A stretch of DNA of 63,984 nucleotides, the filler included, from a bacterium (GTDB lineage: Bacteria; UBA9089; CG2-30-40-21; SBAY01): assembly GCA_040757115.1 (NCBI GenBank). It is 14 parts of 14 records of this genome, joined end to end, with 100 filler letters (N's around TTAATTAATTAA, not from the genome) between each part and the next. Parts side by side here need not be neighbours in the genome. Positions count along the whole stretch, not along the records: positions 9,678 to 14,363 come from JBFLYA010000282.1; 13 more parts are not named here. The stretch is one strand, 5' to 3'. Numbering within the stretch: the stretch's first letter is position 1; the number at the start of each line of letters is the position of its first letter. The notes below the pieces were generated by a model, which saw nothing but the letters and a program-made list of their open reading frames with translations, was not told the origin of the DNA and did not search any database. The position numbers were made by a program, and so were the translations under genes. Below are positions 1-63,984 of the stretch, one piece after another.

Positions 1-2
1 TA

Positions 3-182
3 AGGATATTTAATATAGTCGGTGAAGAGGTATATGAATATGAGGGAGTAAGTAGTAGTGGTAAATGGCTCTGGAAGCTCCAGAATAAAGATAATGAGAA
101 AGTAGCCAGTGGGATTTATATTTATGTAATTAGTAGTTCTGAAGGAGATAAGAAGGTAGGTAAGATAGGGGTGGTGAGGTAA
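3..182 (+). CDS. 3' fragment of a secreted protein ending in a T9SS-like C-terminal sorting domain
   Basis: Manual translation RIFNIVGEEVYEY...KVASGIYIYVISSSEGDKKVGKIGVVR*; same motif as the C-termini at 34318, 36223 and 62884; 5' end lies outside the window. Confidence 0.8.
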   Translation, partial: RIFNIVGEEVYEYEGVSSSGKWLWKLQNKDNEKVASGIYIYVISSSEGDKKVGKIGVVR

Positions 183-241
183 GAGAGTTGGAAAGAGAGA
201 GGTGGTTAGGGTTTTAATGCAAAGAGCAAGATGTAAAAATC

Positions 242-712
242 GTAACCGTTCAGCCACAGAGTTCACAGAGAATTAGAGAAATTAGCCACACATGGACACG
301 AATTAACCTGTGACATTCGATAAATGTAGTGCGAACCTTATTGCTTTTTCATAAATAGGTTCCTCTTTTGGGGAGAGCGATAGCAAGAAGAACTTTAATG
401 TAAATATCAAAATGCAAATATCAAAATTACAATGCAAAATGCAAAAATACTTGTAAATTAACAAAGTAGCTGGAGAATATTTTGATTTTTGATTTGTAAT
501 TTTACATTTTGATGTTTGATTTTTAATTTATTTTATGGTATTCCAGAAAAGTGGAAGTTAATTTTGCAAAAACCATTAGGTTCGCTTTCCTGCTTGCCAG
601 AAGCGAGGCTAAAGCCTCGCACTACAAATCTTTTTATTATTCGTATTCATTCGTGGTTATATATTCCCTCTGTGTTCTCTGTAACTCTGTGGCTATATCC
701 CTGAACGGTTAC
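242..712. mobile_element. MITE, family A (TIR GTAACCGTTCAG...CTGAACGGTTAC), with a nested element
   Basis: 12-bp terminal inverted repeats; near-identical copy starts at 46092; no TSD seen here; right end supplies the cobU stop codon. Confidence 0.75.
341..575. mobile_element. Nested MITE, family J, inserted in a hairpin loop (TTA duplication)
   Basis: Flanked by tta (338-340) and tta (576-578) inside gcgaacc-ttta-ggttcgc; heptamer arrays inside; same left end recurs at 46234. Confidence 0.65.
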
Positions 713-1248
713 TTCCCTCCTGATGAATGCTTACTTTTAATCTTCATCGCTATCCCTGCCACCAAAAGATAAACATCCTGAGCGTATCTTGCAATGATTT
801 GATTTGCCTTGCCTAATAAATCCGTAAATTGTCTGGCTAATTTATTTGTTGGGACAAGACAGGAGCCAACTTCATTAGAGACAATAATCACCCATCCATC
901 TTTTTTCTTGTCTATTGCCTCAACTAACGATGAGACCTTTTTTAAAATTTTATCCTCGGATAATTCATCTAAAAGTAGATTTGAAATAAGCATATTCAGG
1001 CAATCAATTAAAATTACCTCTGCCGTTGTTTTTTCTAATGTGGGGACAATCTCTTTTGGCTCTTCTATTGTTTGCCAATGTTTGGGTCTTAGCTGTTGAT
1101 GTTCTTGAATCCTTGCCTTCATTTCCTCATCTGAAGGGATGCCGGTAGCGATAACCACTACTTTTTTACTTAATCGGTCAGCTAACTGACAGGCAAATTG
1201 GCTTTTCCCTGAACGAATACCCCCAAGCACTAACATTAGTGAGCTCAT
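709..1248 (-). CDS. cobU: Adenosylcobinamide kinase / adenosylcobinamide-phosphate guanylyltransferase
   Basis: LVLGGIRSGKS P-loop, RIQEHQQLRP, LIDCL, VSNEVG, LLVAGI motifs; start placed at ATG 1248. Confidence 0.92.
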   Translation of the reverse strand: MSSLMLVLGGIRSGKSQFACQLADRLSKKVVVIATGIPSDEEMKARIQEHQQLRPKHWQTIEEPKEIVPTLEKTTAEVILIDCLNMLISNLLLDELSEDKILKKVSSLVEAIDKKKDGWVIIVSNEVGSCLVPTNKLARQFTDLLGKANQIIARYAQDVYLLVAGIAMKIKSKHSSGGK

Positions 1249-1306
1249 TTCTTTACTTACAATTTTACTAAAATTATTTAAAGATGTCAAGAAAAATTTA
1301 TGAAAC

Positions 1307-1536
1307 GTAACCGTTCACCGCAGACATACAGAGACGCAGAGAAAAAATTAAAATATATTCACCAGAGATAGAAATTTCCTTTTTTTGTGCATTTCGGGTC
1401 TTTCGTTGTTTATTAATCTTTTAATACTCACTTTTGACTAACTGTTTTTAAGCCTTCTTAAACACCGAAAAACACAAAAAAATATTTTTCTCTCTGTTTC
1501 TCTGCGTCTCTGCGGTAAATTACCACCTACGGTTAC
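1307..1536. mobile_element. MITE, family A, carrying GxxExxY-type inverted ends
   Basis: GTAACCGTTCAC...CTACGGTTAC ends; internal accgcaga..cagagacgcagag / ctctgcgtctctgcggt inverted pair. Confidence 0.65.
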
Positions 1537-1572
1537 GATTGTGTAATAAAACTTTAGATACCCCCCTAACCA

Positions 1573-3216
1573 TCAAGAAATCGCCAGCATTCTATCTATG
1601 GCGAGTTTTGCCTTTTGGGCAATGTCGTGGGGGACTTCTATTTTGGGCTCTTCGTCCTCAAGTGCAAAAAGGATTTTTTCGAGGGTAGTGAGTTTCATAT
1701 TTGGACATACGGCGCGGGTAGAGGCAGGATAAAATTGTTTTTGCGGATTTTCTTTTTTTAGACGATGAATAATTCCAACCTCTGTGCCAATGATAAATTC
1801 TGTCCCCTCAGATTCTTTAACATAGCGACACATACCATTTGTGCTTAGAGCGGCATCAGCTACCGCAATTACCCCTTGAGAACACTCTGGATGAACGATA
1901 ACCTTAACCTGTGGATGTTCTTTTTTAATCTGGTGAATTCCTTCTGGAGTTATAGTTTGGTGAGTTGGGCAATAGCCTGGCATCAAAATCATCTCCCGAC
2001 CGGTTTGACGGGTAATATAATCACCCAGATATTTGTCCGGGGTAAATATTATCTTTTGGTTAGGAGGGAGAGAATTAATTACCTTGACGCCGTTGGCTGA
2101 AGTACAGCAATAATCGGATTCTGCTTTAACTTCAACATGGGTATTAACATAGGAGACAACAAGGGCATCAGGATATTCAGCCTTAGTTTGTCTTAAATTT
2201 TCTACACTGACCATATCTGCCATTGGACAGCCAGCGTTTATGTCAGGCATTAGAACTGTTTTATCTGGGGAGAGGATTTTGGCAGTTTCTGCCATAAAAT
2301 GCACGCCGCAAAAGACAATTATCTTTGCATCAGTCTGAGCGGCTTTACGGGATAAATCAAGAGAATCACCTACAAAATCTGCAATATCCTGCACCTCGCC
2401 TCGCTGATAGTTATGTGCCAGAATAATCGCATGTTTGGCTTCCTTAATTTCTTTTATTCTCTCAACTAAATTACTTATTATCCTTCTTTGATGGGTATAG
2501 ATATTCATCGAACCCGCCTTTACCTGACCAATTATGGTCATTCCGGCTGTATCTGCCAGTTGTATGGCTGATGTCGTGGGACAGGAACGGGCGACAAGAA
2601 TTGGTATGCCCAGACGGGCAGACTTGAGCACCATTTCAGAAGATATTCGACCCGTAGAGAGTAAAATTTTATTCGCAACTTCTATCCCCTGAAGCAATGT
2701 CGCTCCTACAACCTTATCAATGGCATTATGCCGACCAATGTCCTCTTTGAAGATTAATATTCCCTTTTTGCTATCAGCCAGAGCCGCAGAATGCACACCG
2801 TATCTGGTAGAATAAGTGAGGAATTCTTTCATTAACCGACTAATCAACCAGGAGGAGAATTTTGCCTTCCCAGTTATTTTTGTTTCGTTTGATAGAGGAC
2901 GAAATATAACTCCTCTGCCACAGCCTGAGGTAATGATTGCAGGGCTATCTTGAAGAGTTTCTCTGGACACTCTAACTTCGATTATTACCTTTTCTTCAGA
3001 TACTTCAAGATTCACAATATCATCTGCATTTTTTATTAATCCTTCTGTCAGTAGAAAACCTATTGCCAATTCCTTTGTATCGGTAGGCGTAGATAGAAGT
3101 GTAACAAAATCTTTGCCATTCAATTTTATATGGAGAGGTTTTTCTTCTGGTACTGCATCTGTTGTTTTTTCAACTTTTTGTGAACTACCAATCTTCAGGA
3201 TATTAACATTTTTCAT
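1573..3216 (-). CDS. nadA: Fusion of FdhD-like sulfurtransferase (N-term) and quinolinate synthase NadA (C-term)
   Basis: N-half: EKPLHIKLNG, ELAIGFLLTEG, TSGCG, EDIGRHNAIDK, TGRISSEM. C-half: ILAHNYQ, FCGVHFMAE, AGCPMA, YCPTH, VHPEC, CPNMK. One continuous ORF. Confidence 0.9.
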   Translation of the reverse strand: MKNVNILKIGSSQKVEKTTDAVPEEKPLHIKLNGKDFVTLLSTPTDTKELAIGFLLTEGLIKNADDIVNLEVSEEKVIIEVRVSRETLQDSPAIITSGCGRGVIFRPLSNETKITGKAKFSSWLISRLMKEFLTYSTRYGVHSAALADSKKGILIFKEDIGRHNAIDKVVGATLLQGIEVANKILLSTGRISSEMVLKSARLGIPILVARSCPTTSAIQLADTAGMTIIGQVKAGSMNIYTHQRRIISNLVERIKEIKEAKHAIILAHNYQRGEVQDIADFVGDSLDLSRKAAQTDAKIIVFCGVHFMAETAKILSPDKTVLMPDINAGCPMADMVSVENLRQTKAEYPDALVVSYVNTHVEVKAESDYCCTSANGVKVINSLPPNQKIIFTPDKYLGDYITRQTGREMILMPGYCPTHQTITPEGIHQIKKEHPQVKVIVHPECSQGVIAVADAALSTNGMCRYVKESEGTEFIIGTEVGIIHRLKKENPQKQFYPASTRAVCPNMKLTTLEKILFALEDEEPKIEVPHDIAQKAKLAIDRMLAIS

Positions 3217-3229
3217 ATAGTTAAGTATA

Positions 3230-4012
3230 TCATTTAGTTAGATTTTTGTCAACCAGCAATTCAGCCGCTTTTTTGCCTGAGAGGAGCATACCGCCAAATA
3301 TTGGTCCCATTCGTGGTCCACCAAAGACGGCATTAGCGGCCATTCCAGCCACATAAACACAGGGATAGATTTCCTTTGTATTCTCAACGATGGTGCGTTC
3401 ACCAACCTCTGCCCACATTGGTTTTTCACCCATAAGGTCACCTGTTGCGGTGAGAAGTTTTTTGCCAATTTTCCTTACAATTATATGAGCTACCTCAGCA
3501 TCATGACCGGTCGCATCAATAACATATCTTGAGCGAATGGTCAAGGGGTCAACATGCAATTTGGCAATATCAACCGCACTCCAATTAAGAACAAGTCCTG
3601 TAACCTTTTTTTCACGAATCATTACATCTTCTGCAGAGATAAGATTAAATATCTTTACCCCAGCTCGAATTGTCTCCAAGCAAAGGGCAGACATAGTTTC
3701 TAATGAATCCGTGACAAAATAGCCGTTTTGATATTTTTCATATCGTATTTTAAAGTCATCGAGGATGGGAAGGGATGCTTCCTGAAAAACACACTTATTA
3801 AACATCATCCCACCACCCCACATACCACCACCAATGGAAAGTTTGCGTTCAAAGATTACTACTTTATGACCTTTTTTTGCCAGATAGTAGGCGGCTGTAA
3901 GACCAGCTGGTCCGCCACCAACAATAGCCACATCACTCTCTAAAAAGTTGACTAAATCTTCGCTCCATTTTTCAATAATCGCCTTTGAGATTACAATATC
4001 ATCTAACTGCAT
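3230..4012 (-). CDS. thi4: Sulfide-dependent adenosine diphosphate thiazole synthase (Thi4)
   Basis: [19 protein letters not shown] (His in place of the suicide Cys), [20 protein letters not shown]. Confidence 0.93.
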
Positions 4013-4031
4013 TTTTTTTGCCTCCTTTTTC

Positions 4032-4542
4032 GTAACTATTTACTCAAGTGAAGTGTCACCAGGGGAAAAAGGGAAAATGATGAAAAATGGGAAAGGGAGA
4101 AATATTCGATCTGTGCAGTTAGCAATAATCTGACAACTAACTTTTGCACGAAAATATTTATAACTTTCTCAATAAACATATCGCTCCTACGGAGCTAATT
4201 TGATGTTGAGACGATAAATCTATAAACATCTCGCCCTTACAGGGCTGAATATATTTTTAAACTCCGTTAGGAGTGATATATTTGTAGACTATGATAATCC
4301 TTAAAGAATTCAGCTCCGTAGGAGCGAAATGTTTAACTTAATTTAACTGCACAGGTGGGAAATATTTGGGTTATGGTTAGGAAACCAGTAGAGAAGTTGG
4401 GTTGAGAAGTTAGTGAAGGAAAAGCCCAATTTCCTAACCCCTCCAACCAAACAGGCATTTTAACCAGCACCTATTTCTTTTCCCTTTTTTCCCAGTTTTT
4501 CCATTCTCCCATATTTACACCTTCAGATGGCTAAAGTGTTAC
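4032..4542. mobile_element. Family A-type MITE in the thi4 leader, with 8-bp TSD
   Basis: Ends GTAACTATTTA / TAAAGTGTTAC; direct repeat cctttttc at 4024-4031 and 4543-4550. Confidence 0.75.
4107..4358. mobile_element. Nested MITE, family C, with REP-like gctcc-N-ggagc hairpins
   Basis: TIR CGATCTGTGCAGTTA / TAACTGCACAGGTGG; gaaatatt on both sides; four short palindromes inside. Confidence 0.65.
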
Positions 4543-4570
4543 CCTTTTTCTTAAAAAAATCCTTTGATAG

Positions 4571-4599
4571 ATTATAAGATATATGAGTAATTTTGTCAA
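4571..4599 (-). promoter_or_regulatory. Sigma70-type promoter for thi4 and fdhD-nadA
   Basis: Minus strand TTGACA-17 bp-TATAAT, perfect consensus. Confidence 0.7.
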
Positions 4600-4744
4600 G
4601 AATTATTTTAAAAATTTCGTAACTATTCAGCACAATTATTCGATCTGTGCGGTTAGAAGAGAAACCTCCCCGCATTAAGGTTAAAGACGTACTCTCCCTT
4701 CTCCGCCGCTGGCGGGGGATTAAGGATGTGAAAATCTTCTCAAC

Positions 4745-4844
4745 NNNNNNNNNNNNNNNNNNNNNNNNNNNNNNNNNNNNNNNNNNNNTTAATTAATTAA
4801 NNNNNNNNNNNNNNNNNNNNNNNNNNNNNNNNNNNNNNNNNNNN
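4745..4844. other. Artificial contig linker (first of 13)
   Basis: N44-TTAATTAATTAA-N44; others start at 9578, 14364, 19149, 23755, 28294, 32812, 37326, 41836, 46329, 50762, 55193, 59589. Confidence 0.98.
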
Positions 4845-4942
4845 GGCAGAGGGCAGAAGGCAGAGGGCAGAAGGCAGAAGGCAGAAGGCAGAGGGCAGAA
4901 GGCAGAGGGCAGAAAGCAGAGGACAGAAGGCAGAGGACAGAA
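4845..4942 (+). repeat. Heptamer tandem array (GGCAGAG/GGCAGAA)n
   Basis: About 14 imperfect 7-mers; a family A right end follows at 5030-5041. Confidence 0.85.
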
Positions 4943-5049
4943 GGAGGAAAAACCTTCAACCTGATTACGGACACGGAAAACGGACACAATTTACGAATTT
5001 TCAGTGTTTTATCTGTGTCCATCCGTGGGCTGAATAGTTACTTAAAATC

Positions 5050-7821
5050 TTAAAAATCATATCCAATACTAAAATTACCTTTTGCCTTTTCAGTATCAAC
5101 AAAATCTGTATTCCAGGAATAATCTACTTTTATGGGGAAAAAGCCTAAAAGCACTCTAAATCCCAAACCATAACACGCTTTTAAATCAGTATCTTTTTTC
5201 TCATCGGTAGAATGATGTCTTCTGGTAAGTGTTTCGCCTTTAGACCAGGTAGAACCTACATCCGCAAATATTACCATCCGAATGTTTCTAATCGAAACAG
5301 GTATCGCAAATTTAATCTCATCGATTAAAGGTAGTCTGAGTTCTGTATTTGCCAGGATGATATAATTGCCCCAGAATTCTCCGGCTTCATATCCTCTTAA
5401 AACTCCAAATTCCCGTCCTCCTAATGGGAATTCTCGGCGGTCTCTACCTTTACTTACAACACTAAAAAGACGAAAGGCAAAGTTTGACCGTCGGGTTAAT
5501 CGGAGATATTGACGATAGTCGGTTTTAAAATTAGTGTATCTTGCTTGATGATGAATAAGTGGAACAGTTTGTTCGACACTTACTCTACTTCTGCCTCCAC
5601 TTAAAGGCCCAAAATAACCCCAATTGGTCGTATCCTTAACTAATGAAACAAAGAAATAATCTATGCCTTCTTTCTCATATTTTATATCTTCCATAGTAAC
5701 TTCTTCCTTTGAAGTTACCTCGCTGACCAGGCCTAATTCTACGCGTCTAAATTTACTAAAAGGATACTCCATACTGCCTACTATTCCGTATTCTTGCTCG
5801 GTAATATCTTTATCCGTAAAACTATAAAAATCAGACCAATTAAAAACCTCAACCAGATATGATGGTCTTTTAGTTAAATAACCGTAAGAAAGTTGAAAGT
5901 TAAGGTCATTGCTCAGTGAGGATGCATTGTCTAATAGAAGTGCGAACCTATGATTTCCAAGAACATCTGAGGCTGAGAATTCTAAACTAGCTGACATCCC
6001 TTGAGAAGAACTGTAAATAAATCCTCCCTGCCGCCAATCAAAAGAGAATTTAGGTGAATATTCATAGATTTTAGCCTTTTCTATTCGTTTGACTTCGGCT
6101 ATTTTTGTCTCTGTTCCTGATGTTTCAGGTTTATTCCATGAAAGTTTTAAATCTTCCATTAGATATAATCTATATCCCTGTTGATAATATGAAACAAAAA
6201 CTACCTCTCCCTGCGGTGAAATACTTCCTTGAAAAGCACCACCAATACAGTTTGTTACCGTTGCTACTTCTTTTGTCTCTAAATTATAACCATAGATATT
6301 GAATACACCATCCGCATCTGATGAATAAAATATAACTTTACTATCATCTGACCAGAATGGGTCTTTTTTATAGCCGTCTTGAGTGGTAGTTATTATTTCT
6401 TCTTTTGTCTTAGGTGAAATGACACAAATATTAGAAATCCCATCCCTTTCTTTAACATAGGCAATATATTCCCCATTTTTAGACCAAATAGGCTGATGGT
6501 CAAGTGAGTCGCCAGAGGTTAATTGAACGATATTATCATCTTCAATTAAATATATTTTACTGTGACCATTACCTAAGGCAGAAACAGCCAGACTTTTACC
6601 ATCTGAGGAAAAGGATATTGAAGATATTTCATCAAATTTATCTATTTCTATTATCTCTTTAATTTTAGAGGTAAAGACATCGAAGATAAATATGGCATCT
6701 TTCCCTTTTGTTTTAGCGATAAAGGCGATTTTAGAACCATCACCAGACCAGGAAATTGCTCTTGATTCAATATTAAGTTCTTCAAAATTACGGGTTACCA
6801 TACCTTTAGTAATTCTTTCAATTACTTTACCATCCTTAAGTCGTATGATGACAATTTCTGGTTCTCCGGATTCATAAGAGACAACCGCAAGCATATCTCC
6901 ACCAGGAGAAAATGTTGGATGGGAATAAAATTTATCACGGCTTTCGACAACTATCTTTCCGAATTCTGTTGGTAATTTACGCCTGGTTAATTCAGGATAA
7001 TACTTTTGCTGTAAAAATTTTATCCAATCATTCTCTAAATTTTCCATACTTACGCCCAGAGAGGTTTTAATCATACTCTCAACATTCGGCTGTGCCTTAA
7101 ATCTTCTTAACAAAAGATGTATTTTATCCTCTCCATAAGTTTTGGCAATATATCTGAGTAAGGAGTGGCTTTGTTTGTAGGCTAAATATACATTTGGCAA
7201 CCCGGAAAAATCTGATAAATCTGAGAGAGGAATAATATTATTTTCAAAGACGGCATCAGATAAAACTGTATGTCCCATTGTATCTAAATCCCCGGTCTCA
7301 TATTCTGCCAATCCTTCCATCAGCCATAAAGGTGGAGCTATAAAGGCTTGAGATGAAAACATAGTTTGTAAAGCCTCACGATATAAAATGTCGTAGGAAA
7401 AGACATGGGTCAGTTCGTGGGTGATGACGGTTTGTAATCTCTTATAGCTTCCGGTAAACGGTATAACCATTCGATACTTAAAAATCTCGGCAAAACCACC
7501 TACACCTCTTTCGATTAACTCAAGGATAATATTTGTTTGTTGAAAATCATAATGGGATTTAAAGATAACAAAAGGGATTAATTTTGAGACATTATATTTT
7601 AAATCAGCACTGATTTTTTCATAGGCATCTTCAGCCATTTTAGCCGATATTCTGGCTAAATCTTCTATCTCTGAATTATAATATACCTCAAAATGTTCAG
7701 TTTGAAGCACAGACCAGGTAAATCCTTTATATCTAACCTTATTTTTACCAAACTCCTCGGCAAAAGTAAGATTAGTCATCAATATACATAGACTTATAAA
7801 AATTATATATCTCTTTAACAT
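5050..7821 (-). CDS. Omp85/BamA-superfamily outer-membrane protein with N-terminal peptidase MA-like domain and PD40/TolB beta-propeller
   Basis: Signal peptide, HELTH and WLMEGLAEY, repeated P-x-W/F-S-x-D-G units, LRGY motif, C-terminal FSIGYDF beta-signal. Confidence 0.8.
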   Translation of the reverse strand: MLKRYIIFISLCILMTNLTFAEEFGKNKVRYKGFTWSVLQTEHFEVYYNSEIEDLARISAKMAEDAYEKISADLKYNVSKLIPFVIFKSHYDFQQTNIILELIERGVGGFAEIFKYRMVIPFTGSYKRLQTVITHELTHVFSYDILYREALQTMFSSQAFIAPPLWLMEGLAEYETGDLDTMGHTVLSDAVFENNIIPLSDLSDFSGLPNVYLAYKQSHSLLRYIAKTYGEDKIHLLLRRFKAQPNVESMIKTSLGVSMENLENDWIKFLQQKYYPELTRRKLPTEFGKIVVESRDKFYSHPTFSPGGDMLAVVSYESGEPEIVIIRLKDGKVIERITKGMVTRNFEELNIESRAISWSGDGSKIAFIAKTKGKDAIFIFDVFTSKIKEIIEIDKFDEISSISFSSDGKSLAVSALGNGHSKIYLIEDDNIVQLTSGDSLDHQPIWSKNGEYIAYVKERDGISNICVISPKTKEEIITTTQDGYKKDPFWSDDSKVIFYSSDADGVFNIYGYNLETKEVATVTNCIGGAFQGSISPQGEVVFVSYYQQGYRLYLMEDLKLSWNKPETSGTETKIAEVKRIEKAKIYEYSPKFSFDWRQGGFIYSSSQGMSASLEFSASDVLGNHRFALLLDNASSLSNDLNFQLSYGYLTKRPSYLVEVFNWSDFYSFTDKDITEQEYGIVGSMEYPFSKFRRVELGLVSEVTSKEEVTMEDIKYEKEGIDYFFVSLVKDTTNWGYFGPLSGGRSRVSVEQTVPLIHHQARYTNFKTDYRQYLRLTRRSNFAFRLFSVVSKGRDRREFPLGGREFGVLRGYEAGEFWGNYIILANTELRLPLIDEIKFAIPVSIRNIRMVIFADVGSTWSKGETLTRRHHSTDEKKDTDLKACYGLGFRVLLGFFPIKVDYSWNTDFVDTEKAKGNFSIGYDF

Positions 7822-7949
7822 AACTTATCCCTCAATGATTTAATAATAACATATCTGCAACAAAATGTCAAAAGAAAAAGTTGGAAGTGTCAGTGTGAGT
7901 GTCAGTGTCAGTGAAGAAAGGTTGAATTCCTTAACTGTCACTGACACTC

Positions 7950-8002
7950 ATTTTCAGGAGAAACGGTCATGCCGACAAGTCGGCACATAGGAGGATGAAA
8001 AT
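7950..8002 (+). repeat. Family D junction site (ATTTTCAGGAGAA-hairpin-GATGAAAAT)
   Basis: Separates two short repeat-array units; homologues at 18943, 28494, 44529, 52381. Confidence 0.65.
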
Positions 8003-8193
8003 AGTAGAGGGTAGAAAGAGAAAGAAGAGGATTGTCTTTCCTTACTTTCTACTCTCTACTTTCTACTTCCTTATTTTCAGAAAAACCCTTGAGCCTAATT
8101 ACGGACACGGATACCGGACACGATTCACGAATTTTTCGTGTTTCATCCGTCTCTATCTGTGGCAGAATAATTACGAAATTTGTGAATATAATC

Positions 8194-9372
8194 TTAACTT
8201 GCATGCCAGCTAATTATCTTTACCTGAAATTTCCCACTTTTTTCTTCTCGTTCAACAATGGCTGTTATTTTTTTTGTAAAAGGGCTGTTGGTTAAATGTC
8301 CTACGGATTCAATCGTAAACTGGGCAGATTTTACTGTAAGATATTCACGCACCGGGAGATAATCATTAGCCTTTTTAATGGTATTAAACTCCGCTATTCT
8401 ATCATCTAACTCAAGATATGTTTTAAATGGGGATTTATTGCGGGCACTAATTATCTCATCCGCAAAATGAGTCGAATCAGCCCCTAATGTCCCTAAAAAA
8501 TAAGCATACAAAACTTCTTTAGAGGCGGTATTAACATTTATCTTCCCAAGCCAGGTAATAAAAGGTTTTATGTTTTCATAATGTTCTTTACCCAGAGCGG
8601 TTATAAGTCTTGTCTCGGTATTAGAAATGATATAAGGTAATGCCCCTTCACCTTCTTTTTTCGCCTTTCTAAAATCAATAGCTTTATTTGCCAAATTTTC
8701 ATATTCTTCGATTTTTTGCTCTAATTTTAGCCTCTCGGTCTGTGTTCCTGTTTGATACATCAAGGTAGCAAGAATTGGGACATCAATAATATTCAGGTTT
8801 ATTGGTCCAACAACCGTAATGTAATCTTTAATGTCATAAAAAAGATTTTTTTCATCAAACACCATTTCTTTTACCAATTGTAACTCATAGATAGTGTCAA
8901 ATAATAGATTTTTATTGTCTCTTTCCTCTTGCCTTCCGTCCCATTTTTTAAAATTTGCGTCTTTAAAATCACAGATATTTTCAGTTAATTCATCAGTCTT
9001 TGTTGAAACAAATCGTTTAATGAATTCCTGTAAAATGTTTGCGTCTATTTCATTAATATTTATCTTTCTTTGTTCATCAACGATTTTAACGGTAAAACTA
9101 CCAATTTGTAATTCTTGAGAGATTTCCTTTGCCCAGGAATCTTCAAGAGAATCATAATCTTTAGATTCGTCGGTAAGCAAAGAATTTATCGCCTGAATAA
9201 CACCTGCTTCGGCTAAAGAATATGCCTGGGCATCTTCCTTAAAATTGATGGCGACATTTGATTCAACTCGCATTAGATTTACTATTTCAAATGCCATAAT
9301 GGCAAGTATCATCACCAGCCATAAGGTCATTATTAATGCTATACCTTTGTTTGAATTAAAGGAATGATTCAT
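8194..9372 (-). CDS. gspK: Type II secretion minor pseudopilin GspK-like protein
   Basis: Prepilin-like KGIALIMTLWL, AYSLAEAGV, DEQRKININ, KINVNTA, FTIESVG; start probably at MNHSF. Confidence 0.8.
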   Translation of the reverse strand: MNHSFNSNKGIALIMTLWLVMILAIMAFEIVNLMRVESNVAINFKEDAQAYSLAEAGVIQAINSLLTDESKDYDSLEDSWAKEISQELQIGSFTVKIVDEQRKININEIDANILQEFIKRFVSTKTDELTENICDFKDANFKKWDGRQEERDNKNLLFDTIYELQLVKEMVFDEKNLFYDIKDYITVVGPINLNIIDVPILATLMYQTGTQTERLKLEQKIEEYENLANKAIDFRKAKKEGEGALPYIISNTETRLITALGKEHYENIKPFITWLGKINVNTASKEVLYAYFLGTLGADSTHFADEIISARNKSPFKTYLELDDRIAEFNTIKKANDYLPVREYLTVKSAQFTIESVGHLTNSPFTKKITAIVEREEKSGKFQVKIISWHAS

Positions 9373-9677
9373 ATTTTTAATTATAACACAGGGAATAGCA
9401 AAATGCAAGAAAAAAGGAAGAAAACCTTCAATTCAGACATAAAAAAAGAAGATATATAGCAGTTATTAGTCAAAACTTTACTCAGAGTGGATAAGTAAAA
9501 AAAATCCCAAATCCCAAGCACCAAATCTCAAATAAACACCAAATTCCACATACCAAAAAGCGAATTAGAGATTAGTGNNNNNNNNNNNNNNNNNNNNNNN
9601 NNNNNNNNNNNNNNNNNNNNNTTAATTAATTAANNNNNNNNNNNNNNNNNNNNNNNNNNNNNNNNNNNNNNNNNNNN

Positions 9678-9798
9678 AAGTTCAGGTGCGGCGGGGAGGA
9701 TTACCACAAAAGTTTGATAGCAAGATAAAACTTTGAGAGACCACAAAACTCTGACCACCGCACAGTCCCCCGCCGTCAACTGCAACGCAGGGTTAGAC
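9678..9798 (-). repeat. attC site (cut by contig edge)
   Basis: Minus strand GTCTAACCCTGCGTTGCAGTTGACGGCGG...CCGCCGCACCTGAACTT; near-identical to 12850, 14129, 14562. Confidence 0.85.
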
Positions 9799-9887
9799 AA
9801 AAGCCCTGATTCGCTGTCTTTTCCTTTTCCTCTGCCTCACCGAATTATTCATTCACGGTTGACCCTAAAATATCCTTTTTTCTTAAT

Positions 9888-10676
9888 TCACAATTCAAGA
9901 TGTGACCCCTGACCCTCTGACCCTGCTCTGCCCCCTGACCCTGCTTCTAAATCATCATGTGAACATTTAGACAATCTTTTTTCTAATCTTTCAATTACTT
10001 CTGGCTCTTGTTTTCCAATTATTTGTAATATCGATTCTTGAATCGAAATTGCTACATTTACTTCACCAAGGGCTTTTTGCAATTTTTTTATTCTTTTGTC
10101 TCTCCACCAATAAGATGGACCGCCATCGTCATTCATATATTTGCTCTGTAATTCTGAAACACCATATAATCTATTAGGCAAATCGGATACCTTTACTAGT
10201 TGAAGTTGGCAAATAGGAATATATGGAAATATTTTTATAGGATTATTACCAAAATTTATTAACTGCAATGGCATATGTCCACGGTATCCAGGATTTATAA
10301 AATCGCCAGTTAAGTGTATCATTATTCCAAGTCTTGCAAAACTACTCCGTCCTGAAATTTTGCCAGCACATTCATTTGGAATTGTGAATTCTTCATAAAT
10401 CCTTCCAAGAAGTAATTTCCCAGGTTTTAATGTTATATGTTCTCCTTTATTAAGAATTACTTTTTTATAATATCTTCTCGGCTCGATTTCCAAAAGTTTA
10501 GTTTTACGTAAGTCAATGGTGAATCTTTTGCGTGGAATCCAAAAAATATTGTCAAGTCTTAAATCAACAGAACATGGTTGTATCTGATCATCTGGAACGA
10601 AAGGATTTTCGGAATTATTTGCAACAAAATTTATCTCAGGTAATTTTTTATAAATATCTTTATCACAAAGATACAT
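9888..10676 (-). CDS. dcd: dCTP deaminase (trimeric dUTPase-fold Dcd family) with C-terminal extension; last ~20 aa come from repeat DNA
   Basis: QIQPCSVDLRL, GRSSFARLG, INPGYRG, ICQL motifs; inside an attC-bounded cassette. Confidence 0.85.
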   Translation of the reverse strand: MYLCDKDIYKKLPEINFVANNSENPFVPDDQIQPCSVDLRLDNIFWIPRKRFTIDLRKTKLLEIEPRRYYKKVILNKGEHITLKPGKLLLGRIYEEFTIPNECAGKISGRSSFARLGIMIHLTGDFINPGYRGHMPLQLINFGNNPIKIFPYIPICQLQLVKVSDLPNRLYGVSELQSKYMNDDGGPSYWWRDKRIKKLQKALGEVNVAISIQESILQIIGKQEPEVIERLEKRLSKCSHDDLEAGSGGRAGSEGQGSHLEL

Positions 10677-10685
10677 ATCATTTTC

Positions 10686-10889
10686 CTATTTTATAAACCA
10701 ACTTTTTATATTCTTTAACGCGAATGATCTTTCAGCATTTTTATCTATATCAAATGCATCAAGTAGCCATTGATTTTCTGGATGCCAATCTGTTTTCCCG
10801 AACCAAATTTTATTAGGTATAATTTTTCTTATTGCTGTTTCGCCACGGTAATTTGTATAAAGAATACTTACGATTTTTTCGGTATCCAT
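10686..10889 (-). CDS. Stand-alone WYL-domain protein (67 aa)
   Basis: ILYTNYRGE..RKIIP...QWLLDAFDIDKNAERSFALKNI; ATG at 10889 after an AAGGA RBS; 9 bp upstream of dcd. Confidence 0.75.
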   Translation of the reverse strand: MDTEKIVSILYTNYRGETAIRKIIPNKIWFGKTDWHPENQWLLDAFDIDKNAERSFALKNIKSWFIK

Positions 10890-10924
10890 TATCCATTCCT
10901 TTTTTAAACGATTGTCTCTATACT

Positions 10925-11053
10925 TGCTAACGATGAGTTCAGCGGCGGGGAGAATCGCCACCAAACTTTGTAAGCACGATTACCTATTGAGATACTATAA
11001 AACTTTCAATCACGGCACAGCCCCCCGCCGTCCGCTGCAACGATTTGTTAGAC
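10925..11053 (-). repeat. attC site
   Basis: Minus strand GTCTAACAAATCGTTGCAGCGGAC...CCGCTGAACTCATCGTTAGCA; the upstream ORF stop lies inside GTCTAAC. Confidence 0.92.
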
Positions 11054-11827
11054 GCAACGTTCGTTGCTCCATGCCTGTTTCCAAACCTGAAAGTTATAAT
11101 CAGTATGCATCGAGGTTAAAGCCGCTATCATCCCTTCAATCATGTTTTCCAGACTAGATATGACCTCTCCACCAACCAAGACACTTATAATTGTTCCGCC
11201 AGTACCAGCACCATGTGGCTCTAATTCAAGACGATACCATTCCGCAAACTCTTTAGCCTTATTTTCAAAATATTCCCTTGGATCTCTCCCGTTAAAATGT
11301 TTAGGTGGATATACCTTGGCTATATCAACAAGTATCTCTATCAATTCTTCAATAACTATACTGTTCCCCTCTTTCATATCTGAAGTTATGCCAGAATCCC
11401 ATTTAGGCTGAGCCTTTCTATAAGCCGCTTTTCTTCTCTTTGGCAAGGACACAAATAAATCATTAGATATTGTTCCATATTTAATAGAGTTTAAATAATC
11501 ATTATTGCTTTTATCCACATAACAGCTTATGTCCTCTGGCCCCTCGTTTATATCTCGCCTATTTTTTACTCGACGAATCCAATCGTCCCTATACAATATT
11601 ACTTGCCTGGGTTCTAACTTTCTATCAAACCCTCCCTTTATTTGCGTATCACGGTGGCAGTCAAAACATAATACAGCTAAATTACTGATATCAGAGTTGC
11701 TTGAATTTTCATCGATATGATGAATTTGAACCGGCTTTCCACGTAAACGACATATGCAACACATTCGATCTGATTCGAAAAGAACTTTCGCCGCAACTTC
11801 GTCAGGTATCCTTGTTCTATTCTTCAT
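11048..11827 (-). CDS. HNH endonuclease-domain cassette protein with an unknown helical C-terminal domain
   Basis: CCIC...QIHHID...N...NLAVLCFDCH; cassette bounded by complementary GTTAGAC / GTCTAAC. Confidence 0.8.
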   Translation of the reverse strand: MKNRTRIPDEVAAKVLFESDRMCCICRLRGKPVQIHHIDENSSNSDISNLAVLCFDCHRDTQIKGGFDRKLEPRQVILYRDDWIRRVKNRRDINEGPEDISCYVDKSNNDYLNSIKYGTISNDLFVSLPKRRKAAYRKAQPKWDSGITSDMKEGNSIVIEELIEILVDIAKVYPPKHFNGRDPREYFENKAKEFAEWYRLELEPHGAGTGGTIISVLVGGEVISSLENMIEGMIAALTSMHTDYNFQVWKQAWSNERCV

Positions 11828-11858
11828 TTTCGCAATTTCCTTTTTGTTGTGAGCGTGC

Positions 11859-11990
11859 GTCTAACGATTGAGTTCAGCGGCGGCGGGGAGAATTACCCCT
11901 AAACTTTGTAAGCAAGATAAAACTTTGATAACCCACAAACTTTTGAAAAGCAGTTAGCCCCCCGCCGTCCGCTGCAACGACTTGTTAGAT
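11859..11990 (-). repeat. attC site
   Basis: Minus strand ATCTAACAAGTCGTTGCAGCGGAC...CCGCTGAACTCAATCGTTAGAC. Confidence 0.92.
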
Positions 11991-12021
11991 GGTTTTTTAT
12001 AAGTGTTGCCTGTTTGGAGAA

Positions 12022-12399
12022 TTAGAACTCTACAAACTCTTCTGGATAGTGAGAAAGATCCAGTTTTTCTTCATCGGGAATAGGACGAATTCCCCACTGT
12101 TGCATAGCCAAGGCTCCAAAAAGCACCTCAATGGACTTGCCATCTTCATCATCGCCAATCTGGTCAATGACCATCGCGTGAGTGGAGATTAGGTGTCCTT
12201 CTACTTCTGCCTGAAGAAGTGCTGTTCTGTTGGTTTCTTTCACTTCTCCACCTAGTGCACTTCGGATCGGGTGAGGCATTTCCGAAGTGGTAAGGACCGA
12301 TGCAACCGTGGGGATTACATAAGTATTGCGAGCCCCCGTGTCGAACAACGTCCAACACTTCCGTCCGTCAATTTTAATCATCTGCCGTATTCTTCCCAC
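12022..12399 (-). CDS. Retropepsin-like (clan AA) aspartic protease cassette
   Basis: TLFDTGA catalytic motif, VLFGALAMQ; GGAGG RBS before GTG. Confidence 0.8.
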   Translation of the reverse strand: MGRIRQMIKIDGRKCWTLFDTGARNTYVIPTVASVLTTSEMPHPIRSALGGEVKETNRTALLQAEVEGHLISTHAMVIDQIGDDEDGKSIEVLFGALAMQQWGIRPIPDEEKLDLSHYPEEFVEF

Positions 12400-12456
12400 A
12401 ATGTACCTCCTTTTGTTTCCATTTTGCTATAAAACACTCTGTTAATTTTTACTGCC

Positions 12457-12588
12457 ACCTAACGATAAAGCTCACCTGCTGCGGGGAGGACTACCACTAA
12501 AGTTTATAAGCAAAATAAAAGCTTCAGATACCACAAAACTCTAACTACGGTACAGCCCCCCGCAGTCAGGTGCAGCGCCGGGTTAGGC
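12457..12588 (-). repeat. attC site
   Basis: Minus strand GCCTAACCCGGCGCTGCACCTGAC...GCAGGTGAGCTTTATCGTTAGGT. Confidence 0.92.
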
Positions 12589-12849
12589 AATATCCCCTAG
12601 ACTCAAGGTCTCCTCTGCTTGATTAGATTTTGCTCTCCTCTGTAGTTTCTATCTACGGTTGTAGTATGTCTCTCGTCATTCGTTTTGGTTGTGCTTCTCG
12701 GTCCCTCAACCACATACCCTGCTTCTCTGTAGATGCTGACCGCTATCTGATTTTCTCTGGTTCGTCTCTGCGGGAATGCTGTGAGAAACCTTCATCCTGT
12801 TTGCCGCACCAGTGGTAATTGTATCATAATTTATGCGATGGATTCAAGT
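12589..12849 (-). other. ORF-less gene cassette with a candidate promoter
   Basis: Bounded by GTTAGGC / GCCTAAC; no credible ORF; TTGAAT-18 bp-TACAAT with extended TG near its 5' end. Confidence 0.6.
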
Positions 12850-12981
12850 GCCTAACGATAAAGTTCAGGTGCGGCGGGGAGAATTACCACAAAAGTTTGA
12901 TAGCAAGATAAAACTTTGAGAGACCACAAAACTCTGACCACGGCACAGTCCCCCGCCGTCAACTGCAACGCAGGGTTAGAC
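12850..12981 (-). repeat. attC site
   Basis: Minus strand GTCTAACCCTGCGTTGCAGTTGAC...GCACCTGAACTTTATCGTTAGGC. Confidence 0.92.
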
Positions 12982-13167
12982 AAAAGCTCTGATTCGCTGT
13001 CTTTTCCTTTTCCTCTGCCTCACCGAATTATTGTGCATTCCACATTCACGGTTGACCCTAAAATATCTCCTTTTTATTTTCTCACACAAAGCCACAAAGA
13101 ACACAAAGGTTTATTGTTTTATTCAATTCCTTTGTGACTTTGTGTCTCTGTGTGATTATTTTTATTA
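12982..13167 (-). other. ORF-less cassette built from repeat remnants (multi-copy 3' part)
   Basis: Bounded by GTTAGAC / GTCTAAC; holds an empty cacaaag/ctttgtg inverted pair and a half family G REP; 3' part recurs at 9799, 14261, 14464. Confidence 0.7.
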
Positions 13168-13227
13168 GTCTAACGACCGAGCTCACCTGCCCACCTTAGG
13201 CGGATCAGGTGCAGCGATGGGTTAGGC
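13168..13227 (-). repeat. Short (60 bp) attC site
   Basis: Minus strand GCCTAACCCATCGCTGCACCTGATCCGCC...GGGCAGGTGAGCTCGGTCGTTAGAC; upstream ORF stop inside GCCTAAC. Confidence 0.9.
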
Positions 13228-14106
13228 TTTTTTAATTTCCTGTTCAAATTGCTTAAGCTTCTCACGACATTTTTTCAATGATAATCTACGCAGTTTCTTT
13301 ACCCTTTCCGCTAAGTATTCCAGTTCAGATTTGGTAATCTTGTATGATTTTTTGTATCTTGCATCAACATAGGCTTTTTTAAGGAGTTCAAACAATCTCT
13401 TTTCTTCACCTTCTTTTCTTGGAAAGATCTTACAGAAATCCTGGTCAATCTTCTCCATCCTCTTGGTCAGTTTCTCTAAATCATGGGTTCTGGGTTTGTA
13501 ACCAGTAAGGACAAGGGAAGTGCCCGTGTATAGGGCTTCAGCAGTCTGGTGGAGTTCAAAAGCGGCTTTGTTATAATTTTTATCTCCAATTGCATACCCA
13601 TAATGCTTAAAAGATACCTTTGCATTCTTAAACCAAGTCTTATAATCCTCCTCTGCCAGCTTCTTCTTCATTCCCGGAGTAAGCTTTCTTGCCCTGGCTA
13701 ATTGGAACCTCTTTGAGTCATAGAGTAAGATGCCCTCTTTTTTGATGTCAGCATAGAAGTATCTGCCAACCGAGAGTTGTTCATTGACATGCTCAATATC
13801 CTCAATGATTAAGCTTACCGGGGTAGGGATTTTACGGCTGATCTGATTCTCTACCTTTCCCCAGATCTTAAAATCCTCAGGCTTTTTCTCATCCTTTACA
13901 ATCACCATAATGTCAAAGTCAGACTCATAGCTGGTAAAGTGCCCTTCTTCTTTATCATAGCGAAAGTCAGAGTCAACAAAGTCTCCCCTGGCATAGCTAC
14001 CAAAGAGAATGATCATCTCTACCCTGGTGGCATGAGAGATAAGCTTGGTAATAGTCTCCAATTCCCTCTGTTTCCTGAAAGGAAGATGGTCTATGCTTGT
14101 TTTCAT
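13222..14106 (-). CDS. MNT nucleotidyltransferase-HEPN fusion cassette protein
   Basis: ILFGSYARG...SDFDI (MNT); AAFELHQTAE, RTHDL, AYVDARY (HEPN). Confidence 0.88.
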   Translation of the reverse strand: MKTSIDHLPFRKQRELETITKLISHATRVEMIILFGSYARGDFVDSDFRYDKEEGHFTSYESDFDIMVIVKDEKKPEDFKIWGKVENQISRKIPTPVSLIIEDIEHVNEQLSVGRYFYADIKKEGILLYDSKRFQLARARKLTPGMKKKLAEEDYKTWFKNAKVSFKHYGYAIGDKNYNKAAFELHQTAEALYTGTSLVLTGYKPRTHDLEKLTKRMEKIDQDFCKIFPRKEGEEKRLFELLKKAYVDARYKKSYKITKSELEYLAERVKKLRRLSLKKCREKLKQFEQEIKKA

Positions 14107-14128
14107 ATTAGTCCTCACTGATTCAGTT

Positions 14129-14260
14129 GTCTAACGATGAAGTTCAGGTGCGGCGGGGAGGATTGCCACAAAAGTTTGATAACAAGACAAAACTTTGATA
14201 AACCACAAAACTCTGACCACGGCACAGTCCCCCGCTGTCAACTGCAACGCAGGGTTAGAC
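14129..14260 (-). repeat. attC site
   Basis: Minus strand GTCTAACCCTGCG...CTGAACTTCATCGTTAGAC; near-identical to 12850-12981. Confidence 0.92.
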
Positions 14261-14561
14261 AAAAGCTTTGATTCGCTGTCTTTTCCTTTTTCTCTGCCTC
14301 ACCGAATTATTGTGCATTCCACATTCACGGTTTGACCCTAAAATATCTCCTAAAATATCTCCTNNNNNNNNNNNNNNNNNNNNNNNNNNNNNNNNNNNNN
14401 NNNNNNNTTAATTAATTAANNNNNNNNNNNNNNNNNNNNNNNNNNNNNNNNNNNNNNNNNNNNAAATAAAAAGGAGATATTTTAGGGTTAACCGTGAATG
14501 TGGAATGCACAATAATTCGGTGAGGCAGAGGAAAAGGAAAAGACAGCGAATCAAAGCTTTT

Positions 14562-14693
14562 GTCTAACCCTGCGTTGCAGTTGACGGCGGAGGACTGTGC
14601 CGTGGTCAGAGTTTTGTGGTCTCTTAAAGTTTTATCTTGCTATCAAACTTTTGTAGTAATTCTCCCCGCCGCACCTGAACTTTATTGTTAGAC
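14562..14693 (+). repeat. attC site
   Basis: GTCTAACCCTGCGTTGCAGTTGACGGCGG...CCGCCGCACCTGAACTTTATTGTTAGAC. Confidence 0.92.
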
Positions 14694-14711
14694 ATAAAAA
14701 GGAAAATAATC

Positions 14712-15467
14712 ATGAGTGAGATTACCTGGCAGGAAGCCATTGTGAAAGTGCTCATGGAAGCAGGTGGTGCACTTCATTATCAAGACATTACAGAACGTAT
14801 CCTATCTAAAAAGATTAAAAAATCGGTTGGGGCAACTCCACATTCTACGGTAGCTGCAAAAATTACTTCCTCAATTAAACATGATGGTATTCAATCCCCT
14901 TTTGTCAAAGTTGCAAAGGGCACATTCGCATTGCGGGAGCAAATTCAATCAACATCAGAAGAACAAAAAAATGATCAATTTGATGAAGTCCAGTATGAGG
15001 TTATCTCTTCTTTTGGAATGTTCTGGCGACGCGATTCGATTGAATGGAACGCGACACCCAAAATACTTGGCTTTCAGCAAATCGAAGCAAAGCCAGTGAA
15101 CTTCTATGAGCAATTGGGAATTTATCTCCTTTACGATAACAGAGAGGTCATTTATGTAGGTCGTGCAACAGAGCGTCCATTAGGGAAGCGTCTTTATGAA
15201 CATACAATAGATCGCTTATCGACGCGGTGGGATAGATTTTCATGGTTTGGTTTCCTCCCTGTTTCTGAGGAAGGAGTACTAAAACCTATGGCAGAATCAT
15301 ATCAAGCGATAAAGATAATCCCGGCACTTGAGGCGATTTTAGTTGAAGCACTGGAACCCAGACAAAACAGGAAACGTGGCGATGACCTTTCCGCAGTTGA
15401 ATATTTCCAGAAGGATGACCCTGAAATACAAAAGAAAAAAATGAAGCAGATGTTAGATAAATTGTGA
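14712..15467 (+). CDS. HARE-HTH (restriction-associated winged helix) + GIY-YIG nuclease-like protein
   Basis: TWQEAIVKVL..LHYQDITERI..GATP..FVKVAKGTFAL; GIYLLYD...IYVGRA...RLYEH. Confidence 0.8.
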   Translation: MSEITWQEAIVKVLMEAGGALHYQDITERILSKKIKKSVGATPHSTVAAKITSSIKHDGIQSPFVKVAKGTFALREQIQSTSEEQKNDQFDEVQYEVISSFGMFWRRDSIEWNATPKILGFQQIEAKPVNFYEQLGIYLLYDNREVIYVGRATERPLGKRLYEHTIDRLSTRWDRFSWFGFLPVSEEGVLKPMAESYQAIKIIPALEAILVEALEPRQNRKRGDDLSAVEYFQKDDPEIQKKKMKQMLDKL

Positions 15468-15490
15468 TGCCGAATTAGGAAGTCTATGTA

Positions 15491-17572
15491 ATGGATAAAA
15501 TTGGTCCTTTGTTTGAAGAAAAGCAAAATTATCTGGAAAAGATTAATAGTTACTTTTGTAACAATAGAATGGGGTATATTAAAGTACCAACCGGCTGGGG
15601 AAAAACATTCTTAGCCAAACATCTCATGAAACAATATGTTGAGAACAAAAAAAGGGTCTTGTTTTTGGTATCCAGGAACAACCAACTGTTGACGCAAACA
15701 TTCTATGGTGATGATGGATATCCCTTATTCCCTGAGAGTGTAGTTCTATCCTCTGAGCACGACAAAGTGGGCATAGACAAATTACAAAACCTAATTAAGA
15801 GAGGTGCCGGAGGTATCATTTTTGCTTCTCTTCAGACAATCATTAGCAAAAACAATGGGGAAATAAAAGATATCTTAAGCCAAAACAGTGACTTACTAAT
15901 TATAGATGAACTGCATAATTTTATAGATAATCGGGGTAATACTTTCATAACCGAGTTCGACAACAGAAATACCAAGATTTTTGGAATGACAGCAACACCT
16001 TTTCAAGGGGTTGTTGGCAATGTTAAATTTGTTGAAGATATTTCTATAGATATGCAGGAAATCTTTAGTAAAACCCTGCCCCAGTGTATAATGGAAGGGC
16101 AGTTGTGTGAATTAAATTATAGAATTATCCGCAGTGATGAGGATATTCTGAATCTGTTCGATTTTAAAGAAGGACTTTCGACACTGGACAAAGAGGATTT
16201 GTTTTTGGATTGTAGCACACTCGATAATATCCAGTTAGTTGCTCAAAGGACATATTTAGCCAAAAGGATATACGACGACAAAATCGAAAACAAACAGAGA
16301 AAGACTTTGATATTTTGTGCTCCAGTTCGCAATATCATCCACAGTTTTGGAGAAAATGAAAAGAAAATCAATGCGTTTCACGCTAAGTTGTCTGCGGCTA
16401 TATTCAATAATGAATTAAAGGAAGGTAAATTTGACCCTACCATTTCTTTTAGTAATTATACAAGCGATGGACAATTTAAGGAAGCGGTATATCTTTCTTC
16501 CGACCTACCGAAAAAAGAGCCGGACAAAATCCTCCAGGCATTTAAAATTATTGGTCAACCACCTTTTGTCTTATGCACTGTAGGGATGCTAATTGAAGGC
16601 TTTGATTTTCCAGAATTAGAAAACTTAATATTATTGAGACCAACACTGAGTATGAGGTTGTTTGAACAGCAGGTAGGAAGAATAACCAGAAAATCGCCTA
16701 ACAAAACTCGAGGGAATATCTTTGAAATTGTAGATAACATTGATTCTCTATACGATAAATTTGGAGAAAATGTATTTGAAGAGAAAAAACTGCAACGGCT
16801 TCAAATGTTGCAACCAGAATATCGAATTGAGGAATTATTTACTGAAGACTTTACAACCGAAGCTATACACACAGGGAAAATTGATATTTCTGAAATTAGT
16901 TTCATCAGAGGGATTGTCAACGAATTCCATGAGAATTCAGTTCAGATTCCTCCCCTTTCCTTAAGGGCAAAATATTTTTGTAAGGGATTAGCAATACTTG
17001 AACAAAAAACAGTGGGCTCACGCAAAGGTGAACTCAGGCATCCATATCTGAATCTTATGCGAATGGCTATACAATTTAAGGTTCATAATAATGATGAGGC
17101 AAGTGAGATATCAAAACTTATCGAATTGCTTGATAAATTGGAACAAGAATCTCAAGACGACCCTCGACTCAGTAATAACTGCAAGAAAAACAAACCCAAA
17201 GTCTTTAATGAAGTTAAATGGTTGTTAAAATTAACAGCCCTGACTTCCCTGAAATATACCAACATAGATTTAGAAGAGAAGAATAATATTCTGAATACGC
17301 TTCTCGGTTTTGAGGGAGATTATAACGAAATAGATAATTATAGGGTAGAATGTTTAAAAAATGGCGGTGGCAGAGTAAGTATAAGTCAATTATCAAAAGG
17401 ACTTAGAAACATGAACGAATTGGTAAGACTTTTCAGGGAAGCAAAGGATTGGTTTAGAATAGATGTTTATTGGGCATCTTGTTTTATTGAGGACGATTCT
17501 GAACTTAAGGAATTATTTCAATCTAGAGAATGGAATTATAAGGTAAGGGAATTCATTATTAAGCAAAGATAA
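15491..17572 (+). CDS. SF2 (ResIII-like) DExH helicase with unknown C-terminal domain
   Basis: PTGWGKT, IIDELH, GMTATP, MLIEGFDFP, QQVGRITR. Confidence 0.85.
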   Translation: MDKIGPLFEEKQNYLEKINSYFCNNRMGYIKVPTGWGKTFLAKHLMKQYVENKKRVLFLVSRNNQLLTQTFYGDDGYPLFPESVVLSSEHDKVGIDKLQNLIKRGAGGIIFASLQTIISKNNGEIKDILSQNSDLLIIDELHNFIDNRGNTFITEFDNRNTKIFGMTATPFQGVVGNVKFVEDISIDMQEIFSKTLPQCIMEGQLCELNYRIIRSDEDILNLFDFKEGLSTLDKEDLFLDCSTLDNIQLVAQRTYLAKRIYDDKIENKQRKTLIFCAPVRNIIHSFGENEKKINAFHAKLSAAIFNNELKEGKFDPTISFSNYTSDGQFKEAVYLSSDLPKKEPDKILQAFKIIGQPPFVLCTVGMLIEGFDFPELENLILLRPTLSMRLFEQQVGRITRKSPNKTRGNIFEIVDNIDSLYDKFGENVFEEKKLQRLQMLQPEYRIEELFTEDFTTEAIHTGKIDISEISFIRGIVNEFHENSVQIPPLSLRAKYFCKGLAILEQKTVGSRKGELRHPYLNLMRMAIQFKVHNNDEASEISKLIELLDKLEQESQDDPRLSNNCKKNKPKVFNEVKWLLKLTALTSLKYTNIDLEEKNNILNTLLGFEGDYNEIDNYRVECLKNGGGRVSISQLSKGLRNMNELVRLFREAKDWFRIDVYWASCFIEDDSELKELFQSREWNYKVREFIIKQR

Positions 17573-17624
17573 TCACAGATTTGGGGAATAGGAGCAAACC
17601 GTAAAAGTAGAAAGCAGAATTTAT

Positions 17625-17653
17625 TCGACAAAAGAGAAGTAGTATGGTATACT
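17625..17653 (+). promoter_or_regulatory. Candidate sigma70 promoter at the cassette 3' end, reading toward the TA cassette
   Basis: TCGACA-17 bp-TATACT with extended -10 TG. Confidence 0.5.
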
Positions 17654-17670
17654 ATAAATGTGGAGATTAT

Positions 17671-17727
17671 GTCTAACACAGTGATGCACATGATCCGCTT
17701 CCCTTGCAGGTGAATTTATCGTGGGGC
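17671..17727 (+). repeat. Degenerate short attC site (R' box GTGGGGC)
   Basis: GTCTAAC..TGCACATGATCCGC..GCAGGTGAATTTATCGTGGGGC aligns with the 60-bp attC; ATGTCTAAC complements the cassette start GTTAGACAT. Confidence 0.7.
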
Positions 17728-17777
17728 AGTGATATGTAGCGTTTGACCCGCCAAGAAAGAATGGAGGTTTATAACTT

Positions 17778-17975
17778 ATGAGTCTCAAAGAAATAGAAAT
17801 TGCCATTACTCAACTACAAGCCGTAGACTTGATTAAACTAACAGCATGGTTTGAGAATTACCACTCGCAGATGTGGGACAAGCAAATTGAGGAAGACTTA
17901 GAAGCAGGACATCTAGACGCACTGATTGCTGAAGTTGACAAAGAATATGAGATAGGATTATGTCAGCCACTATAA
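17778..17975 (+). CDS. Putative antitoxin
   Basis: Small acidic protein (WDKQIEEDLEAGHLD) overlapping a RelE-like gene; GGAGG RBS. Confidence 0.7.
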   Translation: MSLKEIEIAITQLQAVDLIKLTAWFENYHSQMWDKQIEEDLEAGHLDALIAEVDKEYEIGLCQPL

Positions 17976-18238
17976 AAAAACACATGTCCTTGCCTCGGTT
18001 CTGGCGGCATTACCGACAACTACCAGAAGAGGTGCAAGAATTAGCAGATAAGAACTTTGAACTCCTAAAAATCGATCCTCATCATCCATCGTTGCACTTC
18101 AAAAAGATCGGTAAGACAAGACATTTATGGTCAGTGCGAGTTGGGGCACATTATCGAGCGCTGGGCAGAGAAAAACCAGAGGGTATTGTATGGTTCTGGA
18201 TTGGCACGCATGATGAGTATGTTAATCTATTAGGGTAA
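17960..18238 (+). CDS. RelE/ParE-superfamily toxin
   Basis: RFWRHYRQLP, DPHHPSLHFKK, WSVRVGAHYRAL, WFWIGTHDEY. Confidence 0.8.
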   Translation: MSATIKKHMSLPRFWRHYRQLPEEVQELADKNFELLKIDPHHPSLHFKKIGKTRHLWSVRVGAHYRALGREKPEGIVWFWIGTHDEYVNLLG

Positions 18239-18332
18239 TTAATTAGAGGGGGTTAGGGTCAGACCGTGAATGTGGAATGCACAATAATTCGGTAAGCCAG
18301 AAGAAAAGAAAAATACGGCAAAGTGGAACTTT

Positions 18333-18465
18333 TGCTAACCAGTCGTTGCAGTGGACGGCGGGGGACTGTGTCGTGATTGAAAGTTTTGTAGTATCTCAAG
18401 GGGTAATCATGTTTACAAAGTTTAGTGGTAATTCTCCCCGCTGCAGGTGAGCTCAGTCGTTAGCT
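18333..18465 (+). repeat. attC site
   Basis: TGCTAACCAGTCGTTGCAGTGGACGGCG...GCAGGTGAGCTCAGTCGTTAGCT. Confidence 0.88.
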
Positions 18466-18482
18466 TTAAAGAAGAAAAAAGG

Positions 18483-18796
18483 ATGAACAGATAACAAGAA
18501 AAGAAAAGTTTTATAAAGTTATTGAAAGTAACAGAGAATATTTGAAGGCACCTGGAGTTATATCTATTGGTATTTTTGGGTCTGTTGAGAGAGAGAAAGA
18601 TTCAGAACTCAGCGATTATGATATTCTGGTAGAGTTTAGAAAGGGAAAAAAATCTTTTAAGACTTTTACATCTCTATGCGATTTTGTCGAAAATTGTTTA
18701 GGAGAAAACTATGAACTTATTACGAAGGAAAGTCTAAGTCCTTATATTGGACCCCATATATTAAAGGAAATAGAAAATGTCAAATTTGCCCCTTGA
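18483..18796 (+). CDS. MntA-like nucleotidyltransferase antitoxin (the 5' ATG is out of frame, possibly a frameshift)
   Basis: IGIFGSVER..SDYDILVEF..ESLSPYIGPHIL; the frame stays open upstream of TTG 18542, but the ATG at 18483 is in another frame. Confidence 0.7.
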
Positions 18797-18851
18797 ATAT
18801 TTAAAACATATAGTCGAAGAAACAGAATTTATTATAACTGGAGTTTCGTGA
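18777..18851 (+). pseudogene. Truncated HepT/DUF86-like toxin N-terminus
   Basis: MSNLPLEYLKHIVEETEFI.. overlaps the MNT gene end and stops after 24 aa, just before a family D element. Confidence 0.55.
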
Positions 18852-18863
18852 ATTTTCTATGAT

Positions 18864-18987
18864 TCTCCTGAAAATAAGGAAGTAGAGAGTAGAAAGTAGA
18901 AAGTAAAGAAAACATCACTCCTCACGCCTATCTCCTACCACTATTTTCATCGTCATTTGTGAGTCGCAGACTCATGAGCGTTTCTCC
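18864..18987 (-). mobile_element. Family D element (complete unit)
   Basis: ttctcc direct repeats at both ends, internal tgaaaat/attttca inverted pair, tgagtc-gca-gactca hairpin, GTAGAAA/GTAGAGA heptamer payload. Confidence 0.65.
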
Positions 18988-19601
18988 TTTAATCTTTGCG
19001 TTCTTTGCGATTAAAAAAGGAGTAACCGTTCAGGCTATATATCAAAAGTGTAAGAAAGGGGATAAGGAGATAAGGGCGATATGGAGATAAGATAATAGAA
19101 ATAGATTGAAATTTATAGAAATAGGTAGAAATTGATTGTGGGAAACAANNNNNNNNNNNNNNNNNNNNNNNNNNNNNNNNNNNNNNNNNNNNTTAATTAA
19201 TTAANNNNNNNNNNNNNNNNNNNNNNNNNNNNNNNNNNNNNNNNNNNNTGTAAGAAAGGGGATAAGGAGATAAGAGTGATATGGAGATAAGATAATAGAA
19301 ATAGATTGAAATTTATAGAAATAGGTAGAAATTGATTGTGGAAAACAACAAATTTCCATAAATTTCTATTAGTTCTATTAATTTCAATTTTTTTAATAAT
19401 ATCTCCCTATCTCCTTAATCTCCACATCTCCTTTTGTTACACCACTTGAACGCTTACTTATTTTTATCCTACCCGAACCCTTACGATTTTTTTTATTATC
19501 CTGATAATCTGTGCAAATCTGCGTCCCATTAACTTGAAAACCAATTCCGTGCTAATCCGTGTTAATCAATGGCTGAATAGTTACAATTTACGAAACTCCT
19601 G

Positions 19602-20306
19602 TTACACAAATGCCAAAAATAAAAATTTTAAATCTATAACAAAATGAATAAATATCGCACAAATAAGTCCTTTTTTAATAATGATATAACCTAAAATTAT
19701 ATTTACTAAGATAGTTGAAATAATACAAGCAATAGCAATAATTGTCCAGTTAAAATTCAATCCGATGAAAAAAAATGATTTAAGTCCAACGATTGCAAAG
19801 AAAAACGCAATAATAGCATTACTAAAATGGGTATTTTTTATCAATCGGCAAACAAGGGAAATCATTCCAAATCTAATTGTTTCAATAAAAAAAGCAGAGT
19901 TTGCCGGAATAGATAATGCCCAAAAGGGATTTGTCGGATAATAATTCGGGGCAATTGTTTTAAATTGACGGTCAAAAAAAACATAGGAAATTATTCCAAT
20001 AACTATACTTATGCCCACTAATTTCAACCAAATTCTTTTAATATCTAAAAATGAACCCAATCCATATAACCCATATTTTTGACTCCAGGCAAAACCACAT
20101 AATCCACACAGGAAAGTCGCAATAAATATATACCACACATCCTGTATCATCAAATAAGGAAGGTGTTTAGGAAGAAAATTCTTTAATATTATCTCCCGCA
20201 TCCCAATGAAATACATATAATAAAGGTAAGGTAAAGAGGTAATTACGCACACCTCAGATAAAATTAATGATTTACCTGCCCTTTCACGATTAAATAAATT
20301 TCTCAT
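19602..20306 (-). CDS. Integral membrane protein, CPBP/CAAX protease-like
   Basis: Many hydrophobic helices; degenerate (E)ExxxR-like FIETIRFG; C-terminal HFVID. Confidence 0.5.
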   Translation of the reverse strand: MRNLFNRERAGKSLILSEVCVITSLPYLYYMYFIGMREIILKNFLPKHLPYLMIQDVWYIFIATFLCGLCGFAWSQKYGLYGLGSFLDIKRIWLKLVGISIVIGIISYVFFDRQFKTIAPNYYPTNPFWALSIPANSAFFIETIRFGMISLVCRLIKNTHFSNAIIAFFFAIVGLKSFFFIGLNFNWTIIAIACIISTILVNIILGYIIIKKGLICAIFIHFVIDLKFLFLAFV

Positions 20307-20330
20307 TTTTCCAGTCTCTAATTTCTGTTT

Positions 20331-20657
20331 TTAAAATTCTATTTCCATTATGGCTATTCCCAACCCCCAGCCTATTCCATCAGCGAGTAAGTCCTCATGG
20401 TCAAAGACATCATCCATTTCTTCTTTGATGATACCAGCGGCCGCGGTGGCTAAACTCGCATAGCAAAATGAAGAAAACTTACTTAAACCTCGATTTTCGC
20501 AACAAAGATAAGTAGCATCATAGATTACAGCACTGACAACGATATGAGCAATCTTATCTTTCTCTAATTTAAATTTCGCCTCTGATACTCTTACGAAATT
20601 AGTCATCAAAAACCCTATAAGTAACAAAACAATAGGTATTTTTTTAATTTGACACAT
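20331..20657 (-). CDS. YfiM/DUF2279-like small membrane protein
   Basis: DKIAH...GIIKE..D...DLLADGIG; ORF track joined it to the upstream gene through the N gap. Confidence 0.6.
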   Translation of the reverse strand: MCQIKKIPIVLLLIGFLMTNFVRVSEAKFKLEKDKIAHIVVSAVIYDATYLCCENRGLSKFSSFCYASLATAAAGIIKEEMDDVFDHEDLLADGIGWGLGIAIMEIEF

Positions 20658-20761
20658 TTCCNNNNNNNNNNNNNNNNNNNNNNNNNNNNNNNNNNNNNNN
20701 NNNNNNNNNNNNNNNNNNNNNNNNNNNNNNNNNNNNNNNNNNNNNNNNNNNNNNNNNNNNN

Positions 20762-22169
20762 TTTCATTACAGAATTTAATATTTGCATTTGAAGAAATTG
20801 GTTGAAGTTCCGTATTAAGCCAGGTATGAAGATATACCTTTAGATAAATTCTATATCGATGTCCTGTAGTAAGTATATATCCTGTCTGAAAATCAAATTG
20901 CCCGGTCAAATCACCTCCAGAAGGTTTAATCCAGGTCCAATCATTAGCTGGTGGAATTATATAAGAAGGCAGGGTTGCTGAAGTAGTTAAATCAATTGCC
21001 TCCAGAGATAGTCTAACCTCACCACCAGCAGGTAAATCTATAAGATACTGTCCATTATAGCTACCTTTTATTCTAATAACAACCGGATAATTTCCGACCA
21101 TCTCATCGATTAAATTAATCTCAACCCCTAAATTTCCATAGGCATACACATCTCCTACCCCTTCTCCGGGCACCCCAACACCTATAAAAATACATTTATT
21201 TTCTTTATCAACTTGCACATATTCATAACTATTAGTTAATTGTCCGCTATGCCATGATTTGAATTCACTATAATTTGGTTGATTCAATTGTTTTGTAGTT
21301 CCAGGCTCGTAATTGATATTCACGACAGAAGGTTCCTTAAATTCAGAAGCCGTATTTTTTTCTACAAAAGATAATACTGGTGGAGATGAAGCGGACTTAT
21401 CTTCAGTTGAACCCAGGGCTATCCATTGAACATCTGAATTTGAAACAGGTTTGTTTTTATGGTCATAAAGAGATATTGTAAATCCTGTTTTACTATTGTT
21501 AGTTGCACAGACATTAATTGCTTTGCCATCTTTTTGTCCGGTAGCAAGTATAATTGGAGGATTAGAAAATGGGATGTTAAATTTGATAAATTGATTATTA
21601 TCATATTTACCTACCTGTCCTTGAATATTACCATTTGAAAGAGGAGCAATCGCAATCCAATGGACAATAGCATCCTTTTCTGGGGCAAAACGATTATAGA
21701 GTTTAATATGAAATCCTCTTTTTTCTACTTTCTCAACATAGGTATTGATAGCAAATTGTCCCTTTCGAGCAGAGGCGATAACAATCGGCGGGGTTGAAAA
21801 AGATTGTGTAAAATTAATATATTCCCCATTATTATAAATACCAGAGCCTGCTTGAATATCTTTATTATTTCCCAATCCTGCCGCAAGCCATTGAACACAG
21901 GCATCTGACACTTTATTACCTTCGTAATCCAGTATAGATAGTTTAAATCTGTTCTTTTTACTTGATATAGAAGCGACTCGTAAAGCAACACCTTTTTTAG
22001 AAGCCGAAGTAATAATAACCGGATGTTTAGAAAAGGATTGTTCAAAATTGACATAATCTCCATTACTATACCTTCCTGTTCCTGATTGAATTTCTATACT
22101 GACAGATATTCCTCTAAATAAAACTAAAAAGATAAATATCCATCCTGATATTTTTAATCTTTTATTCAT
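20762..22169 (-). CDS. Secreted protein with three H-type lectin-like repeats (3' end in gap)
   Basis: Signal peptide; three ~75-aa units of Q.G.G.Y.N...F...FS.PP.I....F.I....V.W.A. Confidence 0.6.
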
Positions 22170-22288
22170 AATATTAAATTATATCAGATATATCTCTTTT
22201 TTGTCAACAATATATTTAATTGAACCTGTGATTCAGACACTGGACATCAGACATAAGACTATAGACTCTATTTATGCAGGAAATTAGG

Positions 22289-22487
22289 GTGGTGTCTGAA
22301 AATAACGCTAATAGTGAAATCTATACAGATTTGGTGTCCAAAAGGGGATAAGGAGATAAAGGGAGATATGGAGATTATTTATTGTAATTTGCAAAATTTT
22401 AGAATGAATTTATCTCCTAATCTCCATAATCCCCATATCTCCTTTTCTTACACTATTTCAACCTTTATGCTAGATTAAGACACCACC
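22289..22487. mobile_element. MITE, family E (TIR GGTGGTGTCT...AGACACCACC)
   Basis: 10-bp TIR, internal ggagata/tatctcc inverted arrays; same ends at 32689 and 37131. Confidence 0.6.
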
Positions 22488-22628
22488 GAAAAACGCGAAA
22501 AACACGAAAAAAAGATATTTTCCTCTCTGTTTCTCTGCGTCTCTGCGGTTAGAAATTTCTGAAATCCTCTGATTTTTCTTGCATTTTGTTATTTTTTGTG
22601 TTATAATTTTTTTCTGAAAGGGTAGGGG

Positions 22629-23360
22629 ATGAACAGGGAAATTTTAGAGGTTAAAGAATTTTTTAATAGATTAGCTTCCTACTATGACTTGATTTATAAT
22701 GAACAATTTAAGGAAAAAACTAAAGGAGAAATTACCTTTCTCCAAAATTTCCTGCCTAAAAAAGGTAAAATATTAGATATTGCCTGTGGAACTGGAAGAC
22801 ACCTCCTACCACTAAAAATGCTTGGTTATGAGGTAATTGGAATTGACTTATCAAAGAATATGCTTCAAATTCCAAGAAATAAGATTAAAAACTTAAAGTT
22901 CAATATTAAACTTATACAAGGAGATATGAGATTTCTTCCTTTACAAAATCAATCCATCGTTGGGGTAATCTGTTTGTTTTCATCTTTTTGTCATTTACTT
23001 ACTTTAGATAACCAGAAAAAAACGGTCAATGAAATTTATCGAATTTTAAAAAATAATGGGGTAGTGATAATTGATGTGGCGAATTGGTATTGGTTAAAAA
23101 AACAATGGCAGAAAAAAGGGGAAAAGATTGGAATAATCCCTGGGACTCAAAAGATTACCGTTCATCTGGAAAATAGATACATTGATAATCCTTTAAGAAC
23201 AAAATTATGTCATTACACAAAAGAAGATTTAAGAAGATTATTTAGCATTTTCCCCAGGGTAGATTTTTATGGTAGTTTTTCATTAAATGCTAAATTTAAC
23301 AGTCAAAGTTCCAGAATTATTATGGTGGCTAAGAAAAAGCAATTAGAATACAAGGTATGA
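22629..23360 (+). CDS. Class I SAM-dependent methyltransferase
   Basis: ILDIACGTGRH, GIDLSKNML, QGDMR. Confidence 0.9.
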   Translation: MNREILEVKEFFNRLASYYDLIYNEQFKEKTKGEITFLQNFLPKKGKILDIACGTGRHLLPLKMLGYEVIGIDLSKNMLQIPRNKIKNLKFNIKLIQGDMRFLPLQNQSIVGVICLFSSFCHLLTLDNQKKTVNEIYRILKNNGVVIIDVANWYWLKKQWQKKGEKIGIIPGTQKITVHLENRYIDNPLRTKLCHYTKEDLRRLFSIFPRVDFYGSFSLNAKFNSQSSRIIMVAKKKQLEYKV

Positions 23361-24106
23361 AGTTTAGAAGTTATGAAATTTAGAAGTTCAGAATTTACAA
23401 TTCAGAATAACTTCCGATAATATATCTTATGTAAACTTGCAGGATGGTATCGAAATTTTGCAGGAAAAAATATCCGTAGATTTCGCAGATATGAAATTCT
23501 TAAAAAAACCGGTGCGAAATATTCCACAAGAAGTTTAATACAAATATCAAAATGTCAAAATCAAAAGGACACGACCCACTCTGTGGGTGCCCCGAATGCA
23601 AAAATACTTGTAAGGCAACAAAAAAGATCAAATATTAAATATTAAAAATCAAAAATAAGAATAAAAGAATTCCTTAATTTTGATATTTGCTCTTTGATTT
23701 TTGATATGATATTTGATATGTCATTTTGCATTTTAATATTTAATTTTCTATTACNNNNNNNNNNNNNNNNNNNNNNNNNNNNNNNNNNNNNNNNNNNNTT
23801 AATTAATTAANNNNNNNNNNNNNNNNNNNNNNNNNNNNNNNNNNNNNNNNNNNNTTACTCATATTGTTTGGAATTTTGAATTTTGGTCATTGGAATTTAT
23901 TTGTATTTTGGAATTTGTGATTTGGAATTTTGCCACTCACTCCGCTCTCCTGCAATCTCTAATCTCCCGTTTATAGTTTATTCTTGCTTACCTCATCTTG
24001 TTACCCAACTTGTGGGTAAGGATTAAATCCCCGCCAGCGGGGGACAACGGCCAATCAATCACTTGAATGGCGACAGAGCACTAGATATTCTTCCCTCACT
24101 ACTTTC

Positions 24107-24547
24107 TTAAATTCCCAGGTCTAAATTTTCGACATTTTCTTCATAAGTTTGCGAGATAGATTTGTAATGTTCTGTCCAGACATCCTTATCCCATATCTCC
24201 ATTTTTTCTATAAGTCCAATAATAATTATTTCTTTGGTTAAATTAGCCAGCTGGCGAAGTTTTGGAGGAATATTAAGCCTTCCTTGCTCATCTATTGAAC
24301 ATTCCATAGCATCTGCACAAAATTTACGAATAAAATTCCGCACCTCTTTCTTGCCCGTAGGTATTTCTTTAATCTTTTCTAATGTCTTAAACCATTCATC
24401 CGGAGGATAAGCCGATAAACAATTTCCCACTCCAGAAGTAATAATTATCTTCTTTATTCCCTTTTCCTCCAGGACCCGCCGATATGAAGCCGGCATAATC
24501 ACCCGACCTTTTTCATCTATGGTATGAGAATATTCCCCGACGAACAT
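24107..24547 (-). CDS. mraZ: Division/cell wall cluster transcriptional repressor MraZ
   Basis: MFVGEYSHTIDEKGR, second DEQGR motif, EIWD. Confidence 0.95.
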   Translation of the reverse strand: MFVGEYSHTIDEKGRVIMPASYRRVLEEKGIKKIIITSGVGNCLSAYPPDEWFKTLEKIKEIPTGKKEVRNFIRKFCADAMECSIDEQGRLNIPPKLRQLANLTKEIIIIGLIEKMEIWDKDVWTEHYKSISQTYEENVENLDLGI

Positions 24548-24586
24548 TTTCCCATTTTCCTCCACTTTGCTCCAATGTTTTACTAT
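24548..24586 (-). promoter_or_regulatory. MraZ-binding direct repeats
   Basis: TTGGAGCAAA GTGGAGGAAA ATGGGAAA at 10-bp period immediately before the mraZ ATG. Confidence 0.7.
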
Positions 24587-24745
24587 TTTATACCTACGCG
24601 TATATTTTTGTCAAGTATTTTTTTAAAATTTTTTTAATTTTTTTTAGCACCATAAAATAATGTGTATCCAAAGTTAATCTCCTACAATATCCAGTGGTTA
24701 TGTAAAGAGAAAAATGGGGTTTGATGGAAAAGTGTAAATTTTTAA

Positions 24746-24775
24746 TTGACATTTTAGTTATAAATGGGATATAAT
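24746..24775 (+). promoter_or_regulatory. Sigma70 promoter upstream of aroA
   Basis: TTGACA-18 bp-TATAAT. Confidence 0.65.
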
Positions 24776-24781
24776 ACAATA

Positions 24782-25003
24782 GTAACCGTTCAGGTATAGA
24801 TAAAAATATGTTCCTATAACTCAAATCTCAAAACGCAAAGCTCAAAACTACAATTTAAAACTAAAGACTAAAAACATCTCCATCAGTCACAATAAATCTC
24901 AATGAATCTATTAGTTTTAAGGTTTTGAGATGAGGTTTTGAGTTTTGACATTTGAGTTTTGAGTTAATATTGTATAGTCTAATGGACACGGCTGAACGGT
25001 TAC
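24782..25003. mobile_element. MITE, family A, with inverted heptamer arrays
   Basis: Perfect 12-bp TIR; flanks atacaata / atacagta (8-bp TSD, 1 mismatch). Confidence 0.8.
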
Positions 25004-25049
25004 ATACAGTAAAGAATGAACTGTAACCACTTTCACTGACTGAGGATTT

Positions 25050-26357
25050 ATGAGATATTTAGAAATTACACCGACAAATAAATTAAGAGGAACAATTACC
25101 GTTGCGGGAGACAAGTCTATTTCCCATCGGGCAGTGATGCTTGGTGCTCTGGCTCAAGGCAAGACTACGGTTGAAGGTTTTTTGTTAGGAGAGGATTGCT
25201 TAAATACCATTAAGGCATTTCAATCACTCGGCATAGAGATAGAAAGAGATAATACCTGTTTAACTATTTTTGGTCAGGGACTAAATGGTTTACAAAAACC
25301 CGGTGGGTTAATTGATGTTGGTAATTCAGGGACAACAATGAGATTACTCCTGGGGGTATTGGCAGGGCAGAGATTTGATAGTTGTTTGACTGGTGATGAA
25401 TCGATAAAAAGGCGGCCGATGCGTCGTGTGATTGAGCCACTGTCACAAATGGGAGCAAAAATTGAAGCAAAAGAAGGCAATTTTGCACCACTGACAATTT
25501 TTGGGAATCCTGGCCTTAAGCCAATTCGGTATCTTTTACCTGTTGCCTCGGCTCAGGTAAAATCTGCTATTTTGTTAGCCGGGCTTTTTACCGACGGCGT
25601 TACGACGGTCATAGAACCAATGTCTTCACGCGACCATACCGAGCGGATGTTAAATTTCTTTGGGGCACAAATTATAAAAGATGATTTCAGTATTTCTATT
25701 ACAGGTAATGTTCCGTTAAGAGGCGGAAGGCAGATTAAAATACCAGGTGATATTTCCTCAGCGGCATTTTTTATCGTTGCGGCTTGCTTAGTTAAAGATG
25801 CAAAGATAAGACTTTTGAATGTTGGCGTTAATCCTACTCGAATAGGGATAATCGATGTCTTGAAAAAAATGGGCGCTAATATCACCATTGAAAATCAACA
25901 ACTGGTCTGTGGTGAACCTGTAGCAAATATTCTTATTAAATCAAGTCCCTTGAGAGCCACTTCAATTGCCGGAGCAATGATTCCAAAATTAATTGATGAA
26001 CTCCCTATTCTAAGTGTCGCAAGTTGTTTAGCCACTGGTAGAACTGAAATTCGGGAGGCAAAAGAATTACGAGTCAAAGAAACAGACCGAATAAAATCTA
26101 TGACCACTGAATTAAATAAAATGGGAGCAAAGGTTATTGAGGTAGAAGATGGACTAATCATTGAGGGTGTCCAGAGACTCACTGGAGCAGAGGTAGAATC
26201 TTATGGTGACCATCGCACCGCAATGTCCTTAGCCATCGCCGGCTTAGTTGCTCATGGTAAAACTAAAATCAATAATATAGATTGTATCCAGACATCATTT
26301 CCGGAATTTGAGCAGATATTGAACCTGTGGGTTCAGACCTCGAAAGCAGAATTATAA
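25050..26357 (+). CDS. aroA: 3-phosphoshikimate 1-carboxyvinyltransferase
   Basis: GDKSISHRA, GNSGTT, SAQVKS, RDHTE, RVKETDR, DHRTAM. Confidence 0.97.
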   Translation: MRYLEITPTNKLRGTITVAGDKSISHRAVMLGALAQGKTTVEGFLLGEDCLNTIKAFQSLGIEIERDNTCLTIFGQGLNGLQKPGGLIDVGNSGTTMRLLLGVLAGQRFDSCLTGDESIKRRPMRRVIEPLSQMGAKIEAKEGNFAPLTIFGNPGLKPIRYLLPVASAQVKSAILLAGLFTDGVTTVIEPMSSRDHTERMLNFFGAQIIKDDFSISITGNVPLRGGRQIKIPGDISSAAFFIVAACLVKDAKIRLLNVGVNPTRIGIIDVLKKMGANITIENQQLVCGEPVANILIKSSPLRATSIAGAMIPKLIDELPILSVASCLATGRTEIREAKELRVKETDRIKSMTTELNKMGAKVIEVEDGLIIEGVQRLTGAEVESYGDHRTAMSLAIAGLVAHGKTKINNIDCIQTSFPEFEQILNLWVQTSKAEL

Positions 26358-26672
26358 GGGAAAAGGGAAAAAACAGGGAAAAATGGGAAAAGAAAAAATG
26401 GAATCACTTTTACCCTTTTCCCCAGTTTTCCATTTTCCCTTTATTACACACTGTTCACTTACAAAATCTTAATTTATGCCGTTGTTGAGTATAGTAGAGA
26501 AAAATGGCTGGATTTATATCATTCGATTTAAGGAAGGTAGTATCCCCAGTGTTTATAAGGAATTTCAGAATTTGCTCCAGATTAGTCCGGAAAATAAAAG
26601 GTACCTATCAACTATCAACCATCAACCATCAACGATTGTCAGGTAATTCTTCCTGAAAACTAAAAATTTAAC

Positions 26673-26701
26673 TTGACTTATAAAATAGATTATTGTATAC
26701 T
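26673..26701 (+). promoter_or_regulatory. Sigma70 promoter of hom
   Basis: TTGACT-17 bp-TATACT. Confidence 0.6.
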
Positions 26702-26737
26702 GGGCTTAAAATGTTTCAGATTTGAGAAGGAAGGAAA

Positions 26738-28024
26738 ATGAAAAAGAAACAAATACATATTGGTCTATTAGGATTTGGAACTGTTGGAAGTGGTGTTATT
26801 AAAATTCTCCAAGAAAAGGCAGAATTGTTTGAAGAACAATTAGGATTAAAACTAATTTTAAAAAAAATTGTAGATAAGGATATTACCACTAAAAGAGATG
26901 TCGAGGTTAATCCCTCTATTTTGAGCACAAATCTTGAGGATATATTAAAAGACCCGGAGATTGATATAGTCATTGAGCTAATTGGTGGCTATGAACCAGC
27001 AAGGACTTTTATTTTGACAGCATTACAAGAGGGGAAAAATGTCGTCACGGCTAATAAAGCCCTTTTAGCTAAATATTGGGAGGAGCTATTTTTAGCCTCA
27101 AATAAATATAGCGCCAGCATAGGTTTTGAGGCATCTGTGGGAAGTGGCATACCACTTATCTTATCTATTCGGCAGGGATTGATTGCTAATAAAATTACAT
27201 CAATTTTTGGAATTATCAATGGTACCTGTAATTATATCCTGAACAAAATGGCACAAGAAGATAAGGAATTCAATCAAGCACTAAAAGAGGCAAAAAATGC
27301 AGGGTATGCTGAAACAGACCCTACTTTAGATATAGAAGGAAAAGATACATCACATAAATTAGCTATCCTGACTTCACTCGCTTTTGGTCAGTGGATAGGT
27401 GATGAAAATATCTACACAGAAGGTATCACCAGAATTACTAAAAAAGATATTCTTTATGCCCGGGAATTAGGCTATGCTATCAAATTGTTAGGCATTGCCA
27501 AGATAGTCCAGGATAAAATAGAGGTGCGAACACATCCCACGATGATTCCTGAAAAACATTTATTATCTGATGTAAATGGGGTATATAACGCCATTTATAT
27601 TGAAGGAGATTTGACCGGTCCCCTTATCTTTTATGGTCAAGGAGCTGGTAAGTTGCCAACCTCATCTGCAATCATAAGTGACCTCATAAATATAATTCGC
27701 GGCTCAAATAATAAAGGGGATATTTACTCAATTCCAAACCATAAATTGGAAATAAAGGCTATGGAGGAGGTGAAATCAAAATATTATATAAGATTTTCCG
27801 CACTTGATAGACCAGGGGTATTAGCGGCTATATCAGGCATTTTGGGCGAGTATCGAATTAGCATTGCCTCTGTCATTCAAAAAGAACGAGGCGATGTTGT
27901 TTCAATTATTATGCTTACACATGAGGCAAAAGAAGGGGATATGAAAAACGCCATTAAAAGGATTGATAAACTAAATACAATTAAAGGGAAAAGTTTGATT
28001 ATTCGAGTTGAGGAAATGGAGTAA
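26738..28024 (+). CDS. hom: Homoserine dehydrogenase with C-terminal ACT domain
   Basis: GFGTVG, VTANKA, GIINGT, GYAETDP, GQGAG, DRPGVLA. Confidence 0.96.
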   Translation: MKKKQIHIGLLGFGTVGSGVIKILQEKAELFEEQLGLKLILKKIVDKDITTKRDVEVNPSILSTNLEDILKDPEIDIVIELIGGYEPARTFILTALQEGKNVVTANKALLAKYWEELFLASNKYSASIGFEASVGSGIPLILSIRQGLIANKITSIFGIINGTCNYILNKMAQEDKEFNQALKEAKNAGYAETDPTLDIEGKDTSHKLAILTSLAFGQWIGDENIYTEGITRITKKDILYARELGYAIKLLGIAKIVQDKIEVRTHPTMIPEKHLLSDVNGVYNAIYIEGDLTGPLIFYGQGAGKLPTSSAIISDLINIIRGSNNKGDIYSIPNHKLEIKAMEEVKSKYYIRFSALDRPGVLAAISGILGEYRISIASVIQKERGDVVSIIMLTHEAKEGDMKNAIKRIDKLNTIKGKSLIIRVEEME

Positions 28025-28393
28025 GGAGTTTTGGATTTTTTCCAATCCGCAATCCAAAATCGTAACCGTTCAGGTGGTAATTTACCGCAGAGACGCAAGA
28101 GTTCGCAGAGACATAGAAATAAATTGTACCTGTTTAGCGTGGTCAGAGAGCACAAATGAATGGTAGTGACTTAGTGCGAAACCACTTCAAACACAACAAG
28201 TTGTGTAATACAAAATCAAAAATTAAATATTAAAATGCAAAATGACATATCAAATATCATATCAAAAATCAAAGAGCAAATATCAAAATTAAGNNNNNNN
28301 NNNNNNNNNNNNNNNNNNNNNNNNNNNNNNNNNNNNNTTAATTAATTAANNNNNNNNNNNNNNNNNNNNNNNNNNNNNNNNNNNNNNNNNNNN

Positions 28394-28790
28394 TATAAAA
28401 ACATCAAGAAACACTAAGGGAATAACTATAGAAATACAATATAAAAAATTAATTTTATCCTGTTCATCTGCGAAAATCTGCGTCCTAATTTACATTTTCA
28501 GGAGAAAGGGTCATGAGTCTGCGGCTCACAAAGGGGGATGAAAATAATGGAAGAACAACCCCCTAACCCCCTTTATTAAGGGGGAATATCTCTTCTACAC
28601 CAGAGGATACGAGTCTGTGGATACTATACTAATTCGCTAATCTCTAATTCACTAATTCGCTATTTTCAGGGGAAAATAGTAGGTAGGAGATAGAAGGTGG
28701 GAGGTAAGGAGATAGGCGTAAGGAGTGATGTTTTCTTTACTTTCTACTCTCTACTCTCTACTCTCTACTCTCTACTTCCTACTTTCAGGT
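28394..28790 (+). mobile_element. Tandem of three family D units
   Basis: Full junction at 28494-28545, reduced junction at 28662-28677; each unit has a different repeat payload. Confidence 0.6.
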
Positions 28791-29766
28791 GAAAGTGTTT
28801 AAGTCCATCTTAAATAAAAATAAATACATAGATAGCTGGTTCTGGGATAGATACACTATTAATTCATATAATGGTTGTCAGTTTGGCTGTGTTTATTGTG
28901 ATGCCAGAAGTGAAAAATATCATCTGCCAACAGATTTTGAGAATGATATTGTTGTCAAAAAAGATGCCGCTCTAATGCTTGATAAAAGGTTGACTAATGC
29001 AAGAACCTTATTGCCTGATGTGGTCGCACTATCAGGCACAAGCGACCCCTATCAACCAATAGAGGCAAAATTCAAGAATACAAGGCAATGTTTAGAGGTT
29101 TTAAAGAAACATAAGTATCCTGTTCATATCATCACGAAATCAAGATTAGTTTTGCGAGATTTAGATTTGTTAGAGGAAATTGGCAAACAGACCACCTGGT
29201 GCACTATCTCTATCACGATTACCACAACAAATTCTGAGATAGCAAGATTTCTTGAAAAAAGAGCCCCTCTGCCTCAAATAAGATTTGCCATGATAAAAAC
29301 AATAAAAGAAAAAACAGAAAATATCCAGGCTGGCGTTTTATTTATTCCTGTGGTTCCCTATCTTTGCGATTCGGATGAAATTTTAGAGGAAATGGTAAAA
29401 AAGAGTAAAGAGGTGGGGGCAGATTATATCCTTATTGCTGGTGGAATGACTATGCGTGATTTGCAAGCAAAATGGTTTTTGAAACACCTCAAAGAGCGAT
29501 ACCCCGAACTTATTGAAAGATACGAAGAACTCTACAATTTTAAATACAACCCAGATTTTTATGATGGTGACTATGAACCAACAAAAGACTATATTATAAA
29601 CCTTCATAAAAAGATATTTGCCTTATGCGAGAAATACAAAATAGCTTATAGAATAAAGCGGTTTATCCCACAGGATTTCAGGAAGAAAAGCTATCTGGTC
29701 GCAGAAAATCTTTTAAATGATGCTTATCATCGGCAGGTATGTGGTTGTAATTACAATCTTTTTTGA
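28789..29766 (+). CDS. Radical SAM protein (SPL/Rv2578c-like)
   Basis: GCQFGCVYC, SDPYQPIE, ITKS; the GTG start lies at the element boundary, so the native N-terminus may be lost. Confidence 0.85.
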   Translation: MKVFKSILNKNKYIDSWFWDRYTINSYNGCQFGCVYCDARSEKYHLPTDFENDIVVKKDAALMLDKRLTNARTLLPDVVALSGTSDPYQPIEAKFKNTRQCLEVLKKHKYPVHIITKSRLVLRDLDLLEEIGKQTTWCTISITITTTNSEIARFLEKRAPLPQIRFAMIKTIKEKTENIQAGVLFIPVVPYLCDSDEILEEMVKKSKEVGADYILIAGGMTMRDLQAKWFLKHLKERYPELIERYEELYNFKYNPDFYDGDYEPTKDYIINLHKKIFALCEKYKIAYRIKRFIPQDFRKKSYLVAENLLNDAYHRQVCGCNYNLF

Positions 29767-29776
29767 ATGGGTAGGT

Positions 29777-31072
29777 ATGAGTAATAATTCTTTTAGCCAG
29801 GAAAATGGATTAAAGTTGCTTTTTCGAGCATTTCGTTATAGAAATTACAGTCTTTTTTTCGCCGGTCAAAGTATCTCCCTGATTGGCATCTGGATGCAGG
29901 GAATAGCGATGAGTTGGTTGGTCTATCGCCTAACTAATTCAGCCTTGTTATTGGGATTAGTGGGTTTTGCCGGTCAAATTCCTACCTTGCTTTTTGGTTT
30001 TATCGCTGGGGTATTGGTTGACAGATATAGCCGCCATCACATCTTGATAGTAACTCAAATCCTGTCTATGATTCAGGCTTTAATGCTGGCGTTTCTTGTT
30101 CTAACAGGAAATATCCAGATTTGGCAGATAATAGGCTTATGTATATTTATTGGTTTGGTCAATGCCTTTGATATGCCCGCCCGACAGGCGTTTACAGTTG
30201 AATTAGTTGAAAAAAAAGAGGATTTAGGGAATGCCATTGCCTTAAATTCTTCAATGTTTAATCTCGCCCGATTGGTAGGACCATCTATAGCTGGTGTGCT
30301 CATTGTTTATAGTGGTGAAGGGATATGCTTTTTTATTAACGCTATAACTTATCTCGGGGTAATTGCTTCACTCTTCATGTTAAAGATTAAACCCAAAGAG
30401 ACGAAAATAGAAACCTCACATATTGGACAAGAAATGAAAGAAGGGTTTAATTATGTCTTTGGATTTGCACCTATCAAGTGCATTATTTTACTCCTTGGAT
30501 TAATGAGTTTAATTGGGATGTCTTATGTAGTGCTGATGCCTATTTTTGCCAAAGATATTCTTCAAGGAGGACCTCAAACACTGGGTTTTCTGATGGCGGC
30601 TTCAGGGATAGGTGCTTTGTTAGGTGGTATTTATCTTGCCTCTCGAAAAAGTGTTCTTGGGCTAAAGAAGATTATTCCCCTATCAACTACCATCTTTGGT
30701 CTTGGAATTATTGCCTTTTCACAATCCAAAGTTCTATGGTTATCGCTGATATTAATGTTAGTATCTGGTTTTGGAATGATGTTGCAAATGGCATCGGCTA
30801 ACACCATTATTCAGACTATTGTTGATGATGATAAGCGGGGACGCGTTATGGCTGTTTATACCATAGCCTTTATGGGGATGTTACCTTTTGGCAGTTTATT
30901 AGCCGGTGGATTAGGCAGTAAAATAGGTGCTTCCAATACACTATTGATAAGTGGAGTCTCTTGTATTTTAGGAGCATTCTTCTTTGCCAGAAAACTTCCT
31001 CTGATGAAGGAAATGGTTCAACCAATATATGTTCGAATGGGTATTATCCCAGAGTATACCCAAATAAATTGA
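29777..31072 (+). CDS. MFS transporter (H+ antiporter-3/DUF894-like)
   Basis: About 12 hydrophobic helices, GVLVDRYSR, FDMPARQ, RGRV. Confidence 0.9.
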   Translation: MSNNSFSQENGLKLLFRAFRYRNYSLFFAGQSISLIGIWMQGIAMSWLVYRLTNSALLLGLVGFAGQIPTLLFGFIAGVLVDRYSRHHILIVTQILSMIQALMLAFLVLTGNIQIWQIIGLCIFIGLVNAFDMPARQAFTVELVEKKEDLGNAIALNSSMFNLARLVGPSIAGVLIVYSGEGICFFINAITYLGVIASLFMLKIKPKETKIETSHIGQEMKEGFNYVFGFAPIKCIILLLGLMSLIGMSYVVLMPIFAKDILQGGPQTLGFLMAASGIGALLGGIYLASRKSVLGLKKIIPLSTTIFGLGIIAFSQSKVLWLSLILMLVSGFGMMLQMASANTIIQTIVDDDKRGRVMAVYTIAFMGMLPFGSLLAGGLGSKIGASNTLLISGVSCILGAFFFARKLPLMKEMVQPIYVRMGIIPEYTQIN

Positions 31073-31571
31073 GTTTGCAAATATTTTGCTCTAAAAAGGG
31101 AGCAAGGATTCGAGGAGTCAAGGATTCAAGGGAGGTAAAAAATAAGGTGTTCACTCGACCCCCTGGATTCCTTGCCCCCTTGAATCCTTTCAAGAAAGTT
31201 TTTGCAAACCTGTTTTCTTTGAGTATAGCATCAGGAATACAAATATCTACAGAATTAACTGTTCCACCGGAGGATTAGGGATTGGAGATTAGAGATTGGT
31301 AAAGACCCCTTTTGGTCTGTGCTCAGGTAATCGTTCACCAGAGAGATTTTTTTATCACACAAGCACGGAAGTTTGGGAACACGGAATTTTTTATATCTTT
31401 TTCGTGTTTTGGTCATTGGAATTTATTTGTAATTTGGAATTTGTGATTTGGAATTTTGCAATGGACTCCGCTCTCCAGTATGACCATATTTGTCCAGTAA
31501 AACTTGTGGAACAGGTTAAAAAATTAAAGAGATGGAATGAATTTGTCGATATTAATGGTAGCAATACTATT

Positions 31572-32042
31572 ATGATTCCTATAACTATTTCACCAATGAA
31601 AGAAGAAGACATCAATCAAGTGTTAGAGATAGAAAATCTATCATTCCTTAACCCCTGGAGCCAAAGATTGTATCTGTCGGAAGTCAGGGAAAGAGATGAC
31701 TCTTACTTTATAGTGGCTAAACTTGACCAGAGAATAATTGGCTATGGCGGATTCTGGCTGGTAGTAGATGAGGCGCATCTGGTGAATATAGCCATCCATC
31801 CTGATTTCCGAAGGCAGGGTATCGGAACACAAATAATGAAATATCTGCTTAATTTAGCTCGACAATTAGGGGCTAAAAGAGCAACATTAGAAGTCCGAGC
31901 ATCTAACACAGCGGCTCTTGAATTTTATGCTAAATTTGGATTCATTGCCGTTGCTTTACGCAAAGAGTATTATGCAGATACCAAAGAAGATGCTGTGATT
32001 ATGTGGCAAAATGAATTATGGAGTTTGGAATTAAACGCCTGA
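31572..32042 (+). CDS. rimI: Ribosomal protein alanine N-acetyltransferase
   Basis: IENLSFLNPWS, NIAIHPDFRRQGIG, LEVRASN, RKEYY..EDA; the 5' extension in the ORF track runs through repeats. Confidence 0.9.
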   Translation: MIPITISPMKEEDINQVLEIENLSFLNPWSQRLYLSEVRERDDSYFIVAKLDQRIIGYGGFWLVVDEAHLVNIAIHPDFRRQGIGTQIMKYLLNLARQLGAKRATLEVRASNTAALEFYAKFGFIAVALRKEYYADTKEDAVIMWQNELWSLELNA

Positions 32043-32048
32043 AACTGG

Positions 32049-32651
32049 CTACACTGACCATTTTACTGCTTGATAATTACCTGATTTTATCGCATTAATC
32101 AATTCCTCTTCACTTTTAATATTAGCCTCAAACATCGTTGCATATTTTCCCACCTGAGTTAAGGTATGGGCGTCACTTCCACCTACACTGGCGAGTCCTA
32201 ATTTAATACTGGCTAACCAGGCAATTATGTTCATCTCTTGTGTACAATTACCATTTAATATTTCTATAGCATCAAAACCTGAAATCTCATATATCTTATT
32301 AGCCAGGCAGGGTACCCCTCTTCTAAAAGGATGTACCGGGATGACGACACCCCCTTTTTCGTGCACCATAGAAATTAAATCGACTACATAAATATCTCTC
32401 TTTATTTCATCTATGTTTTTGGAAAAGACGAGAACATGCCCTTCTTTTGTCGAAACCTCTATGCCCCCAAAAACCTTAATTCCTTGTTCCTCTCCTATTT
32501 TTTTGGATTGCCATATTCCATCAATACTATCATGGTCGGTGATGCAGATACCATCTAATTTTATCCTTTTAGCGTAATTAATAAGTTCATTAATATCAAT
32601 CACACTGCAATGCGAACCAATCAAGGTATGTATATGCAAATCAATAATCAT
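32049..32651 (-). CDS. PHP-domain phosphoesterase
   Basis: DLHIHT, ITDHD, GIEVST..GH, HPFR, GGSDAH. Confidence 0.9.
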   Translation of the reverse strand: MIIDLHIHTLIGSHCSVIDINELINYAKRIKLDGICITDHDSIDGIWQSKKIGEEQGIKVFGGIEVSTKEGHVLVFSKNIDEIKRDIYVVDLISMVHEKGGVVIPVHPFRRGVPCLANKIYEISGFDAIEILNGNCTQEMNIIAWLASIKLGLASVGGSDAHTLTQVGKYATMFEANIKSEEELINAIKSGNYQAVKWSV

Positions 32652-33046
32652 TTTTGTAACTATTCTCCAATCCTCACAAGAGATTCTGGGTGGTGTCTGA
32701 AAATAACTCTAATAGTGAAATCTATGCAGATTTGGTGTCCAAAAGGGATTTCCTCCAAAGAGCAAAATGCAAAAAGCAAATATAAAAATTACATATCAAA
32801 ATGTAAAATTANNNNNNNNNNNNNNNNNNNNNNNNNNNNNNNNNNNNNNNNNNNNTTAATTAATTAANNNNNNNNNNNNNNNNNNNNNNNNNNNNNNNNN
32901 NNNNNNNNNNNGAAAACAACAAATTTCCATAAATTTCTATTAGTTTCTATTAATTTCAATTTTTTTAATAATATCTCCCTATCTCCTTAATCTCCACATC
33001 TCCTTTTGTTACACCACCTGAACGCTTACGAAAAGGAGGTTTTACA

Positions 33047-34318
33047 ATGAGAATTTATAAGAAGAGTCTCCTCGGGTTCATATTATTATTTCTGGCTGGA
33101 ACAGCGTCAGCCACTATTCCCAAAAATGTCCAGATAACTAATGTTACGGATAACCAATTTATTATCTCATGGATTACTGATGTCAATGAAATTGGATATA
33201 TTATGTGGGGGACAAATACTGGTTCATTAAGTGAAAGGGCATTGGATATTCGAGATACGGAAACTCCAACAATCCAGGATGATACCCATTATGTAAAAGT
33301 GATGAGCAATTCAACAATAACTATTGGAGCGACAACTACTTATTACTACCAAATTATCTCAGGCACACAAACCTCTGGTGTGGGTTCTGTTACCACAGGT
33401 GTTGAGAAGACATCTGGAACAAAGCCTGGGGTATATGGCTATGTCTATAAATGGGGACCTAATCCAGCCACGGGGACTATTGTTTATCTTATGATTCAAG
33501 ATGCTGATGGAACTCTTACTTTGGGCACTTCTGCCCTTTACTCAGAATTAATCCTTTCACCAGACGGTGGATGGGCTGCCTTGCCGGCTAATTTTAGAAT
33601 CCCTGACTTAAGTGACTTTTTCAATTACTCGGATAATGATAACCTCTGGATATACGCTGAAGGGGCAAATGATGGCACAGCAACTCTGACCTTAAAGATA
33701 GGGAACTCAAGTCCAACTCCGGATATTATCATCCCTCCTGATACCACACCACCAGGCACGCCAACAGTAACAGACGATGGTATTTATTCTACCCGACTTT
33801 ATGCTACCTGGCAAGCACAAGACCTACAATCAGGAATTATCGAATATATGGTTGCTATTGGCACAACTCAAGGAGGAACAGATACACTTGATTGGAAATC
33901 GGTTGGAACTGAAACTGAATTTATAGGAATCGGCACACAAGGTCTCACTTATTATTTTAGGGTGAAGGCAAAAGATAGAGTTGGATTGTGGAGTCCTATT
34001 GGTTATAGTAATGGGGTAACAATTGTGGGACCATCTCTTCATCTTCCTGCTAAAATCCCTGTTTATCCTAATCCATTTATACCCAGTAAGCATAATTCCA
34101 TTACCTTTGGTGGAATAAATGAAGGTAGATTGACAAAAGAGGTTACCATTAAAATATTTACGATTGCCGGGGAATTGGTTGATAAGATTGAACGCACTGA
34201 CTGTAATGGCCAGATTCAGTGGACACCTTCGCATAATTTAGCCTCTGGAATTTATATCTATTTAATCACCAACCCCCAAGGAGAACAAGCAAAAGGTAAA
34301 TTAGGAATAATCAGATAA
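33047..34318 (+). CDS. Secreted Fn3/Ig-like protein with T9SS-like C-terminal domain
   Basis: Signal peptide; YYFRVKAKD Fn3 motif; VYPNP..IFTIAGELV..LASGIYIY..GKLGIIR. Confidence 0.75.
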   Translation: MRIYKKSLLGFILLFLAGTASATIPKNVQITNVTDNQFIISWITDVNEIGYIMWGTNTGSLSERALDIRDTETPTIQDDTHYVKVMSNSTITIGATTTYYYQIISGTQTSGVGSVTTGVEKTSGTKPGVYGYVYKWGPNPATGTIVYLMIQDADGTLTLGTSALYSELILSPDGGWAALPANFRIPDLSDFFNYSDNDNLWIYAEGANDGTATLTLKIGNSSPTPDIIIPPDTTPPGTPTVTDDGIYSTRLYATWQAQDLQSGIIEYMVAIGTTQGGTDTLDWKSVGTETEFIGIGTQGLTYYFRVKAKDRVGLWSPIGYSNGVTIVGPSLHLPAKIPVYPNPFIPSKHNSITFGGINEGRLTKEVTIKIFTIAGELVDKIERTDCNGQIQWTPSHNLASGIYIYLITNPQGEQAKGKLGIIR

Positions 34319-34336
34319 AATTTCAAGGAGGTTAAA

Positions 34337-36223
34337 ATGAAGTTTTTTAAAATTATTGTTTTAGTCAGTATAATTTCTATAATGCCGTATGGAGTAATTG
34401 CTGAAGAAAAGGATGATGCCCTGGTTATTCTTTCCAGCGAAAATATTATGGCAATGGAAGAGGCAGTAAGTTTTATAGAGGGAAAAGGTGGCAGGATAGT
34501 TCATATCTTCCCAACTCATATCCTGATTGGAGATATCCCGAAAGAAATTATGCCAGATTTAGTAAGTCAGAAAGGAATTTTATCTATTCACTATGACCTT
34601 GTAGACACAGCATTAGTAGAAAAATATGGTAAGATGGCTGTGTATGCAGTAGAGGGATGGAATAGAAATTATGTCTTACCTCCCGCACCAAAAGTAAAAG
34701 AAGTTAAAGAATTTGCTCCACTTATAAATGATGTTCTGATTCCTCCTATTTCTGCACAAAAAGTTCCTCCTTCAATTAGACTGCCATTAAGAGAACGTCC
34801 TTATGGAGCCCAGTGGCAAGATACATCAGAATATATGATTGGAAGAATTATGGTGATTATAATTCTTCCTGAAAGTAATGGTACCATAGGTACAGAGACA
34901 GAAAATTGGACACCTGATGAGGAAAGTAATGTTATTGGTGAAATACAAAATGGTATGAATTGGTGGGCAAACAGAGAAACAAAAGCAGGCTTACAATTTG
35001 CTTATAAAACTTTTTTACCATCTGTAAATCCCACCATAGTTTCTACAGGTTATGAACCTATTACCAAACCAGGAGGAAATCCTGGACAGGGCGGAGAAGA
35101 GGGAGATTGGATTCTTGAGATTATGAATAATATTGGAGTAGATGGAATTACCTATTTTGATAAGGTAAGAGAACATAATGATAAAATTCGAGCTGAATTT
35201 AAAGCTGATTGGTGCTTTACCATCTTTGTAGTAGATTCAAGTGTTGATGATGATGGTGAATTTAGTAATGGATATTTTGCTTATGCCTATCTTGGTGGTC
35301 CATTTATGGTTATGACTTATAAGAATAGTAATTATGGAATTGGTAATATGGATGCTGTTTGTGCCCATGAGACAGGACATATATTTTATGCCTTAGATGA
35401 ATATCCTGGGGCAAGTTCTCCAGATGAGTATACAGGATACCTATGGGTCAAAAATGAAAATCATATGGACGGTGGAAGTACCAACGAACCTTGCATTATG
35501 CGTGGTCAGGTTACCCCTTTTACAAATGGAAATGTATGCCACTGCACACGAGGACAAATAGGAATTTGGGATAATAATAGTAATGGTATTTTGGACATCC
35601 TCGATACAGGAGAACTTATTTTAAGTGATCCTATAGGAACTACTACTTTAAATTATAAAGGGACAATAACTGTTCTTCCTCCTCTTATAAATAATAATCC
35701 ATACATCAATACACCACATCATACACCTCCAGGAAATAATATAACTGTCTCTGCAATAGCCAATATTCAATATAAAGTAGACCAGGGTAATTGGATAGAT
35801 ATAGAAAACATTCAAGTTTTAGAAAATCATGCTCATAATGGCACACTAACCGCACGATTTGAATTTACTACCCCACGTCTTGTGGGGAATTATCATTCTA
35901 TATTAGTTCGAGCGATAAATTCAATTGGGTATCCAAATCAAGCGTATTATGCAATTGATATTATTGATAATCTTACCCAAATAGTTGTTTATCCCAATCC
36001 ATTCTATTCAAAAGATAAACAAATTACTTTTGTTCATTTACCAGATAACTCAATTGTCAAAATCTTTACCATTGCAGGAGAACTGGTTACTACAATTACT
36101 GGTGATAATGTTACTGGCGAGGCAACATGGCAACCTACTGGTATTGCCAGCGGTATCTATCTTTATGTGGTAGAAAGTGAAGGAGTGGTAGTATGGAAGG
36201 GTAAATTAGGCATCTTGCGATAG
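34337..36223 (+). CDS. Secreted zinc metalloprotease with T9SS-like C-terminal domain
   Basis: Signal peptide; HETGHIFYALDEY, CIM Met-turn; VYPNP..IFTIAGELV..ASGIY..GKLGILR. Confidence 0.8.
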   Translation: MKFFKIIVLVSIISIMPYGVIAEEKDDALVILSSENIMAMEEAVSFIEGKGGRIVHIFPTHILIGDIPKEIMPDLVSQKGILSIHYDLVDTALVEKYGKMAVYAVEGWNRNYVLPPAPKVKEVKEFAPLINDVLIPPISAQKVPPSIRLPLRERPYGAQWQDTSEYMIGRIMVIIILPESNGTIGTETENWTPDEESNVIGEIQNGMNWWANRETKAGLQFAYKTFLPSVNPTIVSTGYEPITKPGGNPGQGGEEGDWILEIMNNIGVDGITYFDKVREHNDKIRAEFKADWCFTIFVVDSSVDDDGEFSNGYFAYAYLGGPFMVMTYKNSNYGIGNMDAVCAHETGHIFYALDEYPGASSPDEYTGYLWVKNENHMDGGSTNEPCIMRGQVTPFTNGNVCHCTRGQIGIWDNNSNGILDILDTGELILSDPIGTTTLNYKGTITVLPPLINNNPYINTPHHTPPGNNITVSAIANIQYKVDQGNWIDIENIQVLENHAHNGTLTARFEFTTPRLVGNYHSILVRAINSIGYPNQAYYAIDIIDNLTQIVVYPNPFYSKDKQITFVHLPDNSIVKIFTIAGELVTTITGDNVTGEATWQPTGIASGIYLYVVESEGVVVWKGKLGILR

Positions 36224-36239
36224 GCTTAGGAGATAGAAT

Positions 36240-36850
36240 GTGGATATTAAAAGAATAAGGGAAAAAGTTCGATTAGGTCTTTATGAAGTATCTAAACATG
36301 CTGAAGTTGAAAGACGAAAAGATGGATTAGAGATTAAAAATATAAAAACCTCTATATTTAATGGGAAAATAATTGAAACTTATCCTGATGACCCAAGAAA
36401 TCCAGGTTGTTTAATCTTTGGAGTTGATGAAAGTAACCGTTCAGGTGGTAATTTACCGCAGAGACGCAGAGGAACAGAGAAGATATGGAAATAAATCAGA
36501 TAACAGAAAAGATTATTGGTGTAGCCATTGAAATACATAGGACCTGCTTGCCGAATGTTCAGCCGGCAAGCCAGATTTGTTAATCCATCCCTGATTTTCA
36601 TCAGGGCAAGTTTAATGTTGTTGGACTCAAGAGCTTGCACTGATGAAAATCAGGGATGTTAAGCCTATCGTCCATAAATTTTAATTTTCTTCTCTGCGTC
36701 TCTGTGTCTCTGCGGTGAACGGTTACTGATGAAAATGGAATCCCTATTCACTCGTTATGTGCTTTCTTAAAGAGTGGAAAGATTCGGATATGCACTGTTT
36801 ATATCCCTGATGAGGATAAATGGATAAATTATCAAATAAGAAAAAGGTGA
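36240..36850 (+). pseudogene. DUF4258-family toxin gene split by a MITE
   Basis: Removing 36433-36726 plus one tgatgaaa restores ..YPDDPRNPGCLIFGVDENGIPIHSLCAF..CTVYIPDEDKWINYQIRKR*. Confidence 0.85.
36433..36726. mobile_element. MITE, family A, with GxxExxY gene remnant and perfect 8-bp TSD
   Basis: TIR GTAACCGTTCA; tgatgaaa at 36425-36432 and 36727-36734; MEINQITEKIIGVAIEIHRT at 36485; palindrome at 36586-36658. Confidence 0.88.
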
Positions 36851-36856
36851 TAAAAC

Positions 36857-37108
36857 ATGGTAAAAGAATATGATAATTGCTCATTTTGTGGAGGAAAGGT
36901 AATTCCTCAAAAAGTAAAAGTTGATTATTGGTGGAAAGGAGAGTTGACAATCATTGAGAATGTTCCGGCGGGAGTTTGTCAACAGTGCGGTGAAGAATAT
37001 TATGAGGGTAAAATAGTGGAGGATATGGAACGATTAGTTGAATCCAAAAAGATTATAAAAACTATTCCTGTCAAAGTAAAAGATTATAGAGAGGCTATTG
37101 TAGTATAA
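36857..37108 (+). CDS. YgiT-type zinc finger (MqsA-like antitoxin)
   Basis: CSFCGG...IENVPAGVCQQCGEEYY; follows the DUF4258 gene. Confidence 0.85.
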   Translation: MVKEYDNCSFCGGKVIPQKVKVDYWWKGELTIIENVPAGVCQQCGEEYYEGKIVEDMERLVESKKIIKTIPVKVKDYREAIVV

Positions 37109-37648
37109 TACTGAATGCTTCCGAAAAAAGGGTGGTGTCTTAATCTAGTGTCGTGTTGAACAAATAACGCACGGAATTTGATTCTGGTAACTGGTGATTG
37201 GTAACTGGTGATTGGTAACTGGTAATTAAATACCGTTCGGCTAGCTGGGAGGCAATTAGAGGCATCCCACTCATAATAAAAGATGAGCGACTTTATTTAA
37301 ACTTTCTCTTAGAAGTTTCATGGGANNNNNNNNNNNNNNNNNNNNNNNNNNNNNNNNNNNNNNNNNNNNTTAATTAATTAANNNNNNNNNNNNNNNNNNN
37401 NNNNNNNNNNNNNNNNNNNNNNNNNAATTCTTTTATTCTTATTTTTGATTTTTAATATTTAATATTTGATTTTTTTTATTGCCTTACAAGTATTTTTGCA
37501 TTTTGCTTTGTCCTTTTGATTTGGACATTTTGATATTTGCATTAAACTCCTTGTGGAATATTTCGCACCGGTATCCTATTGTTTAACAAAGAGTTACGCC
37601 TCAAATCTCTTTAATGTATAAAAAACCTCAGATTTTCAGCCTGTAAAA

Positions 37649-39772
37649 TTATCTAATTGCACTTAACATCTTAAGTGCATAGGTATTGTTTGGGTCAAAG
37701 GTTAAGACCTCTTTAAATTCCTTTTGAGCATTTATCTTTTTGCCTAATTTATAATAGATAGAGCCTAAATTACGATGTGCATCAATATTTATAGGAGATA
37801 AGTCAATAATAGCTTGGTAGTGAGAAATTGCCTTTTTAAAATCCCCTTGATTGTAATAAATCCATGCCAGTCGATTATGTGTATCTATAAGTTTATCTCC
37901 TTGAGGAGCCAATTTAATTATCCTCTTTAATATCTTTTTACACTCTTCAATGTTTTTCATTTCTAAACAGACCGTAACAAGATTATCCAAAAAGATTGTA
38001 GATGTTGGATTAAATTTAGCTGCAAGTTCAAATTCTTTCTTAGCCTGATTAAGTTCTTTTGATTTGGCATACAAAATTCCTAAGTTATTATGTACATCCG
38101 CCCAGCATGGACTTAATTCTCGGGCTTTTTGGTAAGCATTAATTATCTCTGGTATATCCTTTTCATTGTGTTCAAGAGTCCTTGCCAACAAATACCATGA
38201 ATTACTATCTTCTGGTGCTAAAGATGAAGTCTCTTTTGCAAGGATTAGTGCCTTTTTTGCATAGGATTTATCCAAATCCAGATAGGTTAGTATGAGTTCA
38301 AAGCGATACTCTTTTTCAATAGGATTAAGTTTAATAGCCTGCTCATATTTAGGAATACTCTCTTTACTAAATCCACCTCTTTTTAACCCAATTGCCTGTT
38401 GAAAATTAACATCCGCTAAATAAGCTCTAATAATAAAAGTTAGTAAAAATAACACTAAGATTGTACTAAATCCAATAATAATTTTGTTTAATTTATTAAT
38501 TTTGCATTTTACATTTTGCATTTTACATTTATATAAGACCACCATCATCCCCATTAATATAAAGAAAAGGTGTGTGATAGAAATCATACTAAGATTAAAT
38601 AGAGCTTGAGTAAGATACCCTGTCCAGGCAGATAAAATACCTATTGCGATAGATTTTGACTGTTTATCTTTAATAATCTTACATGCCATTATTATAAAAG
38701 TGATTAATAGCCATAAATATATCACTAATCCAATTATTCCTTTTTCTACTACTACATCTAAAAACTCATTATGGGATTTATCAGCGGTTATTCGTGCTCC
38801 TTTATAAGCAACTACTAATCTTATCGGGGCATATTGTTGGAAGACTAAACTCATTGACTCCTGTCCTACTCCAATTAATGGATGCTTTCTTATAATTCCC
38901 ATTGCCCCTTCCCATAGTTTAAATCGTTCTTCTTTTACACCTAAAGATGGCATTTTTGTGGTTGCAATGACCCTTTCAATCATTGACCCTTTGCCAATGC
39001 CAAAGATAAGTGTAATACCTATTAATATTATTCCTAATATAATCACTTTCACTTTATTTTGCAATATCCTTTTAACGTCAAGGACTCCAAATAAAAATAG
39101 TGCTACAAATAGTCCTAAAAATGAAGCCCTTGTTTTTGCCATTAATAAACAGGTATAGAGCAAGCATAGGCTTATAGTGGTCAGCCACTTATCTTTCCTG
39201 TCTAAATATAGACTTAATGCTAAGGGAAATACCATAATTAGATAAGCAGATAAAAATACTGGATTGCCAAAACTTGAGGTAACTCGTCCCTTTCCAAAAC
39301 CTAACGAGACAAAAAGTGGGTCTATGCCAAAATGTTGAAAAATACCATAAATAGCAGCAACTGTTCCGGCAAAGATAATTGTTTTAACTAATCTATCAAC
39401 CTGTGATATGAAATTGACAACTAAGAAAAATAGCACAACATAATTAATAGTGGTAATTAATCCATTATATCTACGATAGATACCAATTAGGCTTAACAGT
39501 GGTGAGTATGAGAATAATGTAGAAATGATGCTAATGAGGAGAAAGGCAATTATGGGTGAAAACAATGGGTTGTACGAAAACTCAATTTGTCTTTGGAGAG
39601 CTATCCTGAGCAGACAGATATAAAACATAACTAAAGACAAAAAACTCAAGATAACTACTTTGCTTAAGTCATATACAGAATGAAGATGTGTATCAAAATA
39701 TAGAGGAACTGCTAATACTAAAACTATTAGTCCTATTTCAATTATTTTGTTAGAATGTTTGATTAACTTCAT
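37649..39772 (-). CDS. O-antigen ligase/O-oligosaccharyltransferase-like membrane protein with C-terminal TPRs
   Basis: SSFGNP, TRAS, PLIGVG, HNEFL; TPR units HNNLG, HRNLG. Confidence 0.85.
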   Translation of the reverse strand: MKLIKHSNKIIEIGLIVLVLAVPLYFDTHLHSVYDLSKVVILSFLSLVMFYICLLRIALQRQIEFSYNPLFSPIIAFLLISIISTLFSYSPLLSLIGIYRRYNGLITTINYVVLFFLVVNFISQVDRLVKTIIFAGTVAAIYGIFQHFGIDPLFVSLGFGKGRVTSSFGNPVFLSAYLIMVFPLALSLYLDRKDKWLTTISLCLLYTCLLMAKTRASFLGLFVALFLFGVLDVKRILQNKVKVIILGIILIGITLIFGIGKGSMIERVIATTKMPSLGVKEERFKLWEGAMGIIRKHPLIGVGQESMSLVFQQYAPIRLVVAYKGARITADKSHNEFLDVVVEKGIIGLVIYLWLLITFIIMACKIIKDKQSKSIAIGILSAWTGYLTQALFNLSMISITHLFFILMGMMVVLYKCKMQNVKCKINKLNKIIIGFSTILVLFLLTFIIRAYLADVNFQQAIGLKRGGFSKESIPKYEQAIKLNPIEKEYRFELILTYLDLDKSYAKKALILAKETSSLAPEDSNSWYLLARTLEHNEKDIPEIINAYQKARELSPCWADVHNNLGILYAKSKELNQAKKEFELAAKFNPTSTIFLDNLVTVCLEMKNIEECKKILKRIIKLAPQGDKLIDTHNRLAWIYYNQGDFKKAISHYQAIIDLSPINIDAHRNLGSIYYKLGKKINAQKEFKEVLTFDPNNTYALKMLSAIR

Positions 39773-40207
39773 CTTATGCTAAAACTACTTTCCACAGCGA
39801 TTTTGAACCAGCAATTAATTCTGTTATTTCTCAGCAGGATTTAACAGATATAAAATCTGTTAAATCAATTTAACGACCTGTGCGGTTAGGTTAAGACTGC
39901 CAATTTGAGTTCCCCCCGCTGGCGGGGGATTAAGGGGGTGGAAATCTCTTCAATCACCATTTCAATATTCCTTGTCACATCTTCTATGTGATTTATAGCA
40001 CTTATTAATCGAAATTTGACATAGATATGGCTATCAAATTCCAAATCACAAATTCCAAATAAATTCAAATAACCAAAATTCAAAACATTACCCCCATAGT
40101 TTGTATTTAGGACTTGAAATTTGGTGTTTATTTGAGATTTGGTGCTTGGGATTTGGGATTTTTTTACTTATCACTCTGAGTAAAGTTTTGACTAATGGGA
40201 AACTATT

Positions 40208-40268
40208 GGGGTCAGACCGTGAATGTTGAATGTAAAAGGAACTGCTTTCTACATTCAAGGTCTGACCC
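40208..40268. repeat. REP-like palindrome, family G
   Basis: GGGTCAGACC.TGAATGT...ACATTCA.GGTCTGACCC; copies at 48964 and 50570; half copies before attC sites. Confidence 0.8.
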
Positions 40269-40284
40269 TAATCCCCTCCAGTTA

Positions 40285-40316
40285 CCCCCGCCGTCCGCTG
40301 CAACGACTGGTTAGGC
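40285..40316 (-). repeat. Half attC site cut off next to a family G repeat
   Basis: Minus strand GCCTAACCAGTCGTTGCAGCGGACGGCGGGGG matches the left arm of 18333. Confidence 0.75.
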
Positions 40317-40407
40317 AAAAGTTCCACTTCGCCATCTTTTTCCTTTTCTTCTTATTGCTGTATCCCATAATCAACGTCTGCTTCCCCAACTCACACTCAT
40401 GTTGACT

Positions 40408-40665
40408 CTATTCATAATGATACCTACATGAAATAATCACAAGAGTATCGTGTTCAACCTTGTACACCAATCGGTGTTCGTCCGTGATTCTTCGCGACTA
40501 ACATCCTCGCAAATCCCGTTTTAATGGTTCGGGTTTCCCAATTCCTTTAAACGGGGTGCGGTTGGCATCTTTAATCAAATCATTCACGCGTTTCAATAAT
40601 TGGGGTTGATACTGTTGAAGCCAGAGATAATCTTCCCATCCAGCATCAGTAAATGTCAGTCTCAT
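40408..40665 (-). pseudogene. yoeB: Txe/YoeB toxin with an internal TAG
   Basis: [34 protein letters not shown]; TAG at 40498-40500 replaces the conserved Trp. Confidence 0.88.
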
Positions 40666-40916
40666 ACATTCACTAACTCCCGTTCTGTCACATGTCCAAT
40701 ACGTGCTTGTTCCAAGGATTTTCGTAAGTGAGCAGCATTCGCGGGATTCGATAAGAGATATTCTGTTTCTTGCCATGCGGTAAATTCCCGTTCTGATAAT
40801 AAAATCGCTTTATGCGTGTCATCAAGAAAAATCATAATAGGCTCAGCATCAGTATCCGCTTGATAGACTAACTGCTCTAAATTCTTTTTTGCCTCTTGAA
40901 TTGTAGTGACTTGCAT
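40662..40916 (-). CDS. yefM: Phd/YefM antitoxin
   Basis: EAKKNL..ILLSE..ETEYLLSNPANAAHLRKS; ATGA overlap with yoeB. Confidence 0.88.
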   Translation of the reverse strand: MQVTTIQEAKKNLEQLVYQADTDAEPIMIFLDDTHKAILLSEREFTAWQETEYLLSNPANAAHLRKSLEQARIGHVTERELVNV

Positions 40917-41140
40917 ATATTTCCTCTCAAAGATAAAATAACCACACATTAACGTATGATAACATCTTATCATCATCTCATTATCTTGTTTCCCAATTAT
41001 AGCACAATAATCAATTATATGCAACTATTTTTTGTCTCAGATTAGATGTTCTTAGCAGGATTTTTATTAATATTAATAGCTCTCGTAGGTATGCCCGTTG
41101 TATTTTCTGGGAATCAATTCGGCTGAGTAAGTAAGTAGGG

Positions 41141-41368
41141 TCACAAACCGGAAAGCAAATTTTCCCCCAAACTCTCTTGAGTACATTCTACATTCACGAC
41201 CTGACCCTCTATTTCTCCCACATTACCCACACATTTCCTGGGTACAGGTCTGTCAGGATGAAATCCCTGTTCATCATACAATGTGCAGGTGGCTTTTTTA
41301 TGGTCCACAGACCAAATCTTACAATGTTTACAATCAGCACATCTATCCCCTGATTTTATTGAAGACAT
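41141..41368 (-). CDS. Small Cys-rich hypothetical protein; C-terminus probably derived from a repeat
   Basis: CADCKHC..C..C; RBS upstream; tail runs into gacctgaccc-like DNA. Confidence 0.4.
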   Translation of the reverse strand: MSSIKSGDRCADCKHCKIWSVDHKKATCTLYDEQGFHPDRPVPRKCVGNVGEIEGQVVNVECTQESLGENLLSGL

Positions 41369-41404
41369 AACTTTTTACCTTCTTATCTTTTATTTTTGCC
41401 CTGG

Positions 41405-41761
41405 TTATTTCTCTTGCCTTTCTTTTTCCATTTCTTCCTTAAAGACTTTCCACATTTCTATACTTTCCTTTTTTACCTTTTCTAAGAAAGGTTTTATCTC
41501 TTTCTCACTCCTTACTGTTGCACGAGCCAGCCATCTGACTAATTCTTCTAATCTACTTGACTGGTCTTTTAGTTGGCTCTTCTCTTTTTCTAATTTTGCC
41601 ACCTTCTCTTCTAATTTCGCTACTCGTTCCTTTAAAATACTCACTTCTTTTTCAAGTTGGGAAGAGGACTGGGAAGAAGGGTATGCCGTTATAGATAAAA
41701 AGCAAATCAACCCCAAGACCAATCCCGCAATTCCTATTTTCTTAACTTTTCTCATTTTCAT
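41405..41761 (-). CDS. Secreted or membrane-anchored coiled-coil hypothetical protein
   Basis: Signal-like N-terminus, heptad VAKLE repeats, GAGGTG RBS. Confidence 0.6.
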   Translation of the reverse strand: MKMRKVKKIGIAGLVLGLICFLSITAYPSSQSSSQLEKEVSILKERVAKLEEKVAKLEKEKSQLKDQSSRLEELVRWLARATVRSEKEIKPFLEKVKKESIEMWKVFKEEMEKERQEK

Positions 41762-42123
41762 TCACCTCGTATGCAATGAACGCATTGTCTTTTCCAGGGA
41801 ATCCTTATGACAAGGAACTACTACTAAATGGATATNNNNNNNNNNNNNNNNNNNNNNNNNNNNNNNNNNNNNNNNNNNNTTAATTAATTAANNNNNNNNN
41901 NNNNNNNNNNNNNNNNNNNNNNNNNNNNNNNNNNNACAATCAATTTCTACCTATTTCTATAAATTTCAATCTATTTCTATTATCTTATCTCCATATCACT
42001 CTTATCTCCTTATCCCCTTTCTTACACTTTTGATATATAGCCTGAACGGTTACAATTTTTTTGATTCAAATAAAGGTATTGGGAATTAAATACTATTTAA
42101 CCAATTACCAATTACCAATTACC

Positions 42124-44091
42124 ATGTATGAAGAAATGACCTTCGAGAAATTAATGAAATTAATATTAAGTTATAACCCAAAGGCAGATACTAAATTGCT
42201 TGAACGGGCTTATGAAATAGCAAATATGGCTCACGAAGGGCAGGTAAGGCTTTCAGGTGAACCATTCATTACGCATCCTTTATGGGTAGCTTATATCCTG
42301 GCAGGACTTAAATTAGACACAGAGACGATTATCGCCGCTCTTTTACATGATTTGTTGGAAGATACTACTTTCCCGGTTAATAGAATTAAAGAAGAATTTG
42401 GGGAAGATATTTTTTTATTAATTGATGGTGTATCGAAAATCAAAAAACTTACTCATCCCCACAAAGTTGTTCAACAGGCTGAAAACCTACGAAAAATGCT
42501 TTTGGCAACCGCAAAAGATGTTCGGGTTCTATTGATTAAATTAGCGGATAGACTTCATAATATGCGGACAATAAAGTTTTTACCTCAAGAGGATAAAAAA
42601 CTTCTTGTAGCTCAAGAAACTCAGGAAATTTATGCACCATTGGCTAATAGATTGGGTATTGGTAGATTAAGATGGGAATTGGAAGATTTATCCTTTGAAT
42701 GTCTAAATCCAGAGGCTTATCGAGAAATAGCAAAAAAGATGACCGAAAAAAGAGAAAATAGAGAAATCTATCTTGAAAAGATTGAAAAAGAATTAACCTC
42801 AAAATTTAAAGAGGTAGGAATATCAGTTGATATTCAAAGTCGAGCAAAACATTTCTACTCAATTTATCTTAAAATGAAATCTCAAAATAAACCACTGGAT
42901 GGAATATATGATACATTAGGTATTCGGATTATTACTAAGGATGAAAATGATTGTTATGGAGCACTGGGGATAATTCATTCACTCTGGAAACCTATTCCTG
43001 GAAGGATTAAAGATTATATTGCTGACCCTAAATCAAATGGCTATCGTTCACTACATACCACGGTTATAGGGACGGATGGAAAACCATTAGAAGTTCAGAT
43101 TAGAACTAAAGAGATGGATATTATTGCTAAAGAGGGAATTGCCGCTCACTGGCATTATAAAGAGGATGGGGGACAAGGAAAGTTTGATACAAAATTAAAT
43201 GAGAGATTAAAATGGGCAAGAAGGTTTATCGAGGCATACCAGGATTTATCTGACCCAAAAGACTTTATGGAACACTTTAAATTAGACCTATTTAGCGATG
43301 AGGTTTTTATCTTTACACCCAAAGGTCATGTAAAAAAACTACCTCTGGGCTCGACACCAATTGATTTTGCTTATGCTGTTCATACAGACATTGGAGACCA
43401 TTGTCTTGGAGCCAAGGCAGGAGATAAGATTGTTCCTCTTGATTATAAACTTAAAAGTGGAGATATAATCGAGATAATCACTTCGACCAAAGTTAAACCT
43501 CATCAAGATTGGTTACAGATAGTCCGAACCTCTAAAGCTAAAAGTCGAATAAGACAGTTTCTGAAAAATAATGAGGAAGAAAAACCTTCTCATAAAGAAA
43601 CCAAAGTAGAGGGACATCCTACAACTCATCTGAAAACTCATAAATCCTCAACTCCAAAAATAAAAATTAGTGGAGTAAATGGATTAGAGGTTAATTTTTC
43701 AAAATGCTGTAATCCAATTCCAGGGGATAAAATTGTTGGTTACATTACCAAAGGGCACGGCGTATCGATTCATCGAGCGATATGCCCAAATATTCAATCA
43801 AAATCTATTGATTCAACATATAAGATTGATGTCGCATGGGAAATTGAAAAGCAGGGTTTGTATGAAATAGGAATTTATGCCAGAGCATTCCCAAGAAAAA
43901 ATTTACTTAATGATATGATGAGTGCAATCAACACGACACAAGGTTCAATTAATACTACCTGGACCGAAGTAGAGAGTAACGGCACAACTAAATATGGTTT
44001 TAATATCCTTATTAATGAAAAATCTCATCTCCAGAATATTATTAAACAACTAAAACAAATTCAAGGAGTTACAGAAGTTTATCGGGGATGA
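42124..44091 (+). CDS. relA: Bifunctional (p)ppGpp synthetase/hydrolase
   Basis: HD domain (ALLHD, DRLHNMRT), synthetase (GYRSLHT, EVQIRT), TGS (DFAYAVHT), KCCNP, ACT domain. Confidence 0.95.
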   Translation: MYEEMTFEKLMKLILSYNPKADTKLLERAYEIANMAHEGQVRLSGEPFITHPLWVAYILAGLKLDTETIIAALLHDLLEDTTFPVNRIKEEFGEDIFLLIDGVSKIKKLTHPHKVVQQAENLRKMLLATAKDVRVLLIKLADRLHNMRTIKFLPQEDKKLLVAQETQEIYAPLANRLGIGRLRWELEDLSFECLNPEAYREIAKKMTEKRENREIYLEKIEKELTSKFKEVGISVDIQSRAKHFYSIYLKMKSQNKPLDGIYDTLGIRIITKDENDCYGALGIIHSLWKPIPGRIKDYIADPKSNGYRSLHTTVIGTDGKPLEVQIRTKEMDIIAKEGIAAHWHYKEDGGQGKFDTKLNERLKWARRFIEAYQDLSDPKDFMEHFKLDLFSDEVFIFTPKGHVKKLPLGSTPIDFAYAVHTDIGDHCLGAKAGDKIVPLDYKLKSGDIIEIITSTKVKPHQDWLQIVRTSKAKSRIRQFLKNNEEEKPSHKETKVEGHPTTHLKTHKSSTPKIKISGVNGLEVNFSKCCNPIPGDKIVGYITKGHGVSIHRAICPNIQSKSIDSTYKIDVAWEIEKQGLYEIGIYARAFPRKNLLNDMMSAINTTQGSINTTWTEVESNGTTKYGFNILINEKSHLQNIIKQLKQIQGVTEVYRG

Positions 44092-44185
44092 GATGTAAAG
44101 TATATTTACTAATATGCCGATATAATAAATATAGTGCTTTGTTGTACGTTTTGTCAAACAATTGGCAAAAAAGGGAGAGGAAAAA

Positions 44186-44509
44186 ATGATTGATGATTGG
44201 GGGATTAATGTTAAAGTAGAGGCAGAATTAGTTAAATCGTGGATTGATACGAGGAAGATTGATTTTTCTACGATTAATGGATTCGTTCATATCCGTGGGG
44301 TGATGGAATTCCAATTAGACATCTTTGTTAATCCAGATGACCCGGAATATTTTGCTAAGCGGGCAGAGGTAGAAGCAAGTAAATTAAAAAGACTTGAATC
44401 ACACCTGAAAAGGATAGCGGGTGTCCGAGGTGTGCGATTGGAATTAGACAATTGGGTTAAAATGGGTGATAGATGGGTTCGGAAAAAAATACCAGGTAAA
44501 GAAACATAG
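44186..44509 (+). CDS. Hypothetical protein (possibly BON-like)
   Basis: GAGG RBS; NGFVHIRG...IAGVRGV pattern. Confidence 0.55.
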   Translation: MIDDWGINVKVEAELVKSWIDTRKIDFSTINGFVHIRGVMEFQLDIFVNPDDPEYFAKRAEVEASKLKRLESHLKRIAGVRGVRLELDNWVKMGDRWVRKKIPGKET

Positions 44510-44618
44510 TCACTATTTAGTCATCTGAAGTGAAATGGACATAAGCCTGCGACTCACAATGATGATGAAAACAAAGGAATTCGGGATTGGGAGGTCGGGA
44601 TTCGGGAATAAAAGAATC

Positions 44619-44937
44619 GTAGCTGTTTAGCGTGGTCAGAGAACACAAATGAATGGTACTGATTTAGTGCAAAACCACTTCAAACACAACAAGTTGTGTA
44701 ATACAAAATCAAAAATTAAATATTAAAATGCAAAATGACATATCAAATATCAAAAATCTTGACTTCGTGTTTAATTTATTGTCTTACAAGTATTTTTGCA
44801 TTTTGCTTTGTAATTTTGATTTTTACATTTTGATATTTGCATTAAACTCCTTGTGGAATATTTCGCACCGGTATCCTATTGTTTAACAAAGAGTTACTTC
44901 TCAAATCAACGCAATTTGGAACACGCTAAACACGTAC
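44619..44937. mobile_element. MITE, family B, nested in a family D unit (44529-44969)
   Basis: TIR GTAGCTGTTTAGCGTG / CACGCTAAACACGTAC; aaagaatc duplicated at 44611-44618 and 44938-44945; related ends at 28126, 55498, 55871-56327. Confidence 0.85.
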
Positions 44938-44971
44938 AAAGAATCCCCGAACCGCGATTTTCAGGGAAATT

Positions 44972-46075
44972 ATGAATAACACAGATATAAAATCATGGAT
45001 TAGATTAAATATGATTAAAGGCATAGGACCGATGAGATTTGCTACCTTGCTGAAACATTTTGGAAGCCCTCAAGAAATCCTGTCGGCTAATGTCTCAAGT
45101 TTAAGCCAGGTAAAAGGAATTGGAAATCAGATAGCTACTTCCATCGTTGAACAAAAAGATAAAGTGGAAATAAACCGCGAACTTGAAAAGATTGAAAAAG
45201 AAGGGGTAAATATTTTAACCTTAAATAGTGAGGAATATCCTAAAAACTTAAAATCTATCTATGACCCACCACCAGTTCTTTATGTTAAGGGTGAAATCAG
45301 GACACAAGATAGGTTGGCGATTGCGATGGTTGGTTCGCGAGCCGCAACTACTTATGGAAAAACAATCGCTTACCGACTTGCTCAAGAATTAGTTCAATCT
45401 GGATTTACGATAGTCAGCGGATTGGCACGAGGAATTGATGTTGCCTCTCATCGTGGTGCAATTGAGACTAAAGGAAGGACAATTGCGGTTTTAGGTTGCG
45501 GCATAGATATAATCTATCCGCTTGAAAATAAAAGTCTGTTTTATGAGATTATAAATCAGGGGGCGGTTGTAAGTGAATTTCCATTTGGCACACCACCAGA
45601 AAAGTTTAATTTCCCACAACGCAATCGGATAATCAGTGGTTTATCACTGGGCACGGTTATTGTTGAAGCACCTCTACGAAGTGGGGCATTGATTACCGCA
45701 GATTGCGCCTTAGAGCAAAATCGCGAGGTATTTGCTGTCCCCGGACATATAGAAAGTAGATTAAGCAAAGGAACTCATCAATTAATCAAACAAGGGGCTA
45801 AATTAACGGAATCAGCACAGGATATAATTGAAGAACTTGAATTATTTACAGACGCATTAAAAAAAATCCCGGAAGTTAAAAAAAACAATGAAATAAAACT
45901 CTCAAAAGATGAAGAAAAAATATATCAGTTACTTTCTCCCGCAGAACCTCAATATATTGATACTATTTCCTCTTCCTCTCAAATGACTGCATCCCAGGTA
46001 GCCGCTCTTTTAATTCAACTTGAAATTAAAGGTCTAATTAAACAATTAATTGGTAAAAGATTTGTGCGATGTTAA
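44972..46075 (+). CDS. dprA: DNA-processing protein DprA
   Basis: DPPPVLY, VGSR, VSGLARGID, FPQRNRIISGL, SGALIT, C-terminal winged helix. Confidence 0.95.
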   Translation: MNNTDIKSWIRLNMIKGIGPMRFATLLKHFGSPQEILSANVSSLSQVKGIGNQIATSIVEQKDKVEINRELEKIEKEGVNILTLNSEEYPKNLKSIYDPPPVLYVKGEIRTQDRLAIAMVGSRAATTYGKTIAYRLAQELVQSGFTIVSGLARGIDVASHRGAIETKGRTIAVLGCGIDIIYPLENKSLFYEIINQGAVVSEFPFGTPPEKFNFPQRNRIISGLSLGTVIVEAPLRSGALITADCALEQNREVFAVPGHIESRLSKGTHQLIKQGAKLTESAQDIIEELELFTDALKKIPEVKKNNEIKLSKDEEKIYQLLSPAEPQYIDTISSSSQMTASQVAALLIQLEIKGLIKQLIGKRFVRC

Positions 46076-46091
46076 ATTGATGTAATTATTT

Positions 46092-46328
46092 GTAACCGTT
46101 CAGCCACAGAGGCACAGAGTTCACAGAGAATTAGAGAAATTAGCCACAAATGGACACGAATTAACCTCTGACATTCGATAAATGTAGTGCGAACCTTTAG
46201 ATTCGCTTTCCTGCTTGCCAGAAGCGAGGCTAATTGCTTTTTCATAAATAGGTTCCTCTTTTGGGGAGAGCGATAGCAAGAAGAACTTTAATGTAAATAT
46301 CAAAATGCAAATATCAAAATTACAATGC
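46092..46328. mobile_element. Family A MITE (left part) with nested family J at 46234
   Basis: Near-identical to 242-340; cut by contig end. Confidence 0.75.
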
Positions 46329-46428
46329 NNNNNNNNNNNNNNNNNNNNNNNNNNNNNNNNNNNNNNNNNNNNTTAATTAATTAANNNNNNNNNNNNNNNN
46401 NNNNNNNNNNNNNNNNNNNNNNNNNNNN

Positions 46429-47990
46429 CCATTCCAAAGCGTGCCTTTATGTATAATGATTGGTATGGTATGGGCTGGATAATATTAGATCCATATTACG
46501 GATATGGATTGTATGTAATTTGTGGTGTGTTACAGGGTGGGATGACGACCGAATACCCAAGACCAAATGTCTGGATTACTTCACCAGCAAATAATAGTTA
46601 TTATTTAGTAGGTGAGGCGATAGATTGTACTGCACAGGCTTATTGTGATGAATGTGGTGAGATAAGTGATGATATAGTGTGGAGTGCAGTTGAGGAATTA
46701 GCTGACGGTGGGCAATATAATTTTCCAGATGGTTCTGGCCCAACTTATTCAATTAACCCGCCCGGACCTGGACATATCACTATTGATGCCAAAATTACCT
46801 GTCCACATGGGAATGATGTTGACTCTATTCATGAGACGGTGTTTAAAGTAAAGATAACTGATTGTAATCTTGCATGGCTACCAGAAAAAGATAATACTAC
46901 AAACTTTACTGCAAATATTATCCCTGATGATGTTAAAGGAATTATTACATTTACCTTAAGTGGGGTATCTGATGAACCTGGGTATTGTCTAAATGCTGGT
47001 AAGCAAAGTACTGCAGATAAGGATTTGAAGTTTGAAGCTAATAAGAATCCTCTATTTAACATTAGAGGAAATGGTGCGATAGCAGAATCAAAGCAAGAGG
47101 TGAATACAATAGATGTCATTGTTTCCTCGTTTGATTATGGTTCTTATGGTGAAATAAAAGCAGAGGCAACGGTGCAAAATAAAACAGCAGAGTCTGAGAT
47201 TAAAAATATTCCCAGAGATGATGATAATAATTATATCGCAGATGTCTGGTCATACAATGCGGGTAATGCTACGGATGATGATGATAATGTGCCTCCTGAA
47301 GGAACTTTAGGGGATGGGCTGAGTCGATATGAAGAATATAGAGGATTTCTTGTCAGCGGAGTTCATATAAGAACGAGTCCAGAGAGAAAGGATGTGTTTA
47401 TTTATGATGAGAATGGCATTTATCCTCAAGGAAATTTTACTGCTGCTACAGGAATGAGTGTTCATTATCAAATAACTGCTGCTGAGTTTAATGGAGTTAC
47501 AAGCAGAGTAGTTAATTTTAATTATGAGACTGCTCATATTGTAGATCAACATGGGTTATATTTGAGAAATTATGATATAGAAGGAGATACAGGAGTGGCA
47601 GGAGTTGATGATTATCATGAGTGGGGCGTTTCCTTTGGTCCAAATGGGCCTCCTAAAAACCATCCCGAAATTAGATGTGATGTAGAACAGGTGAGATGGG
47701 ATGAGAATTGGGATCGTCCAGATGGAGCAAATGATAGAGCAAATGATGCTGTAATGCATAATATTACTCATGAATTAGGACATGGTATCTCAATTGCTCA
47801 TCATGATCCACCAACTGGTGGTGATACTTCATGTGCGATGAGATATTTATGGGATGAATGGGATCTATATCGAAAACCTCATCTTCCAGAGTACCACGGT
47901 ACTAATGATGCTGATGGATGGAATACAATGCCAATTGGCGTAGATTTCTGTTCTCATTGCAAGAGTCAATTTGAAGTTAGTGATAAATAG
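46429..47990 (+). CDS. 5'-truncated large secreted protein with C-terminal HEXXH metalloprotease-like domain
   Basis: Frame open from the contig edge; Ig-like segments, GDGLSRYEEYRGF, HELGHGISIAHH, CAM. Confidence 0.7.
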
Positions 47991-48026
47991 AAAAGGTCGA
48001 ATTTTTTTACATAGGAGGAAAATATA

Positions 48027-48947
48027 ATGAAAAGAAAGTGTTTTTCAACTTTATTTATTTGCATAAATTTAATTATATGGATAGGTATGACTTCTGTTTA
48101 TAGTTCTTCTATAAATAAGGAGGATTTGGAGCTTAAAATTTCTAATTTTAATGATAATAAGGTATACTTTCCAGGAAGTACTCCACTGCACTTTGGAGTT
48201 TGGTTGGTTAATCATGCAGGAATTAGACAATTTAACAAAATTCAAAATGATATATCTTATGGTAAAGAAGTAAAAGAGGAAATTATTAGAGTGAAGATAG
48301 GAACTCCACAATGGAAATGGGATGAGAATTTGAAGATTAAAGTAGAGAAACTTACGAAGATAAAAGGAAAAGTTATCCGAGAAGAAAAACTTAAAGATAT
48401 CAATTGGTATAAGTACTATACATTTCCAAATCAGGAAAGTAAAATGGAACTTATAGGTTACAGAAAGGTAGAGAGGACCTGGACCATTCCACCAGATGTA
48501 ACCGCTAAACTTGAACCAGGAGAATATGAAATTACAGCTATTTATGATTCTCGTTCTGTGCCTGATGAAGATGTCATTCATAAACTAATTACTTCTATTC
48601 CACTTACTATATTTATAAAAAAACCTGCCACTAAAAGAGAGAAAGCTAAAGCATTACATGAACAAGCCAGTTATTATGGAGATTTAGAAAAGGCAAAAAA
48701 AGCACTTAGAATTGATCCTACATACTACCCAGCTCATCTTACTTTAGCAGGTCTATATAGCCACGCAGGTAGATATAAGGAGGCTATTAGAGAATACAAG
48801 ATATATCTTGAAGAGTATCTTAAAGATCCTACTATCCCAATAGCTGAATGTGGCGGGAAGGCTGATGAAGAATATCGGATAAATAGGTTTATAAAAGAAT
48901 TGGAAAGACAGTTAAAGAAACAAAAGGGTGATGAAAAGGAGGATTAG
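48027..48947 (+). CDS. Signal-peptide protein with C-terminal TPR (paralog 1)
   Basis: AGGAGG RBS, signal peptide, ALRIDPTYYPAHLTLA. Confidence 0.75.
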   Translation: MKRKCFSTLFICINLIIWIGMTSVYSSSINKEDLELKISNFNDNKVYFPGSTPLHFGVWLVNHAGIRQFNKIQNDISYGKEVKEEIIRVKIGTPQWKWDENLKIKVEKLTKIKGKVIREEKLKDINWYKYYTFPNQESKMELIGYRKVERTWTIPPDVTAKLEPGEYEITAIYDSRSVPDEDVIHKLITSIPLTIFIKKPATKREKAKALHEQASYYGDLEKAKKALRIDPTYYPAHLTLAGLYSHAGRYKEAIREYKIYLEEYLKDPTIPIAECGGKADEEYRINRFIKELERQLKKQKGDEKED

Positions 48948-48963
48948 GGTCAGAGAGGGATTA

Positions 48964-49024
48964 GAGTCAGACCTTGAATGTAGAAAGCAGTTCCTTTTAC
49001 ATTCAACATTCACGGTCTGACCCC
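48964..49024. repeat. REP-like palindrome, family G
   Basis: Near-identical to 50570-50631 and to the reverse complement of 40208-40268. Confidence 0.8.
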
Positions 49025-49035
49025 AATAGTTCCCT

Positions 49036-49277
49036 CTGTAATGCACAATATTACCCATGAATTAGGACATGGGATTTCAATTGCTCATCATGATCCACCC
49101 ACTGCTGGTGATACTTCATGTGCTATGAGATATTTGTGGAATGAATGGAATCTATATCGAAAACCTCATCTTCCAGAGTACCACGGTACTAATGATGCTA
49201 ATGGATGGAATACAATGCCAATTGGCGTAGATTTCTGTTCTCATTGCAAGAGTCAATTTGAAGTTAGTGATAAATAG
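49036..49277 (+). pseudogene. Orphan duplicate of the last 78 codons of the metalloprotease gene
   Basis: HNITHELGH...FEVSDK differs from 47754-47990 at four residues; no RBS. Confidence 0.85.
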
Positions 49278-49294
49278 AAAAGGTTGAATTTTTT

Positions 49295-49580
49295 CAACCT
49301 GTGAAATAGAAGGACAAAATATCCCCCAATTAGGGTGACAAAAAGAATAAACAGCTCGCTCCTATGGAGCTAAATTTGTTATGAGGGAGATAATCTTTCT
49401 ACAAACATATCGCTCCTCTGGAGCTAATATGAATAAAGCTCCGTAGGAGCAATCTGTTTGTAGTATTTCGCAAAAGCAATATGTTTGTAGCTCCGTAGGA
49501 GCGACCTGTTAGTAGTAGTGTTTGTAGTAGAGGTTGAATATCTGTTTCTTGCATTTTATTTAAACCTATTTCACAGGTCG
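49295..49580. mobile_element. MITE, family C, with REP-like hairpins; empty site visible in the paralogous spacer
   Basis: TIR CAACCTGTGAAATAG / CTATTTCACAGGTCG; aatttttt duplicated; uninterrupted site at 47991-48026. Confidence 0.88.
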
Positions 49581-49607
49581 AATTTTTTTACATAGGAGGA
49601 AAATATA

Positions 49608-50570
49608 ATGAGAGGAAAGTATTTTTTAACTACCTTTATTTGCCTTAATTTGCTTATATGGATAGGGATGACTTCTGTTTATAGTGCTTCTATAAGAGAA
49701 GAAGATTTGGAAATTAAAATTTCTCCCTATTTAGATAACCTTACAATTCTTCAAGGTACTGCTCTTTCATTTGAAGTATTTTGGGTTAATAACGCGGCAG
49801 TTAGACAGTCTATTATAATTCAAAATCAACAATCTTATGGAAAAGAAATTAAAGAAGAAATTGCCAGAGTAAAACTATCAACACCTACATGGAAATGGGA
49901 TGATAATCTGAAGATCAAAGTAGCGAAAATCTCAGAGGAATTATTTAGTAAGAAGATTGTTCGAGAAGAAAAACTTACAAATATTAACTGGCGAGACTAT
50001 TATGTATTTGCAAATAAAGAAAGTGAAATAGAACTCATAGGTTCAGAAAGTAATGTCCGTAGAAGTTGGTGTATCCCCCCAGATATTACTGTTAAACTTG
50101 AATCTGGAAGATATGAAATTATTGCTACCCATGATTCCCGGGATGTACCTGATAAGAATATTTTTCATGGCTTACTTATTTCTAAACCAATTATTATTTA
50201 CATAAAAAAACCAGTTACAAATAGAGAAAAAGCTATAGTATTACTAAACCAAGCTAAATATTACGGAGATATATTCCGATTTGGAAAGAAATATTTTAAT
50301 AAGAGAATAACTTTGGCAAAAGAAGCATTAAGATTAGATCCTACATATTACCAAGCTCATGAGAGTTTAGCATTTAGCTATTGGTGGGGAACAGGTGAGT
50401 TAGAGAAGGCTGTTGAGGAATTCGAGATATATCTTGAAGAGTATCTTAAAGACCCTACTATTCCGGTAGCTGAATGTGGTGGTAAGGACTACGAAGAGTA
50501 TCGGATAAAGAGGTTTATAAAAGAGATAAAGGAAGTATTAAAAAAGCGTACAGATAAAGTAGAAGATTAG
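49608..50570 (+). CDS. Signal-peptide protein with C-terminal TPR (paralog 2)
   Basis: Paralog of 48027-48947 (WKWDxNLKIKV, EEYLKDPTIPxAECGGK). Confidence 0.75.
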   Translation: MRGKYFLTTFICLNLLIWIGMTSVYSASIREEDLEIKISPYLDNLTILQGTALSFEVFWVNNAAVRQSIIIQNQQSYGKEIKEEIARVKLSTPTWKWDDNLKIKVAKISEELFSKKIVREEKLTNINWRDYYVFANKESEIELIGSESNVRRSWCIPPDITVKLESGRYEIIATHDSRDVPDKNIFHGLLISKPIIIYIKKPVTNREKAIVLLNQAKYYGDIFRFGKKYFNKRITLAKEALRLDPTYYQAHESLAFSYWWGTGELEKAVEEFEIYLEEYLKDPTIPVAECGGKDYEEYRIKRFIKEIKEVLKKRTDKVED

Positions 50571-50631
50571 GGTCAGACCTTGAATGTAGAAAGCAGTTCC
50601 CTTTTACATTCAACATTCACGGTCTGACCCC
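50570..50631. repeat. REP-like palindrome, family G
   Basis: Begins at the stop codon of paralog 2. Confidence 0.8.
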
Positions 50632-51067
50632 AAGCACTCCAATACTATCTCTACTTAAAGGATAGAGATAATCTGATTGATATGCGCAAGAATAAGAGTT
50701 ATAGTGGCAATAAAGGAGAGTATAGTCTGATAGTCAGTAAAGAGCCGATAAAGGTAGTGTTNNNNNNNNNNNNNNNNNNNNNNNNNNNNNNNNNNNNNNN
50801 NNNNNTTAATTAATTAANNNNNNNNNNNNNNNNNNNNNNNNNNNNNNNNNNNNNNNNNNNNGGTAAGTGTAGTCCCCCTGTGGGTAGAGGGAAAAAAGTA
50901 AAATTGCCCTCCACCCCTATTTAAAAGGGGTGAAAATCAAAAAAAGCAAGAAATTGACGTTTGCAACTCTTTTGAAATCAAGGAGTTAGATGGCAGGAGG
51001 GTAATAAGAAAAAGAGTGCATCTGTAACTACAAGCAAATCAACATGTTGTGAATTTCGTGAAAGGCA

Positions 51068-51218
51068 CTAGTGCTCTGTCGCCATTCAAGTGATTGATTG
51101 GCCGTTGTCCCCCGCTGGCGGGGGTAGGGGGGTGGATTCTTCTATTTCAGATTTCATATTCCACCCCCTTAATCCCCCGCCAGCGGGGGACATCAATTGA
51201 GTAGCGACAGAGCACTAG
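51068..51218. mobile_element. MITE, family F (TIR CTAGTGCTCTGTCGC)
   Basis: 15-bp TIR; ccccgctggcgggg palindromes inside; one end also at 24030-24084. Confidence 0.7.
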
Positions 51219-51729
51219 AAGAAGATATTAGGATGGTAGAAAAAGTAAAGATGCAAGCAAAAGAGAGATTAAAGAGGAAGGATTGGTGAGATTGAGGAGT
51301 ATATTTTCCCATTTGGAAAGAGGTGGGAGTTTAGAAGATGAGATGAGTTGACGAGAGATTTGAGATTGAGGAATGGGGTAATATATATCTTGGTGAGAAA
51401 AGATAATATTGAATAGAAATGTGATAATGGTGAATATCACTACCTACAGATTTATAAATATTCTTTTTTTCATTTTTTCCCTCCCTACGATGTGTTGATT
51501 TAGTTGTTTTCTTTAAATATCGACACAAAAGGAGGGGAACTGAAATTCATAAGAATATTCCTAAACAAAAATATTGATTTTAAGGAAAGATTAAAGGGGA
51601 GGACAAAGAGATATGGGTAGGATTTAAGGATGGGAGGTGTAATTATTACATAATCTCTCTAATCCTACTTCTGATGCGGGGTGAGAATAGGTCCGACCCT
51701 CTTTAAGTTTGAAAGGAGGTGAATAAGGA

Positions 51730-51996
51730 ATGACGAAAGCAGATCTCGTCAATGCGGTAGCAGAAATAGGTCTAACCAAGAAAAAAGCCGCAGAGGCTGT
51801 TGAGGCTGTCTTAAATGGAATTAAAGACGCTTTAGCAGACGGAGATAAGGTGCAGTTGATTGGATTTGGGAGCTTCTCAGTTAAAAAGCGTTCTGCAAGA
51901 GAAGGTAGAAATCCACGCACTGGTGCTCCACTTAAGATTGCGGCAAAGAAAGTGCCAGTTTTCAAGGCTGGTGAAGCTTTAAAGAGCGCTGTTTAA
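51730..51996 (+). CDS. hup: DNA-binding protein HU
   Basis: MTKADLV, GFGSFSV, GRNPRTG, PVFKAG; strong RBS. Confidence 0.96.
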
Positions 51997-52013
51997 ACTC
52001 ACTATGACAAAAG

Positions 52014-52079
52014 AAAAAGGGTTAAGGGAAAGAGAAAAAAATAATTTTTTTCTCGTGCCCCCTTAACCCTTTTTTATTT
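52014..52079 (+). terminator. Probable intrinsic terminator after hup
   Basis: ggggttaaggg...cccttaaccc stem followed by a T run. Confidence 0.6.
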
Positions 52080-52100
52080 AAAGACATACAAAATGTTAGG

Positions 52101-52426
52101 TTCTCCTGAGAATAAGGAAGTAGAGAGTAGAAAGTAAAGAAAACATCACTCCTCACGCCTATCTTCTTACCTCCCACCTTCTATCTCCTACCACTATTTT
52201 CATCATCCTTCTCCTGAAAATAGGTTATGGGACGCAGATTTTCGCAGATGAACAGGATTAAAATTAATTTTTTATTATTGTATTTCTATAATTATTTCCT
52301 TAGAGTTTCTTGATGTTTTTATAGTGCATTAGTGGTTTTTCTTTAAAATCTTGTAAATCCTGTAAATCTGCGTCCCATTAATTTTCATCGTCGTTTGTGT
52401 CCACGCTGTGGACATAAGCGTTTCTC
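52101..52426 (-). mobile_element. Tandem of two family D units
   Basis: ttctc repeats at about 52101, 52209 and 52422; hairpin tgtccac-gct-gtggaca; payloads match those at 18864 and 28394. Confidence 0.65.
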
Positions 52427-54501
52427 TATTTAATAAACTCAAAATATGTTGACCCATCACTCATTATATCACCGGTGATAACGGATAATAATCTACCACC
52501 AAATTTATATATCCCTTCCACATCTGAGTTAGTAAACATATAGGTAAGATATGAAAATGTGTTGTCATATCCAGCGGGTATAGTCAGACCATATAGATTA
52601 AGGTAAGTAAATGGAGGTATGCCGGGGATTTCTATCCATAGTTTGAGGTCTGTTTGAGTTTGTTGTGCTGGATTGATAAGTCTCACGGTGGAGTTTAACG
52701 ACTCTTGAGGTGAATATTCCTTTTGATTAGTGGAAATTATGATAATTGGGTTAAAGATGTTACCGGCACTGATTGCATCCATATCAAACCCTGGATAATC
52801 CACTGTTGCACTTCCATCATTATCATCAACAATCTTAATATATCTTGCCTTAGATAATCCAGCACTTGCCAGGTCAAAGTATGATGAGCCTATGCCATTA
52901 CCCACGAGGTTCCAGGGACCAGCATAGTTATTACTTGCATAAACTGTATAACCTTCTTTAATACCATCATTTCCTTCATAAATAATGAAGTCTGAACCAC
53001 TTCCATCAATAATTTCTACACCCATATCAATTTCAATCTCTCCACCTTTGCCTAAGGAAGCAAATTGGCCATCAGGTTGCCCTAAGGCATAAACGGCTTC
53101 GGTCGGATTATTTTTAAAGTTATTGGGATAGGAGAATGGGTCGTAAAATCTACAGGATGTAACATTGTAGCCGTGATGATAATTTGAGTTTTTATCTAAT
53201 TTAACATTGAGGACAGTCATCGTTCCTGGATTTACCACTACTCCTGAAATAGTTTTATCCACATAGCCATTAGCAGAGAACTTAACTGTATATATTCCTG
53301 GTTTAAGGATACGGTGATAGTCTCCAATTTTGGGGTCTGTAAATATTGGCCAACCAACATCTAAGACATTAACCATTCCGACAATAGGATTACCGGTTTG
53401 GGCATCGGTTACTAATCCTTCTATTCCCTGTCTGTTAGCCTCTTTAATTATATACAGAATTGCATTTTTATTCTTTTGCCAAACGATATCTATTCCACTG
53501 TTTGCCAGCTCAATTGTCCAATCAATATCACCTCGACAGCCATAAGCAAAATCATTTGTATCCCCCTTTGTTTGATACCAGTCATAACCATTTGTTACCC
53601 AGTAATTATTAAAATCTGCATAGCCTTCAGATAAGTCAATAATTAATGGTTCATCCGGGGTAGGATGAGGGCTGAAATTCCAGACATAATTTACGATATC
53701 ACCAAAACAGTGATACGATAAAGAGAGGGTAAATGGGTTATCGAGGAATAAATTACGCATTGCTTGAGTTTCTGGTTGAGAAAATGGATACCAGCTATTA
53801 CCCCACTTATCCCACTGGTAACCATAATCACGGTTTAAATCAACTCCATTAGCGTTATATCTGCTACCAACCATAATTCCATCAGGATTGACCATCGGCA
53901 CTATCCATATCTCTCGATTATTCACAAGATATGTTACTTCTGGGTCTATTCCGTAATTTTCTGTGAGATAATGAGCCATATTTAGCGGTATTTCAACAGA
54001 CATAAATTCATTTCCATGATGAGCCCCCATCAAGCAAACTTCCGCTTCATTCTCTTCCACTTCAGGGTTATCCGTTATTTTCATCGCCCACATATTTCTT
54101 CCCTCAACGCTATCACCGCTGTCATATAGTTTAGCGATATATGGGTAATTTGCGGCTATTTGTGTTAATTCAACCGTCAGTTCATTATAATCATGGAAGT
54201 TTTCCCTCTCTCTAACCGCCTTCATCTCTTTTACCATATCTTCTACCAGGACATTAATTTTATATCCTTTATTTTTGAGCATATTCAATTCATCTTCGGT
54301 TACAATTGCCCTGGCATAAGTTTGAGTCGCATCGGTTAAAGTTAGACGCATATTGATAAATTCTGCAATCTGGTCATGATTTTTTATCTCAATCTGAATC
54401 AATATTTCTTTCTGGGGCTCAAATCCATAAACATAGGAATTTAACCCTAAACCACAAATAATAATCCCTGCTAATAGCCATATTTTTTGTTGAGTGAACA
54501 T
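52426..54501 (-). CDS. Secreted M14 zinc carboxypeptidase with CarboxypepD_reg-like domain
   Basis: HHGNE (HxxE), VNPDG, DLNRD, SQPET, SYH, TIEL. Confidence 0.88.
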   Translation of the reverse strand: MFTQQKIWLLAGIIICGLGLNSYVYGFEPQKEILIQIEIKNHDQIAEFINMRLTLTDATQTYARAIVTEDELNMLKNKGYKINVLVEDMVKEMKAVRERENFHDYNELTVELTQIAANYPYIAKLYDSGDSVEGRNMWAMKITDNPEVEENEAEVCLMGAHHGNEFMSVEIPLNMAHYLTENYGIDPEVTYLVNNREIWIVPMVNPDGIMVGSRYNANGVDLNRDYGYQWDKWGNSWYPFSQPETQAMRNLFLDNPFTLSLSYHCFGDIVNYVWNFSPHPTPDEPLIIDLSEGYADFNNYWVTNGYDWYQTKGDTNDFAYGCRGDIDWTIELANSGIDIVWQKNKNAILYIIKEANRQGIEGLVTDAQTGNPIVGMVNVLDVGWPIFTDPKIGDYHRILKPGIYTVKFSANGYVDKTISGVVVNPGTMTVLNVKLDKNSNYHHGYNVTSCRFYDPFSYPNNFKNNPTEAVYALGQPDGQFASLGKGGEIEIDMGVEIIDGSGSDFIIYEGNDGIKEGYTVYASNNYAGPWNLVGNGIGSSYFDLASAGLSKARYIKIVDDNDGSATVDYPGFDMDAISAGNIFNPIIIISTNQKEYSPQESLNSTVRLINPAQQTQTDLKLWIEIPGIPPFTYLNLYGLTIPAGYDNTFSYLTYMFTNSDVEGIYKFGGRLLSVITGDIMSDGSTYFEFIK

Positions 54502-54791
54502 ATTATTATTTCCTTTGTAACTATTTAGCCACAGATTAATACGGATAAAACGGAGGAAAAACGCCTCTGCCCCCACTTCATACTTTCAAAAAATAAGTCT
54601 TGTATTATCAATAGGTTACAGAGTAGAGAAATTGAGTTTTGACACTACAGTTTGTATGCTCACAAAATCAATTTAATAGTTTTACCCGGTTGATAAGATA
54701 AATTTAAAGCGTCGTAGATTTCTATGGGAGACCTGTCGGATGAACATAATAAAAGTATAGCACAGAACTATTTTCAAGTCAAGAAAAATTT

Positions 54792-55054
54792 CGACCTGTG
54801 CGGTTAGAAATTACAAGCAAATTTCCTCAAACCTGAAAGGTTTGACTTTTACATAACCGTAGATAAAATCTACGGAGAGAAGAAAAACTCCTGCTTATTA
54901 CTCAACCCTGAAAGGGTTGAATTCTAACCATGGATTACATTCGACCCTTTCAGGGTCGAGTTTTGCGGGCGTTTATTTCCGTAGATTGCATCTACGGTTA
55001 TTTAAAATTCGACGTTTTCAGCGTCAATAACCTAACACCTAACCGCACAGGTCG
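54792..55054. mobile_element. MITE, family C
   Basis: Perfect 16-bp TIR CGACCTGTGCGGTTAG; aaattt on both sides; cctgaaagg hairpins inside. Confidence 0.8.
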
Positions 55055-55058
55055 AAAT

Positions 55059-55192
55059 TTATCGTATCACTCCCAATTTACCTGTTTTTGAACTTTTATC
55101 ATCTCTGATGAAATAGATGTAGATTTCACTGGCAACCTTTTCACCAGCTGAATTCCGACAATTCCACTCCACAACCCCATTTACTCCAGAAT
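55059..55192 (-). CDS. 3' fragment of a protein ending in the T9SS-like C-terminal domain
   Basis: Manual translation VEWNCRNSAGEKVASEIYIYFIRDDKSSKTGKLGVIR*. Confidence 0.75.
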
Positions 55193-55914
55193 NNNNNNNN
55201 NNNNNNNNNNNNNNNNNNNNNNNNNNNNNNNNNNNNTTAATTAATTAANNNNNNNNNNNNNNNNNNNNNNNNNNNNNNNNNNNNNNNNNNNNTCAAATAT
55301 TAAATATTAAAAATCAAAAATAAGAATAAAAGAATTCCTTAATTTTGATATTTGCTCTTTGATTTTTGATATGATATTTGATATGTCATTTTGCATTTTA
55401 ATATTTAATTTTCTATTACACAACTTGTTGTGTTTGAAGTGGTTTCACACTAAGTCAGTACCATTCATTTGTGCTCTCTGAACACGCTAAACAGGTACGG
55501 GGATTTTACCCCCCAGAAGAGAATGATTAAAAAACATTCTTCAGTATAACCTTAATAACCTTACAGGAATAATCAACTAAGCCTGTAGAACAGATAATGT
55601 ATAGGGGGTTTGGGGGAAGAGGATGCGTCCTCCGTTTCCCCAATGGGGTTTGGGGCAAAGCCCCAGAACATCTTCCTTAATTTTCTAACTGCACAGGTCG
55701 AAAATTTTTTTCTTGACATTCTTAATAAAATATGATAAAAAAAATAAATTTAAAAGACTTGACAAAATAAGTAAGTTTATGATAAAATTATTAAAGATTT
55801 GGAATTCTAACGAATCACGATGTCAAATAGGTAGGGTTTTACAAAATTAAAAGCAAGTAAATGGTAATGAGTATATGTTTAGCGTGCTACAGCATTTGAG
55901 GTATAAATAATTCC

Positions 55915-56151
55915 GTAACCGTTCAGGCTATATATCAAAAGTGTAAGAAAGGGGATAAGGAGATAAGAGTGATATGGAGATAAGATAATAGAAATAGATT
56001 GAAATTTATAGAAATAGGTAGAAATTGATTGTGGAAAACAACAAATTTCCATAAATTTCTATTAGTTTCTATTAATTTCAATTTTTTTAATAATATCTCC
56101 CTATCTCCTTAATCTCCACATCTCCTTTTGTTACACCACCTGAACGCTTAC
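55915..56151. mobile_element. High-copy family A MITE (complete) nested in a family B element (55871-56327)
   Basis: GTAACCGTTCAG / CTGAACGCTTAC; flanks aataattcc / aagaattcc; near-identical partial copies at contig ends 19022, 19249, 32912, 41936, 59466. Confidence 0.85.
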
Positions 56152-56560
56152 AAGAATTCCTTAATTTTGATATTTGCTCTTTGATTTTTGATATGATATT
56201 TGATATGTCATTTTGCATTTTAGTATTTAATTTTTGATTTTGTATTACACAACTTGTTGTGTTTGAAGTGGTTTCGCACTAAGTCAGTACCATTCATTTG
56301 TGCTCTCTGACCACGCTAAACAGGAATAGTAATTAATTACCATTTACCAATTACCAGAAACCTTTCGGATAAAAAGTTAAGGTGTGGAGCCAGTAGAGAT
56401 GAGGTGTTGGGTTTCAGGTTATGGGTGAGGGGATAAAATATCCATAACCTATAATCAAAACTGGGGGTAAAGAGAAAAGTAATTATCTCTCGTCCCTTGT
56501 CCATAGAAGATTAATTTTATCCGAAAACATTCTACCCAAAAAAAAGGAGGTGAAAAAAGG

Positions 56561-57595
56561 ATGAAGGAGAAACAAACAGTAATTAACTTAATTTTACTCG
56601 GGGTGCTATTTTTGCTACCCGTTGTGGTAGAATCAGCAACTTCAAATATTCCGGTAATTACAGATGTAACGATTGAGGAATTACAGAGGAAGGTTGAGGC
56701 ATCCTGGGCCGCAGAGGCAAGGGCTGTAGCAGAGGCAGAAGCGGCGGCTATGGCTGAGGCAGAGGCAAAAGCAGATGCTAAAGTAGCCGAAGAGGCAGTT
56801 AGAGAAGCAGAGGCTTTAGCCAGAACAATAGAATCCGCAAAGAAAAAGGCATTGATGAAACGGGATGCGGCTAAAGAAAGTGAAATGATTGCTTTGGCTT
56901 GTGCAAAAGTGGCTAAAGCAGAAGAAGAAAAAGCTAACCTTGCCCTTGAAGATGCAAAAGTTCATGAGGCAAAATTACGCGCCGAGCTTGAAGTTAGTAA
57001 AAGAGATGCAGAATTAGCCTGGCAAGAAGCTAAGATACATCGTATTACCGCTGAAAATTTCCTTGAGATTGCTAATGAATCTCTCATGAAAGGACAATCA
57101 TCTAAAGCCATAGAATTTGCGACTAAGGCTAAAGACGAAATAGAGATTTCAAAACAATGTGAAGAAAAAGCTAAACTTAAAGATGTGATTGTTCAAGAAA
57201 CGGAAAATCGGGTTAAATTAGCCCTTGAAGAAATATCGACATCTGTATCAAAGGCACAAGCCACAGCAGAAATGGCTAGAGCCAATGAGGCTAAAGCTAT
57301 TGCTGAGGCACAAACTGCCCGCGCCGCAGAAGAAGAGGCGAATGCCACAATTGAAGCCGTAGAATTAGCTCACAAAAAATCTATTTCTCAAGCAAAAGCC
57401 GCTCAATCAGCCCTCAAATGGGCATCTCTCAAAATAGATGCGTCTAAAAAAGCTCAGGAACAAGCTATTGCTTATGCCAATCTGGGCAAAATTGCTGAAG
57501 AAGAAGCTCGACAGGCAGTTGAAGAAAAACGCAGAGAACAAGAACAAGCAAGAACTCTACTTATGGAAGCTCAACGAGCTATTAAAGGCAAATAA
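56561..57595 (+). CDS. Signal-peptide Ala/Glu/Lys-rich coiled-coil protein
   Basis: Strong RBS, hydrophobic N-terminus, continuous helical composition. Confidence 0.7.
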   Translation: MKEKQTVINLILLGVLFLLPVVVESATSNIPVITDVTIEELQRKVEASWAAEARAVAEAEAAAMAEAEAKADAKVAEEAVREAEALARTIESAKKKALMKRDAAKESEMIALACAKVAKAEEEKANLALEDAKVHEAKLRAELEVSKRDAELAWQEAKIHRITAENFLEIANESLMKGQSSKAIEFATKAKDEIEISKQCEEKAKLKDVIVQETENRVKLALEEISTSVSKAQATAEMARANEAKAIAEAQTARAAEEEANATIEAVELAHKKSISQAKAAQSALKWASLKIDASKKAQEQAIAYANLGKIAEEEARQAVEEKRREQEQARTLLMEAQRAIKGK

Positions 57596-57619
57596 ACTAA
57601 CTTTATGGAGGAAGCGGTC

Positions 57620-57898
57620 ATGACCAAGAAAGAATTAGTAATGAAAATCGCTAATGAGCTAAATGTAACTCAAACTATCATAAAATCAGTAATAGAAAAA
57701 GTGTTTGAGGGCATAGAAGAAGCTCTTTGTTCAGGACAAAAAATTGAATTAAGAAATTTTGGTATCCTGAAGGTAAAATCAAGAAAAGCACGAGTGGGAA
57801 GAAATCCACGAACAGGTCAAATTGTTCCTATTGGAATAAGAAAAGTCATTACTTTCAAATCGGGTAAAAGACTAAGAAAAAAAGTAGAAAATGCTTAA
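57620..57898 (+). CDS. HU/IHF-family DNA-binding protein
   Basis: MTKKELV, IELRNFG, GRNPRTG, ITFKSGK. Confidence 0.92.
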   Translation: MTKKELVMKIANELNVTQTIIKSVIEKVFEGIEEALCSGQKIELRNFGILKVKSRKARVGRNPRTGQIVPIGIRKVITFKSGKRLRKKVENA

Positions 57899-57924
57899 AA
57901 AGAAAGTTTGAGGAATGTGAAAAT

Positions 57925-58107
57925 ATGCACTTTGATGAAAAAGATATAAGTGAAACTCAATATAAAGAGACGCGAACATGTAGATGTGAAGAATGTGGTT
58001 ATATGTGGGTACAAGAAGTCCGTGATGAAAATGGTTTTGGCGAATTTGAAGAAGAACAAATATCTTCCTGTCCAATGTGTGGGGGGTCATACCTGGCTCA
58101 AATGTAA
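57925..58107 (+). CDS. Small zinc-ribbon protein
   Basis: CEECG...CPMCG; RBS; between the HU/IHF gene and miaB. Confidence 0.6.
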   Translation: MHFDEKDISETQYKETRTCRCEECGYMWVQEVRDENGFGEFEEEQISSCPMCGGSYLAQM

Positions 58108-58132
58108 CTCGTAAGGAGAAGTCCATAAACTA

Positions 58133-59452
58133 ATGTGCCAGAATAAAGTTCTTAATCTGATTACTTATGGATGTCAGATGAATAAGTATGATTCAGAAAC
58201 AATTGCGGGAATCCTTCAGGATTATTCTTTAAGTGACGAATTGACCGAGGCTGATGTTGTGCTGATTAATACCTGTGCGGTGCGCCAACATGCAGAAGAT
58301 AAAGTTTATTCCCTGTTAGGCAGACTCTCTAAAATTAAGGACATAAAACCTGATTTTAAAATAGGTGTGTGTGGTTGTGTTGCTCAACAACAGGGAAATA
58401 ATCTCATAAGGAAATTTCCATCTGTTGACCTGGTAATTGGACCTGATAATCTTAATAGATTGCCTGATTTACTTGATAAAGTTTATAAAGGGGAAAAAAT
58501 AGTCTTAACAGAACATCAACCATTACCAGACGATACTCTTCCCTCAAAACGAATGAACAAAATTAAGGCTTATGTGCCAATAACAATTGGATGTAATAAT
58601 CGGTGTACTTATTGCGTTGTGCCTTATACAAGAGGAAATCTCCGCAGTAGACCTGCATATCAAATAATAGATGAAATAAAAAAACTGGTTGAATCAGGTT
58701 ATCAAGAAATAACCGTCTTAGGTCAAAATGTAAATGACTATGGGATTGATTTTAGAGAAACAAAACTTAATTTCCGTGAATTATTAATAATGATTAGCAA
58801 CATAAACAGTTTAAAGAGAATACGATTTATTACCTCTCACCCCAAAAATTTTAACTATGAATTAATTAATACCATCCCTCAACTCAAGAATGTCTGTGCG
58901 TATATTCACCTCCCTATTCAATCCGGCTCAGATAAAATCCTTAAGTTGATGAATCGAGGTTATTCCCTGAAATTCTATCAGCAACTTGTTGAATATCTAA
59001 GAGAAAAAGTTCCTGAAGTGAGTCTTACGACTGATTTAATTGTTGGTTTTCCTGGTGAAGAAGAGGAAGATTTTGAAAAAACACTAAAAGCCGTTGAAGA
59101 AATAAAATTTGATTCCGCATTTACCTTTAAATATTCTCCACGACCAAATACTGAATCGGCTTCCTTCCCAAACCAAATTCCAGAAGAGATTAAACAAAAG
59201 AGATTAGAAAAATTAATAGAATTAACCTCCAAAATCACAAAACAAAAAAATCAACAATTAGTTGGAAAAACAACGGAGATTTTAATTGAAGGCAAAAACC
59301 CACAAGACCCATCTTTTCTTATGGGAAGGACAAAAACAGATAAAGTAGTTTTCATCCCTTCCAATGGTAAATCTTTAATGGGTGAATTTGTTAATGTTAA
59401 ACTCATAAGGTGTGGAACATTTAGTTTTAAAGGAGAGTTGATTAATTCATAG
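58133..59452 (+). CDS. miaB: tRNA methylthiotransferase MiaB
   Basis: TYGCQMN..DS, NTCAVR, GCNNRCTYCVVP, GQNVN, TSHP, TRAM domain. Confidence 0.93.
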   Translation: MCQNKVLNLITYGCQMNKYDSETIAGILQDYSLSDELTEADVVLINTCAVRQHAEDKVYSLLGRLSKIKDIKPDFKIGVCGCVAQQQGNNLIRKFPSVDLVIGPDNLNRLPDLLDKVYKGEKIVLTEHQPLPDDTLPSKRMNKIKAYVPITIGCNNRCTYCVVPYTRGNLRSRPAYQIIDEIKKLVESGYQEITVLGQNVNDYGIDFRETKLNFRELLIMISNINSLKRIRFITSHPKNFNYELINTIPQLKNVCAYIHLPIQSGSDKILKLMNRGYSLKFYQQLVEYLREKVPEVSLTTDLIVGFPGEEEEDFEKTLKAVEEIKFDSAFTFKYSPRPNTESASFPNQIPEEIKQKRLEKLIELTSKITKQKNQQLVGKTTEILIEGKNPQDPSFLMGRTKTDKVVFIPSNGKSLMGEFVNVKLIRCGTFSFKGELINS

Positions 59453-59857
59453 ATTTCACAGATTTGTAAGCGTTCAGGTGGTGTAACAAAAGGAGATGTG
59501 GAGATTAAGGAGATAGGGAGATATTATTAAAAAAATTGAAATTAATAGAAACTAATAGAAATTTATGGAAATTTGTTGTTTTCCACAANNNNNNNNNNNN
59601 NNNNNNNNNNNNNNNNNNNNNNNNNNNNNNNNTTAATTAATTAANNNNNNNNNNNNNNNNNNNNNNNNNNNNNNNNNNNNNNNNNNNNTCGAACTCTTGG
59701 GCCAGGTTTGCTTGACACCGTGAAGAGTGATAATTCACAATTCACAATTGACAATTCACCATTCACCATTATTAAGGAAATTTAGGGAAGAAATTGTGAA
59801 TTGTGAATGGTGAATAGTTACTATTTTAATTAATAAAATTAGGGGAGGGATTAAATT

Positions 59858-62800
59858 ATGAAAAGAGAATTAAGACTATGTATTAGTTTTTTGGTTTTAT
59901 TTTTCACCTCTGTGTCCTGGGCGGCTAAATTTACAGATTCAGGACAACAATTAATTGGTTTAAATCAAACATCTATTGCCTGGGGGGATTATGATAAAGA
60001 TAATGATTTAGATTTAGCCATCTGTGGCCGTAATGCCGATGGCCCTCAAACCCTTATTTACCAAAATGATAATGGAATATTAACCCACGATACAAAACAA
60101 CAACTAATAGGTATTTCGTATGGGAAGATAGGTTGGACTGATTATGATTCAGATGGAGATTTAGACTTAAGCCTTGCCGGATATGATGCCTCTGTTTGCC
60201 CTACCTCTAAAATTTATACCAATGTCAATGGCACTCTTACCGAAGACCCAGAACAACATCCCGCTATTGGCTATGGCTCGATTGCCTGGGCAGATTCTGA
60301 TAAGGATGGAAAACAGGATATTTATGCCCATGCTGGCCATGATTCTAATTGGAAACCCTACACCAAGATATTTAAAAAGAAAGAAGATGGAACTACTGAA
60401 GAGATAGTCCAAAATTTAATCAGCATGTATTATGGGTCGGTAGCCTGGGGAGACTATACCGGGGATGGCAGGTTAGATTTATTGGTTACAGGCTGGACAC
60501 CTGAAGGCGGCATTATTAAAATATATAAAGATGTCAATGGAACTTTAGTTGAGGATATTGACCAAAAAGTTGAACCTGTTTTTCATTCATTTGCCGTCTG
60601 GGCTGATTATGATTTAGATGGCGATGTTGACTTATTTATTACAGGTCAGGGTAAGGAGAAACCTATCACTAAAGTATATCGTAATGATAATGGTATATTA
60701 ATTGAGGATACTTCTCAAGAATTACCAGGCGTAAGTTTTTCTGCATTAGCACCTTGTGATTATGATAAAGATGGGGATTTAGACCTGATTTTATCTGGTG
60801 CGTTAGCAGATAAAACCACTATCACAAAACTCTTCTTGAATGACGCCGCTATTCCTATTCCCATTCACCACATAGAAATTTTATCACAACAGGAAATATT
60901 CAAAGGTGGTAAATTTACCACTGATAATACACTGGATTTATTGGCTAAAGCATATTCTCAAGAAAATAATTTAATCGGTGATGTCGTTGTCCATTGGCAA
61001 ATTAATCCTGAATCAGGTATCTTTTCAAAGGAAAAGGGAGTTTCTACCGTGCTTGACTTAATTAAAGTTGGGACTGCCACGATAATTGCCTATGATAATC
61101 AAGGACATACCGCAACGGCAGAAATTAAGATTGATGCCGGTGAATTTGCCTTTTTGAAGATAGAGGATGAAAAAGGAAATGAAATTGGTACCCTTTCCTT
61201 GACCGCGGATGATGAATTAATAGTTTATGCGATGGGTTATGATAAAGGCACTAATACCTGCGGATTGGAATTAGTTCACTGGGAAATAATCGGTGATATT
61301 GGTAGTTTATCTACGACTTATGGCACTTCAACTATATTTTATCCAGGTAAAGGAGCCGTCGGGGAAGGCACGATAAAGATTTGGGATGATAAAGGACATA
61401 CCTGCCTGACAGGGACAATTACAACATTACCCGGAATCACTAATTATGTGACGATAGAGGATATCTCTGGTAAAGAAATTGGGGATTTAGAGACCACGAC
61501 TGATAAAAATCATCCACTTTTTGCTTACGGATATGATAAATGGGGAAATGATAAGGGGCCGGTAGAGGTTGTCTGGAGGATAACTGGTAATATTGGCACT
61601 TTATCTACGACTCAAGGAACAATGACTATTTTCGAACCATTGATTAACGAAAAAGGCACAATTACCATTATCGAACTATCATCAGGGTTGACAGATTCGA
61701 CGGGTTTAATTACTGTCCTGGTTGGTAATGAACATTACTTAGTTATCGTAGATAAAGATAATCAGGCAGTTGAGAGTGTGATTGTGACCGCAGATGATAA
61801 ATTAGAGATTTTTGCAAAAACCTTTGATGCCAAAAATCTGGAAATTGGTCTAAAAGAAGTAAAATGGACATTAATCGGGAATATTGGTAATCTATCTACG
61901 ACTACGGGAACAGGTGTTATTTTAGACTTTACAACCGTAGGCACGGGCTGTGTGGTTGCCGAGTCTTCTTTATCAGATATGACGGAGGTAATTACCGTAT
62001 TACCTGGCAGACTACATCATTTTGTCTTTAATACGATTGATGACCAGATAGTAGAGATACCTTTTGAAATTACCGTAACGGCTAAAGATGAAGATGGAAA
62101 TACGGTTACAGGTTACAATGGCACATCTAATACCTTTGCTGATACTACAGAAACCATAGATTATGATAAGACGGTAAAATTTATTGATGGGGTGTTGAGT
62201 AATCATTCGGTAAATATCTCTCAAGCCTGTGGAAGTGTTACAATTGCTACTTACATTGATGAAAAACAAGGTGAAAGTAATAGATTTGCAGTCTTAGGTG
62301 GTTCAATTGCTGGAAATATAACAGATGAGTATGGTAAGAAACTGGCTAACATATTGATTGAGACATACCTTAAATTACAAAATGGAACACCTACTTTGAA
62401 AGGAAGCACCACGACTTTGCCAGACGGCTCTTATTTAGTTGCCGGATTACCACCTGGCACTTATGAAGTCAGGGCTATCCCACCAAAGGGTTATCAATCT
62501 CCAACACCACAAATAGTCGAGGTAACTGTTGTTCTTGTTAAAGGCAGACCGTTAATTATGGCAATGAATCAAGTGAATTTTATATTAATTGCGGCGGCTG
62601 AGACTACACTTGCAAACGCCTATGTCTATCCAAATCCATGTAAGGTAAGCCAACATACAGAAAAGATGACTTTTAAGGAATTAACCCGCCATTTGACGAT
62701 TAAGATATTTACTATCGCTGGAGAATTAGTCGTCACTTTAGAGAAAAATAATGATTATGATTATCAAGAATGGTACTTAAAGAATGAAGATGGAAAAGTA

Positions 62801-62884
62801 GTTGCCAGCGGAATTTATATCTATCTAATTCGTGATGCGCAGACAGGTGAAACCAAGACAGGTAAGTTAGGTATAATAAAATAA
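59858..62884 (+). CDS. Secreted FG-GAP/VCBS beta-propeller + Ig-repeat protein with T9SS-like C-terminal domain
   Basis: Six W.DYD.DGD.DL-type repeats; repeated W...G.IG.LSTT.G units; YPNP..IFTIAGELV..ASGIYIY..GKLGIIK. Confidence 0.85.
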   Translation: MKRELRLCISFLVLFFTSVSWAAKFTDSGQQLIGLNQTSIAWGDYDKDNDLDLAICGRNADGPQTLIYQNDNGILTHDTKQQLIGISYGKIGWTDYDSDGDLDLSLAGYDASVCPTSKIYTNVNGTLTEDPEQHPAIGYGSIAWADSDKDGKQDIYAHAGHDSNWKPYTKIFKKKEDGTTEEIVQNLISMYYGSVAWGDYTGDGRLDLLVTGWTPEGGIIKIYKDVNGTLVEDIDQKVEPVFHSFAVWADYDLDGDVDLFITGQGKEKPITKVYRNDNGILIEDTSQELPGVSFSALAPCDYDKDGDLDLILSGALADKTTITKLFLNDAAIPIPIHHIEILSQQEIFKGGKFTTDNTLDLLAKAYSQENNLIGDVVVHWQINPESGIFSKEKGVSTVLDLIKVGTATIIAYDNQGHTATAEIKIDAGEFAFLKIEDEKGNEIGTLSLTADDELIVYAMGYDKGTNTCGLELVHWEIIGDIGSLSTTYGTSTIFYPGKGAVGEGTIKIWDDKGHTCLTGTITTLPGITNYVTIEDISGKEIGDLETTTDKNHPLFAYGYDKWGNDKGPVEVVWRITGNIGTLSTTQGTMTIFEPLINEKGTITIIELSSGLTDSTGLITVLVGNEHYLVIVDKDNQAVESVIVTADDKLEIFAKTFDAKNLEIGLKEVKWTLIGNIGNLSTTTGTGVILDFTTVGTGCVVAESSLSDMTEVITVLPGRLHHFVFNTIDDQIVEIPFEITVTAKDEDGNTVTGYNGTSNTFADTTETIDYDKTVKFIDGVLSNHSVNISQACGSVTIATYIDEKQGESNRFAVLGGSIAGNITDEYGKKLANILIETYLKLQNGTPTLKGSTTTLPDGSYLVAGLPPGTYEVRAIPPKGYQSPTPQIVEVTVVLVKGRPLIMAMNQVNFILIAAAETTLANAYVYPNPCKVSQHTEKMTFKELTRHLTIKIFTIAGELVVTLEKNNDYDYQEWYLKNEDGKVVASGIYIYLIRDAQTGETKTGKLGIIK

Positions 62885-62940
62885 GGGTTATATACAAATA
62901 AAAATGAGCATCTAACTTTAGTAAAAGGGAGGGGGGAAAG

Positions 62941-63570
62941 ATGCAGTTTTTAGACCCACTTGATTCTATCCTTGGGCAGCGGTCTAAGGTCAGAATTTTA
63001 CGCTTTCTATTTGAAAAACCGGGTGATTTAACCGGTCGGGAAATTTCAAGAAAAGTTGGTTTATCCCACTTAAAAACTCACCAGGCCCTTCGTGAACTTT
63101 CACTCCATGGTATTACTGTCCCCAAAACTATTGGTCGGGCAATTTTATATAAACTTAATGAAGAAAATATGTTTGCTCGAGATATCTTAAGAACATTATT
63201 CAGGTCAGAAAAAGAATTAGTCTTAAAACTAACTGAAATATTGACAAATAGACTTCGGGTATTTGTAGAATCAATAGTTTTATATGGCAATATTCTGCAC
63301 AATGGACAGGAATCAGATTCCAGTATTGACCTTTTGTTGGTGATTCGTGATGATATGAATCTAAGGGCAGTTGAGCAAGCGCTGGAATATACACAAGAGG
63401 AAGTCAGAAGAGCCTTTGGAAATTCCCTCAGTGTAAAAATATGGTTTATTAATGAACTTCGTGCCAAATATACTGAACAAGATGAATTTGCACTCCAGAT
63501 ATTAAAGATAGGAAAACTTATTTACGGTCGGGAATTAATTGATGTTATCCGAAGTGAAAAATGGAGTTAA
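62941..63570 (+). CDS. Winged-HTH + degenerate nucleotidyltransferase-like protein
   Basis: TGREISRKVG HTH; LYGN..DSSIDL in place of FGS..DxD. Confidence 0.65.
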   Translation: MQFLDPLDSILGQRSKVRILRFLFEKPGDLTGREISRKVGLSHLKTHQALRELSLHGITVPKTIGRAILYKLNEENMFARDILRTLFRSEKELVLKLTEILTNRLRVFVESIVLYGNILHNGQESDSSIDLLLVIRDDMNLRAVEQALEYTQEEVRRAFGNSLSVKIWFINELRAKYTEQDEFALQILKIGKLIYGRELIDVIRSEKWS

Positions 63571-63640
63571 TTAAACAGCAGAAAAAACTGTTGACAAAAG
63601 ATTATGTTTGTGTTAAAATTTTACTAATCGGGAGTTTTAT

Positions 63641-63947
63641 ACTCGATGTTCAAGTTTTTTAAAGGTATAAAGATTTAACCGCAAAGAGCGCAAAGGAAGG
63701 TTTCGCAAAGGACGCAAAGAAAGAAAAACAGGTCTATAAACGAAAACGAACTTTCAAATATTGTTAATTGCTTATAAATTTCAATGTATTAAGACTCAAG
63801 GAAGGAATTAAAAGGGTGATGAACAACCTATAATCTTTGCGTTCTTTGCGGTTGATTTCTTTGCGTTCTTTGCGGTTGATTTCTTTGCGTTCTTTGCGGT
63901 TAAAAAAGGATAAACCACTTAATCTTAAAAAAACTTGAATATCGAGT
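63641..63947. mobile_element. MITE, family H, with GxxExxY-type ends inside
   Basis: 20-bp TIR ACTCGATGTTCAAGTTTTTT / AAAAAACTTGAATATCGAGT; tat on both sides; aaccgcaaag / ctttgcggtt arrays. Confidence 0.75.
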
Positions 63948-63984
63948 TATACAAAGGTGTCTATCAAAGCAGACACCTTTTATT

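Follow-up and report, generated by a model that had tools for sequence, protein, structure and literature searches.

A structured hairpin module heads small non-coding units that stack behind ribosome-binding words in an uncultivated bacterial lineage

Five short sites in a 63,984-nucleotide stretch of bacterial DNA (the window) share one motif around a hairpin whose stem differs from site to site, which raises the question of what these sites head and how the attached sequence came to its present places. An earlier note on this DNA had read them as the joints of tandem-forming units in a candidate non-integron cassette system, an interpretation that our analysis supports in part. The window is a chain of about 14 contigs (about 4.5 kb each) with N44-TTAATTAATTAA-N44 linkers between them, so that its arrays are not genomic neighbours and the five sites lie on five different contigs. 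Its own genome (G000) is a fragmented assembly of 462 contigs (4.32 Mb, 36.8% G+C) and was compared with a second genome of the same genus (G001, 97-98% identical to G000 in unique DNA) and four more of the family f1, within a set of 25 phylum genomes in total.

The sites are copies of a module of 44-48 nt, here called D, which reads G(A/G)GAAAC-N3-CATG, hairpin, CACAAA-N4-GATGAAAAT, or in its longer form (A)G-G(A/G)GAAAC-N3-C-ATG, a stem strand of 5-7 pairs, a loop, the second stem strand and CACAAA-N4-GATGAAAAT. The site motif is therefore present as first reported, but the conserved module is longer and includes GAAAC-N3-CATG. A covariance model built from 43 copies gave exactly five matches in the window (E from 2.2e-13 to 6.6e-8, the sixth-best having E = 0.066), in agreement with the claim that the five sites share one structured motif. 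The word TTTTCAGGAGAA (at most one mismatch) occurred six times in the window against 1.23 expected, a count reached in none of 100 shuffles, and WTTTYCAGRDRA ten times against 1.9 expected. Searching the 462 contigs of G000 with an nhmmer profile yielded 174 matches at E<1e-3, 138 of them full length, and a regular expression found 180 hairpin-bearing copies, so that the genome holds about 175-180 copies overall. The features of the window are as follows.

7880-7957, plus strand: hairpin-less unit body, a heptamer-repeat palindrome, ending in ATTTTCAG at 7950-7957
7958-8002, plus strand: D copy 1, GAGAAACGGTCATG, stem GCCGAC/GTCGGC, CACATAGGAGGATGAAAAT (56.1 bits, E 3.5e-11)
8003-8080, plus strand: body of unit 1, which is an imperfect palindrome with ATTTTCAG at its end (8073-8080)
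18863-18942, minus strand: body of unit 2, ending in ATTTTCAG (18868-18875), then GAGAA (18863-18867)
18943-18986, minus strand: D copy 2, stem GAGTC/GACTC (65.6 bits, E 2.2e-13)
28394-28501, plus strand: 3' part of a unit body truncated at the contig start, with ATTTTCAG as its end (28494-28501)
28502-28545, plus strand: D copy 3, stem GAGTC/G(G)CTC (59.1 bits, E 7.1e-12)
28546-28669, plus strand: body of unit 3, AATGG family, ending in ATTTTCAG at 28662-28669
28670-28788, plus strand: hairpin-less linker GGGAAAAT and an AGTAGG-family body ending in CTTTCAG, abutting the start of the ORF 28789-29766
44530-44572, plus strand: D copy 4, degenerate (GTGAAAT..ATAAGCC..GATGAAAAC; 42 bits, E 6.6e-8)
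44957-44971, plus strand: a ATTTTCAG-GGAA terminus; the ATG of the ORF 44972-46075 follows 8 nt later
52101-52213, minus strand: the hairpin-less linker GAGAAGGATGATGAAAAT (52196-52213) and an AGTGG-family body
52106-52113, minus strand: ATTCTCAG, the end of the AGTGG-family body after GAGAAGGATGATGAAAAT, then GAGAA (52101-52105)
52214-52380, minus strand: body of unit 5, TAATG family, ending in ATTTTCAG at 52214-52221
52381-52426, minus strand: D copy 5, stem GTCCAC/GTGGAC (55.5 bits, E 4.8e-11)

The terminus at 44957-44971 is likely the end of the array begun at 44530, and the body at 7880-7957 is also present at the orthologous place in G001. The tandems described in the earlier note are real and extend over 7880-8080, 28394-28788 and 52106-52426.

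The hairpin stem changes its sequence and still pairs, as had been claimed, and the stems quoted at that time are as written. Over 43 distinct copies (alignment A2), 97.8% of 229 stem cells were paired and three of the six pairs had changed on both sides (50 cells), a covariation that is between copy lineages, since distinct stems belong to distinct unit sub-families, and that requires several independent double changes. The covariation score was 0.504 against 0.125 for shuffled alignments, none of 500 shuffles scoring as high, and pairing fell to 19-49% when the stem partners were slid by 1-3 columns.

Every D opens with GGAGAAAC-N3-C-ATG, a perfect initiation region. A reading of D as the start of a small protein was rejected, as the ORFs from its ATG end at scattered points (of 129 stops, 88 fall in the body, 34 in D and 3 near the unit end), with frame, length, place of the stop and peptide all unconserved. 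A hammerhead or other ribozyme, a CRISPR repeat, a retron and a group I or II intron were considered from the motif and dropped as well, the defining words or sizes being missing. Rfam gave no match for the window at the gathering threshold, and none to E 1 for three loci that carry the end of an insertion sequence described below.

To define what D belongs to, the sequence downstream of it was parsed in G000, where a recognizable ...TTTTCAG end followed within 450 nt in 139 of 157 copies. The body downstream of GATGAAAAT measures 47-170 nt in most copies (47-449 nt across the 139 with an end) and falls into at least 15 families, mostly imperfect palindromes of heptamer-like repeats, often mosaic; the small dispersed cyanobacterial repeats of Elhai (2008) are reportedly embedded in heptamer repeats, like these bodies. 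The foot of the body is always TGAAAAT/ATTTTCA, which is the correct form of the inverted repeats that had been noticed around the sites. What had been taken for different payloads turned out to be non-coding palindromes of this imperfect kind, not genes: a search for gene-bearing units found none among 157, and the bodies hold no conserved ORFs.

In the 157 parsed units, the pre-hairpin segment, the stem, the post-hairpin segment and the downstream body are associated with one another (z 9.5-22.4), and the upstream body tail shows no association with D (z up to 1.5). Because D is linked to the palindrome downstream and not to that upstream, the unit consists of D, body and ATTTTCAG-GRGAA, and the view of discrete units joined at one conserved site stands, with D travelling with the body that follows it. 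The variable base after CAG (GAGAA, GGGAA or AAGAA) goes with the preceding unit; GGGAA comes next in 25 of 33 cases of the tail TCGCT-ATTTTCAG, and the first D of an array, with ordinary DNA ahead, has GAGAA in 46 of 56. As the core base follows the upstream unit, a unit has GRGAA as its 3' end and the GGAGAA ahead of it as its target, and the limits of the unit are ACGCTCATG ... ATTTTCAG-GRGAA, placed behind GGAGAA(A). A minority of units are without the hairpin segment, as is GAGAAGGATGATGAAAAT at 52196-52213, and the left flank of first-in-array units is unconserved beyond AG. The true unit ends (ACGCTCATG / CAGGRGAA) are not inverted repeats, and the flanking word is always GGAGAA-like. 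A classical DDE MITE was rejected, as terminal inverted repeats are lacking at the true ends and the flanking word does not vary with the site, which agrees with the initial judgement that DDE transposition does not apply. A real MITE of another family, with terminal inverted repeats and a TATAAT duplication, is present in the same genomes.

The bodies fold more stably than shuffled sequence (median z -4.6, sample of 40). Among 175 distinct bodies, the D (gene-sense) strand was the better-folding one in 111 and the opposite strand in 57, a count that overstates the evidence because copies within a body family are not independent; G-U pairs make up 859 of the 6511 pairs (13%). This fold asymmetry suggests that the sense strand passes through a single-stranded state, as DNA or RNA. 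Units lean towards the G-rich strand (77 against 22), no more strongly than genes (81% of long-ORF bases), and a replication-strand bias, being inseparable from gene orientation, was rejected.

The units are concentrated at gene starts. In G000, 395 ATTTTCAG ends have a GRGA-like word next, and another D follows directly in 103; when the array ends (no D next) were placed relative to the first ATG of ORFs of at least 100 aa, 64 of 290 lay 5-16 nt before it, with a mode of 9-10 nt. The same spacing was found for 187 of 40000 random places (0.5%) and for 102 of 3524 other GGAGAA words. At this distance from the ATG, the 3' GRGAA of the last unit acts as the Shine-Dalgarno word of the gene. Units occupy 64 of the 166 GGAGAA-type gene starts of G000 (about 39%), and in the window such placement is seen at 28788/28789 and 44964/44972. 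At empty sites the native word was already GGAGAA-like before insertion.

Comparison of G000 with G001 revealed whole units present, absent or replaced exactly at CAG|GRGAA, with clean empty and filled counterparts at two loci. In the first clean pair, contig C411 of G000 reads ATTGGAGAAAAGAATG and then the gene, and contig C394 of G001 reads ATTGGAGAAACGCTC, 123 nt, TTTTCAGGAGAAAGAATG and the same gene, one A in an A-run being off from the prediction of any simple model. In the second, contig C334 of G000 reads ...CTTTCAGGAGAATCC, and contig C545 of G001 has the same sequence with a 166-nt unit behind that GAGAA. A two-unit insertion into AAAGGGAGAAAAATAGAGG (C33) is present in G001 and absent in G000, with inexact junctions. 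At the window locus 7957/7958, G001 has one extra complete unit, and its resident D has a different stem. At four orthologous loci the cassettes are wholly different in stem, body family and number, and the flanks are 97-98% identical and the junction words kept; the data are two repeat-rich short-read metagenome assemblies, in which misassembled repeat paths may imitate such replacement, a clean empty site being harder to fake. The two clean pairs and the unit ends place the insertions in one orientation behind GGAGAA(A), a pattern that the shared core of a tyrosine recombinase fits equally well, as the 6-7-nt word is found on both sides of each insert and duplication and shared core are indistinguishable there.

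D is not confined to the two genomes of this genus. The D model found copies in all five other family genomes (at least 150 in G001, and 46, 34, 4 and 2) and in 5 of 19 further phylum genomes (1-2 copies each), and the architecture of D, free body and ATTTTCAG|G was read in seven loci from seven relatives. When 185,579 species genomes were scanned for the exact pattern, only three loci turned up, all in one other MAG; the model search then recovered diverged copies in relatives.

D is itself the insertion site of an IS110-family insertion sequence (IS), which interrupts the module between CACAAAG and GACGATG; some 22-25 contig ends of G000 show it. The left junctions (n=25) all lie within 130 nt of a contig end, and 22 of the 25 are preceded by a hairpin and CA(C)AAAG, the stems of these hairpins being of 13 or more kinds; the right junctions (n=23) read ...TATACGAGGA(C/G)|GATGAAAAT, that is, ...ACGAGGA(C/G)|GATGAAAA, with many body families represented downstream. 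The full IS of about 2.15 kb was found on a 2.2-kb contig binned in another family (G018:C289), which is 98-100% identical to the IS ends of G000, so that mis-binning or transfer is likely, and a plasmid collection gave no match to the IS end. Its transposase (L002:363-1601(-), 412 aa) matches DEDD_Tnp_IS110 (PF01548, 4e-21) and Transposase_20 (PF02371, 2e-23). In IS orientation the junctions are ATTTTCATCGTC-CT-CGTATAAT... and ...CCATAAGA-CT-TTGTG, and the CT at both may be a 2-nt core; insertion is site-specific, without terminal inverted repeats and with a short shared core, as in IS110/IS1111.

In the 580-nt leader of the IS, ATCGTCCTCGT at position 340 equals the left flank, the core and the first IS bases, ACAAAG at position 384, 36 nt on, is the complement of the core and right flank, and CGTAAGA at position 424 matches the right end of the IS. 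A relative whose protein is 56% identical and whose target is TTTATTTTCC-CT-... has the homologous leader word changed to ATTTTTCCCTGT, matching its own target; the minimum-energy fold of the leader does not display the loops. These word matches and the one covarying relative suggest that the IS encodes a bridge RNA, and CACAA-AG-GACGAT of D is accordingly best described as a putative bridge-RNA-specified IS110 target, a reading better supported by the sequence than any proposal for what moves the units. GGAC-GATGAAAAT occurs in 20 of 23 occupied copies and GGAC in only 2 of 157 intact copies, a difference that the match of the leader words to the target accounts for. In the parts of the reports on the IS621 bridge RNA and seekRNA used here (PMC11208160, PMC11187229), leader words likewise match the flanks round a 2-nt core, here CT. 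The REP-targeting IS110/IS1111 elements ISPpu9 and ISPpu10 are alike in taking a fixed place in a repeated motif by a stem-loop, and in occupying only the matching motif variant, as far as the sections consulted describe them (PMC12288879, bioRxiv 10.64898/2026.03.19.712850); here, by contrast, the IS lands in a module that belongs to another mobile unit, and the lineage is uncultivated. D offers an IS110 element of the bridge-RNA type many natural target copies and may be useful for work on bridge recombinase specificity. As the crossover lies about 12-15 nt off the unit junction and the ends are unlike those of the unit, the IS is a guest of the site rather than a demonstrated mover of units, and of the suggestion that the system resembles IS110/IS1111 integration there remains that such an element targets D, but with a crossover and ends different from those of the unit.

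What, then, moves the units? The anatomy, covariation, linkage blocks, insertion point, gene-start association and turnover between two genomes are read best as non-autonomous insertion, by an HUH-like single-strand route or at a core site, that restores the ribosome-binding word. More specifically, we propose that D is the 5' module of lineage-specific, non-coding, non-autonomous mobile units of about 100-220 nt that are moved in trans by an HUH/Y1 enzyme, a proposal for and against which we consider the balance even. The unit would comprise ACGCTCATG, a short hairpin, CACAAAGGAGGATGAAAAT, a long palindrome of free sequence (foot TGAAAAT/ATTTTCA) and ...ATTTTCAG-GRGAA, and would enter in one orientation directly behind GGAGAA(A), the target usually being the Shine-Dalgarno sequence of a gene or the terminal GRGAA of a resident unit. 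Since the unit carries its own 3' GRGAA, the downstream gene would retain a ribosome-binding word at the right distance, and since each insertion remakes the target, head-to-tail stacks would grow and units be swapped. Movement would take place as a single strand, the gene-sense strand being the one on which both hairpins are read, through a trans-acting enzyme of the HUH/Y1 kind for which a short word on the 5' side of the insertion point would suffice.

With moderate confidence, single-strand 'peel and paste' by HUH/Y1 appears the best fit to the sequence features, with a core-type recombinase as its main rival; the fit rests on the 5'-only word, the free flank, the end hairpins without terminal inverted repeats, the one favoured strand, the 3' end that repeats the target and the head-to-tail stacks. 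Both ends of the unit have hairpins, but these are unlike in size and sequence; the paired end hairpins of IS200/IS605, by comparison, resemble each other. The linked recombinase that the earlier note had envisaged was sought among Y1, TnpB, reverse transcriptase and other IS110 genes, and none was adjacent: no D or unit end was found near any of seven Y1_Tnp loci in G000 or the three examined of nine in G001, nor near the reverse-transcriptase loci, the TnpB loci or four other IS110 genes, an absence that is weak evidence because high-copy elements assemble poorly here. TnpB is absent from the G000 assembly, and the reverse transcriptases found are of the defence type (an RT-TPR-primase fusion) or weak matches. 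Y1 genes occur across the phylum irrespective of D, with no co-distribution in 25 genomes, and the genome with 34 D copies (G003, 94% completeness) has no more than two weak Y1 fragments. At one Y1 locus an IS200-like gene is fused to a long ORF, and a second locus is bordered by another repeat, of 37 nt.

The closest known parallels to the proposed HUH/Y1 route are PATEs and REPINs, which, according to the parts of PMC5027513, PMC3597680 and PMC3116915 considered, are moved by IS200/IS605 TnpA or RAYT through single-strand 'peel and paste'. As portrayed there, they resemble the D units in being small, non-coding, hairpin-rich and present in hundreds of copies, in having no terminal inverted repeats at their true ends and no evident target duplication, and in relying on a fixed short 5' word only, one active strand and a mover in trans. 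The D units differ in that their two hairpins are unlike, their 3' end repeats the target and so gives rise to stacks, and the target is a ribosome-binding word; moreover, no TnpA or RAYT gene is flanked by unit ends, and one genome with 34 copies is without an intact Y1 gene.

An integron- or phage-like process, close to the circle integration suggested in the earlier note, in which a tyrosine recombinase integrates double-stranded (or folded single-stranded) circles at a 6-7-bp core GGAGAA(A) common to donor and target and the palindromes play the part of attC, is possible but unlikely. It would explain the identical word on both sides of inserts and at all junctions, bodies that vary yet always form hairpins with a conserved 7-bp foot over 47-170 nt, the exchange of whole cassettes between conserved flanks, and a core base only loosely tied to its neighbours (z 0.4-3.9), as expected for a crossover inside the core. 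Integron cassettes share with the units the one-orientation arrays, a site whose sequence varies while its fold is kept, the conserved foot words and whole-cassette exchange between fixed flanks. In contrast to integrons, no cassette here bears a gene, and the arrays immediately precede ordinary genes at dozens of loci, those examined having no adjacent recombinase gene among the Y1, TnpB, reverse transcriptase and IS110 genes searched for, and neither an integron integrase nor attI being noticed. The left flank of first-in-array units is free beyond AG, which leaves no second arm to bind, and the core variant goes with the unit upstream of it, putting the crossover at the right edge of the core and not inside it. 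The junction CAG|GRGAA (ATTTTCAG-GRGAA) and the foot TGAAAAT/ATTTTCA are not known as words of the attC consensus, and no RNA family matched, in line with the early statement that the site is not attC.

We regard as rather unlikely a cassette system of a new kind, in which a recombinase in trans inserts, excises and swaps units at the ribosome-binding words of many genes, either outside the integron, IS200/IS605 and IS110 schemes or as a known enzyme newly used. If such a system were true, a cell or an element could recast 5' leaders at dozens of genes with the Shine-Dalgarno word always restored.

It is improbable that the units are regulatory leaders, that is, structured 5' modules that are not mobile themselves, serve to control expression and spread by slippage, gene conversion or short-homology recombination. 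Their sense orientation right before start codons, the G-U pairs that favour the sense strand and the perfect initiation region at the start of each D would suit such leaders, the mosaic bodies and heptamer repeats suggest slippage, and a portion of PMC3184786 describes upstream repeats that combine an RBS, an ATG and two stem-loops. Against this, one whole unit of 123 nt arrived de novo at a unique site where no more than 7 nt are identical, a length insufficient for exchange of the RecA type; some 226 of the 290 array ends lie elsewhere than at such gene starts, and the mini-ORFs from D's ATG are unconserved. The upstream repeats in question, Neisseria REP2 and Borrelia IR, are the nearest to the D units in position, with an RBS, an ATG and two stem-loops immediately upstream of genes; in the same portion of PMC3184786 they number tens of copies, are single and not stacked, carry a promoter, and are described with no insertion or replacement polymorphism at a defined word.

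That the units are passengers of IS110, cut out and pasted in trans as small circles like ssr9 by ISPpu9, is very improbable. Transposase-less modules moved by an IS110 enzyme have a published precedent in the part of PMC12288879 at hand, and G000 contains the D-targeting IS and four other IS110-family genes. The crossover of the D-targeting IS, however, lies within D and away from the unit junction, the ends of this IS (…CCATAAGA / CGTATAAT…) do not resemble those of the units (ACGCTCATG... / ...ATTTTCAGGRGAA), and the other IS110 loci are without D or unit ends; bridge recombination also needs a defined sequence flanking a 2-nt core, and the left flank of solitary units is free. Transcription of the units followed by reverse transcription and integration at GGAGAA, a route that Elhai et al. 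in 2008 reportedly proposed for very small cyanobacterial repeats within heptamer repeats, is the least credible reading and very improbable despite the strand asymmetry with G-U pairs and the transcribed position, as the reverse transcriptases are defence type or weak, not of the mobile-element type, and none lies near D, and the units lack poly-A or other marks of retro-elements.

We rate the D units as small non-autonomous mobile repeats of bacteria; a full-text literature search came upon no small repeats described as inserting at a ribosome-binding word, restoring it and stacking. Small repeats such as REP, BOX, Correia, REP2 and PATEs are common, and here the rule of insertion can be read from the sequence: 'insert behind GGAGAA(A), bring a replacement GGRGAA' explains the stacking, the tolerance before start codons and the occupancy of about 39%. 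BOX elements, to judge from the portion of PMC3049150 used, are similar in their modules of variable number, strong predicted folds and compensatory changes; they differ in having terminal inverted repeats and target duplications, and that portion describes no targeting of ribosome-binding words. If the rule is confirmed, the units would be a clear example of a selfish element that homes on the translation start signal and mends it, and would supply rapid natural variation in mRNA leaders. Finally, among public runs only contigs of one groundwater metagenome study, and no RNA run, match this DNA, and the joints between these contigs over one 14-kb locus, which give no view of circles, empty sites or rare variants, are repeat-driven.

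Analysis of the non-coding bodies that follow the covarying hairpin module of family D revealed that some of them, e.g. those of the 'GGGTT' family, contain a junction-like word, GGTTCAG|GTGAAATCAGGC..., in their interior. Examples are:

G000:C92:4628-4790, 'GGGTT' body
G001:C329 (L072), 'GGGTT' body in the other genome of the genus

The segment 3′ of this internal word is also found as a separate unit, so bodies can be fusions of units.

Copies of the IS110-family element inserted in D between CACAAAG and GACGATG (the D-targeting IS) include one complete copy and two deletion derivatives:

G018:C289 (L011), 2196-nt contig with the complete IS and D halves at either side
G000:C244 about 3509, minus strand, deletion derivative
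G000:C197 about 144-260, minus strand, deletion derivative

The contig with the complete copy is short and belongs to a genome of another family; given the 98-100% identity of this copy to the G000 IS ends, the contig was likely mis-binned from the same community or the element recently transferred. In one of the two derivatives, the CACAAAG of D joins an internal IS site (..GTCAAG|TGGAAAGATG..) similar to the IS's own target, and the other is missing part of the transposase gene.

The window contains 27 N runs (e.g. 4745-4844 and 9578-9677); the linkers between its ~4.5-kb contigs read N44-TTAATTAATTAA-N44, and a single N100 occupies 20662-20761. Because the window is a concatenation of contigs, features across a linker have no genomic adjacency. 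Other repeats in G000 and G001 were located as follows:

Window 19030-19148, minus strand, second repeat, commoner than family D, terminus ...CCTTATCCCCTTTCTTACACTTTTGATATATAGCCTGAACGGTTAC
G001:C44 (L037) about 3880-4116, 236-nt MITE, ends TGTAACCGTTCAGG.../...CTGAACGCTTAC
G000, e.g. C9:13238, C10:355 and C11:8110, palindrome CCCTGATTTTCATCAGGGCA repeats

The second repeat, at which the G000 assembly is broken at 84 contig ends, probably represents a high-copy IS or MITE whose terminal repeats are of the GTAACCGTTCAGG type. A TATAAT(C) duplication flanks the 236-nt element, which G001 carries and G000 lacks (counterpart place G000:C68 about 19690); the element is a classical MITE with no relation to family D. 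The palindrome CCCTGATTTTCATCAGGGCA / TGC(A/C)CTGATGAAAATCAGGGATG marks another G000 repeat family (87 pattern matches), which has the word GATGAAAAT in common with family D, although in different contexts.

Two IS200-like genes and a reverse transcriptase (RT) fusion were identified in G000:

C430 about 13070-14060 (L045:1150-2140), IS200-like (RAYT-like) Y1 gene, 154 aa, with flanking repeats
C119 about 1800-3660 (L040:1459-3312), IS200-type TnpA domain (Y1_Tnp, 2.9e-44)
C356:659-2986 (L047), single ORF (at least 776 aa) combining RT, TPR repeats and archaeo-eukaryotic primase domain

A 37-nt repeat (GTGCGAATAATAGACCTGATGAATAAGGGATTGCGAC) flanks the 154-aa gene in four copies at about 70-77 nt spacing; these copies represent a small CRISPR-like array or else the gene's REP partner. 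The open frame of 617 aa at C119 carries the Y1_Tnp domain at its C terminus and looks like an in-frame fusion of an insertion to a host gene. The RT is defence-type, and the primase domain in its ORF is that of TOTE conflict systems (Pfam PF22548, 2.2e-51).

Follow-up and report, generated by a model that had tools for sequence, protein, structure and literature searches.

What does a stand-alone WYL-fold gene do beside a gene labelled as a dCTP deaminase, when the two share a single integron cassette? The question is raised by a locus in the window, our term for the whole stretch of 63,984 nucleotides, filler included, that was analysed from assembly GCA_040757115.1. A sequence-only reading of this DNA had proposed an anti-phage system in which a separate WYL sensor is combined with a Dcd-family deaminase that depletes dCTP or loads uracil. 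The architecture of the cassette, the relatives of both genes and the residues of the presumed active site provide a framework for examining that proposal.

The cassette and its integron

The window is a concatenation of short contigs with 100 nt of N between adjacent parts, and one of these contigs carries the cassette. Its features are as follows.

9678-14363, 4,686 bp: host contig of the WYL/Dcd cassette
9678..9798, minus strand: closing attC of the WYL/Dcd cassette, R'' box GTCTAAC at 9798..9792 (repeat families D3/D5/D11, six-copy attC alignment)
9799..9887, minus strand: 3' untranslated cassette end (repeat family D2, alignment A6)
9888..9944, minus strand: non-homologous ORF tail, 18 codons (AGSGGRAGSEGQGSHLEL) and a stop, running through heptamer-like repeat DNA
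9945..10676, minus strand: residues 1-244 of a long-form Dcd-fold protein: barrel bearing N128 and Q138, then the YMNDDGGPSYWWRDKRIK linker and a portion of the helical region
10677..10685, minus strand: intergenic spacer of 9 nt; an AGGA shares bases with the WYL gene's stop codon (from the sequence)
10686..10889, minus strand: stand-alone WYL-fold protein, 67 aa, intact (profiles, AlphaFold model, relatives)
10925..11053, minus strand: attC of the preceding (HNH) cassette, boxes GCTAAC ... GTTAGAC

On the minus strand the 67-aa ORF (10889..10686) comes first, followed by the spacer (10685..10677) and a 262-aa ORF (10676..9888), with both genes lying between the attC-like sites at 9678-9798 and 10925-11053. 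The coordinates and genes confirm the earlier description of a WYL gene 9 bp upstream of a Dcd-fold gene within one attC-bounded cassette. Sites were recognized as attC by R''/R' boxes of the form RYYYAAC ... GTTRRRY together with an imperfect hairpin, and both features were found: boxes (G/C)CTAAC and GTTAG(A/G)(C/T) are present in six aligned copies on the contig, and DNA folds show pairing of the boxes and of the inner arms, interrupted by bulges, at weak energy z-scores of -0.6 to -2.7. The start of the WYL/Dcd cassette is given by the R' box GTTAGCA (10931..10925, minus strand) of the preceding attC, and the closing attC is incomplete, its far arm and R' box having been lost at the contig end at 9678. 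A stretch of about 72 nt at 9799-9870 is common to two other cassette ends, adjoining 12981-13053 and 14260-14332. Neighbouring cassettes are toxin-antitoxin- or defence-like and encode an HNH protein and a nucleotidyltransferase-HEPN fusion.

Elsewhere in the genome, contig C322, which is not the contig of the cassette, encodes an integron integrase (TIGR02249, 368.6 bits); a second integrase above the TIGR02249 cut-off carries a stop, and several further fragments are present. About 134 attC-like copies are distributed over 44 contigs.

A bare WYL domain upstream

The 67-aa protein falls below the Pfam gathering score for WYL (PF13280, 19.6 bits against 21.8), and it is matched by a PADLOC WYL model at 1.5e-5. 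Ten of 12 members of its small-WYL family match PF13280 at E <= 0.01, the best at 1.6e-5. An AlphaFold model with a pLDDT of 94.5 contains five strands, and all of the top 31 rows returned by Foldseek are WYL proteins (TMq 0.62-0.75, best E 1.3e-3). The closest structures, at a TMq of about 0.7, are the WYL domains of BrxR, PafBC, CapW and DriD, and comparison with BrxR 7qfz, CapW 7tb5/9c5g, DriD 7tzv and PafBC 6sj9 gives the same Sm/SH3-like WYL fold at TMq 0.68-0.75. According to the titles of the PDB entries, the WYL domain of these proteins binds single-stranded DNA. Unlike these transcription factors of 270-640 aa, which carry an HTH, the window protein is a bare domain; it therefore cannot act on transcription as the HTH regulators do and must work through another protein or a ligand.

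The window gene is 75% identical to the partner gene of locus L002, a full-length homologous locus. Many unrelated proteins carry the WYL-like module in fused form as well, including NUDIX, RNase HI, PF04447, Lar-like (PF14354) and other phage-typical proteins, and the module is therefore not specific to the WYL/Dcd-like system.

A long-form Dcd-like clade with a C-terminal hairpin

By profile, gene 2 is a member of the deaminase family. The 262-aa ORF matches Pfam DCD PF22769 (8.2e-32, 110.9 bits), passes NCBIfam TIGR02274 dCTP_deam (118.6 bits against a cut-off of 92.8), and is matched by PDB Dcd chains at E values down to 2.4e-37; the ESM Atlas returned only clusters named 'dCTP deaminase'. 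At E <= 0.001 the protein has 532 relatives, and the best 120 of these 532 come from many phyla and are mostly 314-358 aa long. They define a clade of proteins of about 335 aa in which the Dcd barrel is followed first by a conserved YMDDDGGPSYWWRD linker, then by a helical region, and finally at the C-terminus by a hairpin of two hydrophobic helices, and the linker and both hydrophobic helices are conserved in the family alignment. The AlphaFold model of the long form (pLDDT 83.1) places long helices at residues 246-285 and 293-314. A hydrophobic 19-mer after residue 240 is present in 110 of 114 relatives of at least 300 aa and in none of six shorter ones, among which is the window copy. The hairpin, which was called from hydrophobicity and the structure model, points to a protein that probably acts at the membrane rather than to a soluble metabolic enzyme.

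In a quick-search tree, for which the short-form Dcd were sampled with the query's motif patterns and are taxonomically skewed, 26 long-form rows and 55 short forms lie on opposite sides of a branch with SH-aLRT 99 and length 1.03. The extra C-terminal region singled out by the sequence-only reading is thus conserved throughout the family, as judged by the relatives search and alignment, and the tree sets the family apart as a clade from the sampled canonical Dcd. The tree is out of step with taxonomy, and the distribution is patchy across phyla.

We also considered the C-terminal module as a portable effector borne by other head domains and rejected this idea: a profile of the module found 148 representatives, nearly all of them long-Dcd proteins or fragments, the sole clear exception being a DUF1653-fused form.

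Replacement of active-site residues

The motif INPGYRGHMPLQLIN begins at residue 127 of the window copy, and in the alignment the IDPG..G..LE of M. tuberculosis and E. coli Dcd has become INPG..G..LQ, so that Asn128 and Gln138 occupy the positions of E. coli Asp128 and Glu138. We take Glu138 to be the catalytic base of the E. coli enzyme, and Asp128 presumably has a role in deamination as well. E138 variants of E. coli Dcd have reportedly been made as inactive forms for structural work, and the sequence of PDB 2v9x shows VLDFYN in the alignment. Among the best 120 of 532 relatives, 117 could be matched at these positions (three could not): the Asp128 position is Asn in all 117, and the Glu138 position is Q in 81, E in 35 and I in one. 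The long-form genome loci (24 of 25 matched) all have N, accompanied by Q in 21 and by E, I and T in one each, and the metagenome loci have N/Q in 35 cases and N/E in five. A DUF1653-fused subfamily has N in 42 of 42, with T 16, V 8, S 5, E 4, Q 3 and six others at the Glu position. All 40 matched short-form genome loci, of 55, carry both D and E.

The clade keeps the triphosphate-binding residues (R110, S111, S112, R115 and the C-terminal K/Y lid). Alignments A1 and A4, set against 1xs1 and 2qxx, show little or no variation at R110, S111, S112, R115, H121 and S178-K179-Y180. Since Asp128 has become Asn and Glu138 is variable, dCTP depletion by deamination is unlikely; the two positions suggest that the clade has lost catalysis, and the members that keep E138 (35 of 117) could still deaminate.

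The window copy has lost its 3' end

Over residues 1-244 the window copy is 89% identical to the 331-aa relative P0002, and homology to the relatives stops at residue 244 (window 9945), both in tblastn with full-length relatives and in alignment A1. The last 18 codons derive from GGGTCAG/GGGCAGA-like repeat DNA, both C-terminal hydrophobic helices are absent, and the missing ~87 C-terminal residues were not found anywhere else in the assembly. The damage that the sequence-only reading had suspected, replacement of the C-terminus by repeat DNA, is thereby borne out. In public run X1, possibly the source sample itself, a contig assembled independently covers 9885-10971 with zero differences, so the junction exists in a reads-level assembly. 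Decay of this kind recurs in the family: the WYL partner is intact and the Dcd-like gene broken in the window, and the Dcd-like gene is frameshifted in L005 and L026.

The window copy is most likely an inactive remnant that has had its 3' end replaced, has lost the hairpin, and is kept in a sedentary integron array. That it is instead a functional soluble variant is very improbable. The ORF is open, is provided with an AGGA site and follows a partner gene that is intact; the reads-level contig contains the junction, at a depth equal to that of the remaining cassette; and a few other relatives of 232-266 aa exist. Yet the final 18 residues, which derive from repeat DNA, have no counterpart in any relative, the hydrophobic C-terminus is kept in nearly all full-length relatives, and the other short relatives have frameshifted tails or stop inside the conserved region, before the hydrophobic helices.

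The genome offers no second copy. The Dcd-like gene is its only TIGR02274 match, the search for a separate housekeeping dcd yielded no other dcd, and no trimeric dut was found in the genome, which contains three cytidine/dCMP-deaminase-fold genes. A housekeeping Dcd role was considered and rejected: the gene is the only TIGR02274 match, yet it is truncated and without Glu138, a single broken copy in an otherwise 99.87% complete genome.

Linkage to WYL-like and DUF1653 partners

A WYL-like gene lies directly upstream in 11 of 25 long-form genome loci and a DUF1653 gene is adjacent in 14 of 25, with both partners present in one locus and too little upstream DNA in another; the single long-form viral contig also has a WYL gene directly upstream. 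A small beta-barrel partner is next to the long form in nearly every case, and intact natural pairs include those of L002, L024 and L003 (Winogradskyella damuponensis JCM 17633). Neither partner occurs at any of the 55 short-form genome loci or the 36 short-form viral loci. Searching reciprocally from the small WYL gene, we found a long Dcd gene 3-123 nt downstream on the same strand in 54 of 80 metagenome loci, several of which are near-duplicates, so that the 54 are not all independent; a Dcd gene is absent from 25 of 79 informative loci. The linkage between WYL and Dcd that the sequence-only reading had made its test therefore holds across genome, viral and metagenome loci, but WYL is not the sole partner, as DUF1653 replaces or joins it.

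Fusions of DUF1653 with DCD, about 500 aa long, make up 40 of 42 relatives of P0259, and fusions of the WYL-like module with DUF1653 also exist. Homology between the WYL-like and DUF1653 partners was sought and not detected (hhalign probability 0.08), and a complex prediction for the L002 long Dcd and its WYL partner (alignments A4 and A5; score 0.00, mark 0.32) was uninformative either way. A small gene in first place, the 9-nt spacing and a decay that leaves the partner intact and the large gene broken would suit a type II toxin-antitoxin module, in which a small upstream gene neutralises a toxic downstream one; DUF1653 partners sit downstream or on the opposite strand. In the literature searched, which included look-ups in PMC7159879, PMC4012209, PMC13069673 and PMC5512222, we found neither a description of a small WYL/DUF1653 gene paired with a long Dcd-like gene nor a report of phage protection by such a pair; the supplements of these papers might list it.

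Genomic contexts

The setting of the pair varies. It lies between the M and S genes of a type I RM operon in L024, is flanked by PDC-M51A (382 bits) and a Ppl-like gene in L009, and neighbours an AriA/GajA-like ATPase in L008 and PDC-S27 in L018. Large terminase and DNA methylase genes adjoin it in L004, L094 and L168 (a prophage in L004 and L168), a T4SS coupling protein stands beside it in L012, and recombinases, an IS, an integrase and toxin-antitoxin genes occur at other loci. Elsewhere gyrB (L010, L014) or gyrA (L175) is the neighbour, many loci have ordinary neighbours such as transporters and metabolic genes, and the copies from Solirubrobacterales cluster in a coherent clade, and their chromosomal neighbours vary. 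Phage genes are absent within 4 kb of most loci. One of 37 viral Dcd loci, from 2.9 million viral contigs, is a long form, and none was found in 72,556 plasmid records or 50,697 phage records. No PADLOC family, the dCTP deaminase models included, matches the window protein or the full-length L002 protein. Several homologues do lie in mobile or defence contexts (integron, prophage, type I RM operon, defence candidates), in keeping with the earlier expectation; the association with defence is anecdotal, being drawn from individual loci.

Discussion

We read the WYL/DUF1653 and Dcd-like pair as a mobile sensor-effector conflict module with a non-catalytic, membrane-tethered head that binds pyrimidine (d)NTPs, and give this reading a probability of about one half. 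Gene 2 would bind a pyrimidine (d)NTP without catalysis through a Dcd-fold head that keeps the triphosphate-binding residues and has lost the acidic ones, would be tethered to the membrane by its C-terminal two-helix hairpin, and may be both sensor and effector of an abortive-infection or toxin-antitoxin-like system. Gene 1, a small beta-barrel that is WYL-like here, DUF1653 in other lineages and sometimes fused, would act as regulator of gene 2, and might do so through single-stranded nucleic acid, which the WYL domains of DriD and CapW sense. What the sequences show directly is the anatomy of the proteins, their separation as a clade, the altered residues, the linkage to partners, the fusions and the truncation; nucleotide binding without catalysis, membrane action, regulation by the partner and a function in defence or addiction are what we infer. 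A more specific and speculative version, to which we give limited credence, takes the long forms to be trimers that make nucleotide-gated pores in the membrane, with a dCTP-deaminase pseudo-enzyme as scaffold, and that guard the pyrimidine dNTP pool. Three Dcd-fold heads would bind dCTP or a related pyrimidine dNTP at the subunit interfaces, with six transmembrane helices as the gate. A phage that destroys or replaces dCTP might trigger opening, as might the appearance of dUTP or modified dCTP, or release by a WYL or DUF1653 partner that has sensed single-stranded DNA, and the infected cell would die ahead of phage release.

The proposal that prompted this work, an active dCTP deaminase or deaminase/dUTPase that drains dCTP or loads uracil on a WYL signal and so starves the phage, now appears unlikely. 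The score above the TIGR02274 cut-off, the kept phosphate-binding residues, the Glu138 of some close relatives and the combination of WYL linkage with mobile and defence contexts would suit it. Set against these are Asn128 in every matched member of a clade whose canonical counterparts all have D and E, the Gln138 of this copy and most relatives, the T, V, S and other residues of the fused subfamily, DUF1653 as an alternative partner, and a conserved membrane hairpin that pool depletion does not need.

A role outside conflict is doubtful. The pair would then sense or regulate pyrimidine dNTP pools, or DNA replication, from a tether in the membrane, and its carriage on mobile DNA would be incidental. 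Such a role would account for the gyrB and gyrA neighbours, the ordinary neighbours of several loci, the coherent Solirubrobacterales clade in its varied chromosomal surroundings, and the fusion of the WYL-like module to the nucleotide-handling enzymes NUDIX, RNase HI and PF04447. It fits poorly with the patchy distribution and discordant tree, the integron-cassette, prophage, type I RM, recombinase and IS contexts, recurrent pseudogenisation, and a near-complete genome whose single copy is broken. Nor does it seem probable that the module serves its carrier element rather than host immunity, through superinfection exclusion, holin-like lysis timing by the hairpin or counter-defence. Terminase and methylase genes next door, the T4SS coupling protein and the fusions to Lar-like and other phage-typical proteins lean that way; the single long form among the viral Dcd loci, the empty phage and plasmid searches and the scarcity of nearby phage genes lean against it.

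Comparison with known systems clarifies what would be new in a conflict module of this design. The barrel (residues 1-186) is that of canonical Dcd, E. coli 1xs1 and the M. tuberculosis dCTP deaminase:dUTPase 2qxx (E 1e-30 to 1e-37), with which the long form shares R110, S111, S112, R115, H121 and a C-terminal SKY lid. It differs from them in Asn128, a Gln or variable residue at 138, its separate clade, about 150 extra residues that form the YWWRD linker, helical region and two-helix hydrophobic hairpin, its pairing with WYL or DUF1653, and its carriage on mobile DNA. The 'dCTPdeaminase' system of Tal et al. 2022 and Vibrio AvcD reportedly combine a zinc-dependent cytidine-deaminase fold with an N-terminal kinase-like domain. 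The nominal substrate is the same by annotation and a nucleotide-centred defence role would be shared, whereas the window protein has a dUTPase-like fold, no PADLOC match and doubtful catalysis. The TM effectors of CBASS and Pycsar are small membrane-spanning effectors of abortive-infection modules. Like them, the long form is predicted to join a ligand-binding cytoplasmic domain to a short TM segment in a small, mobile and patchily distributed module; unlike them, it has no signal-producing enzyme nearby, and its head is a putative pseudo-enzyme of nucleotide metabolism. A preprint reports integron cassettes encoding phage defence in mobile integrons of clinical plasmids (bioRxiv 10.1101/2024.07.02.601719). 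The present cassette resembles them as a compact, attC-bounded module among toxin-antitoxin- or defence-like cassettes, and differs in lying in a large chromosomal array of an environmental genome with its main gene broken.

If the conflict-module reading is correct, a widespread protein that carries the label 'dCTP deaminase' in databases is probably not a deaminase; it would be a nucleotide-binding pseudo-enzyme, anchored in the membrane and served by a small partner of its own. This would be a new sensor-effector design among bacterial conflict systems, in a compact two-gene form that is easy to test, and would place DUF1653, and with it the highly conserved and promiscuous WYL-like module of 60 residues, in a functional context for the first time. 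Annotators can tell the long form from housekeeping Dcd by the N128/Q138 signature together with the C-terminal hairpin. The cassette further shows that such modules, including copies that are broken, are kept in large environmental chromosomal integrons.

Gene pair with one truncated member in an integron array

The 4,686-bp contig that carries the WYL/Dcd cassette (window 9678-14363) is a piece of a large chromosomal integron array, since the assembly (4.32 Mb, 462 contigs) encodes an integron integrase scoring 368.6 bits, well over the NCBIfam cut-off, together with several broken copies, and holds ~134 attC-like copies across 44 contigs. The window (1-63984) chains 15 short contigs, each about 1.4-4.8 kb in length, through 100-nt N blocks that have TTAATTAATTAA at their centre (4745-4844, 9578-9677, 14364-14463 and 11 more); these joins are artificial, and features are not readable across them. 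Every gene of the 4,686-bp contig lies on the minus strand, and between the genes stand ~125-nt repeats with the integron attC boxes (G/C)CTAAC and GTTAG(A/G)(C/T) at opposite ends. Repeat search, alignment and DNA folds revealed imperfect pairing between the attC inner arms, in which one side bears extra bases. The L'' arm of an attC carries the extra base, so by our reading of the alignment the attC top strand would be the minus strand, the same as that of the genes.

Features of the contig and heptamer-type repeats (window positions)
R' box at 10931 down to attC 9798-9678, minus: WYL/Dcd cassette, two genes
10889..10686, minus: 67-aa WYL-like ORF, first gene of the cassette
10676..9888, minus: 262-aa Dcd-fold ORF, 9 nt after the 67-aa ORF
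11048-11827, minus: 259-aa protein, N-terminal HNH motif, weak ZorE/IscB-like HNH matches, further cassette
12022-12399, minus: 125-aa retropepsin-like aspartyl protease (PF13650), further cassette
13222-14118, minus: 298-aa Pol-beta-type nucleotidyltransferase + HEPN fusion (PF18765 + PF05168), neighbouring cassette
4845-4958, 9888-9944: heptamer-type repeats; D15 copies at 13029, 14308, 40238, 41177, 48993, 50600

The two ORFs, their profile matches and the attC boxes confirm that a WYL gene and a Dcd-fold gene share one attC-bounded cassette, as the sequence-only reading had proposed. The 262-aa ORF matches PF22769 at 8.2e-32 and TIGR02274 at 118.6 bits (cut-off 92.8), and AGGA overlaps the stop codon in the 9-nt spacer before it. 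For the 67-aa ORF the Pfam WYL score lies below threshold (19.6 vs 21.8 bits); we assign it to WYL because it matches a PADLOC WYL model (1.5e-5), 10 of 12 relatives match PF13280, and its confident model (pLDDT 94.5) finds its closest structures in the WYL domains of BrxR, PafBC, CapW and DriD.

The larger gene is truncated. Its long-form relatives, which carry a C-terminal hairpin, span about 325-349 aa, and the window protein shares homology with them up to residue 244 (window 9945); the last 18 codons read through GGGTCAG/GGGCAGA-like repeat DNA, which bears out the earlier observation that repeat DNA has replaced the C-terminus. Beyond this tail lies a ~72-nt stretch also found beside the attC of two other cassettes on the same contig, and the missing ~87 residues are absent from the whole assembly. 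A separately assembled contig from the public sequencing run X1 spans 9885-10971 with zero differences at depth 275, so the junction is not a genome-assembly artefact; X1 may be the source sample, and its contig is thus not independent biological support. Heptamer-type repeats are a probable cause of the assembly breaks, and the Dcd-like gene had its 3' end replaced by a tract of this kind. The window copy is most likely a remnant.

Several further observations concern the array. GGCAGAG/GGCAGAA repeats (about 16 tandem units) and GGGTCAG-like units lie near contig ends, where the TTCACGGT(C)TGACCC motif also recurs. Cassette 3' ends at 9799-9870, 12981-13053 and 14260-14332 have about 72-90 nt in common and near-identical attC (94-98%), which suggests recombination or duplication among cassette ends. 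The stop codon of the HNH gene falls within the R'' box of its own attC, and the 298-aa protein corresponds to the MNT-HEPN toxin-antitoxin pair joined in one chain. Integron-integrase matches occur on C322, C223, C423, C22, C18, C251, C62 and C20 (one intact above the cut-off, one above it with a stop codon, several split or partial), and several decayed integron platforms may exist in this genome. The X1 depth profile covers the attC regions 9679-9822 and 10927-11070; summed contig depth reaches ~100,000 at 9679-9726 and ~14,000 at 10975-11022, against 275 in the cassette body, and the X1 community contains this attC family in very high abundance.

The long form and its altered active site

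In alignment, full-length proteins comprise a Dcd barrel (residues 1-185), a near-invariant YMDDDGGPSYWWRDKRIK segment, three short helices and a pair of long hydrophobic helices, and end in a conserved short tail. For the full-length protein at locus L002, AlphaFold (pLDDT 83.1) models the helices of this pair at 246-285 and 293-314, and a hydrophobic 19-mer (Kyte-Doolittle mean at least 1.4) follows residue 240 in 110 of 114 relatives of at least 300 aa and in none of six shorter ones, the window copy included. Hydrophobicity and model together point to a C-terminal membrane hairpin. A profile of the C-terminal half recovered 148 representatives among 1.84 billion, nearly all of the same architecture or fragments of it. 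In a quick maximum-likelihood tree, one branch (SH-aLRT 99, length 1.03) parts 26 long-form Dcd domains from 55 short-form ones, the canonical Dcd without the extension. Branching within the long-form clade departs from taxonomy, and the window copy groups with sequences from Zixibacteria-like, Planctomycetota and Bryobacteraceae MAGs.

Alignment to solved structures shows that the motif IDPG(F/W).G...LE of M. tuberculosis and E. coli Dcd becomes INPG(Y/W).G...LQ in the long form; the window copy has Asn128 and Gln138 where E. coli has Asp128 and Glu138.

Residues at the Asp128 and Glu138 positions
Best 120 relatives (117 pattern-matched): N 117; Q 81, E 35, I 1
Long-form genome loci (24 of 25 matched): N 24; Q 21, E 1, I 1, T 1
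Short-form genome loci (40 of 55 matched): D 40; E 40
Metagenome loci (40 matched): N 40; Q 35, E 5
DUF1653-fused subfamily (42): N 42; T 16, V 8, S 5, E 4, Q 3, I 2, A 2, L 1, F 1

In canonical Dcd, Glu138 serves as the catalytic base. PDB 2v9x reads VLDFYN at this site, in line with mutational work on the residue. The drift among Q, E, T, V and S argues that the position is non-catalytic in the long form. The phosphate-binding R110, S111, S112 and R115, as well as H121 and the SKY lid, are invariant or nearly so, and the head thus appears to keep substrate-binding rather than catalytic residues. The simplest reading of these sequences is a predicted nucleotide binder that does not deaminate.

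Partners and fusions

The WYL linkage seen in the cassette is conserved: a WYL-like gene lies directly upstream on the same strand at 11 of 25 long-form genome loci, and a long Dcd lies 3-123 nt downstream in 54 of the best 80 small-WYL metagenome loci. Another 25 of these 80 had room and showed neither a Dcd nor a consistent other partner, and one was too short to tell; several of the 80 are near-duplicates. A DUF1653 gene is adjacent at 14 of the 25 genome loci; one (L007) has both partners and one (L008, 171 nt) too little upstream DNA. Neither partner occurs at the 55 short-form genome loci or the 36 short-form viral loci, and the single long-form viral contig has a WYL gene upstream. Copies of the Solirubrobacterales clade have their DUF1653 gene downstream and co-directional, and at three Planctomycetota loci it is convergent.

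The two partners have no detectable homology to each other, and DUF1653 matches the solved uncharacterised protein 3be3. Two fusion kinds link the three components: proteins of about 150 aa join WYL-like and DUF1653 domains, and 40 of 42 relatives of protein P0259 are ~500-aa fusions of an N-terminal DUF1653, a Dcd-like domain and a hydrophobic tail. This fused subfamily consists of P0259 and P0269-P0308, with mostly T, V, S or other residues at the Glu position.

Separately, a ~60-residue WYL-like module (P0310-P0429; ILYTNYRGETA.R.I.P..IWFG.TEWHPE.QWLL.A.D.EK.A.R.FA.KDI) retains 55-70% identity while fused to unrelated NUDIX, RNase HI, Lar-like zinc ribbon (PF14354), PF04447, flavin reductase and DUF1653 domains; it also occurs as tandem copies and in long Agrobacterium proteins. 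The module is promiscuous and, in its own right, apparently uncharacterised.

Genomic context

At L024 the M and S genes of a type I restriction system flank the pair, and a UvrD-like helicase and a PLD-like gene follow; at L009 a PDC-M51A radical-SAM gene (382 bits) stands on one side of the pair and a Ppl-like gene on the other. A ParE toxin and an AriA/GajA-like ATPase are encoded nearby at L008, and a PDC-S27 ATPase at L018. These are individual cases, and the PADLOC search covered 56 chosen neighbours. L004, L094 and L168 represent one prophage type with large terminase and methylases. Further long-form loci carry a T4SS coupling protein, serine recombinases, an IS110 transposase, an integrase or a PIN gene.

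In the window's own genome (estimated 99.87% complete) the truncated gene is the only TIGR02274 match, with no trimeric dut and three cytidine/dCMP-deaminase-fold genes. A housekeeping Dcd role for this copy, truncated, with Gln138 and in an integron cassette, is not credible.

Discussion

Our analysis delineates a mobile module of two genes, sometimes fused. We give a probability of about 0.5 to an abortive-infection or addiction module in which the head would bind a pyrimidine dNTP and report on the pool, the hairpin would act on the membrane, and the partner would restrain the system or sense single-stranded nucleic acid, like the WYL domains of DriD and CapW.

The sequence-only reading was sound in its observation of the cassette and only in part in its interpretation: Asn at the Asp128 position throughout and a mostly Gln or variable Glu138 position speak against deamination as the mechanism. 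An active deaminase defence is accordingly quite unlikely as a general account, and the Glu kept in about a third of close relatives may still mark deaminase activity in some members. A regulator of nucleotide metabolism or replication outside conflict is an unlikely reading; transporters or metabolic genes are neighbours at other long-form loci, and the long gene directly follows gyrB (L010, L014) or gyrA (L175), a position that would fit an insertion hot spot around the origin region or else a link in function. We consider a function serving the carrier element very unlikely; sequenced mobile replicons seldom carry the long form, which makes up one of 37 Dcd loci in viral contigs, and 74 plasmid and 116 phage records gave a match, none of them covering at least 80% of the query. 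That the window copy is a functional soluble variant is highly improbable. The large gene decays repeatedly beside an intact partner, truncated in the window and frameshifted in L005 and L026.

Compared with known systems, the long form probably differs from canonical Dcd in its working: since the two defining residues, when tested, proved replaced, it is not a full member of the Dcd family. The described anti-phage dCTP deaminases have an unrelated fold, and PADLOC models gave no match to the Dcd-like protein. The 67-aa protein shares its fold with WYL regulators but differs from them in architecture. Conceptually, the module comes closest to a small abortive-infection or toxin-antitoxin system in which a ligand-binding head sits on a transmembrane segment. 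The main texts covered by full-text searches and in-paper look-ups yielded no description of the WYL/DUF1653 and Dcd-like pair. The local copy points to a widespread and apparently undescribed module that is cheap to test.
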